From the NCBI GenBank assembly GCA_013416795.1, contig RQSC01000027.1:248001-312000 (forward strand): 64,000 bases of DNA, written 5' to 3'. Shown in pieces: positions 1-64,000 of this stretch. Below the pieces are notes generated by a model that was given only the letters and a program-made list of their open reading frames with translations, was not told where the DNA came from and did no database searches. Within the stretch, counting starts at the first letter, position 1. Every line of letters begins with the position of its first letter. Made by a program: the position numbers and the translations under genes. This DNA comes from Prasinococcaceae sp. CCMP 1430 (Eukaryota; Plantae; Prasinodermophyta).

Positions 1-1328
1 CGCTGCGCCTGGAGCGTCTGCCGATGCAGCCGCTCCCACGCGGGCTCCTCCGCGCCGCCCAAATCGCCGCCAGCGCCAACGCCAACGCCGCCCGCCCGCG
101 CGCCCTCCCACTCGCTCTCCGCCGGCCGCCGCGTGGCGGGCGCGAACGTGCACTCCCGCATCTCGCGCTCCTCCACCTCGAGCGCGCGCCGCGCCAGCGC
201 GCGCATGGCGTCGTCGTGGCTGCCCGGCAAGGGCGGCGAGCAGTGGTGCCCCGGCGCGGACGTGCCCAAGCATCTCGACGGCTCCCTGCCGGGCGACTAC
301 GGCTACGACCCGCTCAACCTCGGCTCGGACCCCGCCGCGCTCGACCAGTACCGCGAGGCCGAGCTGATGAACGGCCGCTGGGCGATGCTGGCCGTGGTGG
401 GCCAGAACCTGCCCGAGGCGATCGGCCAGGGCTCGTACACCGAGGCGCCCATGTGGATGGTCAACGGCGACCTGCCCTCGTACGCCGTCGTCGGCTCGCT
501 GCCGTGGCCGCAGGTGTCCGTCCCGGGCGTGCTCGGCTTCCAGGCGCTCGCCATGGGCCTGGCGGAGGGCTACCGCATGAAGGCCGACTACAACGACCGG
601 TGAGTCTCGAGGGCGGGCGCGCACGTGCCCAGATGCGCCGCGACGAGCGCCGCGCGCGCCGCGCTCGCAACCCCCACGCGCGGCCGCGCGCCGTCCGCTC
701 CAGCGCTGCCCGGAGTGAGCGGCGGCGGTGGGGATGGAGTTGGTGGCAGAGAAGAATCGAAGGCGGCCCTGCTGCTGCAGAGGCGAACGCGAGCGCACAC
801 CAGCGCGCGCACGACTGCGACTGCGACTGCGACTGCGACTGCGGCGCTGCCGCGCGCGCCTGTCGCGCGCTGGCCCGCACCCAGTCGACGAGTTGCTGAC
901 TCGCGCGTCAAACGCCTGCCCGCCCATCCACCCGCCCGATCCTGCGAGCGCCACCTCAGCATCTACCCGGGCGGCGCGTTCGACCCGCTGGGCTACGCCA
1001 AGGGTGACCTGGACGACCTCAAGGAGAAGGAGATCGTGCACGCCCGGTACGTGCTGCGCTCGCGCCTGCGATGGGTGCAAAACACGCGCGGGTGGCGGAG
1101 CGGGACGCCGCGCCGCGGCGATTGCCTGATGTACGCGCGCCTTTCCGCGCTGGCCCCGTCGCTGACCCCTTCGCTCTGTTGCCCAGCCTCGCCATGCTCG
1201 CGGTCATTGGCTCGTTCGCGGCGACGGCCGCCACCGGCATGACGCCGCTCGAGGCGCTCGGCGCGCACATCGCCGACCCCTGGCACTCGAACGTCGGCGA
1301 CGCGTACGTCATTGGCCCCACCATGTAA
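1..1328 (+). CDS. Light-harvesting chlorophyll a/b-binding protein (Lhca-type). Exons ..599, 960-1046, 1187-1328; 5' end uncertain
   Basis: [51 protein letters not shown] and HIADPWHSN motifs join in frame through GT-AG introns 600-959 and 1047-1186. The frame is open from base 1 and the first in-frame ATG is at 205, so the transit peptide may start outside the window. Confidence 0.93.
813..842. repeat. (GACTGC)5 microsatellite in LHC intron 1
   Basis: Five perfect GACTGC units read directly. Confidence 0.9.
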
Positions 1329-1673
1329 GCGGCAGGTACTTAGCAGCAGCGCGGCAGCGTGCGCAAGACGCACGACGTGCTGTGGTGTAAAACACACACG
1401 CTGGCGTTGACGAGGACGAACCGAGCTGCGAAGCGCGCGAGGTGTTGTGTGAAGACCCCCCCCCCCCCTCCCTCCCCCTCCTTCCTCCACGAGCGCTCGC
1501 CGCGCATCTTGCAATGCTCCGACAATGGCGTCGGCGATGGGCTAGTGCCATCAGGTGCTCCTTACTCCCTCGCGAACTACTGTACACAAATATGACGGGC
1601 GCGCAACGACGTGCGATGAGTCACCTGTCGCACTCGACGGACGAGCTACCTATCAGAGAGAGGAAGCGCGCCC

Positions 1674-4600
1674 CTACGCGGCCACACGGCGGCGCGAGCT
1701 GCGGCGAGGAGCCTCTTTCGGCGCCTCTGCCGCGCGGGTGCTTCGCTTCCTTGCCGTCCGTCCGCCATCAGCGGCCGCAGCCGTGGCAGTGGCGGCGTCC
1801 TTGGACGCGGCGGCGCGCGTCGTTCGCGTGCGCTTGCCTACGGGCGCCGCCGATGCCGCCTCGTTCGAGAGGTTGCGCAGCGGCCTGCGCGTTGCAGTCT
1901 TCTTGGCCGGCGGAGGCGTGTCGTCGTCATCGCTGATGACGATCACCTCGCTTTCCGGCGGAATGAGAGACGCGGCAGGTTCGGCCTTCTCCGCAACCGG
2001 CGGCGCCACGTCAGCGCATTCGGCTGCGGGAACGCCTGCGACCGCCTCAGCATTCTGCTCAGTTGTGTGCTCTTCCTCGTCATCTGACTGACCCACGGCC
2101 TCCGAATCAGCCACAACGGCCGCCGGCGAACCCTCCTGCACGTTGGTCGCAGAGTGCGTTGGGGCAGCGGGCGCCACAGGTGCGGGCGCCGCGGAGGGCA
2201 CACTCTCGACGGCAGCCTCCGCCGATGTCGCTTTGGCGGCCTCGACGGCGGCGGCGGCGGCAGCGGCGGCGGCGGCACCATCGGCGTCGGCCTGGGCCTG
2301 CGCAAGTTTGCCTTCGAGGTCGTGCACTCGTGTAGACAGCTCGCCTTGCATGCCCCTCTGCTTGTCCGCGTCCCTTTCGGCGCTCGATGCCCTCGCCTGG
2401 GCTTGCGCGAGCGCGCCTTGAAGAGATGCGATCTGCTCCATTTCGGCACCACGCGCAGCGGCCTGCTCAATTGCGGCGCTCTCTTTGGATCGCAAGGTCT
2501 CGAGCTCGCCCTCGAGCGCCGCAAATTTTGCTTGCAGGGCTGCATGTGCGCTCGCCTGCTCGGCCGCTGCGACCTCGGCCTTCGACTTTGTGTCCCCAAG
2601 CTCCTCGTGAATTGAAGCCAGCTGCAACTTCAGCCCATCGCGCTCCGCGACCATCGCCGCCGTCATGGCCTTTGCCTCATCAAGCGCCACCACGGCGTTG
2701 GCCCTCTCCTCGTGTTGTTCAGCCTCAGTCTTCTCCAGTCGCGCGTTGAGGTCAGCGATGGCCCTCTCCGCAAGGTCCAGCGCGGCGTTGCCTGCTGCGA
2801 CCGCCTCCTCGGCCTCGGTGCGTGCGGTGGCCGCAGCCTTGGCAGCAGCGTTTGCGTCGGCCACGTCCTTAGCCGACAGCGCCGCCCGCTCCTCAGCGAG
2901 CTTGCGCTGGCCTTCAGCTTCCTCGAGCTTCGCCTGCACGTCAGAGAGGCCTGCCACGGCCTCAGCAAGCTTGGTCTCGACCTCGTGCTTGGCAGCAGCA
3001 GCTTCCGCAGCACGAGCAGTCGCCTGATTACGCGCGTCGGTCAGCCGCTCCTCCGACGCCTCGAGCTCGGACACGCGCTTCGCGAGCGAAGCGGCGAGCC
3101 CCTCAGACGATTCCCGGGCGGCGCGTGCATCGGCCGCATCGGCTTCGGCGGTCTCGGCCCTCGTAGTTGCCGCTTCTGCGCGGGCATCCGCCTCCTTGCG
3201 CGCGAGTTCGGCCTCGTCGGCAGCCTTTTCAGCTGCGCCGGCTGCCTCGTTTGCGGTTTCGACCATCGACTTTGCTTCGGCTACCTTGGCTGCCTCGTCG
3301 GCCGCCTTCACTTGGGCGAGCTGTGCCTCCGAGTTGGCATGCTCCGCGGCGGCCTGCGCCTCGCTGCGGGCGGCATCTGCGGCGCCTGCAGCCTCGAGTG
3401 CGGCCTCCTTTGCTGCGAGCGCGGCCGAGGCCTCCGCCTCAGCGGACTTCGCCATAGACACGGCCTCGGCAGCCTTTTCATCGGCCTCGGCACGAAGGGA
3501 ATCCGCCTGCGAAGCTTTTGCCTCGGCCTCGCTTGCCTTGGCCTCCGCGCGCTGGGAGGCCTCTTCTGCTGCCCTCCGGGCCTCTTCGCTCGCCTGCATG
3601 CGCTGCTCGGCGCTCTCTTTTGCAGCTGCGGCCTCCGCAGCGCGCGCGGTCGCCTGGGTGCGTGCAGCCTCGGCGGCCTCGCGCTTCCTGTCCGCTTCGT
3701 TGGCGCGCTCAGAGGCCTCTTCAGCCGCCTGCTTGGCAAGCTCGGCGCGATCCTCGGCATCGGATTTGCTCCTGCCCGCAGCCTTTGCCTCCTCCTCGGC
3801 GGCCGCCTTGGCCTCTTCTGCCTCGGCGCGCTGCTTCATAGCGAGCTCAACCTGGGCGCCGGCCGCCTCAGTCTTGGCGTCGGCCTCGGCCATTGCCTGT
3901 TCAGCCGTCGCCTTGGCCTCATCAGCGGCCTCGGCGCGGGCGGTGGCTTCATCCGCCCTGCGCTTGGCCTCATTCGCTTGCTCGTGGGCCTCGGCGGCGT
4001 TGGCCTCGGCGGCGGCACGTGCCTCCTGGGCGGCACTGGCGGCCGCCACCGCCTCCGCTTTCGCGGCGTCGGCCTCGCGCGCCTTGGTGTAGAACTCCTC
4101 CTGCTCGGTGGATGCGGCGGTGAAGGCGCTCTCAGTCGCGGCCCGCGCACTCTCTGAACTTGCGAGGCGCGCTTGCGTGGCGGCGACCTCGGTCTCGGCA
4201 TCGCGCAGGCGATTGAACGCCTGTTCGCGGGCAGCGTCTGCCTCAGCGGCGGCCGTGCGAGCCTCGTCGAGTGCGGTCTTTGCACCCTCGGCAGCGCCCT
4301 CTGCCTCGGCGAGCTTGGCAAGAACTTCGGCACGCTCGTCGGCGAGCGCGTCCGCGCGAGAGATGGCCGCGTGTTCGGCGCGCTCGAGTTCGGCGCGCGT
4401 CTCCAGCAGCGCGCCCATTTCTGCGCCTGCGGCAGTCGCCGCGGCCACCGCCTCGTCGCGCTGCTTCATGAGCGCCGCGCCGTCCTCAGAGGCAGCGGCG
4501 ATCTCCTTGAGCTGAGTGTTCGCCGCGCGCAGCTCGTCCAGCTCGATGCGCATCTGTACGACTGCAGGGTGACAGTTGACCATGCGACGCAGCTCAACGA

Positions 4601-6044
4601 GCTCGCGGGACAGCTCCAGCTGCGCCTGCGTCTCGTCGTCGTCGTGCTTGCTCCCTCCACCCTCGAGACGGCGGATGGTGTCCTCCCGCATGCGCACAAT
4701 CATGCGCTGGCTCTGCAGCGTCTTCTCCAGGCGTGCGGACCGCTCCTCAGCGTCCGCCCTCGCACGCTTGGCCATCTGCGATTCCGCGTCGCAACGCTTC
4801 TGCACAGAATTCGCGTGGCGCTGCCAGTAGCCAAGCATCTTCTCGAGCTCGCGCGCGCGCCCCGTGCTGCTGTCCTCGTTAAGCACGACAACCTCGCCCA
4901 TGGCAGACGAAAGCTGCGCCCTGAGGCGGCGCACCTCCTCCTGCAGCGTGCTGACGTCGCCCACGACGGTGTCGTTAGCCATGGCACGGTTGCGCATCAT
5001 CTTGGCACGCTGCGCAAACTTGAGCGTGCTGAGGGTCTCCTCGGCGCACTTCTCGGCGGGGCTGACGCACGCGACCATGGTGCACTTGGCGTTGCCACCA
5101 AGAGCGTTCTTGAGCAGGAAGGTGAGCTTCGAATCGCGGTATGGGATGTGCGACGAGCCGTTCGTGAGCGATTTGATGACGTTGCCCAGCGCGCTGAGCG
5201 ACTTGTTGATGGCGCTGGCCTCCTTGAGCTGCTGGCCCTGCGTGTCGGTATTCTTCTGGCGCTCTGAGCCCGCGAGGTCCACCAGATAGAACGAGCTCGA
5301 GCGCCTCTGCACGGCGCCGGAGGGCATCGAGCGCTGCGAGTTGATGCGTAGCGTGAAGACGGTGTGCGAGCGCGAGGATTCGGCGTTCATCATGGTGGAT
5401 CCGACCGCGCGGTTGGCGTTGCCCTCGCAGAAGGCCGCGTATGTCTCCTGCGCGGACGTGACGGGGCGCTCGGCGACGCCCTCGACGTGCGAGCCGCGCT
5501 TGTCTTCGCGGATGACGAGGCCGCTGTTGTCCGGGCAGAGCAGGTCGTGCAGCTGCTCATTGTAGATCTGCAGGTACGAGCACGCGCACTCGAACGACAG
5601 CGCGGCGCCCTCGTCGAGCGCGCCGGCAACGTCTTTCTCCATGCGCGCGAACACGTGCGCCATGACGCGAGGGATCATGCCACGGTCGCTCGCGGTGCTC
5701 AGCGCGCCGGCGCCCTCGGAGACGGCCGCCTCGGGGCCTTGCATGCTGAAGGTCTTTCCGGAGCCCGTCTGGCCGTACGCGATGAGCGCGCAGTGGTAGC
5801 CGGCCAGGCAAGACTCGGTGAGCTTCTCGCCCGCCACCTGAAACATCTCCTCCTGGGAGACGGCGGCGTCGGCGACGTGGTCGAAAGTGAACTGCCTCGG
5901 CGAGGGCTTCACTTGAAGCGAGAGGCTGGTGGCCGCGTCATTGACGCGCACCGACGGCACGAAGCCGGCTGCGACCTCGCGCTCGTTGGGGGGGCGCACG
6001 CGCACGATAACCTGCACGGCGTCGCTCGCTGCGCCGGCGACCAT
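1674..6044 (-). CDS. Kinesin-12 (KIF15/POK/PAKRP-like) N-terminal motor with long Ala/Glu-rich coiled coil
   Basis: VQVIVRVRPP, FTFDHVAD, GQTGSGKT (P-loop), NAESSRSH, LVDLAGSERQK, HIPYRDSKLTFLL and ETLSTLKFAQRAK. ATG at 6044 directly precedes the motor; the ORF-track extension to 7793 looks non-coding. Confidence 0.92.
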   Translation of the reverse strand: MVAGAASDAVQVIVRVRPPNEREVAAGFVPSVRVNDAATSLSLQVKPSPRQFTFDHVADAAVSQEEMFQVAGEKLTESCLAGYHCALIAYGQTGSGKTFSMQGPEAAVSEGAGALSTASDRGMIPRVMAHVFARMEKDVAGALDEGAALSFECACSYLQIYNEQLHDLLCPDNSGLVIREDKRGSHVEGVAERPVTSAQETYAAFCEGNANRAVGSTMMNAESSRSHTVFTLRINSQRSMPSGAVQRRSSSFYLVDLAGSERQKNTDTQGQQLKEASAINKSLSALGNVIKSLTNGSSHIPYRDSKLTFLLKNALGGNAKCTMVACVSPAEKCAEETLSTLKFAQRAKMMRNRAMANDTVVGDVSTLQEEVRRLRAQLSSAMGEVVVLNEDSSTGRARELEKMLGYWQRHANSVQKRCDAESQMAKRARADAEERSARLEKTLQSQRMIVRMREDTIRRLEGGGSKHDDDETQAQLELSRELVELRRMVNCHPAVVQMRIELDELRAANTQLKEIAAASEDGAALMKQRDEAVAAATAAGAEMGALLETRAELERAEHAAISRADALADERAEVLAKLAEAEGAAEGAKTALDEARTAAAEADAAREQAFNRLRDAETEVAATQARLASSESARAATESAFTAASTEQEEFYTKAREADAAKAEAVAAASAAQEARAAAEANAAEAHEQANEAKRRADEATARAEAADEAKATAEQAMAEADAKTEAAGAQVELAMKQRAEAEEAKAAAEEEAKAAGRSKSDAEDRAELAKQAAEEASERANEADRKREAAEAARTQATARAAEAAAAKESAEQRMQASEEARRAAEEASQRAEAKASEAEAKASQADSLRAEADEKAAEAVSMAKSAEAEASAALAAKEAALEAAGAADAARSEAQAAAEHANSEAQLAQVKAADEAAKVAEAKSMVETANEAAGAAEKAADEAELARKEADARAEAATTRAETAEADAADARAARESSEGLAASLAKRVSELEASEERLTDARNQATARAAEAAAAKHEVETKLAEAVAGLSDVQAKLEEAEGQRKLAEERAALSAKDVADANAAAKAAATARTEAEEAVAAGNAALDLAERAIADLNARLEKTEAEQHEERANAVVALDEAKAMTAAMVAERDGLKLQLASIHEELGDTKSKAEVAAAEQASAHAALQAKFAALEGELETLRSKESAAIEQAAARGAEMEQIASLQGALAQAQARASSAERDADKQRGMQGELSTRVHDLEGKLAQAQADADGAAAAAAAAAAVEAAKATSAEAAVESVPSAAPAPVAPAAPTHSATNVQEGSPAAVVADSEAVGQSDDEEEHTTEQNAEAVAGVPAAECADVAPPVAEKAEPAASLIPPESEVIVISDDDDTPPPAKKTATRRPLRNLSNEAASAAPVGKRTRTTRAAASKDAATATAAAADGGRTARKRSTRAAEAPKEAPRRSSRRRVAA

Positions 6045-7133
6045 GGCGGCGGCCGGCGCGCGGCCCGCGCTACGCTGCACGCGCGCGCTATGGCAGGGAG
6101 CGACCAGCTGCCCCCAATTTCCACCCCTCCTGGCCGTGCGTCGCCCCTGTCTCCGCCCGCTTCCCGCCACTGACGCACGCACGGCGGAGGACGCGCGGGG
6201 TGTGGCGCTAAAGGGCGGCGCCGGCTTTCCCCCCCCGCCCCCGCCCGCGCACTCGCGCGCTCCCTTTCCCTGCGCCCTCCCGTTCGCGCCGCGCGCGGGC
6301 GGCGCCACATCAAAACGCACGCGCCGATCGGGGGGGAACGCAACGGCTCGAAACGCGGGGCGCGGCGAACCGCGAGAGGGGGGAGGGGGGGGGCGGGGGA
6401 AAGCGAAAACGCACCACCATCGATCCGAGACGGAGAAGGAAAGAAAGAAACGGCAAAACAGAACGGGGCGAGCAATCAAAGCCGCGCGTGCAGTGGCAAT
6501 CGCAAAAACGATCACTTCCCCCAACCGCATGCCGACGAAACGACCCCACCCCGACCGACCGAGCAAGTCACGGACAGCGTGTCGATCAATCGGACTCATC
6601 ATCAACACAGGCAGGGATGGCGCGCGCGCGGTCGCTCGGTTGGTTCGAGCGGTGGGTGCGCACCGATTCGGTGCGCCCTGTCTTTGATGGCGCCCAGCGC
6701 CGGCGCGGGCTGGCACCCGCCTGCGCCTGCGTGCGGCGCCCGGGTGCGCCTGGGCCTGGGCGGATGTGCGCGGTCGTTCGAAACGGCGGAAACGCGTTCG
6801 AAACCGCGGATCGGGCACCCGCTCGCAGCCACCGGGGAGCGGGCGGCGCGGAAAGGCCAGGGGGGGGGGGGCAGGGAGAGGGGGAAGGGGCCAATCGCAC
6901 CCGTCGCTGGTCGGGGGAGAGAGTTGCCACACGCGCCTCTGCAGTGGGGGAGGCGAGGGGGCAGAGGGCGCGCGCACGGCAGGGCGCCGTGCTGCCGCCG
7001 CCGAGCAGGCCGCGGACAGCCAGAGCGTCACAGCGCGGCCTGCGTTGCGTCGCACGTGTGCTGCTGAGCGCGCGCGCGCGCCAGCGCCGCCCTCGAGGGT
7101 GGCGAGGGGGGTGAGGTCCCCCCCTCTGCTGCG

Positions 7134-7919
7134 ATGGTCGGCCCTCCGCCCGGTAGCGCCCCGCGCGGCGATGCCAGCTCGGTGCGCCTCGGCGACCGCA
7201 TTCGAGTGTGGTGGCCGCTGGACAAGGAGTTCTACAACGGCACCGTCGTCAGCTACGACGAAGAGAAGGAGCGCTGGTCGGTCATCTACGACGACGGCGA
7301 TGCGGAGAAGATCAATCTCCTGTCGGAGCATTGGAGCGTCCTCCCGCCGGGCGTCAATGGCGAGCCGCCGCACGAGGACCTGCCGCCGCTCATCGGTAGG
7401 GACGTCGAGCACGCTGGTGACAAGAGGAAGAGGGAAGCAGGTTGGGTGGCTGCGAAGGAGCAGGCCCAACCCAAGCAGAGCAAGCAGGGAAAGGTCCATT
7501 CCATCGTAGTGCGGGGTCCGGCGCCGCCTGCGGAACAGGGCACGGTGGCGCCGACGGCGCAGCACCAGGACCAGCAGAAAGGTGGCGGTCAGCCGAGGGA
7601 GGTACGGTCGCCCAAACGAAATGCGGCAATCGCGGCGGCCGCAGGCATCACGGCCGCAATGTCGCCGTCCAAACAGAAGGCGTTGGACGCGCCTGCGACG
7701 ATCAACGGTCCACCCTCTGGGGGGCTGGATGTGGATGGGTGGCTGGCCGCCGAGGGGTTCCCCAAGGTGTACAGCGTGGTATTCGCGCGGCACAATGTGA
7801 CAATAGATCTGCTGACAGAGCTCACATACGAGGACCTCGCAGAGATTGGTGTGATCAAGGTGGGGGACCGCAGGCGGATGTGGCTCGCCATCAGGCGTTA
7901 TGCAAGTAAAAGCGTCTGA
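7134..7919 (+). CDS. Tudor (PDS5/MSH6-type) plus C-terminal SAM domain protein
   Basis: GDRIRVWWPLDKEFYNGTVVSYD...SVIYDDGDAEKINLLSEHW (Tudor). VDGWLAAEGF..YSVVFARHNVTIDLLTELTYEDLAEIGVIKVGDRRRMWLAI (SAM). Confidence 0.82.
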   Translation: MVGPPPGSAPRGDASSVRLGDRIRVWWPLDKEFYNGTVVSYDEEKERWSVIYDDGDAEKINLLSEHWSVLPPGVNGEPPHEDLPPLIGRDVEHAGDKRKREAGWVAAKEQAQPKQSKQGKVHSIVVRGPAPPAEQGTVAPTAQHQDQQKGGGQPREVRSPKRNAAIAAAAGITAAMSPSKQKALDAPATINGPPSGGLDVDGWLAAEGFPKVYSVVFARHNVTIDLLTELTYEDLAEIGVIKVGDRRRMWLAIRRYASKSV

Positions 7920-8215
7920 GCTTTGAGAGCTTTGAGGTGATGTGCTGCGCGCTCATCACAGGCGAAGGGGGCGCACAAATCTTCGTCTCCGGCTGCACGC
8001 GCGCGCGACGCGCCTGCGTGGTGGGGAGGACAATGCGGAGTGCGTGACAACCATTACGTCGCGCCCTCCTCATGCGGCGGCGCGCAGCGCGCAGCCGGCT
8101 ACGCGCAGCCGGTCGCGGGCATCGCCGGCGCCCACGCGTGGCCTCAGGGCGCGAGGGTAGCGGCGGTGGCGCGCGCGCGGGCCGGCGTGCACCCTTCTGG
8201 AAACGTCCCGCGGGC

Positions 8216-9293
8216 TCACAACCGCTTGAGGCTGCTCTTCTTCCTGAGCAAGACCTTCTTCTGTACCGCGGCCTTCTTCACCGGCTGTGAGGTCACATCC
8301 TTCTCCCCACCGACACCCGCGCCGCCGTCAGCCGTGTTGGCTGAGTTCACCGTCAGCGGCATCTTCTGCGTTTTCGCGGGCTTGGCGTAGATGCTAGTCA
8401 TCAGCTTCGCGCGCTTGTTGTACTCCTGCGTGCATGGCGGGCGCTCGAACGAATGGGTGGACGTCGAGACGTGGGCAGAGGCGGCGGGGACGGGGATTGG
8501 GGCACGCGCGGGACGCGGCGATAGCTCAGTCAGCACGAGGCGGCGCAAGCGCCAGTCGCGCTCAGCAACGAGAGGCGCAAACACGCCATCGCAGCGGGCG
8601 CGGTCCACCCGCACCTCGTAGTCCTCGATGAGCAGTTTGCCAGCCTCGTCGTTGAGCGCCGACTCAGGAAACGGCTCGATGAGCAAGCATCGCACGACCT
8701 GGAAGATGTGGCGCAGCCCATGCGAAGGGTCCCAGTCGCGCTTGAGTGTGTTGACGCAAATGTCGCCTGCCTCGGCCACATTCGGGTGGAAGATCTTTGT
8801 CATGAAGAAGCCCTTCGGCGGGCTCGCGGGGTAGTCCGCAGGCAGCGCGAGCCTCATGCGGAAGACGCCACCCTCGAACGGAGTGCCCACTGCGAGAGAA
8901 AAGAGCGATCGAGCAGCGACCGACAAGAGCGGCGTGCGCACGGTGCACGGGTGGCACCGCCGTGCCACCGAGACGGGCATGCGCCGGCGACGGCGAGCGC
9001 CGTCAGCAGGACAGTTTGCATCGCGTGGCGGGCGACAAGCGATGCGCTGGCGCTGCACAGCGGCACGCACCGGGCCCTGCAATCACGCCCTGCACGTCGG
9101 CGACCTTCTCCTCATTAATGACCACCTGCAGGTGCGCACGGCGCGCGTCAGGGCTCGGCACGGGGCGAGGCGGTGCGGGCGCGCGCGCAGCCTCGCGAGG
9201 ACGCACCGTGATGCCCTCCGGCGGCGACTCCGACATCTCCTTGAGCTCCTTCATTATCTGCCGCAGCACCTTTGGCTGCAGCTGCTCCGCCAT
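8216..9293 (-). CDS. UBE2S: Ubiquitin-conjugating enzyme E2 S (UBE2S/UBC22-like). Exons 9293-9207, 9125-9071, 8889-8615, 8425-8216
   Basis: The spliced product (~208 aa) reads [25 protein letters not shown]...GTPFEGGVF...KIFHPNV...[10 protein letters not shown]...[14 protein letters not shown] and ends in a basic KKSSLKRL tail. All three introns are GT-AG and phase-compatible. Confidence 0.93.
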
Positions 9294-9490
9294 GGCTCCC
9301 GCTCCCCCCTAACCCCCCTGCCGCCCGCCCCCTGCCTGTTTGGCGCGAGCGGCGCGCGACGTCAGCGTCGCCACGCGGCGAGGGCGGCCTCTCGCGCGCG
9401 CTCGCGGGGGCGCAAGCACTCAACGGCGCGGCGGGCGCGCGCGAAATTGGGTCGGCGCGGCGCCCGGCCAGCGCCGCGGACCCAGAACGG

Positions 9491-10827
9491 ATGGGGGGAG
9501 GGCGAGCGCCGCGGCGCGCACCAACCAGCGGCGGGGACGCGTACATTGGACAAACGATCCGGTCGGCCACACACGACAAGCAAGCAATCGGCCATCATCA
9601 TCATCATCATCATCTGCCAACAACCATAAATAAATGCATCCATCCATCATTCCGCCACGCCGGGCACGCTTCTTCCATCCGTTCCGTGGTGCGCCGCGCG
9701 CGCGGCCGCGCGCGGGGACGCTGCTCGCGCGGCGCCGGCCCATACGCGGCGCTCCGCGCGGCGCCGCGCGCGGCCGGCTTCGGCTATGACGAGGCCGCGG
9801 CGCTCAAGGCGGCCGGCAGCTTCGCCAAGGGCGACAACGGCATCTACATGCGCGGCCCGCCCCCCGCGCCCACGCTCGTGCCCAAGGTCGACATGTACGG
9901 CGACCCCATGAACCTCCTCCTCTCGCAGCGCATCGTCTTCCTCGGCTCGGACGTGAACGACTTCACCGCCGACGCCGTCGTCTCGCAGCTGCTGCTGCTC
10001 GACGCGCAGGACCCCACCAAGGACATCAGGCTGTACATCAACTCGCCGGGCGGTTCGGTGACTGCGGGTGAGTGACGCGCGCGAACTTACGGGGGTGGGG
10101 TGGGAGGGGGGGGCGAAGGCAGCAAGGGCGGCCGCCCCCGCGCGACGCCGCGCCACGACCGCGGCGCGTGCAACGGCCAAGCCCTAAATGCGCCCATCAC
10201 CTGCCATGCGTTTTTTTTTTTTTTTTGGTCGCTCGCCGCTCTCCCCGATACGCGCGCACCTTGCTGCGCCCACGCACAGCGCCCATGGTTTGTGCGCTGA
10301 CAGAACCGCGGCCGCCTGCCTCCGCCCGACCCGCCGCGCTTCCCCCCCCGCGCCGTAACCTCTCCACCCGCCCCGCAGGTATGGGTGTGTACGACGCGAT
10401 GCAGATGTGCCGCTGCGACATCCAGACTGTGTGCTTCGGCCTGGCGGCGTCGATGGGCGCGTTCCTGCTGTGCGCGGGCACCAAGGGCAAGCGCATGTCG
10501 CTGCCTAACTCGCGCATCATGATCCACCAGCCGCTCGGCGGTGCCAGCGGCCAGGCTGTGGACATCGAGATCCAGGCCAAGGAGATCATGTATCACAAGG
10601 CGAACCTTAACAACCTCATGAGCTTCCATTCGGGCCAGCCGGTGGACAAGGTGGAGGAGGACACCGACCGTGACCGCTACATGTCGCCCGCGGAGGCGAA
10701 GGACTACGGTCTGATCGATGTGATCATCGGCGGGGAGGATGGTGTGGTCGCGCCCTACGGCGCGCCCGCCGAGCAGAAGACCAAGAGCGCGTACGTGTCG
10801 TGGGGCCTCGTCGATGACGAGGACTAG
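9491..10827 (+). CDS. CLPP: Nuclear-encoded plastid Clp protease proteolytic subunit (ClpP3/4-like). Intron 10068-10378; start codon uncertain
   Basis: [34 protein letters not shown] (Ser), [10 protein letters not shown] (His) and DTDRDRYM (Asp). In-frame ATGs exist at 9491 and 9848. Confidence 0.92.
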
Positions 10828-10940
10828 AGCGGGGAGGCCGCAGGGGGACCGCTGCGCCGCGGGCGCGCGCTCACACCGAATTGGCGTGCGCTCGCCCTCG
10901 CGCCGGCCCCTGCACCCCGCCCTGCTGCAGCTGCTGTGTA

Positions 10941-10945
10941 TGTAA
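10941..10945 (+). terminator. TGTAA poly(A)-signal-like motif after ClpP. Equivalents at 12535, 32600 and 62752 (+) and 43195-43199 (-)
   Basis: TGTAA lies within about 5-120 nt of five stop codons. UGUAA is the established chlorophyte polyadenylation signal. Confidence 0.6.
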
Positions 10946-11433
10946 GACGATCTCGGTTTCGCCCCCGCGCCGCTGCGCTGCCCGCTCGCTGGCCTGACAC
11001 CACCGGCGGCGCCGCGGCCGCGCCCCCGTGGGGCGCCGCCGCCGAGAGCCAGGTTGTGCGCGAGCTCCGCCCAGCCGTGCCGCGGAACCCTGCGCATATC
11101 AGAACGCACTGCGCGACCGCAAGGGGCATTGCCAATGGAAATGCAAATGCGCCATCAAAATTGCGCGTGGTATCGCAGAACCGCGCGGTGCGCTGCGCGG
11201 GCCGGGCCGCGGGAATTTGATTTGCTTTGCGACGGGTCGAATTTCTTGAAAGATGATGACCGCGCGCGCCGGCGGGAGCAGCTGTTGATGAACGCGGGCG
11301 CCTCGCCGCGACGCCACAGCGTGCGCGCGGCGCGCCCCAGGTGCCGCCGGCGGCGGCGGTAGGGACGGGGGTCGAGGGGGCTGCTGCCGCCGCTGCCGCC
11401 GCCGCCGCCGCTGCCGCCGCCGCCGCTGCTGCG

Positions 11434-12433
11434 ATGCCGCCTGCTATGGTGCTGGAGACGCACGAGTACATACACACCACTGCGTACTGCAACTGCGGCC
11501 TTTGCTGCGGCTGGGAGTGGGGCATCACGCTCGGGACGCTGCCCGTCTACCTGCCGCTCTCTTGGAAGCGGCGCGCGTCTGGCCAGCGGTCGGTGCCCTT
11601 CAGGCCGAGGCGTCGGAGGGCGTTGCCCAACGGGAAGGACCACCGTGAGTGCTCGCGCGCGGGCAAGGCCAGGCTTACGCGCGGTGCGCCGCCCGCGCGA
11701 CGCCGCGCCTCGCTCTGACGCCGACGCCCTCTGTTGTCCGCCCTGCCTCGCACTCAACCCGCCCTGAATCTCTTGCCCTGGGGCCTTGACAGCATACGAA
11801 CACCGCCTGGATCCGCAGCGGATTTCGGACCACGCGCGAGGTGCGGCCCTTGGACTGGGCATCGGGCTCGCCGGCGGGCTCGGGGCGCTCGCGTGCCGCC
11901 ACTCGCTGTTGCCCGGATCGCAGCTGCTGCGCAAGGGGAGCATCGACGTGCTCGCGAAGAGCGCGCGCACGGGCAAGCGCGGGTGGAAGTCGGCCCAGAA
12001 AGCGATCATGCCATACCTGAGCATTGGTGGGGTGGCCGGCACTATCGTCGGCGGCAAGATGCTTCCCATTAGGAAGTACTGGGCGGAGACGTCGCTCGCG
12101 GGCATGCCCTACACTGGCCACACCGCGACCGGCGACAGGCCGCGGACGCCGCGCCCCGGACTGCTGTCGATACAGTCGCTGCGCTCGCCGTGGACAGTGC
12201 CGCTGCGGATCGTCACCTTCCAGTGGGGAGCGGTGGACGGTACCATCGCAGCCGACACAGACCACCTCCCCTTCGGCACGCGCGTCTTCGTGCCAGGCTA
12301 CGGCTGGGGGAAGGTGGCCGATCGCGGCAGCATGGTTGCCGGACCGGGGCGCGTCGACCTTTTCCACTCGTCGCACGAGGCAGCTCTGCGCTGGGGGAAG
12401 AAGTCGATGATGGCCAAGATCCAGTGGGCGTGA
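11434..12433 (+). CDS. 3D (Asp-Asp-Asp) domain protein of bacterial type. Exons 11434-11644, 11793-12433
   Basis: TTAYCNCGLCCGW...HTATG...GTIAADTDHLPFGTRVFVPGYGWGKVADRGSMVAGPGRVDLFHSSHEAALRWG. A phase-1 GTGAGT...GACAG intron joins the two ORF pieces. Confidence 0.82.
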
Positions 12434-13352
12434 GCGCGGCGTCGCTCGTCGGGGGAGGTATTGCACGCCTGCTGCCGCCGCGAGCCAAGCAGGGCCCCGC
12501 CTGCGCGCAGCGCTCGATTCGCAGGGCATGCACCTGTAATACGTGTATTCTTGCGGCCGGCGCGCGGCGGCGCAGCGCATGGCAGCAGGTGGCGCCTCCG
12601 AGGCCTCTGGCTGAGGGCCGGGCGCCGGCACATCGCCGGGTGCACCACGCGCGCGCGCCCGCTCGGTGCGTCCGGCTGCAGCACTCGGCTCGGCGAAACT
12701 GCGCCCGCCGAGGATGTGCGCGCCTGCGCGCTGCGGCCGCGAAGAGGTGCACACGCGCACTGACCGACCGGTCGGCCGCGACCGGGCCGGGCCGGCGGCG
12801 CGTCACCGAACGGTGCGATGAACGCCGCGCAGCGCACAGTCCGACAGTGAACACCCCCCTTAGCCCTCGCGTGCTCGGTCGTAGGTGACGTGGATTCATC
12901 ACACTTTCGATGGATTTGTAGGTTCCAGTCAGGGTGGGTCACGCTGAAGCAAGTAAAAGTACATCCGGCTGCCACCGCGGCGTGGATTCCGTTCTCAGTC
13001 AGAGTCGACCCGCGCGCGCGCGCAGGCGCAGGGCGACGCGGCGCGGTTTTTTTCGCGGCAGCGCGGACGCACTCGCGCGCGACGCGCGCGGCAGCGCCCG
13101 CCTGCCACACGGTGCGCGCGCGCGCGCGACGCACCGGGCAAGGAAGGGTAGCCGCCGTGCCTGAAAGGGGGGGCGCGAGTTCCACGAGGAGGCACGCATT
13201 GGCGCCTCGAGGGGCTGCGAGGGGAGGGCGGGGGCGCTGCGCGCGCGAGCCCGCTGCTCGCCGCCCCGCGAGGCAGTCGTCGCGGAAACGAGAAAAGTGC
13301 GCAGCGCTCGAGCGAGAGATCCTCGCGCGCGCGGAGCAGCGGGCAGGGGAGC

Positions 13353-16300
13353 ATGGCTCCGTCCAGGGACGGGAAGCGGGGGGAGTTAGAGAGCGCTGAG
13401 GATGCCGGCGGGCCGTGCGGGACCGCCGCGACGGTGGAGGTCGCCTCCATGACGCGCTCGAAGCGCTCGCCGGAGCCCGACGTGGACGGAGGCGGCGGAG
13501 GCGTGGACGGAGCGGATGCGACAGGCATGGGCCTGGCCGGGACAGCGGCCGAGGTGGAGCGCGCTCACAAGAGGCAGAAGGTTGGAGCGAATGATGGGCT
13601 CGACCTTCTCACGGGAAGCCCTGCCGACGCGCACCCGGACAACTTGACGCAGATGCGCGTTGACGCGGACTCTGTCTATGCCACTGCCGATGGGCAGCAA
13701 GGATCTGGCGCCGGCGCCGCGAATGAAAGCGACGAGGTTCAGGCAGCACGGCGTCAGCGCACGCCCACGCCCGCGTCTGAACGAGGCGAAGCAGCTGAGA
13801 AGAATCGCTGCGAGAGCGCGCGCGCAGACGCGGACAAGTTGCTCCCGAACCAGCTGCTCTCCGCGAGTGTTCTTCCATTACGCGAAGGCGCCGGCGCCGG
13901 TGGGAAATCAGCAGGAGCACCAGCGGCGAAACCCCCGAGGGCGTACGATGGCACGTCAGCCCCCGGTCACCCGTGGGGCAAGCTCGTCTCCTTGAATCCT
14001 GACCTCCCGAACGAGACTATGTGCGGCACGGCGTACCAGTTCTGGGTTGGCGTCGGCGGTAAGCACGACCTCAAGCTCGACGCGAGAAAGGCCCGGGCGA
14101 CCGCGCAGGAACGCTCGCACTTCAGGCTGTGGAGGAGTGGCGACACCGTCTCTCTGGAGTCGTTGATGAGGGCGGCAGTGACTGTCAATGGCCGCAGGAG
14201 CATGCACAAAGGCGCCACGATCACGCTGAAGGGCGGCGATGAGATTGTGGTCAACTTTGCCGGAGAGGATGAGCCGCGCGCGTACGTGTTCGTGCCTGTC
14301 GCGCTACCGCCCGGCACAGAGGCGCCGTGCCCCAAGAAATTCCTCGCCAAGCGGACGATACCCAAGACCGCACCCGCCGTAGGCGAGGCGCCCTTCGCGA
14401 GCGCGCCGCGGGAGATCGTCGAAGCACACCGCAAGGCAGTTGTCGAAGCACGCAAGGCTCTTGCGGGTGGCAAAGTCGCCACTAGCGTTGCTGACAAGCG
14501 CGTCGACGAACTCGTCGCTCAGCTCGTGGGTACGTGCAAGCAGGAGGCTGGGGTGCATGCCGCAGGAGCTGGCGCACCCAGCGCTGGCGCCTGGCCCGCC
14601 CGCCTCGGCGACGTCCTCCACCATACCGGCATGGACGCGCAAGACATTGCTGGAAAAGTGCGACAGGTCAAGCTGGCTCGGGCGAAGATCGCCGGGCTCA
14701 GGACGGCCAGCACGGACGCCAGCGGACAGTCCGCCGCCCGGCAAGTGCAAGTCGCCGAGACGGCAGGGACTACGGCTGCCGATGCGAAGCAAGCACCCCC
14801 GCCCCCAGTCGATGCGATGGTTCATGAGGCTGCCGGGTGCAAGGCAACCGAACGATTGGTCGCGGGCGGCTCTACCAGCGAGCCGCACAGACAATCCGGC
14901 AAGGACCCGGCGTCTGTTGCCCCCGAGGATCTCGTTTCAGAGCTGAAAAAGCAGATGGCGATGGACAAGGAGTTGGCAATGGACGCTGACGCACGAGCCG
15001 GCGGCTCAAAGGAACAGAAGAGCAGTGGTCGGGCGGGGACGGAGGCGTTGAGGAAGCTTGTTGAAGCGATGCCCATGGATGCGAAGGCCGAAGACCTTGG
15101 GGCTGTCCTGATTGCCCTCGCCGAAGAGGAAGGGGCGCGGGGAAAGGTGCCCGCTCCTGGACGCATGGCGCCACCAATGAACTTGCAGCCGCCCAGGGAC
15201 CAGAGGCTCGTCAACACAATGGCGAATTTGCATGTGGTCAAGGGCGCGAGAGGGCTGAAGGCAGGATCCCGTGGACCTCCGCCTCCACTGCCCATCTTTT
15301 CAGAGCTTCCGAAGGGCGCTGCCGACGCGGCCAAGGCGTGGGAGTCGCCGGGCTTGCTCCCCCGCCTGGAGTCACGCGAAGGTCCGACGCAGGAGGCAAT
15401 GGCTACCGTCGATGCCCCGCGGGCTGACAGCGACGCGAAAGAGGAGGAGGAGGAGGAGGAGGAGGAGGCGAAGGACAAGGCCGCGCTTAGAAACAGCATC
15501 GAAGCTAAGCTGTTGGAGCACTACACGTGCGTCGAGAACATCAAGGTATCGCGGGGGAGCTTCCCGTACTCCCACTTGAGCGACGCTGTGTGGACCGCTC
15601 TCGTGCACACGGGCTTCCTGCACATCAACGCCGCCCAACTGAGCGATCACATCGGGCAGTTGCCAACCGCAAACAGCCGCGTCCTGCTCGTGGGGCCGCA
15701 ACATTCGGACCAGTACCTTGTGTCTCTTGTGCAGAGCGTGGCTGCTCAGCTGAAGGCGAACATCCTCACGTTCAACTGCGAGACGGCGCGTGATATGGTG
15801 CCGGCGCCGGCGGTGAGTCGCGGAGCTGCGGACAAAACAAGCCGGGACCCGCCGCTCGGCCGCAGTGAGCGAATGTACGTGAGCAGCCTCGGGGGGGCAA
15901 TGTCGCAAGCCCACGCCATGCTACGCGAGTCCTTTGGACTGGCCTCCAGCAGCCGCCGCAGTAGGAGGGACAAGGACCGGGGAGGCGATGATCCGCTGCC
16001 CATGCTTCGCGGTCTTGTGAGCCTCTCCAACCTGAATCGGCCCAAGGGCGGCGACCGCGAGCGTGGCGGCAGCAGCGAGGGATTTTCCAAGGGGGAACGT
16101 GTGCAGTACAGGGGCGGCGGCAGCAAGCGCGGCCCCTCCGGGGACGTCGCCGCGCCATCAATCGGGAAGACCAAGGCATGGTTCGCAGACATGCCCGCGT
16201 CGGCCAGCAAGGGCCCGAGGCTTGGACAGCGCGGTGAGGTCGTCGTCACTTTCGACGACAACCCCAAACGCGTCGGCGTGCGTTTCGACGCGCGCGTTGC

Positions 16301-18501
16301 TGGCGGCATCGACCTCGGCGGCGCTTGCCCGCGCGGGCGTGGGTACTTTTGCGACACGGTTGACTTGTGTCCGGAGGACGAGCGCGACGAGGAGGAGCGC
16401 GGCGAGGAGGTGGTGCTTGACGCGCTCTTCTCTTTGATCGAATGCAAGGCGAGGGAGGATCCCCTGGTGGTGTGCGTGCACGGCCTTGAGCAGTGGTGCA
16501 ACCCCGATTCCACCGAGCGCCTGGTGCACCTGAAGCGCAAGCTTGGGAAGGTCTCTGGGCGCGTCTTCTTCGTGGCTGCCTGCGCGGAGGACTGCCAGCC
16601 CAAGCCAAAGAGTTCCCCGAGCTCGCGTCTGGGCGGATCGAGCAGTCTCATGGAGATATCCTCGCTGCTTGGCGACGGTGGTCCTGGGGGCTCGGTCGAG
16701 CGCGGCGACGGCGGGCGCCTGGCGCGCATGTTGTCGACTGTCTTTCCTCACAAGCTGGTAGTCGGCCCTCCATCGGATGGAACGCTCGCCAGCATATGGA
16801 CGAAGGAGCTCGAAGCCGACGCCAAGACGCAGCGCCTGCAAAAGACTCACGCGAGTCTCTGGCGTGTGATGCGGCGGAACCACCTTGAGTGTGCGAGCAT
16901 GAACGAGGTCGACGAGCTTGACGCTGCGATGGATGGGACTGATGCGGAGCGCGTGCTGGCGTGGGCGCTCTCGAAGCACCTGCAGGAACGCGAGGAGGCT
17001 GGCGAGCCACTGCTACCGGCAGCGCAGGTGCGCGCGCTTGCTGAGCACGAGGCGGCCGATTGTGCGGTCGGAGAGCTCGGTGGCGGTGCTGCGGACGGTG
17101 CGGTGGCTGCTGCGGAGGATGCGCAGGCGGTGGGTAGTGCAGCGCCGCGCGGAGGTGTGGCTCCGATGGAGGAGGTTGAGCCTGCCTCCAAGGAGGCTGG
17201 CCCTGCCACGCCGACGAAGGTGGATGCGCGCATGCCCGCGAAGATGCAGTTGCCAGCGGCGTGCATCAATGCCGCCATCGCGCTACTGAAGACAGCGCGG
17301 GGCGAGGCTGAGGGCGGCGCTAGGGGCAAACTTCGAAGCGCCGCACTCGAGAATGAATTTGAGAAGCGCCTGCTGAGCGATGTGATCCCAGCGGAGGAGG
17401 TCGGCGTGCGTTTTGACGACATCGGCGCGCTGGACAAGGTCAAAGACACTCTTAAGGAATTGGTCATGCTGCCGCTGAGCCGGCCCGAGCTCTTCAAGCG
17501 TGGGAGCCTCACGCAGCCGTGCAAGGGCGTGCTTCTGTTCGGCCCGCCAGGCACGGGCAAGACGATGCTGGCACGGGCTGTGGCCACCGAGGCCGGCGCA
17601 AACTTCATCAACGTCTCAATGTCGAGCATTGCCTCCAAGTGGTTCGGAGAGGTGCGTGGGCGCGTGTCGGCAGCCATTGCGCGTGCGTGCAAGGTTCGCC
17701 TCTGTTGTACACGCATTCTGGGACGCACACGGCGCCGCGCGCTCATCTGTGCCCCCCTGACCTGCCACCCTCGTGCTCCCGCGCGCTGGCACTGTGCAGG
17801 GTGAGAAGTGCGTCAAGGCGCTTTTCTCGCTGGCGAGCAAGATCGCTCCGACAGTCATATTCATCGATGAGATGGACTCGATGCTCAGCAAGCGCGCATC
17901 GTCCTCGAGCGAGCACGAAGCGATGCGCAAGATCAAGAATGAATTCATGAGCAGCTGGGATGGCATGAAGACTCGCTCTGAAGAGCGGGTCATCGTGATG
18001 GGGTGCACCAACCGCCCGCAGGACCTCGACGAGGCAGTGGTGCGCCGTCTGCCGCGCAGACTGATGGTCCCGCTTCCTAACGCTGAAAACCGCGAGAAAA
18101 TCCTGCGCATCCAGCTTAAGAACGAGGAGCTCGCGCCCGCGACAGGCGAGGACGAGTTCGACTTTGCCGCGCTGGCCAGGGAGACCAACGACTACTCCGG
18201 GAGCGACCTCAAGAACATGTGCGTGGCCGCCGCGTACCGCCCCATCCGCGAGATAATTGCCGCAGAACGCGCCGCGGCTAAGAAGGACAAGTCACCGGCG
18301 GGCGAAGACGAGGGCGACAAAGACGAGGGCGGCAGCGACGAGCTGCGGAAGCTCAAGATGGATGACTTCATCAAGGCGAAGGGCGAGGTGCCCGCGAGCG
18401 TCGCGGCAGACGCGCCGTCCACCAACGAGATGGAGCAGTGGGCAGCCATGTATGCCAGCGACGGCTCGCGGGAGAGGCAGGTACTCACGTATTTCATGTG
18501 A
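13353..18501 (+). CDS. Plant-type large AAA+ ATPase (MSP1/ATAD1/spastin clade) with N-terminal FHA-like domain. Intron 17652-17799
   Basis: PWGKLVSLNP (FHA-like), KRVGVRFD..GGIDLGG.C, NEFEKRLL, GVLLFGPPGTGKT (Walker A), IFIDEMD (Walker B), DLDEAVVRRLPRRLMV and YSGSDLKNMC. Confidence 0.92.
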
Positions 18502-18584
18502 GTCCGGGGTCAACATCCTGGGTGGTGCCAAAAATAAGTACCAGTACATATGTTATCACATACACGCATCTGCAAGTCCGAGCG

Positions 18585-21500
18585 CTAGTTCCCGCTCTCA
18601 GTCAACTCGAGCCGATCCACCATGGAGTTGATGAACTGCCGCACCGACCAGGGCATCTCACTGCCTCCGTTGAGCAGCTCGATGGCCGCCTGCTGCGCAC
18701 GCTTGACGAGGTCGCCGTCGTTGGCCCAGTCCACCATGGCCAGCCCCGGCAGCGTGGTCCCCGTATTGCCCCACTGTTGGGGGCTGAGCATGTGGCCCGG
18801 CCCGCGCTGCTCGAGGTCCAGCATCGCCAGCTCGTAGCCGTCGGAGCACTCCTCCACCTTGAGCAGCCGCTCGCGCGAGTCGTCGGATATATCACGGCGC
18901 GCGAGCAGCACGCAGTGCGCCTGCTCGCTGTTACGCCCCACGCGCCCGCGCAGCTGGTGTAGCTGCGCGAAGCCGAAGCGCTCGGGGCTCTCGATGACGA
19001 TGTGCGTGGCCGTGTCGACATCGACGCCCACTTCAATCATGGTGGTGGCGAAGAGCACATTCACCTCGCCGCGCTTGAAAGCCAGCATCACCTCCTGCTG
19101 CTCGCTCTTGGGCAGCCCCCCGTGCAGCAGCCCGCAGCGCACACCCTCCACCTCCAACACGCCGCCTGGCGCGGTAAGCTCCGCGTATGTCTGCTCGACA
19201 GAACGCAGGCCGGACTCTTCGTCCGACGAGGAGATGGTGGGAAACACCACGTACGCCTGTCGCCCGCCGCGCGCTACATCGCGCACTGCCTCGTACGTAG
19301 CCGCGCGCACTGAGGGCGTGTCCCAGCGAAGCTCGGTGGCCACCGGCATCCTGCCTGGAATGGTGGAGTTGAGCTGGCTCACGCCGATCTCGCCGTGCTG
19401 TACCATGGCGAGCGTGCGCGGGATTGGCGTGGCGGTCATATTGATCATGTGCGGGTGCGGGTAGTTCTTGCGCCGCAGCCTGGTTCTGTCACGCACACCG
19501 AACTTCTGCTGCTCGTCGATGACGGCCACCGCCAGGCTCTTGAACACGACTTGGTTGGCCTTGCCGTATACAAGAGCGTGCGTGCCGATGAGAACGTCCA
19601 CCTCGCCCGAGCGCAGGTCGGCCAAGATGCTCTCCCGTTCGCGCTGCTTGGTTGACGAGCTCAGCAGCTCCACCCGCGGCCGGGGCTGCCCCGGCGGCAG
19701 CGCATCCGCGAAGCTCGTGAATGCGTCAAAGAGCTGCCGCGCGAGCACGCCCGTAGGCGCCATCAGCGCGCCCTGGTGGCCAGCGCCGAACGCTGCCATG
19801 AGTACCAGGTATGCGATGACCGTCTTGCCGCTGCCGACGTCGCCCTGGATGAGCCTGTTCATCGGCTCATCTTTCTGCATGTCGCCGAGCACCTCCTCGT
19901 ACACCTCACGCTGCCCCTCCGTGAGCTTGAAGGGCAGCGCGCTCAGCGCGGACGCGAGCGTGGAGGACGGCTTTATGGGCGTCGCATGCGCGCCCGAGTC
20001 GCTCAGCCCTCGCTCGGCGAGGGCCTCGAGTCGCGTGTGCTCGCGCACCAAGCTCAACCCGACCAGACCCTCGAACTTGAGGCGACCGTGCGCCTTGTCG
20101 AGGTCCGCGGCCGTCTGCGGGCGATGCATGAGCTTGAACGCGTCGCGCTGCGACACTGGGTACATCCGCGCAGGCAACGGATCGGCACCCTCGGGGAAGC
20201 GCTCCATCAGCACCAGCACATCCCCGATGTGGTCTCCGATCTTGTCGCCCTTGAGTGGCGTGCGATCGCTGTGCACGGGCAAGAAGAGGGGGCCCTCGCC
20301 GAACGCGCCGTAGTGTTTCACGTGATTGTAGGAGGTCGCCACGCCGCCCCTATTGACCTTGCCGCGCAGCGAAACGGCGGCGCCCGTGCTGTACGTCTGG
20401 CTGAGCTTGCGCAGCAGGTAGTAGTTGCTGAAGAGTGTCACGCGCACAGATCGTGGGGGTGCGACTCCGTCTCCTGCCTCAACCTGCACATCAAAGGTCG
20501 CCCTTGTCACGCCGCGATTGCCTTGGCTGATCTTGAAGTCGGCGGCCACTCGGCCGTTGACGATCACCTCGTCGCCGTCAACGTGTCGGTCGTGCAGAGG
20601 CTCGACGTCAATGTACTCGCGCGGCACGTGCCACAGCAGGTCGTGCATGGTGTGAAAGCCCGCCTTCTGCATGCTCCTGAGCGGCACATTGGGCAGCTCG
20701 CCCTTCATCTCGGACAGCGGGGTGTACACCGTCACGCGGCGAGTTAGGCGCGCCAAGGTTTTGCGCGTCTCGTCTATCGCCTGCTGCTCCGTCTTCTTGG
20801 GTAGGGGCGGTGCTGGTTCCAATGCGATCGAGGGCTCCCGGTCGCCCGGCCAGCCGTGCCGTCCGAGTTGGAGGAGGCTGTCGGCGCTCAGCGCGTAGTC
20901 ATCCATCACCGCCTCAAGAACCAGCTGCAGGTGGCTGCAGTCGGACAGAGCGCGGTGCTCCTGCTCGTCGTCGATGCCGTAGTGCTCCATGAGCACCTCC
21001 AGCTTGCCCCTGTCGAGCACGGGCCTGCCCGCCTTGCTGCGCCTCGTTCCGTCCATGGCGGTCTTCTTTACCACGGTGAGCGTGTCACAGAGGAGCCAGT
21101 TGTCGGGACGCTCCAGCCCGCACTCGGGAAACCAGTGGGACAGCCACCTCGCGTCGAATCGACTGCCATTGTGCGCCATCATGACGGGGCGCGCGCGCGC
21201 GCCGTGTGACTCCACCGCCGCCTCGATGAAGCTGCTGAAGGCCTGCAGCGCATGGCGCAGCTCGACGCCCTCCGTAAGCAACATTTGCGGCGTAATGCCG
21301 GTGAGCTTCACGATGTTTTCCTGGAGGTCCACGTGCGCGTCGCCTGGGTGCACGAGGCGCGAGAAACGCGCGCCTGTGGCCACGTCGATCGCGGCGATTT
21401 CGATGATGCGATCGCACCTCTCGCTGAAACCGGTGGTCTCCAGGTCGAACAAGATCATTGGGTGCGACGCGCCGCTCCACGCGCTGGGCGAAATCTCCTC

Positions 21501-21992
21501 GGACTGAGGGGCGGACGCCTCTGCGCCAGAGAGCGCGCGCTCCGCGTCCGCGATGAGCCGATCCATCGTCGAAGCGCCGGATGATGTGGGCGCGGGCGCG
21601 GGCGAGGGCGCCGAAGGAGGCGTCGGCGGGCGCTGGTTGAGGTTCTGGGCCACCGCGACGACCAGCCCCTGCGACGTCGGCCTGTTCTTGGCGCTCTGGA
21701 ACATATCCGCCACGCCATAGAATTCCACCACGCGCCTGACCATGTCGGAGCGCTCGGGGACGGGCAGATGGTCGTAGCACAGCGCATCGCACAGCAGCGC
21801 CTCCGCCTCGTTGTGGCGCGAGGCGAAGCGCTCCGACTGCAGCGCACCTTGCAGCGCCTGCACTACAAATGTGCGGAAGTCGCCGCGCTTGCCCTGCGCG
21901 TTCGGGTACGACCGGCGTGCCTCATAGCTGCACGCCTTCGCGATCCTTTCGGCCTGACTGCTCTGCGACGCACCGTACGACGCGCGCGCCAT
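18585..21992 (-). CDS. RECG: RecG DNA helicase with an N-terminal DEDDh (DnaQ/DPD1-like) 3'-5' exonuclease domain
   Basis: Exonuclease motifs: FDLETTG, MAHNGSRFD, EHRALSD. Helicase motifs: MNRLIQGDVGSGKT, DEQQKFG, MTATPIPRTL, ATTMIEVGVD, QLHQLRGRVGR, DLEQRGPG. An alternative in-frame ATG lies at 22175. Confidence 0.92.
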   Translation of the reverse strand: MARASYGASQSSQAERIAKACSYEARRSYPNAQGKRGDFRTFVVQALQGALQSERFASRHNEAEALLCDALCYDHLPVPERSDMVRRVVEFYGVADMFQSAKNRPTSQGLVVAVAQNLNQRPPTPPSAPSPAPAPTSSGASTMDRLIADAERALSGAEASAPQSEEISPSAWSGASHPMILFDLETTGFSERCDRIIEIAAIDVATGARFSRLVHPGDAHVDLQENIVKLTGITPQMLLTEGVELRHALQAFSSFIEAAVESHGARARPVMMAHNGSRFDARWLSHWFPECGLERPDNWLLCDTLTVVKKTAMDGTRRSKAGRPVLDRGKLEVLMEHYGIDDEQEHRALSDCSHLQLVLEAVMDDYALSADSLLQLGRHGWPGDREPSIALEPAPPLPKKTEQQAIDETRKTLARLTRRVTVYTPLSEMKGELPNVPLRSMQKAGFHTMHDLLWHVPREYIDVEPLHDRHVDGDEVIVNGRVAADFKISQGNRGVTRATFDVQVEAGDGVAPPRSVRVTLFSNYYLLRKLSQTYSTGAAVSLRGKVNRGGVATSYNHVKHYGAFGEGPLFLPVHSDRTPLKGDKIGDHIGDVLVLMERFPEGADPLPARMYPVSQRDAFKLMHRPQTAADLDKAHGRLKFEGLVGLSLVREHTRLEALAERGLSDSGAHATPIKPSSTLASALSALPFKLTEGQREVYEEVLGDMQKDEPMNRLIQGDVGSGKTVIAYLVLMAAFGAGHQGALMAPTGVLARQLFDAFTSFADALPPGQPRPRVELLSSSTKQRERESILADLRSGEVDVLIGTHALVYGKANQVVFKSLAVAVIDEQQKFGVRDRTRLRRKNYPHPHMINMTATPIPRTLAMVQHGEIGVSQLNSTIPGRMPVATELRWDTPSVRAATYEAVRDVARGGRQAYVVFPTISSSDEESGLRSVEQTYAELTAPGGVLEVEGVRCGLLHGGLPKSEQQEVMLAFKRGEVNVLFATTMIEVGVDVDTATHIVIESPERFGFAQLHQLRGRVGRNSEQAHCVLLARRDISDDSRERLLKVEECSDGYELAMLDLEQRGPGHMLSPQQWGNTGTTLPGLAMVDWANDGDLVKRAQQAAIELLNGGSEMPWSVRQFINSMVDRLELTESGN

Positions 21993-22811
21993 CGCCGCCG
22001 CGCGCCGCGCGCCACGCGCTCGCGCGGGCGTAGCGCAGCCCGCGTCACGCGCCCCGCCGCGCGCGACTGCGGGGTTCCCTACCGACCCACCCGCACCACC
22101 AACCACCACCTCTCCCCCGCTCGTCGCCACCCCCCCAACGCCCCCTCCGCCAGCAGCCCGCGGCCGCGCATGCATGTGGCGGCGGCGGCGGGGGGGGCCA
22201 GCCAGCGGCGCGCGCGCGCGAGAGCGCGCACGCACATTTCGAGTGGAGCGCATTCGCATTCAAACGAACGCGTCCTCGCCGCGCGCCGCGCGCCCCCTGA
22301 CGGACTGACTGGGGAGAGTGCACTCGCGGCACGGGTCGCGTGCCTCGGTCGGTCGACGTCCTCCCCTTCTCACGCCCGGCCAGACAGTCTTGTCGGTCGG
22401 TCGGTCGGGCAGTGGGCGTCCCGCCGGACCCTTCGATGGATCGATGGATCCATCCATCGATCGATCGTGCCGCCCACTCGTCAGCAGCATCCACGCGCTT
22501 ACGCCGTCCTTTTCTGGGTTCGCGCCGCGTTCGTCAATCGGTCGGCGCGGGTCCACGCTGTCGGCGGGGTCGCTCTGTCAAGTGCTGTTGAGTGCGCGGC
22601 GCCGCACCCCCGGGCCACTGCGCGCCCGCGTGCGGCGCAGGGGGGAGGGGGAGCGGGGGGGGCGCTCGCTCAGACGGCGCGGAAGAGCAGGTGGGTGAGG
22701 GAGGCAGGCGCTGCTGCGCGACTGGCACGCGCGCCGCCGCGGTGCGCTTTTGCGGCGACGGTGGTGGCAGCAGTGGAGCCCAGCCGCGTGGCGCAGGCGG
22801 CGCGCTGCGCG

Positions 22812-24971
22812 ATGGCATCCGGGGGCAGGCCGCCAGCAGGAGGTGCGGGAACGCCGCCGCAAGGAGGCGACGGCGCGGCGGCCGGCGATGCGACGGCCTC
22901 GCCGATGTCGCCCGTCGATCTCGAGAACGCGCTGAGCGTCGCGCGTGCCGACACCGCCAAGGCGCGCTCCAAGCTTACGAGCGCCATCCGCAAGGGCAAG
23001 TCGATCGAGAAAGAGCGCGACGAGCTGCGCACGCAGCTGGCGAGCGCGCGCGAGGCGCTCGAGGACACCGAGGCGAGGCTGGCCACGGCAGAGGCAGAGG
23101 TAACCGCGGGTGGGCCCTCCATCACCGCGGCGGCGCTTGAGGATCTGAGGGAGCAGGTCGCCGCGCTGCAAGCCAGCAGGGAGGCGGCCAGCGCCGCGCT
23201 CGCCAACGAGACCGCGGCGCGAGCGAGCAGCGAGGAGGCGCTCGCAGCTAAGACGGACAAGCTCAAGGCAGCCGTGCGCAAGGGCAAGGAGATGGAGCGC
23301 GAGCGCAATCTGCTGCGTGAGCAGCTGGAGGCGATAAGCGCCGCCGCTGCTGAGGGCACCGAGGAGGGCGACGGCGGCGGCGACGGCGACGGCGCCGCGG
23401 CGGCAGCCGCGGTCGCCAATGCGGCCGCGCTCGCGAGCGCGAAGGAGGACGCTCGCAAGCTCCATGCGGAGCTGGAGGCCGCGCGGTCCAAGGCCGCCGA
23501 GCAGGCAGCAGCCGCAGCGGCGGCCGCCGAGGCAGAGCGCGAGGCGCTGAACGAGCAGCTCGCGGATCTCAAGCGCCAAGCGGCGAAGGCTGCGCTCGCT
23601 CAGGCATCCCAGGCGGTGGACGACAAGAGCGAGGTGAAGGGCCTGCTTGAGCGCGCGGAGGATGCAGAGGCGGCACTGGCGGACGCCCGCGCGGAGAACG
23701 CGAAGCAGGAGGAGGAGCACGCCGCGGAGCTTTCTAAGGCGTCCAAGGAGGCCTCGCTGGCCGCAGAGGAGCAAGCCCGCGCGGAAGCTGACGCACGCGC
23801 CGCGCGCGCCGAGGTCGAGGCCGTCGAGTGGAAGCTGAAGGCCGCCGAGGCCGAGGCGCGCTCGGCCGCGGCCGCGCGCCAGCAGGTGGAGGAGGTGACG
23901 CATCTGCTGGAGGAAGCGAGGCGCGAGCGCGCCGAGCTGGAGGCTGCCGCCATGATCGGCGAGTCGCTCGCCGCCGACGCGAGCGAGGCGGGCAGCGAGG
24001 CGGCGCAGCGCAGCGAGCGCATGCTGCGCGACGCGCGCGAACAGCTGCAGGCGGCGCAGATGGACGCGGACACGCGGGCGGCGCAGCTCGAGCAGGCGAC
24101 CGCTGCGGCCGCGCGCGCCCACGCCGAGGCCGTCGCTGCGAAGGAAGAGGGCGGGGCCGCGCATGCTGATGCGCGCGCGGCGCGTGCACAGCTTGCAGTG
24201 GTCGAGGAGCAGTCAGAGCGCGACATCGCGGCCGCCGACCGCCGAGCGGGCGAGGCCGAGGCGCAACGGCGCCTGACGGAGGAACGCGTTGAGGCGCAGG
24301 CTGCGCAGTTGTCGGCACTCAACGAGGAGCTCGCGTCGACGCGCGCCGAGCTCACCGCCGCACACTCGGCCGCGCGGGCTTCCGCCGCGGCAGAGATAGC
24401 TGAGGTGAACGCCGAGGCCGAGGAGATGCGCGCTCGGCTGCGTGCGGCCGAGGAGCGTCTCGCGGCCTCCTCTGAGCGAGTGTCGCGTGGCGAGGCGCGC
24501 CTTGCCGAGGAGATGGCGGCGAGGGAAGCCGCCGAAGAGGCTGCGCAGTTGGCCAAGAGAGGCGGTGGTGGCGGCGGTCTGGAACGCATGGAGGCGCTTC
24601 TCGAGGGCGGAGGCTCTGGCACGGACGCCACTACTATGGCCCTGCGCGCTGAGGTGCGGTCGCAGCGCGCGCGGATGGCGCAGCTCGAAGGTGAGAATCG
24701 AACGCTGCAGCTCCGAGTTTCGAGCGGGGGCGTTGGTGCCGCAGGCATGAAAGCGGGCGGTGGCTTTCGTGGCCTCGTGGGCGGCGAGAAGGGGCGTGGC
24801 ATCTGGCGTCCGCGCGTGTGGCTCGTGTGCTATTTGGTCCTCCTACACGTGTGGCTCATGTACCACATCAGGAGGAGCTCACACGGCGTGTGGTCGGAGA
24901 CAAGCCTCTTATCGGCAGGAGACGCGCACTCGTTGCCGGGATGGGAAGGTCATGAAGCCAAGCTCCCCTAA
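22812..24971 (+). CDS. Tail-anchored golgin-like coiled-coil protein (TNO1-like)
   Basis: Long Ala/Glu heptad region, two KLxxA(I/V)RKGK motifs, and a C-terminal RPRVWLVCYLVLLHVWLMY hydrophobic helix. Confidence 0.7.
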   Translation: MASGGRPPAGGAGTPPQGGDGAAAGDATASPMSPVDLENALSVARADTAKARSKLTSAIRKGKSIEKERDELRTQLASAREALEDTEARLATAEAEVTAGGPSITAAALEDLREQVAALQASREAASAALANETAARASSEEALAAKTDKLKAAVRKGKEMERERNLLREQLEAISAAAAEGTEEGDGGGDGDGAAAAAAVANAAALASAKEDARKLHAELEAARSKAAEQAAAAAAAAEAEREALNEQLADLKRQAAKAALAQASQAVDDKSEVKGLLERAEDAEAALADARAENAKQEEEHAAELSKASKEASLAAEEQARAEADARAARAEVEAVEWKLKAAEAEARSAAAARQQVEEVTHLLEEARRERAELEAAAMIGESLAADASEAGSEAAQRSERMLRDAREQLQAAQMDADTRAAQLEQATAAAARAHAEAVAAKEEGGAAHADARAARAQLAVVEEQSERDIAAADRRAGEAEAQRRLTEERVEAQAAQLSALNEELASTRAELTAAHSAARASAAAEIAEVNAEAEEMRARLRAAEERLAASSERVSRGEARLAEEMAAREAAEEAAQLAKRGGGGGGLERMEALLEGGGSGTDATTMALRAEVRSQRARMAQLEGENRTLQLRVSSGGVGAAGMKAGGGFRGLVGGEKGRGIWRPRVWLVCYLVLLHVWLMYHIRRSSHGVWSETSLLSAGDAHSLPGWEGHEAKLP

Positions 24972-25079
24972 TAAATAAATGGAGGTTTCTGTTGGGGATT
25001 GCTGTACAATAGTAGCTGCTCTACTACAACTCTAGCTAGTTAGTCACTAGTCAGCGCGCCACGGCCCGCAGGCGATCCT

Positions 25080-25937
25080 TCAGCGACCGAGGCGAGAAAC
25101 GAGCAACAGGCATGCGTACAACAGCACTACCGCTGCGGAGGGGCTTAGCCCACTGCGCGCAAAGAGGGTTCGCAGAGCTATCACCGCACGTTCGCCGTAC
25201 CCCACCTGCTGTGCCCCTTCGCTCGACAACGCTGCCCGATGCGCGCTCTCAGCTTTGCGAGTGCCCCCGCCAGAACCCGTATCAAAGAGAAGAACATGCG
25301 TCACTCTGCAGAGATCAGCATTAGAGACGACGTGGTACCCGTTCTCCACACGGTCGGCGCCATCCTGGACGAGCTCCACGACGAGCACAGGCGCTGCGCG
25401 GCGTGGAAGCGTGGCCGCCGCCGACCAGCCATCCACGGCTGCGGGCGTCGCGAATGAGAGGGCAGTCGTCAGGTGCTCCGCCAGATAGATGCCATCGCCG
25501 AATACCGACCCATTGCGCTCGAGGGTCTCGCGGCCGCTCGCGCTAATGAGGCCACCGCAGCGGAATATGGAGTGCAGACGCTCTGCCGCTGTGCCATGGT
25601 AGAGACGTCGCGTTCCGTTGCGCACCGCAGCAGCTGCGAACGCGCTCGAGCGCGCTGACCGCCCGCCCGCGTCGAGATCGACGCACATCACGGCGCACGG
25701 CCAGGTGCCGTCGACGCCACCTCCAGCGGCCGCACACTGCCGCCGCAGCCAATCCGGCAGCGCAGATGGCTCCGTCTCCATGTGGCACGCGCGCATCCTT
25801 GCCGCGCCAGTGTGTATGAACTCTGCGAGCGCCTCCCTGGCGTTGCCTGCAGCGCTGCCGACGCAGACATCTCTCCACTTCTCCGCACGTGGCAGCGCGT
25901 CGAGCTCTATGCATGCTGCTGCGAACCTATCCGCCAT
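25080..25937 (-). CDS. PARP16/ARTD15-like mono-ADP-ribosyltransferase with C-terminal membrane anchor
   Basis: LYHGTAAERLHSI, NGSVFGDGIYLAEHLTTALSFA and GYHVVSNADLCRVTHVLLF, then terminal AAVVLLYACLLLVS. Confidence 0.75.
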   Translation of the reverse strand: MADRFAAACIELDALPRAEKWRDVCVGSAAGNAREALAEFIHTGAARMRACHMETEPSALPDWLRRQCAAAGGGVDGTWPCAVMCVDLDAGGRSARSSAFAAAAVRNGTRRLYHGTAAERLHSIFRCGGLISASGRETLERNGSVFGDGIYLAEHLTTALSFATPAAVDGWSAAATLPRRAAPVLVVELVQDGADRVENGYHVVSNADLCRVTHVLLFDTGSGGGTRKAESAHRAALSSEGAQQVGYGERAVIALRTLFARSGLSPSAAVVLLYACLLLVSRLGR

Positions 25938-26514
25938 GCCACCTAGCGCGCGCGGGAAGGGCGCGCAACAACTCGCCCGCCGCGGGCCTCGCGCCGCCCA
26001 CGCAAAGGCGTGCGCGCACAGCTCCACCTCTGCCGCTGCCGCGGAGCACCCGTTGCCGCGCCCCCCTGGCGGTGCCGGCGGGCGCGCAGCCATTGGCCCG
26101 GCGCCACTCGCGGGCGCTGCCGGCCGTCGCCGAGCTCGGAAGGCAGCCCCGCGCCGCCTCAGCGCGAGGCAGGACGCAGGCGCGGGTGCGCCGCCGAGCG
26201 CGCTCTGGCGCCAACACCCACTGCCCCTCACCCCCCACCCCCACCCCCATGCCACCACGCCTCCCCTTGGTCCCAGCCGGTGATGCAGCGCTGCGTGCAG
26301 CAGGCACAGGGGCATTCGCAAGTGTTTTGACCTCACGTCATGCGGAGTGAAGTGACAGAAGTGTTCCGAGGCCAAAACATTTGCGCGGCGCTAACTCGGA
26401 CAGCGCCAGCGCTGTCAACACTTTGCGCCGGCCGCCTGCCCGCGGCTCCCGCGCGGTGCCATACGTGCGCGCCCAGGTGCAGCCGGGCGGCGCCCGCCCT
26501 CCGACGGGGCGGGC

Positions 26515-28683
26515 ATGCCAGCGACCATGGGGCGGCATCGTTGTCGCGGTGCACTCGTCGTCGCGTCACTGTCGACGATGATGTTATTCGCGGCGGATCC
26601 CGTCGCACTGAGGGGTGCCGCGGCGGCCACGGGTGCTGTAGGCGCGGCCGGTGCGGGGGGCGACGACGCGCTGGCTGGTGTGCACTCGTATCCGCTCCTG
26701 CTCAACGCCCACGGCTGCAGTTCGAGCTCCTTTGCCCAGGCGACAATGCGGCGGCTCCTGGCACTGCACGGGCGCACCTGGCACAAGTCACCATGGGTTG
26801 ACGACGAGGCGTTCCGTGCAGCGAAGAACCACTGGGTCCAAGAGGAGGCGCGGCACTTGCCAATGGCAGACGCGTACCGGACTGGCATGACGCGCATGCT
26901 CGACGAGACGAGGTCGTCGGGGCTGTGGGTGATCACCAAACTTACCGACTCACAGTGCTGGCAGTGCGACAAGGCCGGGGCCTACAAGGACGTGGTACGA
27001 AAGTTCGTCGAGCGAGGCGCGAAGGTGGTATCAGTCTGGCGCTCTAACATCTTGGACTACGAAGCGTGCAAAAGACACGACTGTTTCACGGACCAGGGGA
27101 GTTTGCGCTGGAAGGACAATGGCACCGACGCCACGAAGGCGGTGTGCGGCAAGGCGAGCGATTGGGTGCTGCGGTCATATAGCAGCAAGAACGGGAGCGC
27201 CCCCTCTTTTAGCGACAAGAGGCACGCACGCCGCCAGCTCACGGTCGTGGGCTTGAATCCCAAGACAGTCGCGGCGACGCTTGCAAGGGGCCTCGGCCTA
27301 GGTCAATACCAGGCTCGCGCGCTCCGTGCGCTCGGCTTCAAGAACTTCGAGACGATCGCTGTGGAGTCGCTGGCAGCCTTTGAGGATAGCTGCGAGGAGC
27401 TGGAACATAGCGTCGCGGCGTGGATCAAGCTGCTACAGTCGCTGGGAGTTGATCCCGTCAACGCAACGGCAGTGCGCGAGGACCTAAGACCTCAGTGCGG
27501 TACGCGGCCGCTTAAGCCACACAGCAGCGTGCTATACGACTACGAGAGAGTCGCGGCGGCCATACGTGCGTCTCCCAACCCGCAGGTCAGGGCCATGCTG
27601 CGCGAGCCCGCGCCGGCGCCAGCGCAGGCGCGAAACGATGCGGAGGTCGACGCACCTATCGTCGTTGGCAGTGGACAAAGCACTGGCACAGCAGGAGTGG
27701 CTGCGGGGGGCAACGACGTGCCTGCAGGAGTTGGCCCGCACCCCCTTCTAATCAGCGCCACCGGATGCAGCTCGAGCACGTGGACGGAGGCCATCACCCG
27801 GAGATTGGTGGCCGCGCATGGCCGCAAGCCAGCCTTTGTACCTAAGGAGGCATTCAAGACCGAGCAGAATCGCTGGGTGCGGGAGGAGGCGGCCAAACTG
27901 CCGCTGCCGGAGGCTTATCGTGCAGGCATGAAGCGCATGCTGGACGAGGAGGGTCGGGCAGGACGATCAATAGTTACGAAGCTCACGCCGTGCTGCACCA
28001 CATCCAACTGCAACAAGGCGTGCAACAGTAATCGGGCCTACGAGCGCGTTGTACGCGACTTCGTCCGTCGTGGATCTCGTGTGGTGAGCGTGTGGCGATC
28101 AAACATCCTTGACTTTGAAATTTGCAAAGTGCACGACTGTTTTCAGCAGTGCAAGGGGTGCCTCCGCTGGAAGGGCAATGGGACCGACGCGACTCACGCC
28201 GTCTGTGATGACAAGGCCAGCTACTGGGCTCTCAAATCGTACAGTAGCGATGGGGTGAGCAAGCCAACCTTCATGGATAAGCGACGTGCTCGCCGCGAGC
28301 TCACCACTGTCAGCCTCAAGCGCGACCCCAAAAAAATCGCGACGATGCTGGCGAAGGGCTTGCAACGAGGTCGGGAGCAGGCTCGCATGCTCCACTGGCT
28401 CGGCTTTAAGAACTTCGAGACAATCGCTGTTGAGGACCTCGCGGCGTTCGAGCACAGCTGTGACAAGATCGAGCACAGCGTCGCAGCCTGGGCCAGGCTC
28501 CTCAGGTCGCTCGGAATAGAGCCCGTCAACAAGACAGCAGTGCGCGAGAACCTCATGGCTCATGATGGCTGCGGCGAGAGGCCGCTGGAGAAGCATTCGA
28601 GCTTGCTGTACGACTACGAGAGGGTCGCTGCGGCCGTACGCGCGTCGCCCAACGCGCAGGTCAGGGCCATGCTGCGCGACTGA
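26515..28683 (+). CDS. Type II membrane/secreted protein with two tandem ~310-aa domains of probable sulfotransferase-like fold
   Basis: N-terminal hydrophobic segment. Two homologous halves share PLL..A.GCSSS, VVSVWRSNILD, FKNFETIAVE.LAAFE and YDYERVAAA.RASPN.QVRAMLR. N-glycosylation sequons are present. The fold assignment is inference. Confidence 0.7.
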   Translation: MPATMGRHRCRGALVVASLSTMMLFAADPVALRGAAAATGAVGAAGAGGDDALAGVHSYPLLLNAHGCSSSSFAQATMRRLLALHGRTWHKSPWVDDEAFRAAKNHWVQEEARHLPMADAYRTGMTRMLDETRSSGLWVITKLTDSQCWQCDKAGAYKDVVRKFVERGAKVVSVWRSNILDYEACKRHDCFTDQGSLRWKDNGTDATKAVCGKASDWVLRSYSSKNGSAPSFSDKRHARRQLTVVGLNPKTVAATLARGLGLGQYQARALRALGFKNFETIAVESLAAFEDSCEELEHSVAAWIKLLQSLGVDPVNATAVREDLRPQCGTRPLKPHSSVLYDYERVAAAIRASPNPQVRAMLREPAPAPAQARNDAEVDAPIVVGSGQSTGTAGVAAGGNDVPAGVGPHPLLISATGCSSSTWTEAITRRLVAAHGRKPAFVPKEAFKTEQNRWVREEAAKLPLPEAYRAGMKRMLDEEGRAGRSIVTKLTPCCTTSNCNKACNSNRAYERVVRDFVRRGSRVVSVWRSNILDFEICKVHDCFQQCKGCLRWKGNGTDATHAVCDDKASYWALKSYSSDGVSKPTFMDKRRARRELTTVSLKRDPKKIATMLAKGLQRGREQARMLHWLGFKNFETIAVEDLAAFEHSCDKIEHSVAAWARLLRSLGIEPVNKTAVRENLMAHDGCGERPLEKHSSLLYDYERVAAAVRASPNAQVRAMLRD

Positions 28684-28958
28684 GCTGCCACCGGGCGGAG
28701 TGGTGCTGGTCTGCGTACAGGACAGTGTGCAGCATGGGCGCCCACTCACTTCAATAGGGTCGCCCCGCGCGGGCGGTGAGAGCGCCTTTTCGTGGCTTCG
28801 AACCCCGCGTATGAACCCTGTTGTGAAACAAAAAAGCTCCACCGAAACCTCCCGCGGACACGCATGCATTCTCGGCTGGCAGCTGCCGAGTGTCCGCACG
28901 CATACGAAATTTCGGGCGCGCGCGCGCGCGACGCTCGTCCCGCCACAAGGGGCGCTCG

Positions 28959-28982
28959 CCCCCCCCCCCCCCCCCCCCCCCC
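28959..28982. repeat. Poly-C homopolymer upstream of GCP5
   Basis: Run of about 24 C read directly. Confidence 0.85.
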
Positions 28983-29054
28983 TCGCAAGGCGAGGGCGGG
29001 GACGGGCGCGCTCTAGGAGGTTGTTCACACGCCCGCGGCCGAGGATACTGGGAC

Positions 29055-32000
29055 ATGGCCACGGTAGACCTTGGCGCAGGCGCGAGTGGCTGGTCCGCGG
29101 AGCGCAGAGCGCGCGTGCGCGCGCTCGTCGGAGCGCTGGTTGAGAGGCTCACGGGGCTCGGCGGGGCACCTGAGCGGGGCGGCGTAGCGGATGCGGACGC
29201 CGAGGAGAACCGCGCGACCGCCGTGGCGTTCGTCGAGGGGAATCTCAGGCACCACACGTTCCTGGATGTCAACCCCTCGCAGCTCGGGAGGAAGTATGGC
29301 GCGCTCGAGGAGCGCTTCCGCAGGCGCGCGCAGCTGCGCAAGGCCGAGGCGCTGCGCGCGCTCGCAGGGAGGCTCTCGCGCACGCCGTCGCCCGAGCAGG
29401 AGCCAGAGGCGAACTACGCGGTCCTGAGCGCGCTCCTGGCACTCGCGAACGAGCCACTCAAGTCCGAGGACGCCTACCCGCCAGAAGGGTGGGACACCAC
29501 AGCCGCTCAGCGCTGGGAGGCCGATCCGGGCCGTCAAGGAGGGGCCAACGCGTTCGGCGAGTTCGACGGACCGCTGGGAGCTACGCTCGGCGACGGGCCG
29601 CGTGCCGCGGTGGACGTCGACGTCGACGACGACGCAGGGTCGATGGGAAGCTGGCACTACTCGGAGCTGAGCGGGGAGGAGGACCTGTCCGACTGGAGCG
29701 AAGACGAGCCACAGAGCGAAGAGGTTGAGCGATGGAGGCGGCGGCGCGAGGAGGAGATCGCCTCGGCCGCGGCCGAGGCGCGCGCGAGACAGGAAGCCCA
29801 GCAGACGGAGGGGCAGGTGGGTAATGAGAGAGGGGACGGCCGTGCTGCGGCGTGTGATTTTGGAGGGCGGCTGTTGGGCGCCACGGTCGATGACGACAGC
29901 GAGGCGGGCACGCCGCAACGTGAGAGACGGAGGCAGCCACAGACAGTGCTTGAAGCAACCCTCGCGCAAAGCGATCCCGGCCTAAGCACCGAGCCGACGC
30001 ACACGGAACTGGAGCTCGTTCGCCAGATCGTCGCGATGGTGCGCTACGGTGCAGTCGGGGGCGCTTTCTTACTCGCAGATGCGGGCGCAGACGTGGGGAA
30101 CATGGCGAGGACGCGTTTCGTGCTCGCGCCGATGGTGCAGGTGTCGCACCTGTCGCGTACGGCGCTGCGATCTGCCGTCGAGCCGCTGCTGGACATTGCC
30201 ACAGCCTTGCTGAAGCTGAGGAGGGTATCTAGTGCATGCGCCGCGCCTGCACGAGGAGGCGCCCGGGCGATACCTACCGCGGCAGCCATGGGCGGGGCGC
30301 TGCGGCGCGCGCTGGACGCGGCGCTGGCGCCAACAGAGGGCATCGAGGTTACGGCAATGTGTAGCGCTGAGGACGGCGGCACTGACCTATGCTCGTGCAC
30401 GCTGGCGTGGTTGAGCACGTCCATGGCCGACGCTGGGCTTCCATCCGCAGTGTGCGCGCTTGAAGCTGCCGTTTCGGCTGCCCGCCTGTATGAACTGTGT
30501 GGGATGAGCAAGGTGCGGGGCTCCGTCCGTGCTGACGCCGTGGAGGTGGCACGCAGCCTGTCAGGATTGTACGCACAGGCTGAGCGAGAGTGGGCCGCGG
30601 GACAGCCGCCAGACGAGGCATACGCGATGCCCATGCTCATCGACGCGCTCCATCCCTATGCCGAGAGTCTGAGCGCGTGGCTGCACGAGGGGAACACCGA
30701 ACCGGGTGAGACTCAGGGGGCGTTCGTGCGCGACGCTGGCGCTGTGGAGAAATCGCGCTTTTGGGCGGACAGGTACTCGATCGATGAGGAGCTGTGCCCG
30801 TCCTTCTTGCGACAGTCGGCTGCGGCGATTCTGGAGGCTGGTAAGTCTCTGCGTCTCCTCAGGGACGCTGGTCCGAAGTTGGACGAGGTTGGATCGGCGT
30901 GCGGAGCTGGTGGGGATTCGCCACGCGCCGAAGCAGGCGCGAGCAGCCCGCGCTCAACGCTCGTGTACTCGGCTGCAACGAGTGCGGCAGAGACAGATGA
31001 GATCGTCGCGCTGGCCGAGGCTGTCACCGAGCGGCCTGCCTCTCTGTCTGACCGCATGCGCGCGGGCACTGAGGACCTCGTCGCAGGCTCGCTGGCCGCG
31101 CGCGAACGCGCGCCAGGGGATGCAAGTCTGCTCGAGCTCGGCCTTGATCCGAGCACGCTATGTGGTGTCGCTCGTGATCCCGCAGATGGCGCCGCGGAGG
31201 GGGAGGACGCACGCGCGGGCGCTCGCGTGCCTGCCGCCCCCGCGTCCGCCTCGGCCCCGCGTTCGGCGACGCAGCTTGGACTCGATATCTTGCGGGGGGA
31301 CGCACTGCTCGCCTCGGATGCGACGCGCGCGCCGTGGCAATCATCAGAGGTCCCGTCAGGAGCCGCCTCTGGTGGGTCGTACGGCGTGGGCGCGCACGCT
31401 GGCGTGGCCGCGTCTTCCTCAGCCGCCGCTGCATTGGCACTCTCCGCCGGTGTGGCAAAGTCGCTCGAAGTACCCGAGCCGTCCGAACGAGTGGAATCGA
31501 TGGCTGCGTCGGGAGCGGTGCGGGCTGCGCTGGTGGCTTCGCCACCGTCCGCGGTGCTCGCCGCATCCCTGCTGGATCCTGTCACCGAGCGGTGCGAAGA
31601 GATCGCCGCAAAGGTGTGCGCAGTGGCACGGACCGTGTGGAAGCTGCCCGAGACGCTGGCGTCTCTCCGTGCAGTGTACCTGTGCGCGGCCGGTGACGCG
31701 ATCCACGCATTTGCGTCTACGGAACTTTTTGACCGCATCGCCAAGCCCGCGGCTATCGACGACGAGAGCGCGCTGAGCGCCTCTCTGTCTGCTGCGCTGG
31801 CAGATTCGTGCCATGCTGAAGCGCGCGACGCTGCCGACGCAGTTCGCGTCCGCGTGCTTGGCGCTGGCGGCGCTCGCACGCGTGGCGCCCCTGCCATCGC
31901 GCGAGACGGTGGCCTCGACGCTATCTCCTCTCTTAGGGTCGACTTCGACGTCGCGTGGCCAGCGAACATTGTGGTAGACGCAGCTGCTCTGTCGCAGTAC

Positions 32001-32594
32001 AATGCGGTCCTGCGCCTCATGCTGCAGCTCAAGCACGCGCATAGCTCCCTCGCGGCCGTGCCAATATGTGCTGGAGAAGCTGCCGCCGAGGAAGACGCTG
32101 CTGCGGCGGCGGCGGGGCGGCGCGTGGCTGTGCTGCGCGCGAAGCTGCTGAATTTTGTATCCGCCCTGCGCTCGCACGTCATGCACCGCTCGCTGGACGG
32201 CTGCTGGCACATGCTCCAGAGCGCGATGGCCGCGGCGACTTCGCTGGAGGAGATGTGCGCGGCGCATCGTGCGTATCTGCACGCCCTTTCCCGGCAGTGC
32301 ATGATTGCGCCTGACAAGTTCTGGTCGCTGGTGTCTGAGCGCGTGCAGTCGGCATTGAGCGCTGTGCTTGCCTTCACGGCCGCGGCGGGGACGCTGTCTG
32401 ACGGGTACTGCTCGGCTGCTGAGGTCAGGCGAGCAATGGCAGCCGTCGAGAAGGCTGAACGCGCTTTTGACGAGTCGGTGCGCTTCCTCATCCAGGTACT
32501 GAACGCCAAGCTCAAGGTGGGCACATTTCCCGCCCTCGCGGAGCTGCGCGGTTCCCTGGACTTCAACGGCTTTCATGGCTCGCGCATTGGATGA
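29055..32594 (+). CDS. GCP5: Gamma-tubulin complex component 5
   Basis: GCP5-type N-terminus NLRHHTFLDVN...EERF...KAEAL...NYAVLSALLALA, acidic EDLSDWSEDE, and GRIP2-like LRAVYLCAAGD...VDFDVAWPANIVV...QYNAVLRLMLQLKHA. Confidence 0.85.
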   Translation: MATVDLGAGASGWSAERRARVRALVGALVERLTGLGGAPERGGVADADAEENRATAVAFVEGNLRHHTFLDVNPSQLGRKYGALEERFRRRAQLRKAEALRALAGRLSRTPSPEQEPEANYAVLSALLALANEPLKSEDAYPPEGWDTTAAQRWEADPGRQGGANAFGEFDGPLGATLGDGPRAAVDVDVDDDAGSMGSWHYSELSGEEDLSDWSEDEPQSEEVERWRRRREEEIASAAAEARARQEAQQTEGQVGNERGDGRAAACDFGGRLLGATVDDDSEAGTPQRERRRQPQTVLEATLAQSDPGLSTEPTHTELELVRQIVAMVRYGAVGGAFLLADAGADVGNMARTRFVLAPMVQVSHLSRTALRSAVEPLLDIATALLKLRRVSSACAAPARGGARAIPTAAAMGGALRRALDAALAPTEGIEVTAMCSAEDGGTDLCSCTLAWLSTSMADAGLPSAVCALEAAVSAARLYELCGMSKVRGSVRADAVEVARSLSGLYAQAEREWAAGQPPDEAYAMPMLIDALHPYAESLSAWLHEGNTEPGETQGAFVRDAGAVEKSRFWADRYSIDEELCPSFLRQSAAAILEAGKSLRLLRDAGPKLDEVGSACGAGGDSPRAEAGASSPRSTLVYSAATSAAETDEIVALAEAVTERPASLSDRMRAGTEDLVAGSLAARERAPGDASLLELGLDPSTLCGVARDPADGAAEGEDARAGARVPAAPASASAPRSATQLGLDILRGDALLASDATRAPWQSSEVPSGAASGGSYGVGAHAGVAASSSAAAALALSAGVAKSLEVPEPSERVESMAASGAVRAALVASPPSAVLAASLLDPVTERCEEIAAKVCAVARTVWKLPETLASLRAVYLCAAGDAIHAFASTELFDRIAKPAAIDDESALSASLSAALADSCHAEARDAADAVRVRVLGAGGARTRGAPAIARDGGLDAISSLRVDFDVAWPANIVVDAAALSQYNAVLRLMLQLKHAHSSLAAVPICAGEAAAEEDAAAAAAGRRVAVLRAKLLNFVSALRSHVMHRSLDGCWHMLQSAMAAATSLEEMCAAHRAYLHALSRQCMIAPDKFWSLVSERVQSALSAVLAFTAAAGTLSDGYCSAAEVRRAMAAVEKAERAFDESVRFLIQVLNAKLKVGTFPALAELRGSLDFNGFHGSRIG

Positions 32595-32898
32595 CCCACT
32601 GTAAAACTGTCGCTCTTACAGGTGTGTACTGTACTTTGAAGAAACGCTGTCAGAGCCGCAAAGGGGGGGTGCGCGTGTGACTTGCTGCGCATCTCCCGCG
32701 TGTCTCATTCGGTGAGGCAGAGGGCAGAGCCATGCCCCTCAGTTAGCTGCATTCTCGCACACGTAGGTCTTTCGACGCCTCCGACAATCTCAACGGTGTC
32801 TCCCGCGGCTGGCGAGCGACGTAGCGTCCGTCGCGCAGGGTCCCTTCGCACGCGTCGCCAGCAATGCGGGTTCCAAGCTTGGGAGGCAAAGGGGTCGC

Positions 32899-35169
32899 TC
32901 AGACCCAACCGCGAGCTGCCGCCTGCTGGTTGCTGGGCGCGCGGCGGCCAGGGGGTCTTGGTTTTGGCGGTGGCCACGGCGCGAGTGGATCCATCTGTTC
33001 AGGAAGCATTGGTGGGGGAGGCTCCGCCGCGGGGTCCGAGGTTGGGCTCGGGCTCGGACTCAGACCGCGCTCGAGCAGCCACACTCGAGCGTTCAGGCTG
33101 CGGGCTTTGCTGCCTCCCTTGGCATCGCGAGGGGCTTCGTCGCTGGATACCATCAGGTTGGTCCTGTCCTCCAGCGCAGAGGTGGCTGCAATGCTGGGAT
33201 CAGTTTCGAAGCGTATGTTCCTGCGCGCGTCAGTTTGCTGTGGCTCTTCCGCACTGACCCACTCCCCGAAACTGGACGACACTGACGTTGCGCTCGCGTG
33301 TCCACTGCTGGCGGGACGCGGCGGCGATGCCATGGCCGGGGCGTCATCGCACTCCTGCGGCATCGGCAGCGCCTTTGGCGAATCGCAGGGCCCCGCCACC
33401 AGAGTGGGAAATTCGGGCTGGCCCTCGCTGTCCGGGACAACGGAGGTAGGGCTCGAGTTGGCCGCGGCGGAGAGAGCGACCGCCTCAACGTCGCCCACGG
33501 ACGCGGCGGGCGAGATCCGCGGCTCGTTGGGCGCGCCTTCCTCGTCGATGCGGCCCTTGCTGCTGCTAAACGGCGACGTGTCTGCTACCACTGCCTCCGC
33601 CGACCCAGCGCATTTGTTGGACGCATGTGCAGACTCGGCGACGTCGTTTTCCTCCGCCTCTGTAGCTTCGAGGTCTGCCTCCTCATGAATGGTGGGGGAG
33701 AGCGAGAAATGCGGCCTGCTTCCGACGCTGCCGCTGCTTGCCTGCGGCGGCGGCGACTGCTGTTGCCTCGCCTCCATGTGCTTTGGCTGCCCGGGCAATG
33801 GCGTTCCTCCCGGCGACCGCTTGAGGTTTGTCTTCCGTAGCGGATTGTTCCCTCGCTGGCGAAGCTCAGCCATGAGCGCGTCGCGAGGCGTCACCGGCGG
33901 CAGTGGTGCGCGCGCCACAGGAGGCGGCGGTGGCGGCTTCGGCGGTGGCGGACAGGCGGCCGTCGGCGCGCCGGGAGCAGCTCCGCCGAGTGCCGATGGG
34001 AGCGGGGCCGGCGGGGGAGGAGGGGCCGGCGGAGGAGGCGCTGTCGCCTGCACGTGCGCGGCCGCAACAGCGGCGGTGCTGGTAAACGGCGCCTGCTGCG
34101 GCATTGCCGGGACGGAAGCTGGCAACGGAGTTGCTGCGACCAGTGGAGCTGCTTGCACGCGCGTCGCCATCTGCGGGCTACGGTTCACAGAGCTCGTGCT
34201 CTCATCGTCAGAGCCTGCGACGCTTGGTATGTAGCATCCTACGAAGCAGCCACCCTTGCGGCCGAAGAGCCCGCCGCCGCTGCGCTTGCTTTTCTTCTTC
34301 TGCTTGTGCTTCGCCGTCGAGGCCTTGCCCGTCGCCTCCGCGCGCACCGCCGGTGGCTGCTGCTGCTCTGCCACGCGCGCGCTCATCTGCTCCATGCGCG
34401 ACCGCAGCTCCTTGATCTCCTCTTGCATCGCCGCGGACCTTGGGGACGGCCTCGACTCCTCGGCGGCGGCGGTGGGAATTGTCATTCCGGCCGCCGCGGA
34501 CAGCGCCCTCGGTGCGTCCCTCGCCGCCTTACGCAGCGCTTCCCGCTCCGCCTTCGCTTGCTCGGGCACCGCGGCCAGCGCCGACACCGCGCGGGTAGGC
34601 GCTCTCGTCTTGCCCGCAGCCAGGTCGCGTGACGCTGTGCCTGGGGTCAGGGGCTGCCTGCGCCGCGCAACCCAGGGCGTCGCCGGCTCGGCCTTCCTCG
34701 GCGGCGACAGCGGCGCGCGTGCGGAGCCCAGCGACGTCCTGCGGCGCGGCTGCCCGGCCAGCGGCGAACGGCTGCGTGGCCTCGAGCGGGCGCCCTTCGC
34801 GTCGCCCGCGCGCGGGGGCGCGTTTTCCTTCCACGCCGCTCCGTCGCAGAGGCCACCGGCGCCACCGGTCTGAGCCTCGCGGGCTTCCTTCGACTTCGGC
34901 TTCGAAAACAGCCCGACGCGGCGAGTGCGCCGAGGGCTGGCGCTTCGGTAGTTGTTCCACGACGAGGTTGCAGTGCGCATCTCCGCCGCCGCCGACGACG
35001 CGTGGCGCTGCTCCTCAACGACGCGCGCGCCTGCGCGGCCAGGCCTGACACCCACGCTCGCCTCGCGACCGCCTGTGGCTGTCACGCGCGCGACATCGGC
35101 GCCTGCGCCTCGGTCGATGACGACGCGCTGTGCCGCCGCGCGCTCGCGCCAGCGCTGCGACATCGACAT
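32899..35169 (-). CDS. Low-complexity protein with polyproline tract and WH2-like actin-binding motif
   Basis: PPPPAPPPPP...PPPPKPPPPPP followed by RDALMAELRQRGNNPLRKTNLKRSPGGTP. ATG at 35169 (MSMSQRW). Confidence 0.62.
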   Translation of the reverse strand: MSMSQRWRERAAAQRVVIDRGAGADVARVTATGGREASVGVRPGRAGARVVEEQRHASSAAAEMRTATSSWNNYRSASPRRTRRVGLFSKPKSKEAREAQTGGAGGLCDGAAWKENAPPRAGDAKGARSRPRSRSPLAGQPRRRTSLGSARAPLSPPRKAEPATPWVARRRQPLTPGTASRDLAAGKTRAPTRAVSALAAVPEQAKAEREALRKAARDAPRALSAAAGMTIPTAAAEESRPSPRSAAMQEEIKELRSRMEQMSARVAEQQQPPAVRAEATGKASTAKHKQKKKSKRSGGGLFGRKGGCFVGCYIPSVAGSDDESTSSVNRSPQMATRVQAAPLVAATPLPASVPAMPQQAPFTSTAAVAAAHVQATAPPPPAPPPPPAPLPSALGGAAPGAPTAACPPPPKPPPPPPVARAPLPPVTPRDALMAELRQRGNNPLRKTNLKRSPGGTPLPGQPKHMEARQQQSPPPQASSGSVGSRPHFSLSPTIHEEADLEATEAEENDVAESAHASNKCAGSAEAVVADTSPFSSSKGRIDEEGAPNEPRISPAASVGDVEAVALSAAANSSPTSVVPDSEGQPEFPTLVAGPCDSPKALPMPQECDDAPAMASPPRPASSGHASATSVSSSFGEWVSAEEPQQTDARRNIRFETDPSIAATSALEDRTNLMVSSDEAPRDAKGGSKARSLNARVWLLERGLSPSPSPTSDPAAEPPPPMLPEQMDPLAPWPPPKPRPPGRRAPSNQQAAARGWV

Positions 35170-35694
35170 CGCCCGGCCGGGAGCCTGCGAGTGCCGAGCG
35201 CGGGCCACGGAGTCGCCCGCAGGTCCTCCGTCCGCGCCGCCGTCGCCGCGACCGCGCCTGGAGGCGCCACGCAGCCGCCTGCCGGCGCCGCACCAAGGGC
35301 GGCGGGGCTGAAATTCAAACTCGTTTTCGCGTCGCGCGTCTGATCGCGCCCGACCTCGCCGGCCCGCGGCAGCCCTCCTCGGCGCCCCCCCCCCCCACGC
35401 GTCCCGCGGCACGCGCCGCGCGACAGGGGCGCCAACGGGGAGGGGGGAGGGGCCAACGCGGGGCCCTCGGAAACGCCCTGAGGCGGCTTGTCCCGCTGCC
35501 GCGCCGCGCGCGCGCTCTGTGGTGTTAGCGCCGTGCGCCGCGACGCCGTCCCCGGCGGGGCGGAAGCGAGCGCGCGCGGTGCGCCGAACAGCTCGTTTTC
35601 GCGTTCAGACGGCTGTTCGCGCTCGCGGGCGCCGTTTGTGTGTGTGTGCCGCCCTCGGACCGACAGCGCGCTCGGGACGAACACGAGCACACCA

Positions 35695-35730
35695 AACAAA
35701 CAAACAAACAAACCAACCAACAAACAAACA
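35695..35730. repeat. (CAAA/CCAA)n simple repeat in divergent intergenic region
   Basis: caaacaaacaaacaaaccaaccaacaaacaaaca read directly. Confidence 0.8.
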
Positions 35731-36403
35731 CCCCCTCTGCTGGGCGTCGGTCGTGCAACGGTACTGAGGAAATTGGAAGATGACGCGAGATCCATCATTT
35801 CCCCCGATCGACAGCGGGCCACCGTCCAGTTCCAACCAACCAAAAAACCGCCAACAGACAGTCATCAACCGACCGAAACCTCACCCCGACGTCACCCACG
35901 TGCCACGTGGGATTTATTTGTTGGGGTGAACCCGGGCTTGGATCCGTAACTGGCGCACCCGGCACGAATGGCACGCACGTGCGGCCGTTACAAAAGCCTG
36001 CAGAATTTATCCAAAATCGCTGCCGGCGCGCGCCGCTTGCGCGCGCGCACGCCGCGCGCGCGCGAACCGAACTGCGGGCCAAATTCGCGCTCCGCGCGTT
36101 CCGCGGTTCGATATCACCAAGCATTGGGATCCCGGCGCACGTCTGCGCGGTGTAATTCCGAACCCGCTTCGCCTCCGCACGGACGGCGAGCCGGATTTGG
36201 GGCGCTCGGTGCTGTTCATACGATGACCCTTCGGCGCTGGCAGAGGCTCGGCGCATGCTCTTTTGATGGGGGCCAGCCAGCGGGCGAGTCGGTTCGCAGC
36301 CGCGCCGCGCGGCGGCCGCCGCCGCGCACCCCACCCGGGTTGGGCAGCAGGTGGCTGCGCCGGCGATGGGCGCCGCCCCACCCCAAACACACCCCGTTCA
36401 GTC

Positions 36404-38975
36404 ATGCCTGGCGCACGCTATCTGGAGACCACGGCACTCGCCAGTCCGGGCTCGAGCAGTGACACTCAAGGCACGCTCTCACGCTCGCTCTCCATGACGT
36501 CCTTGTGTGATAGCGAGGCCTCTCCGCGCTCACTTCGGCGTGGCACCCTGTCCCCCCTGTCCCACGGGCCCATGGGTGGCGATGGCGGCAGCATGCGCCG
36601 TCGCTACAGCATGCGCATCAACAGCGTGCGCATGTCCGCGGCGGGGCGCACTCCGGTGGACCGCGTATTCACCGCCGACGCGATCATGAACCTGGTGCAC
36701 CTGATTCAGCGCGAGCGCGGAGTGACCTGCGCGCTGCTTGGCGGCTCTCGGGCCGAGTCGTTCGCGCCGGTCGTGCGGGCCGCGAGGCGGGACGTTGACA
36801 AGGTGATGGAAGAGCAGTGCTGGCCCGCCGCGCGGTGTGCGTGCCTGGCGAAAGCGCGTGCCTCTGCAGACCACCCGCTGGCGGACGCGCTGGCCGGGCG
36901 CAGAACCAGCAGGTCGGATGCGGCGCGGGTCGACGCGTTTTGCCGGGCGTTTGAGGATTACAACTCGTTGATGAGGCAGGAGATCGACCATGCGTTCGCC
37001 CAGGTCAAGGTGGACGGCTACGAGTGGGAGCTGGGCAAAATGTACGCGACGTACGAGGCCTTCGCGCGGCTCAAGGTGCGTGCCGCCGCGAGCAAACGCT
37101 CCGCCGAGCGCGTGCGCGCCAGGGCTTCTCCTGCTCTTCCGCGGCCTTCTCTCTGACGCGCGCACATCCTCCTGCCCGCGTGCTTGCCGGTCGCGCGTAC
37201 TCGCGTAGGAGGCAACGGGCAAGGAGCGCGCGTTCGTCTGCGGCATAACCTCTCTGCCCACCAAGAAGTCGGTTGAGCTCGTGTCGCAGCGCACCAGGGC
37301 CGACCTCATCGTGGCCCTCAACGAGCAGCAGCTGCACCGCACGTTCGTGAAGAAGCACGCGCCTCGCACGGTCATGCAGATCATCGAAACTGGGCTTACC
37401 TACGAAAGCACGGAGCTGCGCAACATCCACAGGACGCTCGAGGAGACGTTCGACTACATCTCGCTGTGGGGAGTGAACAGCTACTCGCTCTGGCTGAAGT
37501 ATAGCGTCCACATCGACCGCACGCGCCAGCTGCAGGTGCTCTTGGACCAGCTGATGCGCAACGCCATGACCAAGGAGGAGGAGGACGAGAACGTGAATGA
37601 GGATCTCATCGCTCGCACGATGGCGCTCGTGCACGCGCCACCGGCCGTCAAGCCCGGCGAGGCGTGGGAGGGGCAACGGGACGCCATCATGCGCGAGCTT
37701 GTCGATGCAGACGCGGATGCGCTCAAGCGCGCACTGCTGAGGGTGGTCGACCTCGCAGGCACAGAGGAGGACGCGTCCCTCCGCTCATTTGACTCACCCC
37801 GTTCGCCACGTGGGGTGGGACCGGAGCCGTTCCGAGCGGCGAGGCCGATGTGGCCGAACTGGCTGTCGTGCCTCTGCGGTGGGAATGGGGCCACCGCGCC
37901 GTCTTCGCGCCCGCGCGTGGTCCCGGGCCGTTTGCCGCCTCAGGCCGCGGGCAAGTTCGAGAACGCGTCTTTCGTGCAGAAGTTCGGCATTGGCCTCTAC
38001 GAACTTCAGTTCCAGCACAAGATTGGCTCCGGGGCAGCGGGCACCACCTACGCCGCGGACTTTAAAGGCAAGCGGGTCGCCGTCAAGGTCGCCGGGAGCA
38101 GTGAGGTCAGCCTGGATGGATGGGAGGCTGAGGTGGTCGTGCTGGGCTATCTGAATCACGTCAACGTCGTGAGCTTCCTGGGGGCGGTGATGGAACCTCC
38201 CACCCACTGCCTGGTCATGGAGTTCTGCGAGGGAGGGGACTTGAGCGCGGCGCTCACGCGCAGCACGCCCAAGGGCTTCTTCATGCGCATGGCACGAGGA
38301 ATCGCCAGCGGCATGGAATACCTGCACTCGAAGAGCATCCTGCACAGAGACCTCAAGTCCTCCAACGTGCTGCTGTCTGCAGACCTGGAAGCCAAGGTCA
38401 CCGACCTCGGGCTCTCCGTGGCGCTCCGCACCGAGGACGACGAGACCATCGCGCGCGCCCACGTGCTCACTTCGGAGATCGGCACGTACCGGTGGATGGC
38501 GCCCGAGGTTTTGCGGCACGAGTGGTACGTCACGTCGGCGGACGTGTTCTCCTACTCGATGGTGCTCTTTGAGATCCTCACACATCAGCTTCCGCACGCG
38601 GATCGGACGCCGCTCAAGGCTGCTCTGTCCAACGCCACCGGCGACGGCGAGCGGCCGCGGCTGCCGGAAGGCGTGCCGCCGGCGGTGCGAGCGCTCGTTG
38701 AGGCATGCTGGGACAGCATGCCGCACCGTCGCCCGGCGTTCGCCGACATAGTCCGGCGGTTGGACGCAATCGAGGCCGAACTGACTCCCGAGGAGCGCGC
38801 ATGGCTCGACGCGCCTGAGGGCCATCCTGTGTACACCAAGGCGGAGATCGAGGCGGCCAGCACCAAGAAGAACTCCAGGACGGCGGAGCTCGAGACCGCC
38901 GACAGCAAGAGGTCGTCGAAGAAGTCGTCCGCAAGGTCGTCCGATCACGGGACGCGCTCGACGACGCCCAGATGA
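36404..38975 (+). CDS. NIT-domain TKL (Raf-like) protein kinase. Exons 36404-37075, 37209-38975
   Basis: NIT hallmarks LVHLIQRERGVT and, across the phase-0 intron, YEAFARLK/EATGKERAFVCG. Kinase motifs IGSGAAG, VAVK, HRDLKSSNVLL, DLG, GTYRWMAPE and DVFSYSMVLFE. Confidence 0.88.
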
Positions 38976-39374
38976 ATTGAAGGTGCCAGCGAATGCACAG
39001 TCCACCGCATTGCGATTTATTTTGCTGCATAATTTTGGAAAGGAAAAAACTTGAAAAGAAATGCAATTTGATGTACATGTACAGTATGTAGTATGTTCCC
39101 ACACGAGGGTACACAAAAATTCAAACAGGCGCCATTCTTGCGCGAAGGCGCGCGGGCGGGCGCGCACGTGCCACATCGCGCGTGTGTCACACCGTGGAGG
39201 CGCCGGCCCGGCGCACGCGGGCTTTCGCCCCGCCGGCGTGTCCATCGTGCGCGCATCGTCCACACTCTACGCACACATCCCGCCTGGCACCCTGTCTGGC
39301 ACCTGTATCCTGGCCTGCGCCTGCTTCAATCTGCAGGGCTGTTGGCGTGCTGCATCCGTCTTGCGCACGGCACT

Positions 39375-42300
39375 ATGGCAGCCGACGCAGGCGGCAGCAA
39401 CGCGGGCGCTGGTGGAGGTGCGCCCATGGGACCGACTGGTGTCTCCGTGACGCTGTACGCCCGCCGTGCATTGATGATGGGTGGAATGTCAGACAACGAG
39501 CAGGCACAGCCTTGGCGGCACGCGCGCGCATCTGGCGCAGCCCTCAACGAGGACGTAGTAGACATTGCAGGTTCCGAGGCGAGGCCGATGGCAACACGCG
39601 TGGCTGCCCCGCTGGGGCGTCACGCGGCTCGGCTCCAGCAGCTGCGGCTGCGCTCGGCATCTGGCCGCGGGGCGGCGAAGACCTTTGCGTCGTCTGAAGT
39701 CATCGGCTGCTCTCCTGTCGTGGCTGGACCGCACGGAGCGGGCATCGCCGGGGCCGTCGCAGCGCAACAGAGCCTCGCGGCGATGTCGCGCTTCAAGCAT
39801 CACCCATCGGCAGTCGCAGGGCCTTTACTGACCACCTTAACTGCGGTGGCTGCGGCTGATGAATTTGACCCCTCTCCTACCAAGGGCGATCGAAGCGCGC
39901 CAGGCGCAACATCGACCTCCGATGATGAGTGCACAGGGTGCGAGGGGCTTGCAGACGACGAGTGCTACGTCACTCTCAAGGACAGGATTCGCGCCCTGCT
40001 TCCCTGTGCAGACCTGGTAGTTGCGCAGCAAGCCTCGCTGATGAGGATGGGGGAGTCGATCGTACAGAAAGACCAGCAGGCCAAGCGAGACGGGCAGGCA
40101 CTGGCGTCGACCATCATGAATATGGCGCGGGAGCTCCGCGACACCCAGGCGGAGCTCGCTGACAAGGAGCGGAATCTCACGGAGGCGATGAAGGTATCGC
40201 TCGAGAGAGAGGAGCGATTGGATGAAGCAGAGGCGGAGCTTGAGAACCTGACCGCCACGTGGGAAGAGGCCGCGATCGAGGCTGAGGCTGCCAACGACGA
40301 CCTCAAAAGCACCGTCGATAGACTAAGATCGGAGGCGGCGGCGCGAGCCGAGGCGCAGCGACGCTCTGCACAGGCTCTGGTGGCCGAGACCGGTCGTGCA
40401 GAGAAGGCAGAGGCTGACGCTGCCGGGCTAGAGGCACGTCTCAGCAGTGCGCTCCGCGAAATCGACGAGCTCGAGCGTGACGTGGACACCCTGAAGCACG
40501 CGTCGAGTCAAGTCAAAGAGATGCTCGACGCAGACGAAGGCGGGGCGCGAACGGCCATCCTCGGTGGCGCGTCGGAGTGCGCCTCACCAGACGGCCACGG
40601 AGGTCCCCACGAGACGCTCGCATCTCCGTTGCGTCTGGCAGAAGCTGCGATGATAGGTAGCAGGTTGCATGCCGAGGAGGTCGATTCCACGACGGACGAA
40701 GATAGCGCGAGCGCCAAGGCGGCGCGCTGCCGCGATGCCTTCATGGACTGTGTGGACCACTGGGGTACCGTCGTGTTTGAGCTCGAGCAGGCTGCACGTG
40801 GAATCGCTAGAGAGCTCACAGCGATGACAGGAGAGCGCGACGGCGCGTGCGACACGATACGCGTACTCGAATCACGTGTGCGCCGACTCGAGCGAGACGT
40901 GGAGGCAGGCGCTGGTGAGCTCGCCGCATCTGCAAGGCTTTGCGACGCGGCGAATCAACGCGCGGCGGAGGCAGAGGCTCGCGCGACGACGCTCGAAGCG
41001 GAGTCGAGCAGGGCAGTGGCGTTTGCCCAGGCACAGGCCGAGGCATTTCGTGAGCGGTGCGAGCGTGCCGAGGGTGTCAGTGCCAAGGCATCAGAGCGCG
41101 TTGAGGCCACCGGTCAGGCCCTGGCGCTGCTGATTGACTGTGTCCGCGAGCTCCCGGCCGCGGGGCGGAGCGCGGAGATAGAGGAGGCACTTGCGCGCGC
41201 GAGGGCCGACGCAGACCATGCAGATGACGTGCTGGCTGATCTGTGCACTTCCGCCCGCGGCGAGGTCATGCGCGTCGCTGCAGAGCTCGCCGAATCGCGC
41301 CAGCTGAGCAGGGAGGCAGACGAGTCCTGGCGCCAGGTGGTCGGCGCCCTCGAGAGGCGAATTGACGAGCTCAGCAAGGAGCTTCGCGAGGCACTCACTC
41401 GGAACGCAGCGGCCGCGGCCGAGTGCGACGCTGCCACCAAGGACGTCGAGCGAGCGTGCACATCGATGGAAGCCATCGAAACCAAAAACGCGAACATCAT
41501 CACAGCCTACGCTGAGGCTGAGGCGGACGCTCGGACGCGCGAGAGCGAACAGGTCTCTGCCCTCGAGGCACGCGTGCGTGTACTGCAAGACCAGGCCGAC
41601 GTCCAGATCGAGGAGCTTGCCACCGCCCACGAGGCCACCGCCAAGGCAGCGCACGAGGCGACACAGACTGTCGACAGGGCCCTGTCCGAGGCACGTGCGG
41701 TTGCCGAGGCAGCAGCTGCCAAGATCACAAAACTGCGCAAGAAGCGCGACGACGCCGTTGGGCGCGCCAACCAGGCCACCGAGCGAGGGGTCGAGCTGCA
41801 GCGGCAGGTGAAGGCACTCGAGGACGCAGTCGCGAGCGCTGTGCGCGACAGGGACGTGGCGACGACGCAGTGTGCCGCGGCTGAGGCACGTGCAGAGCAG
41901 GCTCGCACTGAACTTAGGGACGAACACGACGAGGTGCGCGAGGCGCTGGCGGCGGCTGTTGAGACGGTGGCAGCAACCGAGCAGCACAACGAACGCCTTA
42001 GCGAGCGACTTGAGGCGATCCACGCGGAACGAGATCGTGCTTTGAGTGACCTCAGAGAGGCTAGGACAGAGGTGCGCGAGACGAAGGAGGCATTGGCCCT
42101 CGCTGAGAGCGGGAGACTCGCTGCCGACAGCGAGCCTGGTGCAGAATCGCTCGGGGCGCTCATGGAGGCGGAGATGCGCGTGCGTGTCGAGATGGAGCAA
42201 GAGAGCGCCGAGGCGGAAGCAAAGCTCAGACACGACTTTGAGAACACTCTCGCCAAGCGCGCCAAGGCCAACGAGGACCTGCAAGCCGCGCTGTCTGCGC

Positions 42301-43121
42301 TCGCGCTAGAGATGAAAGAGGCCCAGGACAAGGCGCACGCCTGCTGCGCCGATGCAAACGCCAAAGCGGCCTCGCTGCAGACACTGCAAGCGGCTGCGCG
42401 CCACGCCGTGTCAATGGCGCGCTCCGTCACGCCCGAAGCCGGCCGTCTGGATGATACCGCCCGCGAGGACGAGCAGCTCGAGGTCGCCCTCGTCGATACG
42501 GTGGAAGAGGCCGTGCAGATGCTTCGCACGTGGCAAGGTGCGCTCGACGGAGACCTGAGTCTTCAGGGTCTGGGTCTCAAGCCACATCTTAGGACAGCCA
42601 ACCCAAATGATCGCAATGAGGGCTCCGCGCTCTCGCTCGCTCGTGTCGCTGAGCCCGAGAGACATAGCATGCCCCTCGAGACCGTGGGCGGTCAGTCGCT
42701 GCCCGAGCTCTTCAACTCCGTCGATGGATCTACGTCTGCGAGCCCGCCCTCGTCCTCCAGTCCGGCAGACGCGTCGTTGTCGTCAGATGCTGCAGCCCCG
42801 CATTCTGGCAGCTCACCCGGCGGGGACTCCATCGACGCGCACCTGGCTAGGCTGCGTGCCTCGTACGCGTCCTCGGAGGGCAAAGGTGCCGACGATATCG
42901 TGCGCGTCCTCGCCTCTATCACCAAGGTCAGCGGCGACTATCTGTTTTCAATCGGCTCCAAAAGGTGCACACTCGCGGTCATCGACGGCCACCTGAGCAT
43001 CCGAGAGGGCGGATCAGGCGTAGGCTATCTGAATTTTGAGTCATGGCTGCGCAGCCAGGCGCCAAATGAGGCAGCAAAGCTCGACCCCCTGCGTGAGCTC
43101 AACGATGCGCGCCGGGTGTGA
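39375..43121 (+). CDS. Long coiled-coil protein with C-terminal GAS2/GAR-like domain
   Basis: About 1250-aa open frame dominated by heptad-like E/A/R sequence. The C-terminus reads YLFSIGSKRCTLAVIDGHLSIREGG..GYLNFESWL. Confidence 0.65.
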   Translation: MAADAGGSNAGAGGGAPMGPTGVSVTLYARRALMMGGMSDNEQAQPWRHARASGAALNEDVVDIAGSEARPMATRVAAPLGRHAARLQQLRLRSASGRGAAKTFASSEVIGCSPVVAGPHGAGIAGAVAAQQSLAAMSRFKHHPSAVAGPLLTTLTAVAAADEFDPSPTKGDRSAPGATSTSDDECTGCEGLADDECYVTLKDRIRALLPCADLVVAQQASLMRMGESIVQKDQQAKRDGQALASTIMNMARELRDTQAELADKERNLTEAMKVSLEREERLDEAEAELENLTATWEEAAIEAEAANDDLKSTVDRLRSEAAARAEAQRRSAQALVAETGRAEKAEADAAGLEARLSSALREIDELERDVDTLKHASSQVKEMLDADEGGARTAILGGASECASPDGHGGPHETLASPLRLAEAAMIGSRLHAEEVDSTTDEDSASAKAARCRDAFMDCVDHWGTVVFELEQAARGIARELTAMTGERDGACDTIRVLESRVRRLERDVEAGAGELAASARLCDAANQRAAEAEARATTLEAESSRAVAFAQAQAEAFRERCERAEGVSAKASERVEATGQALALLIDCVRELPAAGRSAEIEEALARARADADHADDVLADLCTSARGEVMRVAAELAESRQLSREADESWRQVVGALERRIDELSKELREALTRNAAAAAECDAATKDVERACTSMEAIETKNANIITAYAEAEADARTRESEQVSALEARVRVLQDQADVQIEELATAHEATAKAAHEATQTVDRALSEARAVAEAAAAKITKLRKKRDDAVGRANQATERGVELQRQVKALEDAVASAVRDRDVATTQCAAAEARAEQARTELRDEHDEVREALAAAVETVAATEQHNERLSERLEAIHAERDRALSDLREARTEVRETKEALALAESGRLAADSEPGAESLGALMEAEMRVRVEMEQESAEAEAKLRHDFENTLAKRAKANEDLQAALSALALEMKEAQDKAHACCADANAKAASLQTLQAAARHAVSMARSVTPEAGRLDDTAREDEQLEVALVDTVEEAVQMLRTWQGALDGDLSLQGLGLKPHLRTANPNDRNEGSALSLARVAEPERHSMPLETVGGQSLPELFNSVDGSTSASPPSSSSPADASLSSDAAAPHSGSSPGGDSIDAHLARLRASYASSEGKGADDIVRVLASITKVSGDYLFSIGSKRCTLAVIDGHLSIREGGSGVGYLNFESWLRSQAPNEAAKLDPLRELNDARRV

Positions 43122-43221
43122 ATGCACGCCACCCCACCACCAACGTTCATGGCATTGACATGGGCTGTCGGGAATGCCGACGCGTGCTTTGCGATTACAG
43201 AAAGTAAGAGAGTACTGTCAG

Positions 43222-46200
43222 TCAGTTCCCAAGGGTTGGGACGATTTTTTTCGAGTGCCTTTTGGTTCTATTCGGCGAGCCGAGCAAATTGCGAAAGAGA
43301 CGCGCGCCGCGGCTCTCCCTCTTCGGGCTCGACTGCGTGCTCTTGTTGTCGGGCTCTGGCGGGGTTGAGTGCACGAAGGGCGGGCTGGGGCGCGTACTCG
43401 ACTCGCTAGTGCCGATGAATGTCTCGTACAGCTTGCGGCCCGTGACTGCCGCGCCGGCCTTGAGTATGGACCACACGATATCCCTGCGCACAGTGCCAAG
43501 CAGGTCCCTCCAGTCACCCTGCGCAACGCATAGGGGAGGGGTGGCACGGTTAGCACCACGGGGCTACGTGGACGACCATCGTCTGCCACGGCAAGGGCGA
43601 TGCGGGCGCGCATGCTCGCAGCGCGAGAGGCAGGCATCCTTGCGCACCTCGTACGAGTGGAAGACCCTCGGCGGGAGCTGAAAGTGCGCTGAGGAGAAGC
43701 TGAAAGGCGAGCCCGCATATGCGATCACGACCTTCACCTCATTCATGCGGATGTAGTCCGCCGTGACGCGCGTGGCAATGCTGTCAGCTGCACGCGGCGT
43801 CGGCGTGGGGGTGCTCTTGAGCCGCCGCGCCGCGGGTGGCGGCCCAGGGTCGGCCACTGCATTGAGGCTATCGACGCCCATCCTGGCAAGGACGCTGGCA
43901 TCAACTGACATGGACCGCGTGTGCTTCAGCTTGCGCTTGGCCACCCCTTTTGGTAGCCGCGATGGGCCGACATCCGATGACGGGTCGAAAAGCGAGCTCG
44001 CGTCGTCGCTGCCTGCCGAAAATGTCGATGGGATCTTGTCCGAGTCTTGTCGCCTGTGCCGCGCCGCCGAGCCTCCCCCCTTGAGGGGCGAAAACGCAAG
44101 GCCAAGCACCGTCTCCGACCGCTGACGGCGGTGGTTGAACTTCGAGTTGGAGCCGGGCGCAGGCGGCAGGGGCGCGCCACCGCCGCGCGGATGCGGGGAT
44201 GCAGGTGCCACCGAGCGCTCGCCGGATGCCCCCGTGCGGCTGGCGGTTTCAGCCCAAAGCGGCCCGAGAAAGCGTTCTGCCCTGAACATCAGACTCTCGG
44301 TCACATTGATGGACAGCGGGAAGACCTGTGTCTCCAGGTGCGTCAAGAAGGTTTTGCCAGGAACTGATCTGCCCTGCTCAGCACGCACGCGCAGCATGAC
44401 GTCACCCTTGCCCCAACCCGCATCCTCGTGCACCCCAAGCACGCGCCACATGCCCTGACTCGGACTGCCTGAATCGGTCGAGCAACCGCTGCTCATTCGA
44501 CCGGTCGACCGTCTACTGCTTCCCCCAGACTCGGCGCCGCTGCCGACGGCGTCCACCCAAACCTTCGACACAGTTGCAATGACCTCAGCGCTCCTGTCCT
44601 CGTGGCGTGCCATCGACAGCGTCGCGCCCCGCAGCTCAACTGTGGAGAAAGGCGCAGCGCTGCTCGACGGACCACTGTCGAGGATGTCGAAGCGCGCGTC
44701 GCCGAGCGACGCTTCGACATAAACAGCCGCCGGGCGCGCGCCCTGATTGTCGTTGCCTCGGCGAGCAATCCTCTCGCGTCTGGCTGAAGCAGCCATATCG
44801 AGTACGGTGCAAAACTCACGGCCGTGCTCGCTGACCTTGTGCCGCAAAGACTCCCCAAGCGGCAACACCAGGGCGTCTGCTTTGGACGATACCATCCAGA
44901 AAGGATCTGCATATGCGATGGCGTCGGCGGGGCCTTGTCCGTGCGTGGCGAGCAGCAAATGTCGCGCGTTGGCCATGTCGGTCAGGAGGCGCGCATCTGC
45001 CACCAGCGCACAGGCGACGGTCCTAATCTCGAGGCCACTCCCACGCACGAGAGACGCTGCTCGCAAGGCCTCGTGCACAGCGGGCGCGGACACCGGCGAG
45101 CGGCGGAAAATAACGTCCATGCGACTTCCGAGGGTCAGAGCGGCGCCGACAAGCACAGAGAACTGGTGTCCGTCGACAGCGACAGCCAAAGACGGCGAGT
45201 TCACGACGACTTCGGTCTGCTCAGCCACAGCGGCCTCGGGCGGCGTGAACTTGCGCACGCTCAGCCCCACGCGACAGCCCTCACCGCTGATGTTGCGCAT
45301 CGAGGCAGTGCTAGCGGCGGACTCGCCATTCTCTGGCGCCCACGAAAAGGTCGCGCCGGGATTGACGTCGTTGCGCGCCACCCAGGTCCTCACATTCTGC
45401 AGATTTAGCGAGTACGACGTCAAAGTGCCGCCTTGGTCGAGCATCCCATGGCGACCAAGCAAGCGCGCCTTGCGCGATTCGAGGAGCAAGTGGCCCTCGC
45501 TGGCCGAACCAGACTGCACGCACAGTTGCGCCTTGGAGACATCAACGACGAGAAAGATCGGATCGGCGCTTTCGGGGATCGCCTGGTCATGGGCGGGGCT
45601 CGTGAACTCATCCTCGTTCGTCTCCAGATGCTTGCCTTCGGCTCTGAGCTCGGATGTCAATACACCGCGGTTCAACAAGGCGAGCAGGTCATCTCCCTTC
45701 GATTCGAAGGACTTGCCGAGGGTGCGAGCGCGACGCGCCACCTGCGGGGCTTGCCCCGGAGATGACCCCGCACCGCTGCTCTGCCGACTGGACAGGCCAT
45801 GTGACGGGCCGTGGCTCAAGATGGATGCCGCCAGCGCGGCAGCCGCACGCCCCGTCCGCGAGGCGTACGGGTGCCGCAGGCCAGCGACCGTCCCGAGCCA
45901 GCATGCCATCACGGACGCACGCGTTTGGTCGGTCCACATCATGTGGAGACCGACAATGGCAATGCGCAAGCACGTGGACGGCTCACTGTCGCGAACGGCC
46001 TGCCCAAGCCTCGGGGGGGTGCCCTGGCGCACCAGCATGGCTTGCAGGGCCTCGCGGTCGTCCGGCTCGAGATCTTTCATGCTCAGGTTTCCGTGTAACC
46101 GTTGGCGGACAGAGAGGCTCGAGGCGGACGCGACAAACGTGTCCCTGTTGTCCTGCGTCCATGCGGCCTCGTCGCAAGCGAACCCCTGCCCAGAGCTGCA

Positions 46201-49200
46201 CACATCGTCAAGGTCCAGATGGACACGGACGGACAGCAGATCAACTTTGAGCTCATCGAGTGTGTTGGCAACGAATCGCATCATCACAGACAGGCTCTTG
46301 GCACGGCCGTGGAGCGAGTACAGCTCGATGTCCTGGTCCTCACTCGGTAGCCCGGCGACGTCGAACGTCGTCGCCAGTGGTTCGACCTCGAGTTTGAAGG
46401 TACTCTCCTCCAGAATTGAGCCGAGGGAGCGACCGCGATGTCCTCGCCTCCCCGACGATGGAGCTCGTCCGCACGTGGGTGTCTGGGGCGAGGGCGTCGC
46501 GACAGCAGGCTTGCTCGAGCGCAGAGGCGAGACCTGCACCACCGACACTGGCGGACGAACGATCGCAAGCACGAAGGCCTTGAAACGCATCATGGACTCG
46601 GGAGCGAGGGACAGGTGCGCGCCCCTTCCAGCAGCATCTTCGCTTCCCGGATCGCCCCGCACCCGCATCAGCACCGTTGCTTTCACTGCTGTCGCTCGGA
46701 ACGCCCGCATGCGCCGCTGAAGATTCGTGATAGCAGAGCACCTGCTCGGCGGCGTCCAGCGCGGCGTCAGAGACTCCTGGTTGACGGTGTCTGGGGTGAA
46801 GGCGTGCAGGAAGTGTTGACTTGGGTCATGATCGAAGCCGCACTGCCAATCCATGCCCATGGAAAACTCAGCTTCAGGGGCGCGCAGCAACTCCACTGCC
46901 TCAAGATCCTCTACGTGGCTGATGCGCACATTCTTGCTACGAACGACGAGCGAGGAAGGTGGTGCCACCTGGATGGCGGCGCCCGATGCCACCGATACGA
47001 GCCGCTGCGACCGCTCCCCCTCCCCGAGCGCACCGCACCCGCCGAGGATGGTCAGCGATGCATTGCTCACCCAGATGTCAATCTGCCCGTGCACGAGGAG
47101 GCGAAGGTCGTCCCACCAGGAGAACGCTGCCTGAGACGGCGGTGATATGAGGGCCGGGGGAGATGGCACGGGAGGCACGCTAATGGTGAGTTTGGGGCGC
47201 TGGGCGCTGTCTGCCTTGAAGGGTGAGGGCGTGGGCCCTACGTACGCTAGGTCTCCACTCGCGGCGTCGCCATCTCTGCCTCCCTCCGAGCTGTGGAAGG
47301 ACATGGCTTGGATGACGTCGCTGAGGTCGGCCTCATACCCAGGCCCGCACACAGCCCTACCGTCCTCGACAGAGACTCCCACATCGACGTAGAACTTCGT
47401 CGGTGGCGAGTGCGGTTCAAGGGCTGATTCGACCCAGTCCAACGTGTGGCCTAGGCTGACGCGACGTTGCTCAGCCTTCGCGCACGCGTTCTTGCACTCA
47501 CTTGCAAGCAGGTTGCCGCGTACCTCGGCGACGCCGGCAATGACTCCGTACGTGTGTCCAGAGGTGAGCTGCGCGAGCGGCGATGTGTGTTGCCGAAAAT
47601 GCAGGGACGCGGCACCGGAAGTCATGCTGAAAGCAAATCCCCGAGCGCGGCTCTCGTCAAGCTCCACCTCGCGCGCCGCAGGGTCTACAGATCGGGCCAC
47701 GGCAATTGCCACCGCGGGTCCTGAGAGGCGTGACACGCGCAGCTTCATGTCAACGCATGTCGCCGCAACCATGCCATGCGGCGGTGGGAGCGCGTAGCCT
47801 TGCGCGCTGGCCAAATGCGGGGGATAGCGAGCGTTCGCTGCCATTGAAGCCGTTTCCCACGCCCGCTTGAAACTCGCGAAGAGCGTGTCGTCCAAGCGCG
47901 CTCGGGCACCGACCAGCTCTGCGTCACCACCATCGAGCTGCTCTCGCGCGGCCTGCTCGAAGAGCGCCTCGCGAGCGACGCGCTCGGGAAGCGTGGCAGC
48001 CATCGCAGCGGCGCGAATAGCCATCCATCGCTCCAAAGGCGAGTCTTGCAAAGACGTTGTCAGACGCGCGATGTTGAATTGCAACACGGGCCTGATACTG
48101 CCCTGGATTTTGGTGGGAGATCGCAGGCCATTGGCAGCATCAAACGCAGCCTTCACTGCGTCGGCAGTACTCGTGATCATGTCCATCGTCTCGTCCACCG
48201 CATTGTACGTGGCGCGGAGTCCTGTCGTAAGCGGCGCATCCAAGGCCAGCATGCTTGACTCGAGCAGCCATCGAGCCGCCGGCGCCAGCACCCTCCGAGC
48301 AGTCTCGGCGACAAAAGGAATGCTCGGTGGACGGAAGGGGGCGTCATCCAGACCTGGGCACGTGACGCCGGATGCTGCATCCTCCGCTAGTAAGTATGAC
48401 GGCGGGCGGACAGTCAAGTCCGCGGCCGTCAGCATTCTGTGTCCATCGACCTCCACAGCCAGGCGCTTCAACATTACCACCGTCGACGTGCCGAAGCGCT
48501 CGAGCGCCGAAGCGCGCACCACGAACGCCTTGCCGTTCATCAGCGCAATGACAGCGCACGCATCCTTGATTTGAAAGGACAAAGAGACCACGAGGGGAAT
48601 CTCAGGGGCAACACCACTCCTTGTTGTGTCCACGTCGGCGCTCGCTCTCACTGTAGCTGCCACCGCCTGCAGTGCCACGGCCACGCAGCGCACGGCCACG
48701 CAGGTCTCGACGTCGACGCACGCCTCGACGCCGGAGACGAAAATGTGCGTGCGGGGCATGCTGTCACGCTCGCAGGCCGCTGAGTTGTCCTGGGGCCAAC
48801 GCGCCGCCAACGACGCTGAGTCGACAGTGAGCAAAGCCGACGAGCCCGGCACCTCACTGGTGCCCTGGTAGCCGCGCACCCATGTCTGAGAGAGCAGGAC
48901 ATCCGTGGACAGCGGCACGCCGCCCTCCACCAGCTCGCCACACACCTCCATCTCGCCTACAACGACAGACGTTGCGAAGTCAAGGCAGGCGCATCCATCG
49001 CTCTCACGCGGGGGGTCATCCTGGCCGCGCACCACCAAGGATGGCATCGCGGGGGCTGTCGTCAATACCTGCACCTCCACTTGCACCAACCTCACGGCAA
49101 AGTTCACCCCCCGCATCGATCCCCTCCGTTCGGAATGAACAGAGGTTGCACGCGGCGCGCTATGCCCGGTCCCTTTACGCCACTGCTGCGACATGCCTGC

Positions 49201-50997
49201 GAAGAGCTCGAGCTGCTTGGTGTGCACGCAAGCCCGCGCCCCTCTGATCTCGAGCTGGATGTCATGGGGACCGTGCTGCAGGTCTTCAGGGGGGAACTCG
49301 AGCGAGGTCACCACGGACGCTGCCTGCAACAGCGGCCACGCCGAGCTGTCCAGCCGCAAGTCTGCGCCACTCATTAGCACCGTGACCTCAGCGTTGTCGT
49401 TGGTTTCTCGCACGGGTGACGGAATCACTGCTGTCACGTGCATGGTTGCGAGCTGGAGAGACGCACTGTCCCCTTGCAGTTGCTCTGGTTCTGTGAGCTG
49501 TAGCTGCCACCCCTGCCCCTCAAGACTGAATGTCCAGTCAAGGGACTTGATGTGCGACACGATTGAATGCTCCTTGACCTCGGCCGCCATTTGCGTGGAC
49601 TGTCGTGCCCGTCGTATACGCTTCAGCTGGACGTGCACACGCCTTACGTCGTCGACCCAATGCAGCAGAGCAGGTCGGTGTACCGCGCTTGCATAGTCTA
49701 GCTGCATCTGCATGCTCGCACTCAGCTCCCTCGCAGCCGGTGTACCGTTGTCCGGCCAGCACGTCGCGTCGATGGGAAGCGGCACATCCACTGTCACCGA
49801 TGTGCTAGAGCTCCAAACCATGCTGAGCGCCTTCTCAGCCGTCGCAACTTCTCGGGGCCGCGAGGGATACCGCGCGTTCTCAGCCCGCAGGACGACCCTG
49901 GCCCTCGAGCACGCCGAGGAAAGTGACGCACGCCAGCAGTCCCGGTCAAACTTAACTGCAGTGCGAAGGGCAGAGCACTCGGCTTCGATGGGACGTATGG
50001 TCCTGCCTTCAGGATCTTCCATGAGCACGCACACACCAATCGAGCAAACCTGCAGCGACAGCTCTAGCGGGCACCCCTCAATCAGCTCGAGGAGGTCAGC
50101 CCCACGGTCTGCACTCTCGCCCGCGTTGCCACGTTGGTCGACCTCGGCGACTCGCAGGGCGGCGTGGGCTCGCACGAGCACCGCAGCGTCCGAGCATGAA
50201 ACTGCAACACCGCTGCACAAACTCTCAACAGCATTCAGCCGCAGCATTGCCTGCACCTTCAAGTGCTCGAGGTCCGCATCGACGACATCCGTGGAAGCGC
50301 AGACGTGTCCCATTATTGCGACCACGTTGGCAGACTCTGGTTGCAGCGTCACGCAGCGCAGAGACATGTTACGCACGCCCACATTCCCGGTGGCCGCGCG
50401 GGTATCCGCCGCGCCGCTGAGGTGCACTGTCGCGTTGACGACGCGGACCTCGACAAGCTGCGCGAGCCGCTGCAGCGCGCCGAACTTGGCCTCATCGATG
50501 CGCCTCCCGAGGAGCCGCACGCCCTCGGCGCGCCTCTCGGAATTTTCCGATCCGAGCTTGTGCCGCTCCCTCCTGGCGTCGGCCGCTTGCTGTCGTTGCC
50601 GCGCCCTCCTTTGCTGCTGCTCCGCCGCGCGCTGCCTGGTGCCAGCAGCATCCAAGCTCGCGAGCACGACTTCGACGTCTTTGACGACGACCGGGAACGC
50701 AGCGCCGCCCCTCGCAAATGCGAGCTTGAGCACCGATATCCACGACGGCAAGAGCGCGATCTCGCCTACCCTGAGCGACTCAATCACACCATTGCCGCGT
50801 TCGAAGGCGACGCTCACGCCACGCAGCTTCCATTCCGCCGGTGACGCGTGCCTCACTGACGCGCGCGCGCCAGGGACGAGCCCACGTAGCCACACGGCGA
50901 CGCATGCGCCCAGTGCCCGCCGCGCCCAGTGGTGGACCGCGTGGACCGCGACGAATGCGAGCGTGAGCAGCACCGCAGCGGCAACTGCTGCTCCCAT
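43222..50997 (-). CDS. Bridge-like lipid transfer protein BLTP2 (SABRE/KIP/KIAA0100/Fmp27 family). Exons 50997-43648, 43518-43222
   Basis: About 2550 aa with an N-terminal TM anchor. Family-like FSWWDDLRLLVHG, and C-terminal YIRMNEVKVVIAYAGSPF...SYE/GDWRDLLGTVRRDIVWSILK joined by a phase-0 GT-AG intron. Confidence 0.85.
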
Positions 50998-51636
50998 CGC
51001 GCCCGGGTACAGCGCAGCCCCCTACGCCGTATCCCCCTTCCCTCCCTTCCCAGCGTGCGCCTGCGCGTGCGCGCGCCACGCTGGCGTTTTCCTCCTGCGC
51101 GTGTTTCAAACGCCCACGAGGGCCGCCGGGTGCACCGGCCGCTGCCGCCAAAGCCGGTCTCCGCAGCGGCAACCCGCAACCCCCGGGCGGCCCTCGCGGC
51201 GGCCACGAAGGGTGCTGCGGCGGCGACCGCCGCCGCCGCCGCCGCGCCAGGGAGCGCCGCGCGCGCCCGCGCGCGCGCGCACGCGCCGGGCGCGCGCACT
51301 GTGGCTGGCGCGCAGTCGTGTCTTCGCGCCGCACAAGAAGACACGCAAAAGTACAGTAAAAAAAGTGCCGTCTGGCATCTGCCATCGAATGCCATTGAAC
51401 GTGCCATGAATGTGCCATGTGCCATTAATTGGCATGTGGATCAGGACCAGTCCAGGCGGCACTGACAGGACAGCTTGGGCTTCGGCGCTGGCCCTGGAGC
51501 GAGATCTGTGATCTGTGGTTTGTATTATTGATTACGTCACCCACGGCGTAGCCCTTGCACGCGCGCGCGCGCGAGTGCGACCGCCTCGGCGCCGCGTGTG
51601 AGCGTGTGGCGCGGACGCACGCCGCGAGGCCGGCAG

Positions 51637-52997
51637 GTCGTCGCCCTAGCACCGCCGCTCTGGCGCTCGCGCTCGCCGCCGACGTGGCACTGGGCGACTA
51701 CGATGCGTCGGCGCGCATGGCAGCGAGCGCGCCGTGCGCGGGCGCGGTGGGATCCGCCGCCGCGGGAGCGCATGACGTGGGGGACAGGCGGCCCGGCTGG
51801 CTCGGGGCGTTGCGCGCGAGCCTCGAGGGAGTCGTCAGCTGGGACGCGGTCCACCTGCAGCGAGCGGCGAGATGCGGCTACGAGTACGAGCACAGCCGCG
51901 CCTTCTATCCGGGCGTGCCCCGCGCGCTCGCTGCGATAGCGAAGGCGCCAGGCTTTGGCGCGGCGCGCACCGCCATTGGCGAGGCTGCGACGATGTCGGC
52001 AATCTCACTCGTCATGAGCCTGCTGTGTACAGTGGTTGCCGCCGTCGCGCTGCATCGCCTCACAACGCGCCTGTGGCGCGACGGCGTGCTGGCGGACTAC
52101 AGCGCGGCGCTCTTCTGCGCGTCGCCGGCGTCGCCGTTCCTCGCGCTGGGGTACACGGAGGCGCCGTTCGCGGCGCTTAGCATGACGGGGCACGTCGCGA
52201 TGGCCTCGGGGCACGCGGGTCTTGCGACGCTCCTGTACGCGCTTGCCGCGACGACGCGCTCCAACGGCGTGCTCAACGCAGGCCACGCCTGGTGCGCAGC
52301 GCTGCTCTACTCGCTCCACTCCGTGGCGACGCGTGCGGCGCCGCGCGAGCGCGCGGCAGCAGTGGCAGGGGCGTGCACTGCCGCGGCTGCGCTCTCGTTG
52401 CCTGTGCTTGCCGTGCCCGCGTGGGTGGAGCTCGATGCGCATCGGGCGTTCTGCGAGGGTGCCAGCGGCACAGTCGAGGCAGTGCGGCCGTGGTGCGCGC
52501 GCTGGCCTCTGACGTCTGCGTACGGCTTCATCCAGGCGCAGTACTGGGGACAGGGCCTCTTCTCGTTTTGGCGGCCCGAGCAGCTGCCCAACTTTGCGAT
52601 GGCGGCGCCTGCGCTCCTTCTGGCGCTCGCGTCGGCGCGGTGGGGCCTCGGCCGCTGCACCGACGCGTGGCGCGAGCGAGGGCTTGAGACACTCGGCGCG
52701 GGCAAGCGCTTGCGGGTGCTTGGTGCGCCGCTGCCGCTCGTGGCCCCAGCGGACGCGCAAGCGCAGGCTGGGGCGCTCGCGCACTTCGTGCAGCTGGGCG
52801 CGATGGCGATTGTGGCGGCTTGCTGCATGCACGTGCAGGTGGCGGCGCGCTTCATGTGCGCGCAGCCGGCCCTGTATTGGTACGCGGCGAGCGTCGCCAT
52901 GCGTGGCGGCTCGCGCGCCGCGGCGCTGTGGGCTTACTTCCTGTGCTTCGGTGCGGTCGGTACTGTTGCGTTCGTCAACGGCTTACCGTACGTCTGA
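51637..52997 (+). CDS. PIGV: GPI mannosyltransferase 2 (PIG-V/Gpi18); 5' end unresolved
   Basis: DYDAS, WDAVH...GYEYEHSRAFYPG, YTEAPFA, RSNGVL, IQAQYWGQGLFSFW...QLPNF and QVAARF..AQPALYW; multiple TM segments. Confidence 0.85.
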
Positions 52998-53052
52998 GCG
53001 CGCTGCGTGCAGGGCGTGTTGTATCTGTACTGTACTTTACATCATTGCAAGC

Positions 53053-53607
53053 TCAGGTGGCACATGCGTGCCCGCACTGGCGCACGTGCGCTGGCGCGGC
53101 GGACGGCAAATGCGACGCGCCTCCGCGTGACGTCATCGCGACAAAGAACTCCCTGGCGGAGAGCCTCCCGTCGCCATCCTCGTCGAGCTCCTGGAATGCC
53201 GCGTCCAGCTCGAAGGCGAACTCCGCACCGCGCTCAGCGAGCAGGCCACACTCCTTGGCGGCGCGCTGCAGCGCCTCGCGCGAGATATGTCCCTCGCAGC
53301 GATCGTCAAGCGCGCGGAACGCCTCGCGCACCGCGGCCGCGTCGGCATCCGCCGCAGCGAGCGGCAGCGCTCGTTCCTGGGCGTACCTCCCCAGGGCGGT
53401 CGCGGTCACGCCCGCGTCCCCGCACGCGCCCACTAGCGCGTCGATCTCAGCCGCGCACGGCACGCGCCCCGTCACCGCTGCGAGCGCGCAACGCACGCCG
53501 TGCCGGTCGAGCGCGCCCTCCCGCCCGCCTCCACCCGCACGGCAGAAGCGCGCATGCGCGGCCGTCGCGTGATCCACCACGCTTCCTTGCAGGCCCGCCG
53601 CCGACAT
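53053..53607 (-). CDS. EF-hand calcium-binding protein (EFCAB11-like)
   Basis: VREAFRALDDRCEGHISREAL and canonical AFQELDEDGDGRLSAREF EF-hands. Confidence 0.75.
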   Translation of the reverse strand: MSAAGLQGSVVDHATAAHARFCRAGGGGREGALDRHGVRCALAAVTGRVPCAAEIDALVGACGDAGVTATALGRYAQERALPLAAADADAAAVREAFRALDDRCEGHISREALQRAAKECGLLAERGAEFAFELDAAFQELDEDGDGRLSAREFFVAMTSRGGASHLPSAAPAHVRQCGHACAT

Positions 53608-53868
53608 CGCGCCGGCCTGCCCGCACCCCGCCGCGCCTGTGGCGCGCAGCGCCCCTGCGCTCTGTGACGCCAACGCTGCACGAGCTGCGCGCGACAACGC
53701 CCGCCAGCGCGCGATTCAAAAAATGCAAACCCTGATGTGACTTTCAGACTGTTTGGACGTCTTTTGCACTCAAATCAACGTCACGAACCTCAAAGTTTTC
53801 AAAGTGTTTAAGACATGCAAAACATCATCGATGTGACTCTAACCCTAACATGTCGCCACTGCGCGCTG

Positions 53869-56800
53869 TCATGTGCCCGTGATATCGCCGCTTGTGCTTG
53901 GAGGACGCAGCGGTTCGCTCGCCCTGCGGCTCAAGGCCCGTATCTCGGCCATTCGCTCACCCGCCACGACCTGCACCTCCTCGAGTGCCGCGGGATGGCG
54001 CTGAACGGCCTCCTGCCACTCGTCGCGGTCGAGCCGGAGAAGCTGGCATCCCTCGTCGCCCGTCACGACCGTTGCGACGCGAAGGCTGTCTGGGTTTAGA
54101 AGCGCCATCTCGCCAAAGTAGTCGCCCGTGCGAAGAATTTTCTGGCCCTCGCCGTCCGTGATGGCGGAGTCGCTCCCGCTTCTCGCCATTGACTTCCCAG
54201 GATCTGCGTCGTGCAGCTGCACAATCGCGCTGCCACTGTGGATGAAGTACATCGAGTCCCCCCGATCACCGCGTCTGACGACGACCTCGCCAGGATCCAT
54301 TGTCTCAAGCGCGAGCTCGGCAAAGAGCTCGTCGCAAAGCTGCGGGTGGTGCTGCATGAATGGACACTCGCGCAAGAGCTGGGCAACGCCACGGGTGAGA
54401 AAGAGAGTGCTTGCTTGGCGCGTTGTGGCTGTGCGCCTAATTGCACGCAGCGTGTCGGGAAAGTTCGCCATGACGTGGCTAAAGTCGTCCTCGTTGAGCA
54501 CCAGCACTTGCACGCCCCTCTCGCCAGCACGCACGTCTGCATTGCGCTTGCTGTGGGTTTCGATGAGCGCGCCCTCGCCGAAGAAGTCGCCTAATTTGAG
54601 GCGTACCACGCCACTGCGCGAAGCGCCGCCGCGTTCATGGGCGCGCGCGCCCGAGCTCCGAACCGACGCATCCTCAGGGATCGTCGCGGGCGCCGAGCGC
54701 CGCGAGCTCCGCAAGGTCTTGCCCGCTTTGCTTGGCAGAAGAACTTCGGCAGTGCCGTCGTAACAAAAGAACATCTCCCGCCCGATGTCGCCTCTGCGCA
54801 CAATGTACTCTCCCGGTCGATACGATCTGAGTTGCATGCGCGGGAAAAGAGCGACCGCGACCTCTGAGCCCTCGTCGCCTTGCGAGAAGAGCGGGCATAC
54901 CGCGACGATGCGAGCAGCGTTGTGCATTGCGTTCTCAGTCTGCCTGCCCTCTGCCGTCGTGGACACCTTCTCGGCAAAGTCGGAATCTCTGATGAGGATG
55001 GCGTCCCTGTCGTCCTTGTCGAGCTTCATGAGCTCGCACCGCGGACTCTCAACGATGATGCTGGCCGTGCGCCCAGTGTCTGTAGCCATCTCGCCGAAGA
55101 ACGCGCCCTGGCCGAGCCCAGCCACGCGGTCACCCGGCAGCTTGAGCTTGCCGTCGTCGCCGTCGGGCTTGGCGACGTACACACCAAGCTCACCCCTTGT
55201 GACAAAGTAGACGCCGTCGCTGGGATCCCCCTGTCGGAAGACGTGCTTGCCCTTGCGCAGCTTGACCGAGTGAAGTGCGTCCAGGATCTGCTGGATGGAC
55301 TGAAACGACAGCCCGCTGAGGCTCGGCAGCTGGAGAAGCGTTCTTCCCAGGATGTCCAAGTGGTTTGGTTTATGCGCGCGGACGAACGCGGTCAGCAGAT
55401 TCGTCTGTGCCAGCTGTTCCATCCACTCCTTGTTGCGCTTGTCGCCGCTGACACCCTCGACCATGGCGCCTTCGAGAAAGAGACGGAGGCGCTCGACAGC
55501 GCCATCCGGCGCGGTCACAGACTGGGTTATCACATGCGCTTCGACGTGGGTCATCAAGGCACCAATATACTCGCGCATCACGCCGAGGAACTGGTTTGCA
55601 GCGGTAGCCTGGGCAGCCGTGACAGAGTGAAGAGGCCGAGAGGGCGGTGCACGGGACATGTACGTCGAGCTTTCGCTGCTGCCGGCAAACGAGACCGGGC
55701 GGCGCAGGCCGATGCCAAACATGCCACCGCCGCCTCCGCTCTCGGCAGGCAGCCCCTCGCGTGCGACGACGCGTCCTTCGTCCCACAAGATCTGGTGGCT
55801 TCCATGCAGGGCCGCTGCTAGGGCGGTCGCACCCGGCAGCGTGGGAAGCATCCCGGGAGCCTTGACTTTGTTCGCGGAAAGGTCGCAGATGACGAGGCGG
55901 TCCTTGTCGACGCCCGTCGCCTTTCCCGCCCGCTTTTCGTCCGGCATACCGACGACGAAGCCGTGCGTGCGCCCTTTCTGCACGCGGCGCTCGAAGCCGG
56001 GCCCAACGATGGGTACGAGGTTCGACATGGGAAGAAGCGGCCAAAGCAGGGGCGCCAACGCGAGCACCGAGGCCGTCAGCACGCCCAGGTTCTTGTGAGT
56101 CAGAACAACAGGATATTCCAGCAACGCCGCACTCATGAGGAGGAGGCAGTTGTCCACGCTGAGCGTGGCGCAAAGCGCCGGGATAGCCCAGGTCGCAATT
56201 GCTGATGCCTCCTCAGCCTCCTGCGCCCATCTCCTCGGAGGCATGCCGTCTTGCAGCGGGAGGCCGCCTGCTCCACGCTCCAGCACCGCGTGGGCGGCGC
56301 TGTCTCCGTGCTCCGTGGGCACGTCAGCGCGCGGGACGCGTAGCTCAGCGCCACTGTCCTTGAAGTGCCCGATCTCCCCCCTCAAGGGCACTCGCAACTT
56401 GTGATAGGCGCGCAGCGTGTCGTCGGGCGGAGCGATGCCGGCCACTTTGCCGCCGCAGAGCGCCCCAAGGCACCTCAGCCGCTGGCGCTCGGCCAGCGCG
56501 TGGAGCACATTCCACGTGGTGGTGAAGAGCGCCTGCCGGGTCAGGAAGCAGTATACGCGCCTGGTCACGACGAAGCGGCGTTGCCGCCCGCCCGCCATGC
56601 GAGCTGCGCCCGTCGCTGCCTCCCTCCGAAAGCCGTCGCTGTCCTCGCACAGCAGGGGCGGCGCGTCCAGGAGCTCGTCGGCAGCCAGGCACACAACCCA
56701 GAACGGGCGCCTTCCACCCATTTGCGCGCCTGGTTGGAATCGCAGCAAGTACGCTCCCTCAGTGGACTCGAGCGCCCCCTTGCGCATCGCCATGTCATCG

Positions 56801-57531
56801 AGCGCCCCGGCCAGCAGCGGGCTGCCCTGCGCACCGGGCAGCGCCGAGCAGCGCGCGCCCGCGGGCATGACCATTTCTGGAAGGTTTTTGAGAACCCGGC
56901 GCAGATTGGCGCCGCGTACGCCATCCCCGTCGTTGGTCCCATACGCATGGATCCTGCCGGTGCTATTGAATGTCTTGCCGGGCGCAAACGCGGACAGCAG
57001 CACGGGCTTCTCCATCCATGCCAGCGTCCCTCCGCCGCGGCGCGGCGTGCCCTTCGACTGCCCGCTGGGTGGCTTCGCACCAGGTGGTGCGCCCACTACC
57101 GCGAAGAGCTCGTAGGCGGGATCCGAAAGCTGCGCAGCGGTCGCGGCTGCGGGTGACAGCGAGATGCCGGTGGCGACCTGCATGAGCGCGCTTCCGGCCC
57201 TGCCGCTCTGCGGCGTCGCGGGCGTTGGAGGTGACGCCATCGCGGAGGTCACAGATGGAGAGGCACTTGTCGCCTCCGAGGCCGCCGACGCGTGCCTCGA
57301 GTATGGTGGGCTCGACGCACTGACACTGCCGCTCGCCGCGGAACTCGTTGCCGCATGGGTTGCGCGGTCGCGGCTCTCGGCCTGCGCCACGACTGCCAAG
57401 AATTCCATCTGCCAACCGAGCATCTCGGGATCGCGCAGAGCAATCTCCTCAGTCAGCTTGAACTGCCGCCGGCGCTTCACTTGCCGGCGGAAGCGCCGCG
57501 CGATGCGCTCCCACATTGTGAACACCCCCAT
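53869..57531 (-). CDS. DENN-module (Rab GEF family) protein with three C-terminal cyclic-nucleotide-binding domains
   Basis: DENN: YELFAVVG, NLPEMVMPAG, RRVYCFLTR, VDNCLLLMSAALLE..VVL..KNLGVL..SVLAL.PLL.PL, REYIGAL. CNB: VFRQGD..DGVYFVTRG..FFGEMA..RTAS; IVRRGD..EMFF..G..FFGEGAL..RNAD; VVRRGD.GDSMYFIHSG..YFGEMAL..RVAT. The frame is uninterrupted. Confidence 0.85.
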   Translation of the reverse strand: MGVFTMWERIARRFRRQVKRRRQFKLTEEIALRDPEMLGWQMEFLAVVAQAESRDRATHAATSSAASGSVSASSPPYSRHASAASEATSASPSVTSAMASPPTPATPQSGRAGSALMQVATGISLSPAAATAAQLSDPAYELFAVVGAPPGAKPPSGQSKGTPRRGGGTLAWMEKPVLLSAFAPGKTFNSTGRIHAYGTNDGDGVRGANLRRVLKNLPEMVMPAGARCSALPGAQGSPLLAGALDDMAMRKGALESTEGAYLLRFQPGAQMGGRRPFWVVCLAADELLDAPPLLCEDSDGFRREAATGAARMAGGRQRRFVVTRRVYCFLTRQALFTTTWNVLHALAERQRLRCLGALCGGKVAGIAPPDDTLRAYHKLRVPLRGEIGHFKDSGAELRVPRADVPTEHGDSAAHAVLERGAGGLPLQDGMPPRRWAQEAEEASAIATWAIPALCATLSVDNCLLLMSAALLEYPVVLTHKNLGVLTASVLALAPLLWPLLPMSNLVPIVGPGFERRVQKGRTHGFVVGMPDEKRAGKATGVDKDRLVICDLSANKVKAPGMLPTLPGATALAAALHGSHQILWDEGRVVAREGLPAESGGGGGMFGIGLRRPVSFAGSSESSTYMSRAPPSRPLHSVTAAQATAANQFLGVMREYIGALMTHVEAHVITQSVTAPDGAVERLRLFLEGAMVEGVSGDKRNKEWMEQLAQTNLLTAFVRAHKPNHLDILGRTLLQLPSLSGLSFQSIQQILDALHSVKLRKGKHVFRQGDPSDGVYFVTRGELGVYVAKPDGDDGKLKLPGDRVAGLGQGAFFGEMATDTGRTASIIVESPRCELMKLDKDDRDAILIRDSDFAEKVSTTAEGRQTENAMHNAARIVAVCPLFSQGDEGSEVAVALFPRMQLRSYRPGEYIVRRGDIGREMFFCYDGTAEVLLPSKAGKTLRSSRRSAPATIPEDASVRSSGARAHERGGASRSGVVRLKLGDFFGEGALIETHSKRNADVRAGERGVQVLVLNEDDFSHVMANFPDTLRAIRRTATTRQASTLFLTRGVAQLLRECPFMQHHPQLCDELFAELALETMDPGEVVVRRGDRGDSMYFIHSGSAIVQLHDADPGKSMARSGSDSAITDGEGQKILRTGDYFGEMALLNPDSLRVATVVTGDEGCQLLRLDRDEWQEAVQRHPAALEEVQVVAGERMAEIRALSRRASEPLRPPSTSGDITGT

Positions 57532-57720
57532 TGCGCCGACCTCTTGACGTGGTACCGCACAGGGCGGCGCCTTGCGTTTCCCCCCAGAGCACGCGGCCGG
57601 AGCAACGCGGTCGCTGCACGCCCGGCCCGGCGCGCCGCACGAGCCGCGCCGCGCGGCACGCCTGACGCCTGCGCCCGCGTTCTCCCCAGACGGCAGAAGC
57701 CTCGCCCGCAGTGCGCCACG

Positions 57721-57765
57721 CCGAGCCGAGCCGAGCCGAGCCGAGCCGAGCCGAGCCGAGCCGAG
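57721..57765. repeat. (CCGAG)9 microsatellite upstream of the DENN-CNB gene
   Basis: Nine perfect CCGAG units read directly. Confidence 0.92.
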
Positions 57766-58227
57766 CGATGCGCGCTGTGGCGCGCCCGCACGCGCGCGCG
57801 CACTCACGGCCCAGCTCGCAACAGCCTCGCACACACGTGCTGCGTGCGTGCTCGCTCGCCTGCATCATCGGCAGTGCATCGCTCCTCTCCCTTCGCGGGA
57901 CGCTCCTACGTCACACGCCGCCCGCGGCAAAAGAATCAGGGCAATGCATCGATGCCTTCCATACGTACTTTCCTCACGGCGTATATTCGTATGCGCGTCC
58001 ACAGGTCAGGCGCACGCTCGCCGCGGCGCGCTTGTCGTATTTGGCGCGCGCGCGCCGCTTTTTCGCGTTTCGAAAGCAGTGCCGGCGCAGCGCGCGCGCG
58101 CGGCACACCCGGCGCGGGCGGCGCGAACAGCCGCCCTCGGTCTGAAGGCAGGCCTCTGACGCGGAGCGCGCGGGGCAAGGGGTGGGGGGCGCACGCCTCA
58201 CGCGCCGCGCGCGCGGCCGCGGAGTGT

Positions 58228-59847
58228 ATGGCGCTTTTCGGGGGCGGAGAGGCCGCGCGCGCGGCGGGCGGAGAGGGGGAGGACGTTCTTTTGCAAGCGC
58301 GCCGGTTTCGCTTCCCGCCGCGCGATTCGTCTGGCAGCGAGGAGGAGGAGGGGGAGGGGGGCTGCACCGTAGAATCACCAGAGGAGCCCAGCCCGTCAGT
58401 GCTAGCGTTCGCTCGGGCCGTCCACGCGGTGGTCTGGGCGTGCGCGGTCGTGGCGGCCTCCGTTGGAATCGCCCTCGCGCGCGTCTGGGTGGCGATTCGC
58501 AGCGCCGTGCTGACCACGGCGGAAGAAATGTGGGACCTGCGCGAGGTTGTCGACGCAGCAGCGCTCCACGCCGTCGATGAAGCGAAGGCGGACCATGACG
58601 TCCAGAGCCAGAGCAGCATCGCGAGTAAGGAGCGCCTGGAGCCCACCACGCTTGTGCCCGCTGCGCGCCACGGCCCCGCAAACGTGGCCATGTCCCCGAC
58701 GACGCCGATTCAAATGATGAACTTTGGAAGCGTGGATGTGCCCACGCCAGTGACGAAAGGGCTGCCGATCGTGCACGAGGAGGACGGCCACGAAGGGGAG
58801 AGCTCGGGTAGTGACGACCCCCCTGCGACCGATGGGGGTGCCAAAGAGATGCCAGTGTTCGCCTCCGAGGCTGCGGCGGTGTCGCCCAGGCGCCCGGGCA
58901 TTGGCCGGTACCGCAACGAAGGCCACTGCGGCCCAGATGACGGACGAGAGCCGGGCATGGATGGCGTGCCCCCTCGTCGCCTGCGACGCTTTCGTCGCGG
59001 GCGCGCCTTAACCTCCGCGGACACCCGCAGGTCGAATCATGGCACAAGGACACTGCCACCGCCCGAGGCCATCGCAATCTCAAAAGCCATGCTCGCAATC
59101 GGCGTGGAGAGTGTCGATACGAGCACTCCCTTGCCGCCGTCGACAGCCGCCTGCTACAACAATGGTTTGAGCTCAGCAGACGACGGCGACTCAGACATGG
59201 ACGTTGACGAAGATGGCACGCCTGTGCTGCCCCCGCCGATGCCGCTGAGCCCGGAGGAGTTTGTGATGCTCACGCCCATCGGCGCACCCCTGCCAGAGAG
59301 CTCGAGCAGCTGCAGCGACGACCTGGGCATGCGGAGCAGCGCGTTTCAGACCTCGGTGGCAAGCGTGCTAACGACGCCGTCGGCTGGCGACGACATCACA
59401 TTCCACTCGTTCGCCGTGGGCAGCGACGATATTGAGAGCCCACAGACCAGCTGGTTCCCGCGACGAGGAGACGCGCCGGCAGAGCCGGAGACGTGCTCTG
59501 CGTCCCAGACGCCGGGGTGCGCATGGCGCACGCCAGCGGCGATGCCGCCGGCGGCGAGCCCACCCCACGCCGACGCTCGCGCGGGCCGAGGGCTCTTCAA
59601 TAGCCCCTTGCCGCAGATGCCGGCGACGCAGCACCACACAGTCCGCGAAGGCCTCACAGGCTGGCGCAAGTGCGTCGCGGACAATTGGTGCGAGTGGGTG
59701 GCGAAAGGTGCTGACTTCTCAGCGCTCAAGCTGAATGGCGCACGCCGTCCCGGCGCGACCGCTCGCCGCGTAGCGCGGGCAATGAAGAGCGAAGCAAGAC
59801 GAGCGCTCGAGCGCATCGAGACGAACCGCGGTGGGGCCCACTTCTAA
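58228..59847 (+). CDS. Hypothetical protein with one predicted TM segment and a Ser/Pro/Asp-rich disordered body
   Basis: 540-codon open frame from ATG 58228 with coding-like composition and hydrophobic VHAVVWACAVVAASVGIALARVWVAI. No family recognised. Confidence 0.55.
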   Translation: MALFGGGEAARAAGGEGEDVLLQARRFRFPPRDSSGSEEEEGEGGCTVESPEEPSPSVLAFARAVHAVVWACAVVAASVGIALARVWVAIRSAVLTTAEEMWDLREVVDAAALHAVDEAKADHDVQSQSSIASKERLEPTTLVPAARHGPANVAMSPTTPIQMMNFGSVDVPTPVTKGLPIVHEEDGHEGESSGSDDPPATDGGAKEMPVFASEAAAVSPRRPGIGRYRNEGHCGPDDGREPGMDGVPPRRLRRFRRGRALTSADTRRSNHGTRTLPPPEAIAISKAMLAIGVESVDTSTPLPPSTAACYNNGLSSADDGDSDMDVDEDGTPVLPPPMPLSPEEFVMLTPIGAPLPESSSSCSDDLGMRSSAFQTSVASVLTTPSAGDDITFHSFAVGSDDIESPQTSWFPRRGDAPAEPETCSASQTPGCAWRTPAAMPPAASPPHADARAGRGLFNSPLPQMPATQHHTVREGLTGWRKCVADNWCEWVAKGADFSALKLNGARRPGATARRVARAMKSEARRALERIETNRGGAHF

Positions 59848-60052
59848 ATACCGCTCCGCATGTGTGAGCATCAGCTCAACACTACCGCAGGACGGGAGCA
59901 CACGTCGCCAGTCCGTGCTCGCGCCCTCACGCGCGCGGCCGTGTCACGGCAGTGCCCCCCCACCCACCCATAGACCCACTGCGGGGCGCATACGTATTAA
60001 AAGGGGTTATTATGTCAGTCGTCACACCCCGCCAGTATTATGAAGCTGCTCC

Positions 60053-61827
60053 TCACTCAGCGTGGCAGCTGAACGGCATCCCCCAGGTCTTGCTGTCACG
60101 AACTGTGTGAGTCAGATTCGAGTACAGGCCAAGCACCATGAGCACGAGAGTCATTGCGATCAGCGCGAACTGACCCACTCGCTCGAGCGTGGACAGCTGC
60201 AGGACACCCCTGGTAGCTGCCGCGAGCGCCAGCGCCGCCGGCATGCCGAAGCTGATGTTGGATGCCATGAGCGAGCCGATAATGCCCGTCAGGTCATCGA
60301 AGAATGGCACACCGTTGCTCACAAAGATGCTCCACAGTAGCACGCCACCTGAGATGACCGCCCAGTGCATTCGCCCTCTGGTGCCACGGTCCTCCACTGT
60401 CGCTGGCGAGACGCGCACATGAATGAAGCGCGAAAGCACCTGACTTGTGATGAGGTAGCTGATGACCATGTGCACGAGCATGAAGCCATTGGCGAATCGC
60501 TTCACCGTACCATCCGGCAAGGACTCCATGATGTTGGCTGGAGTCGCCGCTCCCAGGTGCCCGTAGCCCACCAGGCTTACGAGGAGATATATTCCCACCA
60601 TGAAGGGCGCCGCAGCAAGCAGCGCGCGCGGGAAGTGTGCGGGCGTGCACATCTCGGCGATCACTGAGCCGCAGAGAAGTGGAGGTCAGGTACGGCACGC
60701 GGGTCAGCCCAGGCGCACGTGCGCGCACGGCGGCGACAGTAGGCGTGTGCTCGGCGCGGGAGTGGATGTCACAAAAACGACACGAGGGAGGATGCACATA
60801 GGCGAGCGGGCGCCCGCGCCCGCGCGCGCCCGCGCGCCTGCGAGCGCTACGCACTCTCCAAGAACACCGACTGGCCGGCATACGCAAACACGATTCCAGT
60901 GAGTGCCGTAAACTTGTCCATGAAGCTCGAGTTGGCCACCCACACCGGCCCCACGTACTCCTCCACAGTGTCACCGTAGTCGCCGATGCCGCCCCCAGCT
61001 TCGGTTGCCTGCGCAGGAGGCGGCGCCGCGCCAACCCCGCCATCGCCCTCGTCCGAGTGCACGCCTAACCCCCGACCCGCCATGAGCTCGACCATGCAGA
61101 TGCCGACCGCCAAGAGGATAGTCACGGCAGAGACGGCAGACAGGCCCGCGAGGCTGTGCAAGCTGCGCAGCTGCACTGGCATCACAAGCAACAAGCCCGA
61201 CACCACGCTCGCTGGGAGCAAGCATAGTCGCTTGCCGACAGCGAGGCCCTGGACCGCCTCGGCGAGTACCAGCACGTATCCGCCGAGGACAGAAAGAAAA
61301 TACGTGGCCATGAAAGCGTGGCCCATCTGCGCCCAGCGCCGCCCAGCCGCCACGCCGGCGAGCTCGCCATACGAGAGCGCGTTGGGGTACCGCAGCGACA
61401 ACCGCGAGAGCATCCAGCCCGTGTACAGGTTGATGGGTGAGAACAGCACGATCAAGAACATACCGGGCCCCCAGCCGAGCTTGCGTACGTTGCCGGGCAG
61501 TTCGAGCACGCCCGTGCCGACGGTGTCTGCGATGAGAAGCAGCGCAACGTGCCACCACTGCGAGCGGCGCTTGGGCGCCGGCCCTGCTGCTGGCGTACCA
61601 TTGAGCTCGAGGCCGTCGCTGCTTCTCGACGGCCTGCCATCCAGCAGCTCGACGGTGTCGAAGCCGTCGAGATTCGCTGCCACGCTGCTGTGCGTGCTGC
61701 TGTTGCCGGTGCTGCCTCCGCGCGCGCGCGTCCCGGCATGGGAGCGCAGCGGCACGCTCTCCTCATCGACGCCCCCACCGCCGCCGTTTCTCGCGTCCAG
61801 CTCGGCGACGTCCGCATCCACTCCCAT
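60053..61827 (-). CDS. Amino-acid/auxin permease (AAAP, Aa_trans family) transporter. Exons 61827-60855, 60663-60053
   Basis: SQWWHVALLLIADTVGTGVLELP...LGWGPG, IVFAYAGQSVFLE/MIAEM..P..FPRAL, VGYGHLG and VPFFDDLTGIIGSL; about 11 hydrophobic segments; phase-1 GT-AG intron. Confidence 0.9.
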
Positions 61828-61950
61828 ATGCGTTCACGCCCCACACCACCGCCGGCGTGAAGGGGGGAGACGCTCGGCGGCACGAGACCGTGTGTGCGCG
61901 CGTGCGTGTGTGTCTCGCGAGCCGCGCGGCCGGCGCGGCGCGGCGGCCCG

Positions 61951-62022
61951 NNNNNNNNNNNNNNNNNNNNNNNNNNNNNNNNNNNNNNNNNNNNNNNNNN
62001 NNNNNNNNNNNNNNNNNNNNNN
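61951..62022. other. Assembly gap (72 N)
   Basis: Run of N. Confidence 1.
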
Positions 62023-62485
62023 CGCCGAGTTCGCCGCCAGCGAGCCGCGCGGTGCGGGCGCGCGGTGACGCACGATCGGGCGCGAGTGCGCGAGCGCGCG
62101 CGCGGGCGCACTGCGAATGCAGTTCTGGCCGCGCCAGTGCGCACGCGGTCTTCCCTCTTAGAGCACTCCACCGTTGTTGACGCGATTGCTGACGCACGTG
62201 ATTGTTCTCCTCCCTCCCCACCTGCATCCTCTCCGTCCTCGTCCGGCGTGCCACTCAATGGGCACACGCAGCGCTGCGAGCGGCGGCGAGCGCGTTCACG
62301 GACCTGCTAGCACTCGCCTGCGCCGGCGTCGACAAGTTCGGTGGCGAAGACACCAAGGGTACCGCCGCGTGAGCCCGCCAAAGGGCGCGCGGTCGGCTCG
62401 TCTGCGGGTGGAGCGTGTGGGTGCTGCTCGGAGTGGGGTGACCTCCCCAAACGCGCTGGCTCGCCGTCGGGCTACGCCTGGTGGG

Positions 62486-62746
62486 ATGAGCGCGCTGAAG
62501 GCCGAACTTGGGAAGTTCATCGCTGGCGCCGCAGCGCGCAAGCTTTATCGCTCAGCGCTGCGTGTTGCCAGCGATGCGCCTGAGCCGGCGCGGAGCGAGA
62601 TCCGCAAAGAGGCGCGGCGCCAGTTCGAGTTGGGCAGGAACGTCGACGCGAGCGACACCTCGCAGGTGCAGTGGCTGCTCAACGAAGGCACGCGGCAGCT
62701 CAAGGAGCTCAAGGACATGGTCGGGCTGAGCTCGCGCACGCTCTGA
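62486..62746 (+). CDS. Mitochondrial LYR-motif protein (LYRM2-like)
   Basis: ARKLYRSALR...EARRQFE...QWLLNEGTRQLKEL; 86 aa; TGTAA follows the stop. Confidence 0.82.
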   Translation: MSALKAELGKFIAGAAARKLYRSALRVASDAPEPARSEIRKEARRQFELGRNVDASDTSQVQWLLNEGTRQLKELKDMVGLSSRTL

Positions 62747-62846
62747 GTGCCTGTAATTGACGTGTACTATTCTTGATCGAGGAGAGCATTGAAGCCATCA
62801 ACTGCTGCTCCAGTATCTTACATCACTGCCGACTACGAGGGTCTTC

Positions 62847-64000
62847 TCAGCGAGGCGCACTGCACGCGATCTCATCCGTCCCTCCGTGCAAGCCAACAGC
62901 GCCAAAGCGACCCGCCAGCAGCGACACGCCCTTCGAGCTGTGAACGGACACGGGGACGCTCGCTGTGCTCGGTGCTCGCATCGGGCGCGGCGACTTGCGC
63001 GGCGATATGGCCACACGGGCACTTCCGAAGTCGTCGATGCTCTGCGCCACAGCCGGCGCCGGTGGGTCCTCACAGCAGCCCCTGTGAATGTCGTCAAGCG
63101 ACTCGAACTGCACGCGTATCACGGGAGTGTCTGATTTTGTCTTGCCATCGGCGATGCTGGTCACGAGGTCCCGCCGCTTGCACCGGCCCCTGCCGGGTCG
63201 GTGGGGGACGAGGACGGCGAGTGTATTGGCGGGCAGCAGGTGCCACTTAGGGGATTCTCCCGAGGCATCGTCGCCCTGCAGGTTGAGAGGCTCGCTGGCG
63301 AAGATCAGAGTGTCCGAGGTCATGTGGCTGGCACGAGGGCGGCCGCCTTCTGTGAACGACTGCGACTGTGCTTCGGCGTGGCAATCACCCTGCTGTTGGG
63401 GCTGCTGCAGACTCGATGTCAGGGCAGACCTCGCAGGCTCCGCTGCGGGCGCAGGCAGCGTGGGCGTGCTCGCCACCTTGCGGTCCGCCCTTTGACGGGG
63501 CGCGCTGGAATCGCCACCCCCACAGGCGACCGCCGGCAGCGAGGCCGTCCTCGCCACCTCACGGGCCGTCCCATGGCGGGGTGCGCTGGAACTGCCGCTC
63601 CCACAGGAGGAGGACAGGGAGAGGGTACCTTCCGAGTGTGCCTGCGGCTGCTGCTGCTGCCGAGGCTGCTGATTTTGAGGCTTGGGCGTACAGGGCGCCC
63701 CGTCGCCTGCCATCCGATTGTTGTCCTCCATGGAAGAAACCTCCAACATGCTGCCCTTCATGTGGTTTACCATGGCGCCCGTCTTGGAGAAGTTCCACTC
63801 CTTGTCTCCTCGAAAAGGCCGGTGCAGGCAGTAGTAGAGCGAGGGCGGCTGCTTGCCCTTCTCTTTCTCGACGAAGCTGCGGTAGCGGGTGGCCACCGTG
63901 GTCTCCCCGTCCGTCACAGCTATGTTGAGGCTCGATGCCACGCCAGGTGTCAGCTCGACGACCTTCCGAAGCATGGTGCGAACCGCTTCCTTTATCACCG
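62847..64000 (-). CDS. Class II glutamine amidotransferase (GATase_4, EgtC/Dug3-like), 3' part only
   Basis: SSLNIAVTDGETTVATRY, PPSLYY and IFASEPL...WHLLPANT, with a long S/Q/P-rich insertion. The 5' end lies beyond the window. Confidence 0.75.
   Translation of the reverse strand, partial: VIKEAVRTMLRKVVELTPGVASSLNIAVTDGETTVATRYRSFVEKEKGKQPPSLYYCLHRPFRGDKEWNFSKTGAMVNHMKGSMLEVSSMEDNNRMAGDGAPCTPKPQNQQPRQQQQPQAHSEGTLSLSSSCGSGSSSAPRHGTAREVARTASLPAVACGGGDSSAPRQRADRKVASTPTLPAPAAEPARSALTSSLQQPQQQGDCHAEAQSQSFTEGGRPRASHMTSDTLIFASEPLNLQGDDASGESPKWHLLPANTLAVLVPHRPGRGRCKRRDLVTSIADGKTKSDTPVIRVQFESLDDIHRGCCEDPPAPAVAQSIDDFGSARVAISPRKSPRPMRAPSTASVPVSVHSSKGVSLLAGRFGAVGLHGGTDEIACSAPR

Follow-up and report, generated by a model that had tools for sequence, protein, structure and literature searches.

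The window analysed here, a stretch of 64,000 nucleotides, harbors on its reverse strand a stop-free frame (positions 57834 to 53869) whose first ATG, at 57531, opens a coding sequence for 1220 amino acids with a third-position GC content (GC3) of 0.77 along the full ORF (Table 1). The absence of introns from this frame, proposed in the first-pass annotation, is borne out by a co-linear Prasinoderma coloniale contig (L008) that runs past both ends of the ORF, beginning 95 nt ahead of the ATG and extending 30 nt beyond the stop codon, and that equals the window sequence save for one assembly gap (ten Ns and a 4-base repeat). The public gene model of the ORF (PRCOL_00002454, P. coloniale, 1214 aa) contains an 18-nt GT..AG gap, for which neither this contig nor the orthologue provides support. 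The locus is thus a real gene, consisting of one exon and expressed in P. coloniale, a marine green alga, and its product is a soluble protein of 1220 residues in which a DENN module precedes three cyclic-nucleotide-binding (CNB) domains.

Table 1. Features of the DENN-CNB gene and of its product, in window coordinates.
Feature	Residues	Position	Strand	Basis or remark
Probable 5' UTR, 95 nt, without upstream ATG		57532..57626	(-)	Reach of contig L008
Complete CDS, 1220 aa and stop, no intron		53869..57531	(-)	ORF, GC3, contig L008, Tara alleles
N-terminal region	1-60	57352..57531	(-)	Polybasic helix-like stretch and conserved segment
Ser/Ala/Thr/Pro-rich low-complexity linker	61-135	57127..57351	(-)	
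uDENN (longin-type), with lineage-specific loops	136-352	56476..57126	(-)	
uDENN-cDENN linker	353-434	56230..56475	(-)	Lower pLDDT; 56% identity between species
cDENN core	435-600	55732..56229	(-)	Pfam DENN, relatives, AF2, Foldseek
Diverged cDENN segment	501-532	55936..56031	(-)	Family motif WQS..LP..LD.LDAPVPF replaced
Gly-rich loop	~601-640	55612..55731	(-)	Low-confidence part ~600-620, pLDDT <50 (model residues 465-485)
dDENN	641-722	55366..55611	(-)	Profile match, pLDDT 85-96
dDENN/CNB-A junction	716-760	55252..55386	(-)	82% identity between species vs ~60% overall
CNB-A	726-862	54946..55356	(-)	Pfam stretch 756-846; cassette G813-E814...R821-T822-A823
CNB-B	863-1040	54412..54945	(-)	Pfam; cassette G985-E986...R996-N997-A998
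CNB-C	1041-1200	53932..54411	(-)	Pfam; cassette G1140-E1141...R1151-V1152-A1153
3' UTR start, as spanned by contig L008		53839..53868	(-)	

That this fusion is an artefact, produced by misassembly or by read-through of two adjacent genes, is hardly credible. Nothing was found in its support, the 18-nt gap of the public gene model being the one discrepancy, and the identical, uninterrupted ORF of the window recurs in several Tara Oceans metagenomes that were assembled independently. Moreover, the sister-species metatranscriptome contig L007, which is spliced relative to its genomic counterpart L001 (a 331-nt GT..AG intron near codon 20 has been removed), carries a full DENN-CNB ORF of 1195 residues, and the P. 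singulare transcript A0A7S3C680 sets in at the end of uDENN and continues through to the stop codon. DENN and CNB domains thus occur together in both transcripts and in the co-linear contig, as expected of a single transcription unit, and a search for a break at their junction revealed no stop, frame change or shift in composition. This junction is the most conserved stretch of the protein, and a linker is almost absent from it.

The DENN-CNB architecture is kept under purifying selection in two Prasinoderma species. The orthologue of the second species retains every domain at 60-62% identity, and alleles from the Tara ocean metagenomes, all of the same length as the window ORF, differ from it by 29 synonymous and 12 non-synonymous substitutions (pN/pS 0.14). 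Conservation is lower in the first 135 residues (35% identity between species, with 41 gaps, 36 of which stem from the shorter called start of protein P0002), and within residues 1-60 the segment TEEIA..DPEML.WQ..FLAVVAQAE.RDRA is kept in the full-length orthologue P0017. N-myristoylation at Gly2 was considered and rejected because the site is not conserved, the orthologue beginning with MVLG. A conserved gene neighbourhood was likewise discarded, as P. singulare-type contigs carry different flanking genes; in P. coloniale-type contigs an EF-hand gene adjoins downstream.

The DENN module is complete, with a tripartite uDENN-cDENN-dDENN organization, but divergent. The span assigned to it at first pass (~57115-55370, residues 139-721) agrees with the boundaries established here, and its claimed completeness holds when family profiles and structure prediction are considered, whereas Pfam alone recovers only part of cDENN: the DENN profile (PF02141) matches residues 449-517 with 26 bits, above its cutoff of 23.4, the orthologue scores exactly at that cutoff, and no uDENN match was obtained with Pfam anywhere in the 1220 residues. 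For uDENN, hhalign to the corresponding region of a green-lineage family gave a probability of 92% (E 6e-7). When residues 136-728 were modelled in AF2 from an alignment of mixed fragments (A4), uDENN stayed below a pLDDT of 50 because its fragments had been misaligned; with a dedicated alignment (A7), in which the uDENN motifs line up, the model reached a pLDDT of 78.6 and a pTM of 0.79. Although Foldseek returned no significant match for the isolated uDENN model, VIA-align placed DENND1A (residues 7-126) at the top, with a middling Z of 7.8 (rmsd 3.4, 101 residues aligned), followed by other longin and roadblock domains, among them, more weakly, the longin domain of FLCN. The cDENN core, modelled with a pLDDT of 85-97, is the best-matching region across the 149 listed relatives described below, and profile positions 517-608 of dDENN match the terminal segment of relatives bearing Pfam dDENN. 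Taken together (~435-725), these two regions match DENND1A/Rab35 (6ekk) in Foldseek with an E of 2.4e-6, and DENND1B (3tw8) as well as 8p0v with probability 1.0; matches at this probability comprise DENND1A/B-Rab35 and DENND10, with C9orf72-SMCR8 and FLCN as weaker ones. Against solved structures, the family sequence profile identifies DENND1A (E 4.6e-16), while a single-sequence phmmer search with cDENN-dDENN gave no significant match to DENND1B (E 2).

An exhaustive HMMER search with the DENN part returned 177 matches among 1.84 billion representatives, of which 149 are listed. None of these 149 relatives, which represent the DENN subfamilies within reach of HMMER, carries a CNB domain. A word-indexed homologue search recovered only the two Prasinoderma clusters and was too insensitive to be informative. 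The nearest relatives, which Pfam recognises as uDENN/DENN/dDENN proteins, come from Bryopsis, Caulerpa, Psilotum, Vigna and Trifolium; they end within ~5-10 residues of the dDENN match, near the point at which CNB-A begins here, whereas the Prasinoderma protein continues for ~500 residues. The DENN module is derived from this green-lineage DENN family, whose members ordinarily stop after dDENN. No CNB-less paralogue labelled as Prasinoderma was found among the Gly/Ala/Arg/Pro-rich matches, most of which are unnamed. Published accounts of DENN evolution (PMC3521125) and of the P. coloniale genome (PMC7455551) mention no DENN-CNB architecture, and our literature search located neither a paper describing the combination nor a functional study of the nearest green-lineage DENN family. 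The initial statement that no DENN-CNB protein has been characterized is consistent with these results, since none, characterized or merely annotated, emerged from the relatives or the literature searched. As far as seen, the union of a DENN module with three CNB domains is found in no other organism or paper searched and is confined to one genus.

The C-terminal part of the protein matches the Pfam cNMP_binding profile (PF00027) with an E of 3.2e-43 (146 bits, positions 2-86 of 89). The matches fall in four stretches that correspond to three domains, the second being split by a 42-residue insert, and the three repeats proposed at the outset (~55335-54980, ~54900-54460 and ~54370-53990, equivalent to residues 733-851, 878-1024 and 1054-1181) concur with our boundaries. 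The FGE...R-x-A cassette reported for each of them is present as well: Gly-Glu and Arg-x-Ala are found in all three domains, and the same residues recur in the P. singulare-type orthologue. Structures matched by the CNB domains overall comprise PKA-R, PKG, HCN, Epac and SthK. CNB-A, the most conserved domain (77% identity between species), retains Gly-Glu and the arginine when aligned to CNB-A of PKA RII-beta; residues 864-936 of CNB-B match HCN2 and HCN4; and CNB-C matches PKA-R, PKG, Epac2 and HCN structures with the cassette aligned. As predicted cyclic-nucleotide sensors, the three domains thus look intact, with ligand-contact residues present, although ligand preference is not readable from them because the residue following the cassette arginine differs in each (T, N and V).

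It is nonetheless conceivable that these three folds are not cyclic-nucleotide switches. They would then have a different ligand, or no ligand at all, and form a constitutive module for autoinhibition, dimerization or docking, as in PDZ-GEF, in KCNH channels or possibly in NTE/PNPLA6, with the DENN module regulated by other means. The CNB folds of PDZ-GEF and KCNH channels do not bind cyclic nucleotides, and arrays of at least three CNB domains with obscure ligand roles exist, the nearest to the present triad being patatin-CNB and chytrid multi-CNB proteins at 21-26% identity. In addition, the insert of CNB-B (residues 934-975, window positions 54607-54732) is only 14% identical between species, and CNB-C is conserved at just 52%. 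Degenerate CNB domains, however, usually lose the arginine or the glutamate of the cassette, and here both are kept in every cassette of both species, with CNB-A as the best-conserved domain of all. We regard a non-switch role as improbable.

A different doubt concerns the output of the protein. Compared with the green-lineage family, the two Prasinoderma proteins keep 28/39 and 26/39 family-conserved positions, fewer than any of 46 family members (minimum 74%), and 8 of the 11 lost positions fall within residues 501-532 in both species. There, W501 is replaced by P and P510 by G or A, A519-P520-V521 is lost, P524 is changed to G and K532 is lost, while F525 and G528 are retained; the segment does not conform to the pattern WQ..IP.LP...AP.PF..G, and pLDDT is lower within it. 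These losses might indicate that cyclic nucleotides are sensed by the CNB array while the DENN module has ceased to catalyse exchange, acting instead as a platform for a Rab/Arf-family protein, a GAP-complex-like component or a scaffold, in which case the ligand would steer binding, localization or complex assembly rather than catalysis. Some proteins with a DENN fold are not GEFs: FLCN (in FLCN-FNIP) and C9orf72-SMCR8 are GAPs or GAP components and DENND10 is a Commander subunit, and the weaker structural matches to C9orf72-SMCR8, FLCN and its longin domain point in the same direction. Yet DENND1A/B, which are true GEFs, rank first in both the fold and the profile comparisons, the entire module is under purifying selection and, elsewhere in cDENN and dDENN, family residues are kept (W448, C454, L470-L471-E472, N481, G483, P494 and P498, among others). 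We regard the loss of exchange activity as unlikely.

Of the readings considered, we favor, tentatively and with not quite even confidence, that the protein regulates a Rab GTPase and is itself under the control of cyclic nucleotides. In such a scheme, the CNB array would keep the DENN module less active or occluded in the absence of ligand, with CNB-A, whose N-terminal helices would abut dDENN, as the chief holder. Binding of cAMP or cGMP would shift CNB helical elements, as it does in PKA-R and Epac, and this shift would alter Rab access to, or nucleotide exchange by, the DENN module, so that the second messenger might act directly on a trafficking step with no kinase between. We counted in favor of such coupling the identity between species of the junction (82%) and of CNB-A (77%), and also the fact that the relatives end ~5-10 residues from the CNB-A start. 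Against this reading speak the partial loss of the nearly invariant cDENN segment, the E of 2 against DENND1B, the variable residue after the cassette arginine and the existence of DENN folds that are not GEFs and of CNB folds that bind no cyclic nucleotide.

Second-messenger control of exchange factors is established for the Ras/Rap branch (Epac, GbpC/D), and Rab DENN GEFs are controlled through phosphorylation and autoinhibition; to our knowledge, and in the papers searched, direct second-messenger control of a Rab exchange factor is not known. The more ambitious proposal, that the Prasinoderma protein is the first Rab exchange factor directly gated by cyclic nucleotides, an Epac-type, kinase-free switch that arose independently, with a DENN module as its base, in an early-branching green lineage, is rather doubtful; under it, the diverged cDENN segment might represent a catalytic lobe re-tuned to CNB control. 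A DENN-CNB fusion occurring in nature would offer a testable case of cyclic-nucleotide control over membrane traffic and would name a concrete cyclic-nucleotide effector in the green lineage, where effectors are poorly defined. The gene also provides an entry to a DENN family of plants and algae that is uncharacterised, and its product may lend itself to use as a tool, a Rab regulator switched by a ligand. These prospects are limited by a function that we infer and by an architecture that was seen in a single genus only.

With the green-lineage family, annotated as 'DENN (AEX-3)/UDENN domain-containing proteins', the Prasinoderma protein shares three co-linear regions (E 1e-25 to 1e-17) and most family-conserved residues, but that family ends just past dDENN without CNB, keeps the WQS..LP..APVPF segment lost in Prasinoderma and bears a long uDENN-cDENN insert that is short here. 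Rab GEF activity is established for DENND1 to DENND5, MADD and further DENN proteins, and the Rab35 GEFs DENND1A and DENND1B (connecdenn) provide the best structural match for both lobes and the best profile match among solved structures, albeit at 13-16% identity in structural alignments and with no significant single-sequence match. Their tail carries clathrin/AP2 motifs and is controlled by phosphorylation, with no ligand-binding domain there; in DENND1A and DENND3 the C-terminal region inhibits the rest of the protein, and DENND1A thus shows that a DENN module may be controlled from its C-terminal side. NTE/PNPLA6-type and chytrid multi-CNB proteins, the nearest to the CNB triad, likewise place at least three tandem CNB domains on another module, but their partner is patatin or none, never DENN. 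A covalent link between CNB and a small-GTPase exchange factor is known from Dictyostelium GbpC/GbpD and from PDZ-GEF, the CNB of which does not bind cAMP, yet their exchange domains are of the CDC25-type Ras/Rap class, in contrast to the DENN module of Prasinoderma. Finally, Epac1 and Epac2 (RAPGEF3/4), Rap GEFs autoinhibited by CNB and activated by cAMP, also combine CNB domains and an exchange module, here a predicted one, in a single polypeptide, and the Epac2 CNB domains (1o7f, 2byv, 4f7z) match CNB-A and CNB-C in sequence. The Prasinoderma protein is nevertheless not a member of the Epac/RAPGEF family, as Pfam at E values up to 1 detects cNMP_binding and DENN only, with no match to REM, RasGEF or DEP. 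The 'Epac-like design' first ascribed to it therefore survives as an analogy of logic: Epac combines REM and a CDC25-homology region acting on Rap with one or two N-terminal CNB domains, DEP and RA, whereas the Prasinoderma protein couples a DENN output, presumably directed at a Rab, to three C-terminal CNB domains.

The first-pass annotation had described one frame of 1220 residues uniting a DENN region with three cyclic nucleotide-binding (CNB) domains, and translation of the window yielded a single minus-strand ORF (57531-53869) without internal stop codons, lying in a frame that is open from 57834 to 53869 and in which the first ATG falls at 57531. The GC content at third codon positions (GC3) ranges from 0.72 to 0.85 per 100-codon block, dropping to 0.62 only in the last, partial block, and a compositional seam is thus absent from the ORF; the GC content of the window is 64-74%, in keeping with the 69.8% published for P. 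coloniale (PMC7455551). Pfam profiles match both modules: DENN at residues 449-517, scoring 26 bits (gathering threshold 23.4), and cNMP_binding in four stretches (E 3.2e-43, 146 bits), which correspond to three domains, the second of them broken by an insert. The extents initially proposed for the DENN region and the CNB repeats (residues 139-721, 733-851, 878-1024 and 1054-1181) agree with the boundaries found here. An exact-sequence look-up identified a near-identical protein cluster that holds the EukProt entry Prasinoderma_coloniale PRCOL_00002454-RA (1214 aa), and a second cluster, at 60-62% identity to the window protein, holds Prasinoderma singulare UniRef A0A7S3C680. The sole difference between PRCOL_00002454-RA and the window ORF is an 18-nt GT..AG gap (55815-55832, minus strand) spanning six codons (GATALA). 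Since these codons are present in the 3802-nt contig L008, which matches the window, and the sister-species orthologue has GAEALA in their place, the gap looks like a spurious micro-intron or prediction artefact.

Transcript-derived sequences argue for one gene rather than two. A P. singulare-type contig of 3827 nt (L007) aligns to the genomic contig L001 of the same type as two blocks, the 331 nt between them starting with GT and ending with AG, which identifies L007 as a spliced, mRNA-derived sequence; its 1195-aa ORF is complete and reaches from the N-terminus to the third CNB. This intron of the P. singulare-type orthologue (L001:7364-7694), located after approximately codon 20, is absent from the same place in P. 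coloniale. A P. singulare transcriptome protein starts in the last part of uDENN and continues as far as the stop. L008 is identical to the window apart from a run of Ns and co-linear with it from 95 nt 5' of the ATG to 30 nt past the stop, with no upstream ATG, and the position of its ends suggests that it is also transcript-derived. The same ORF was found in several independent Tara Oceans assemblies, the alleles of which differ from the window by 29 synonymous and 12 non-synonymous changes (pN/pS 0.14). The gene is hence expressed and conserved as a unit, two separate genes are refuted by this combined evidence, and an artefactual fusion is essentially excluded.

The DENN region, proposed to be complete, was recovered in all three of its parts. 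In AlphaFold2 (AF2) predictions, cDENN and dDENN reach pLDDT values of 85-97, and the top Foldseek matches of the DENN model, with probability 1.0, are DENND1A-Rab35 (6ekk, E 2.4e-6), DENND1B-Rab35 (3tw8) and DENND10. The uDENN part was poorly predicted in the same run, but the family motifs are visible in an alignment made for this domain, hhalign gives a probability of 92%, and the AF2 model obtained afterwards has a pLDDT of 78.6 and a pTM of 0.79. A structural search of this model against representatives returned DENND1A residues 7-126 first (Z 7.8, rmsd 3.4, 101 residues), followed by FLCN, sedlin, VAMP7, Mon1-Ccz1 and other longin/roadblock domains; this list is coherent, although a Z of 7.8 is middling. 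The family profile regions and the predicted folds together indicate that the module is complete. Its sequence is also divergent. Among 39 positions that are each at least 85% conserved in 46 members of the green-lineage family to which the module is most closely related, P. coloniale keeps 28 and its sister species 26, fewer than every family member (n=46). Eight of the 11 lost positions fall in the segment 501-532, in which WQS..LP..LD.LDAPVPF, the family motif, has been replaced, and as a single sequence the cDENN-dDENN region has no significant similarity to DENND1B. A module so diverged might bind a GTPase instead of activating it, a leading alternative that we nevertheless regard as somewhat unlikely.

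When a two-sequence profile of residues 136-728 was searched exhaustively with HMMER against 1.84 billion representatives, 177 proteins matched, of which only the orthologue cluster fell below 1e-30, the next ones ranging from 1e-25 to 1e-17. The ten best relatives all carry Pfam DENN, most of them with weaker uDENN and dDENN matches as well. Relatives with a named source belong to Bryopsis, Caulerpa, Psilotum, Vigna, Trifolium and Volvox. By profile similarity, the nearest relatives of the module are thus a green-lineage DENN family, for which a literature search found no functional studies. Family proteins are matched by the profile over uDENN, cDENN and dDENN, as three co-linear regions; these relatives end a few residues past the dDENN match, whereas the Prasinoderma protein runs on into the CNBs. 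In one relative of 1752 aa (P0028), the DENN part is preceded by reverse-transcriptase RNase H domains, probably the result of a gene call that joined it to a retroelement.

Phmmer searches with each of the three CNBs detected none in the 149 relatives listed (of 177). Conversely, querying a word index with the CNB half listed 61 proteins, among which DENN occurs only in the two Prasinoderma clusters, and the nearest relatives outside the genus are chytrid multi-CNB proteins (21-23% identity) and patatin-CNB proteins. The word-indexed searches cover proteins of 671-2135 aa, and rarity is assessed among DENN relatives within reach of the HMMER profile (177 proteins), not across distant DENN subfamilies such as those of protists. 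DENN and cyclic nucleotide-binding domains were not found together in the literature searched, and the architecture is absent from a paper on DENN evolution (PMC3521125) and from the P. coloniale genome paper (PMC7455551). The fusion of these two individually well-known modules is real and, within the reach of these searches, so far restricted to the genus Prasinoderma.

The C-terminal 500 residues match solved structures of PKA regulatory subunits, PKG, HCN channels, Epac2 and SthK. As first noted, each CNB repeat carries an FGE and R-x-A cassette, and these Gly-Glu and Arg-x-Ala ligand-contact residues are intact in all three domains of both Prasinoderma species; the cassettes align with those of PKA RII-beta, the Toxoplasma multi-CNB protein PCR12 and the protein kinase A structure 5j3u. 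The Arg is followed by T, N or V, and a preference for cAMP or cGMP is therefore not readable from the sequence. The insert in CNB-B comprises 42 residues and is not conserved between species. With the phosphate-binding motifs thus preserved, an array that does not act as a cyclic-nucleotide switch, the other leading alternative, seems rather unlikely. CNB-A starts almost directly after the last dDENN helix, and such a short and, judging from interspecies identity, strongly constrained link between the dDENN lobe and the N-terminal helices of CNB-A is what would be expected if the two parts communicate, without amounting to proof. At the opposite end, residues 1-60 (57352-57531, minus strand) comprise a polybasic stretch, RIARRFRRQVKRRRQFKL, possibly a helix that binds membranes or calmodulin, and then a block conserved in the orthologue.

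Features of the DENN-CNB protein and of its gene neighbourhood (identity is that between the two Prasinoderma species)
Feature	Window position	Strand	Residues	Identity	Remarks
uDENN			136-352	59%	
cDENN			435-600	64%	
dDENN			641-722	59%	
DENN/CNB junction			716-760	82%	
CNB-A			726-862	77%	FFGEMAT.DTGRTAS
CNB-B			863-1040	58%	FFGEGAL..SKRNAD
CNB-C			1041-1200	52%	YFGEMALL..SLRVAT
Hobbit/FMP27/BLTP2-family ORF	43567-51021	-			E 4.9e-24; 2485 codons unbroken; further downstream
PIG-V GPI mannosyltransferase ORF	51552-52994	+			E 1.9e-55; GC3 0.85; further downstream
EF-hand protein gene	53056-53697	-			EF-hand_7, E 1.9e-11; ~170-260 nt downstream
Aa_trans amino-acid transporter ORF, C-terminal half	60056-60685	-			upstream
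Aa_trans amino-acid transporter ORF, N-terminal half	60850-61833	-			upstream

Nothing suggests an operon-like functional link between the DENN-CNB gene and its neighbours. The EF-hand gene also adjoins it in Tara P. coloniale-type contigs, and P. singulare-type contigs present a different neighbourhood. The Hobbit-family ORF is a bridge-like lipid-transfer protein gene, apparently devoid of introns, and the two Aa_trans ORFs are probably halves of a single gene with an intron of ~160 nt between them. A perfect pentanucleotide microsatellite, (GCCGA) x 9.4, occupies 57720-57766; it lies upstream of L008, ~95-140 nt from its 5' end, within the divergent intergenic region.

Many DENN modules are Rab GEFs, and in DENND1A and DENND3 C-terminal regions exert autoinhibition; CNB domains, for their part, pass on ligand binding via N-terminal helices, hinge and lid. 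It is quite possible, if far from assured, that a cyclic nucleotide would bind the CNB array, that the bound array would relieve or alter a constraint acting on the DENN module within the molecule, and that the module so freed or altered would control a Rab. Epac is an exchange factor autoinhibited by its own CNB, and the Prasinoderma protein would reproduce this logic of CNB-controlled exchange on a Rab-type exchange module.
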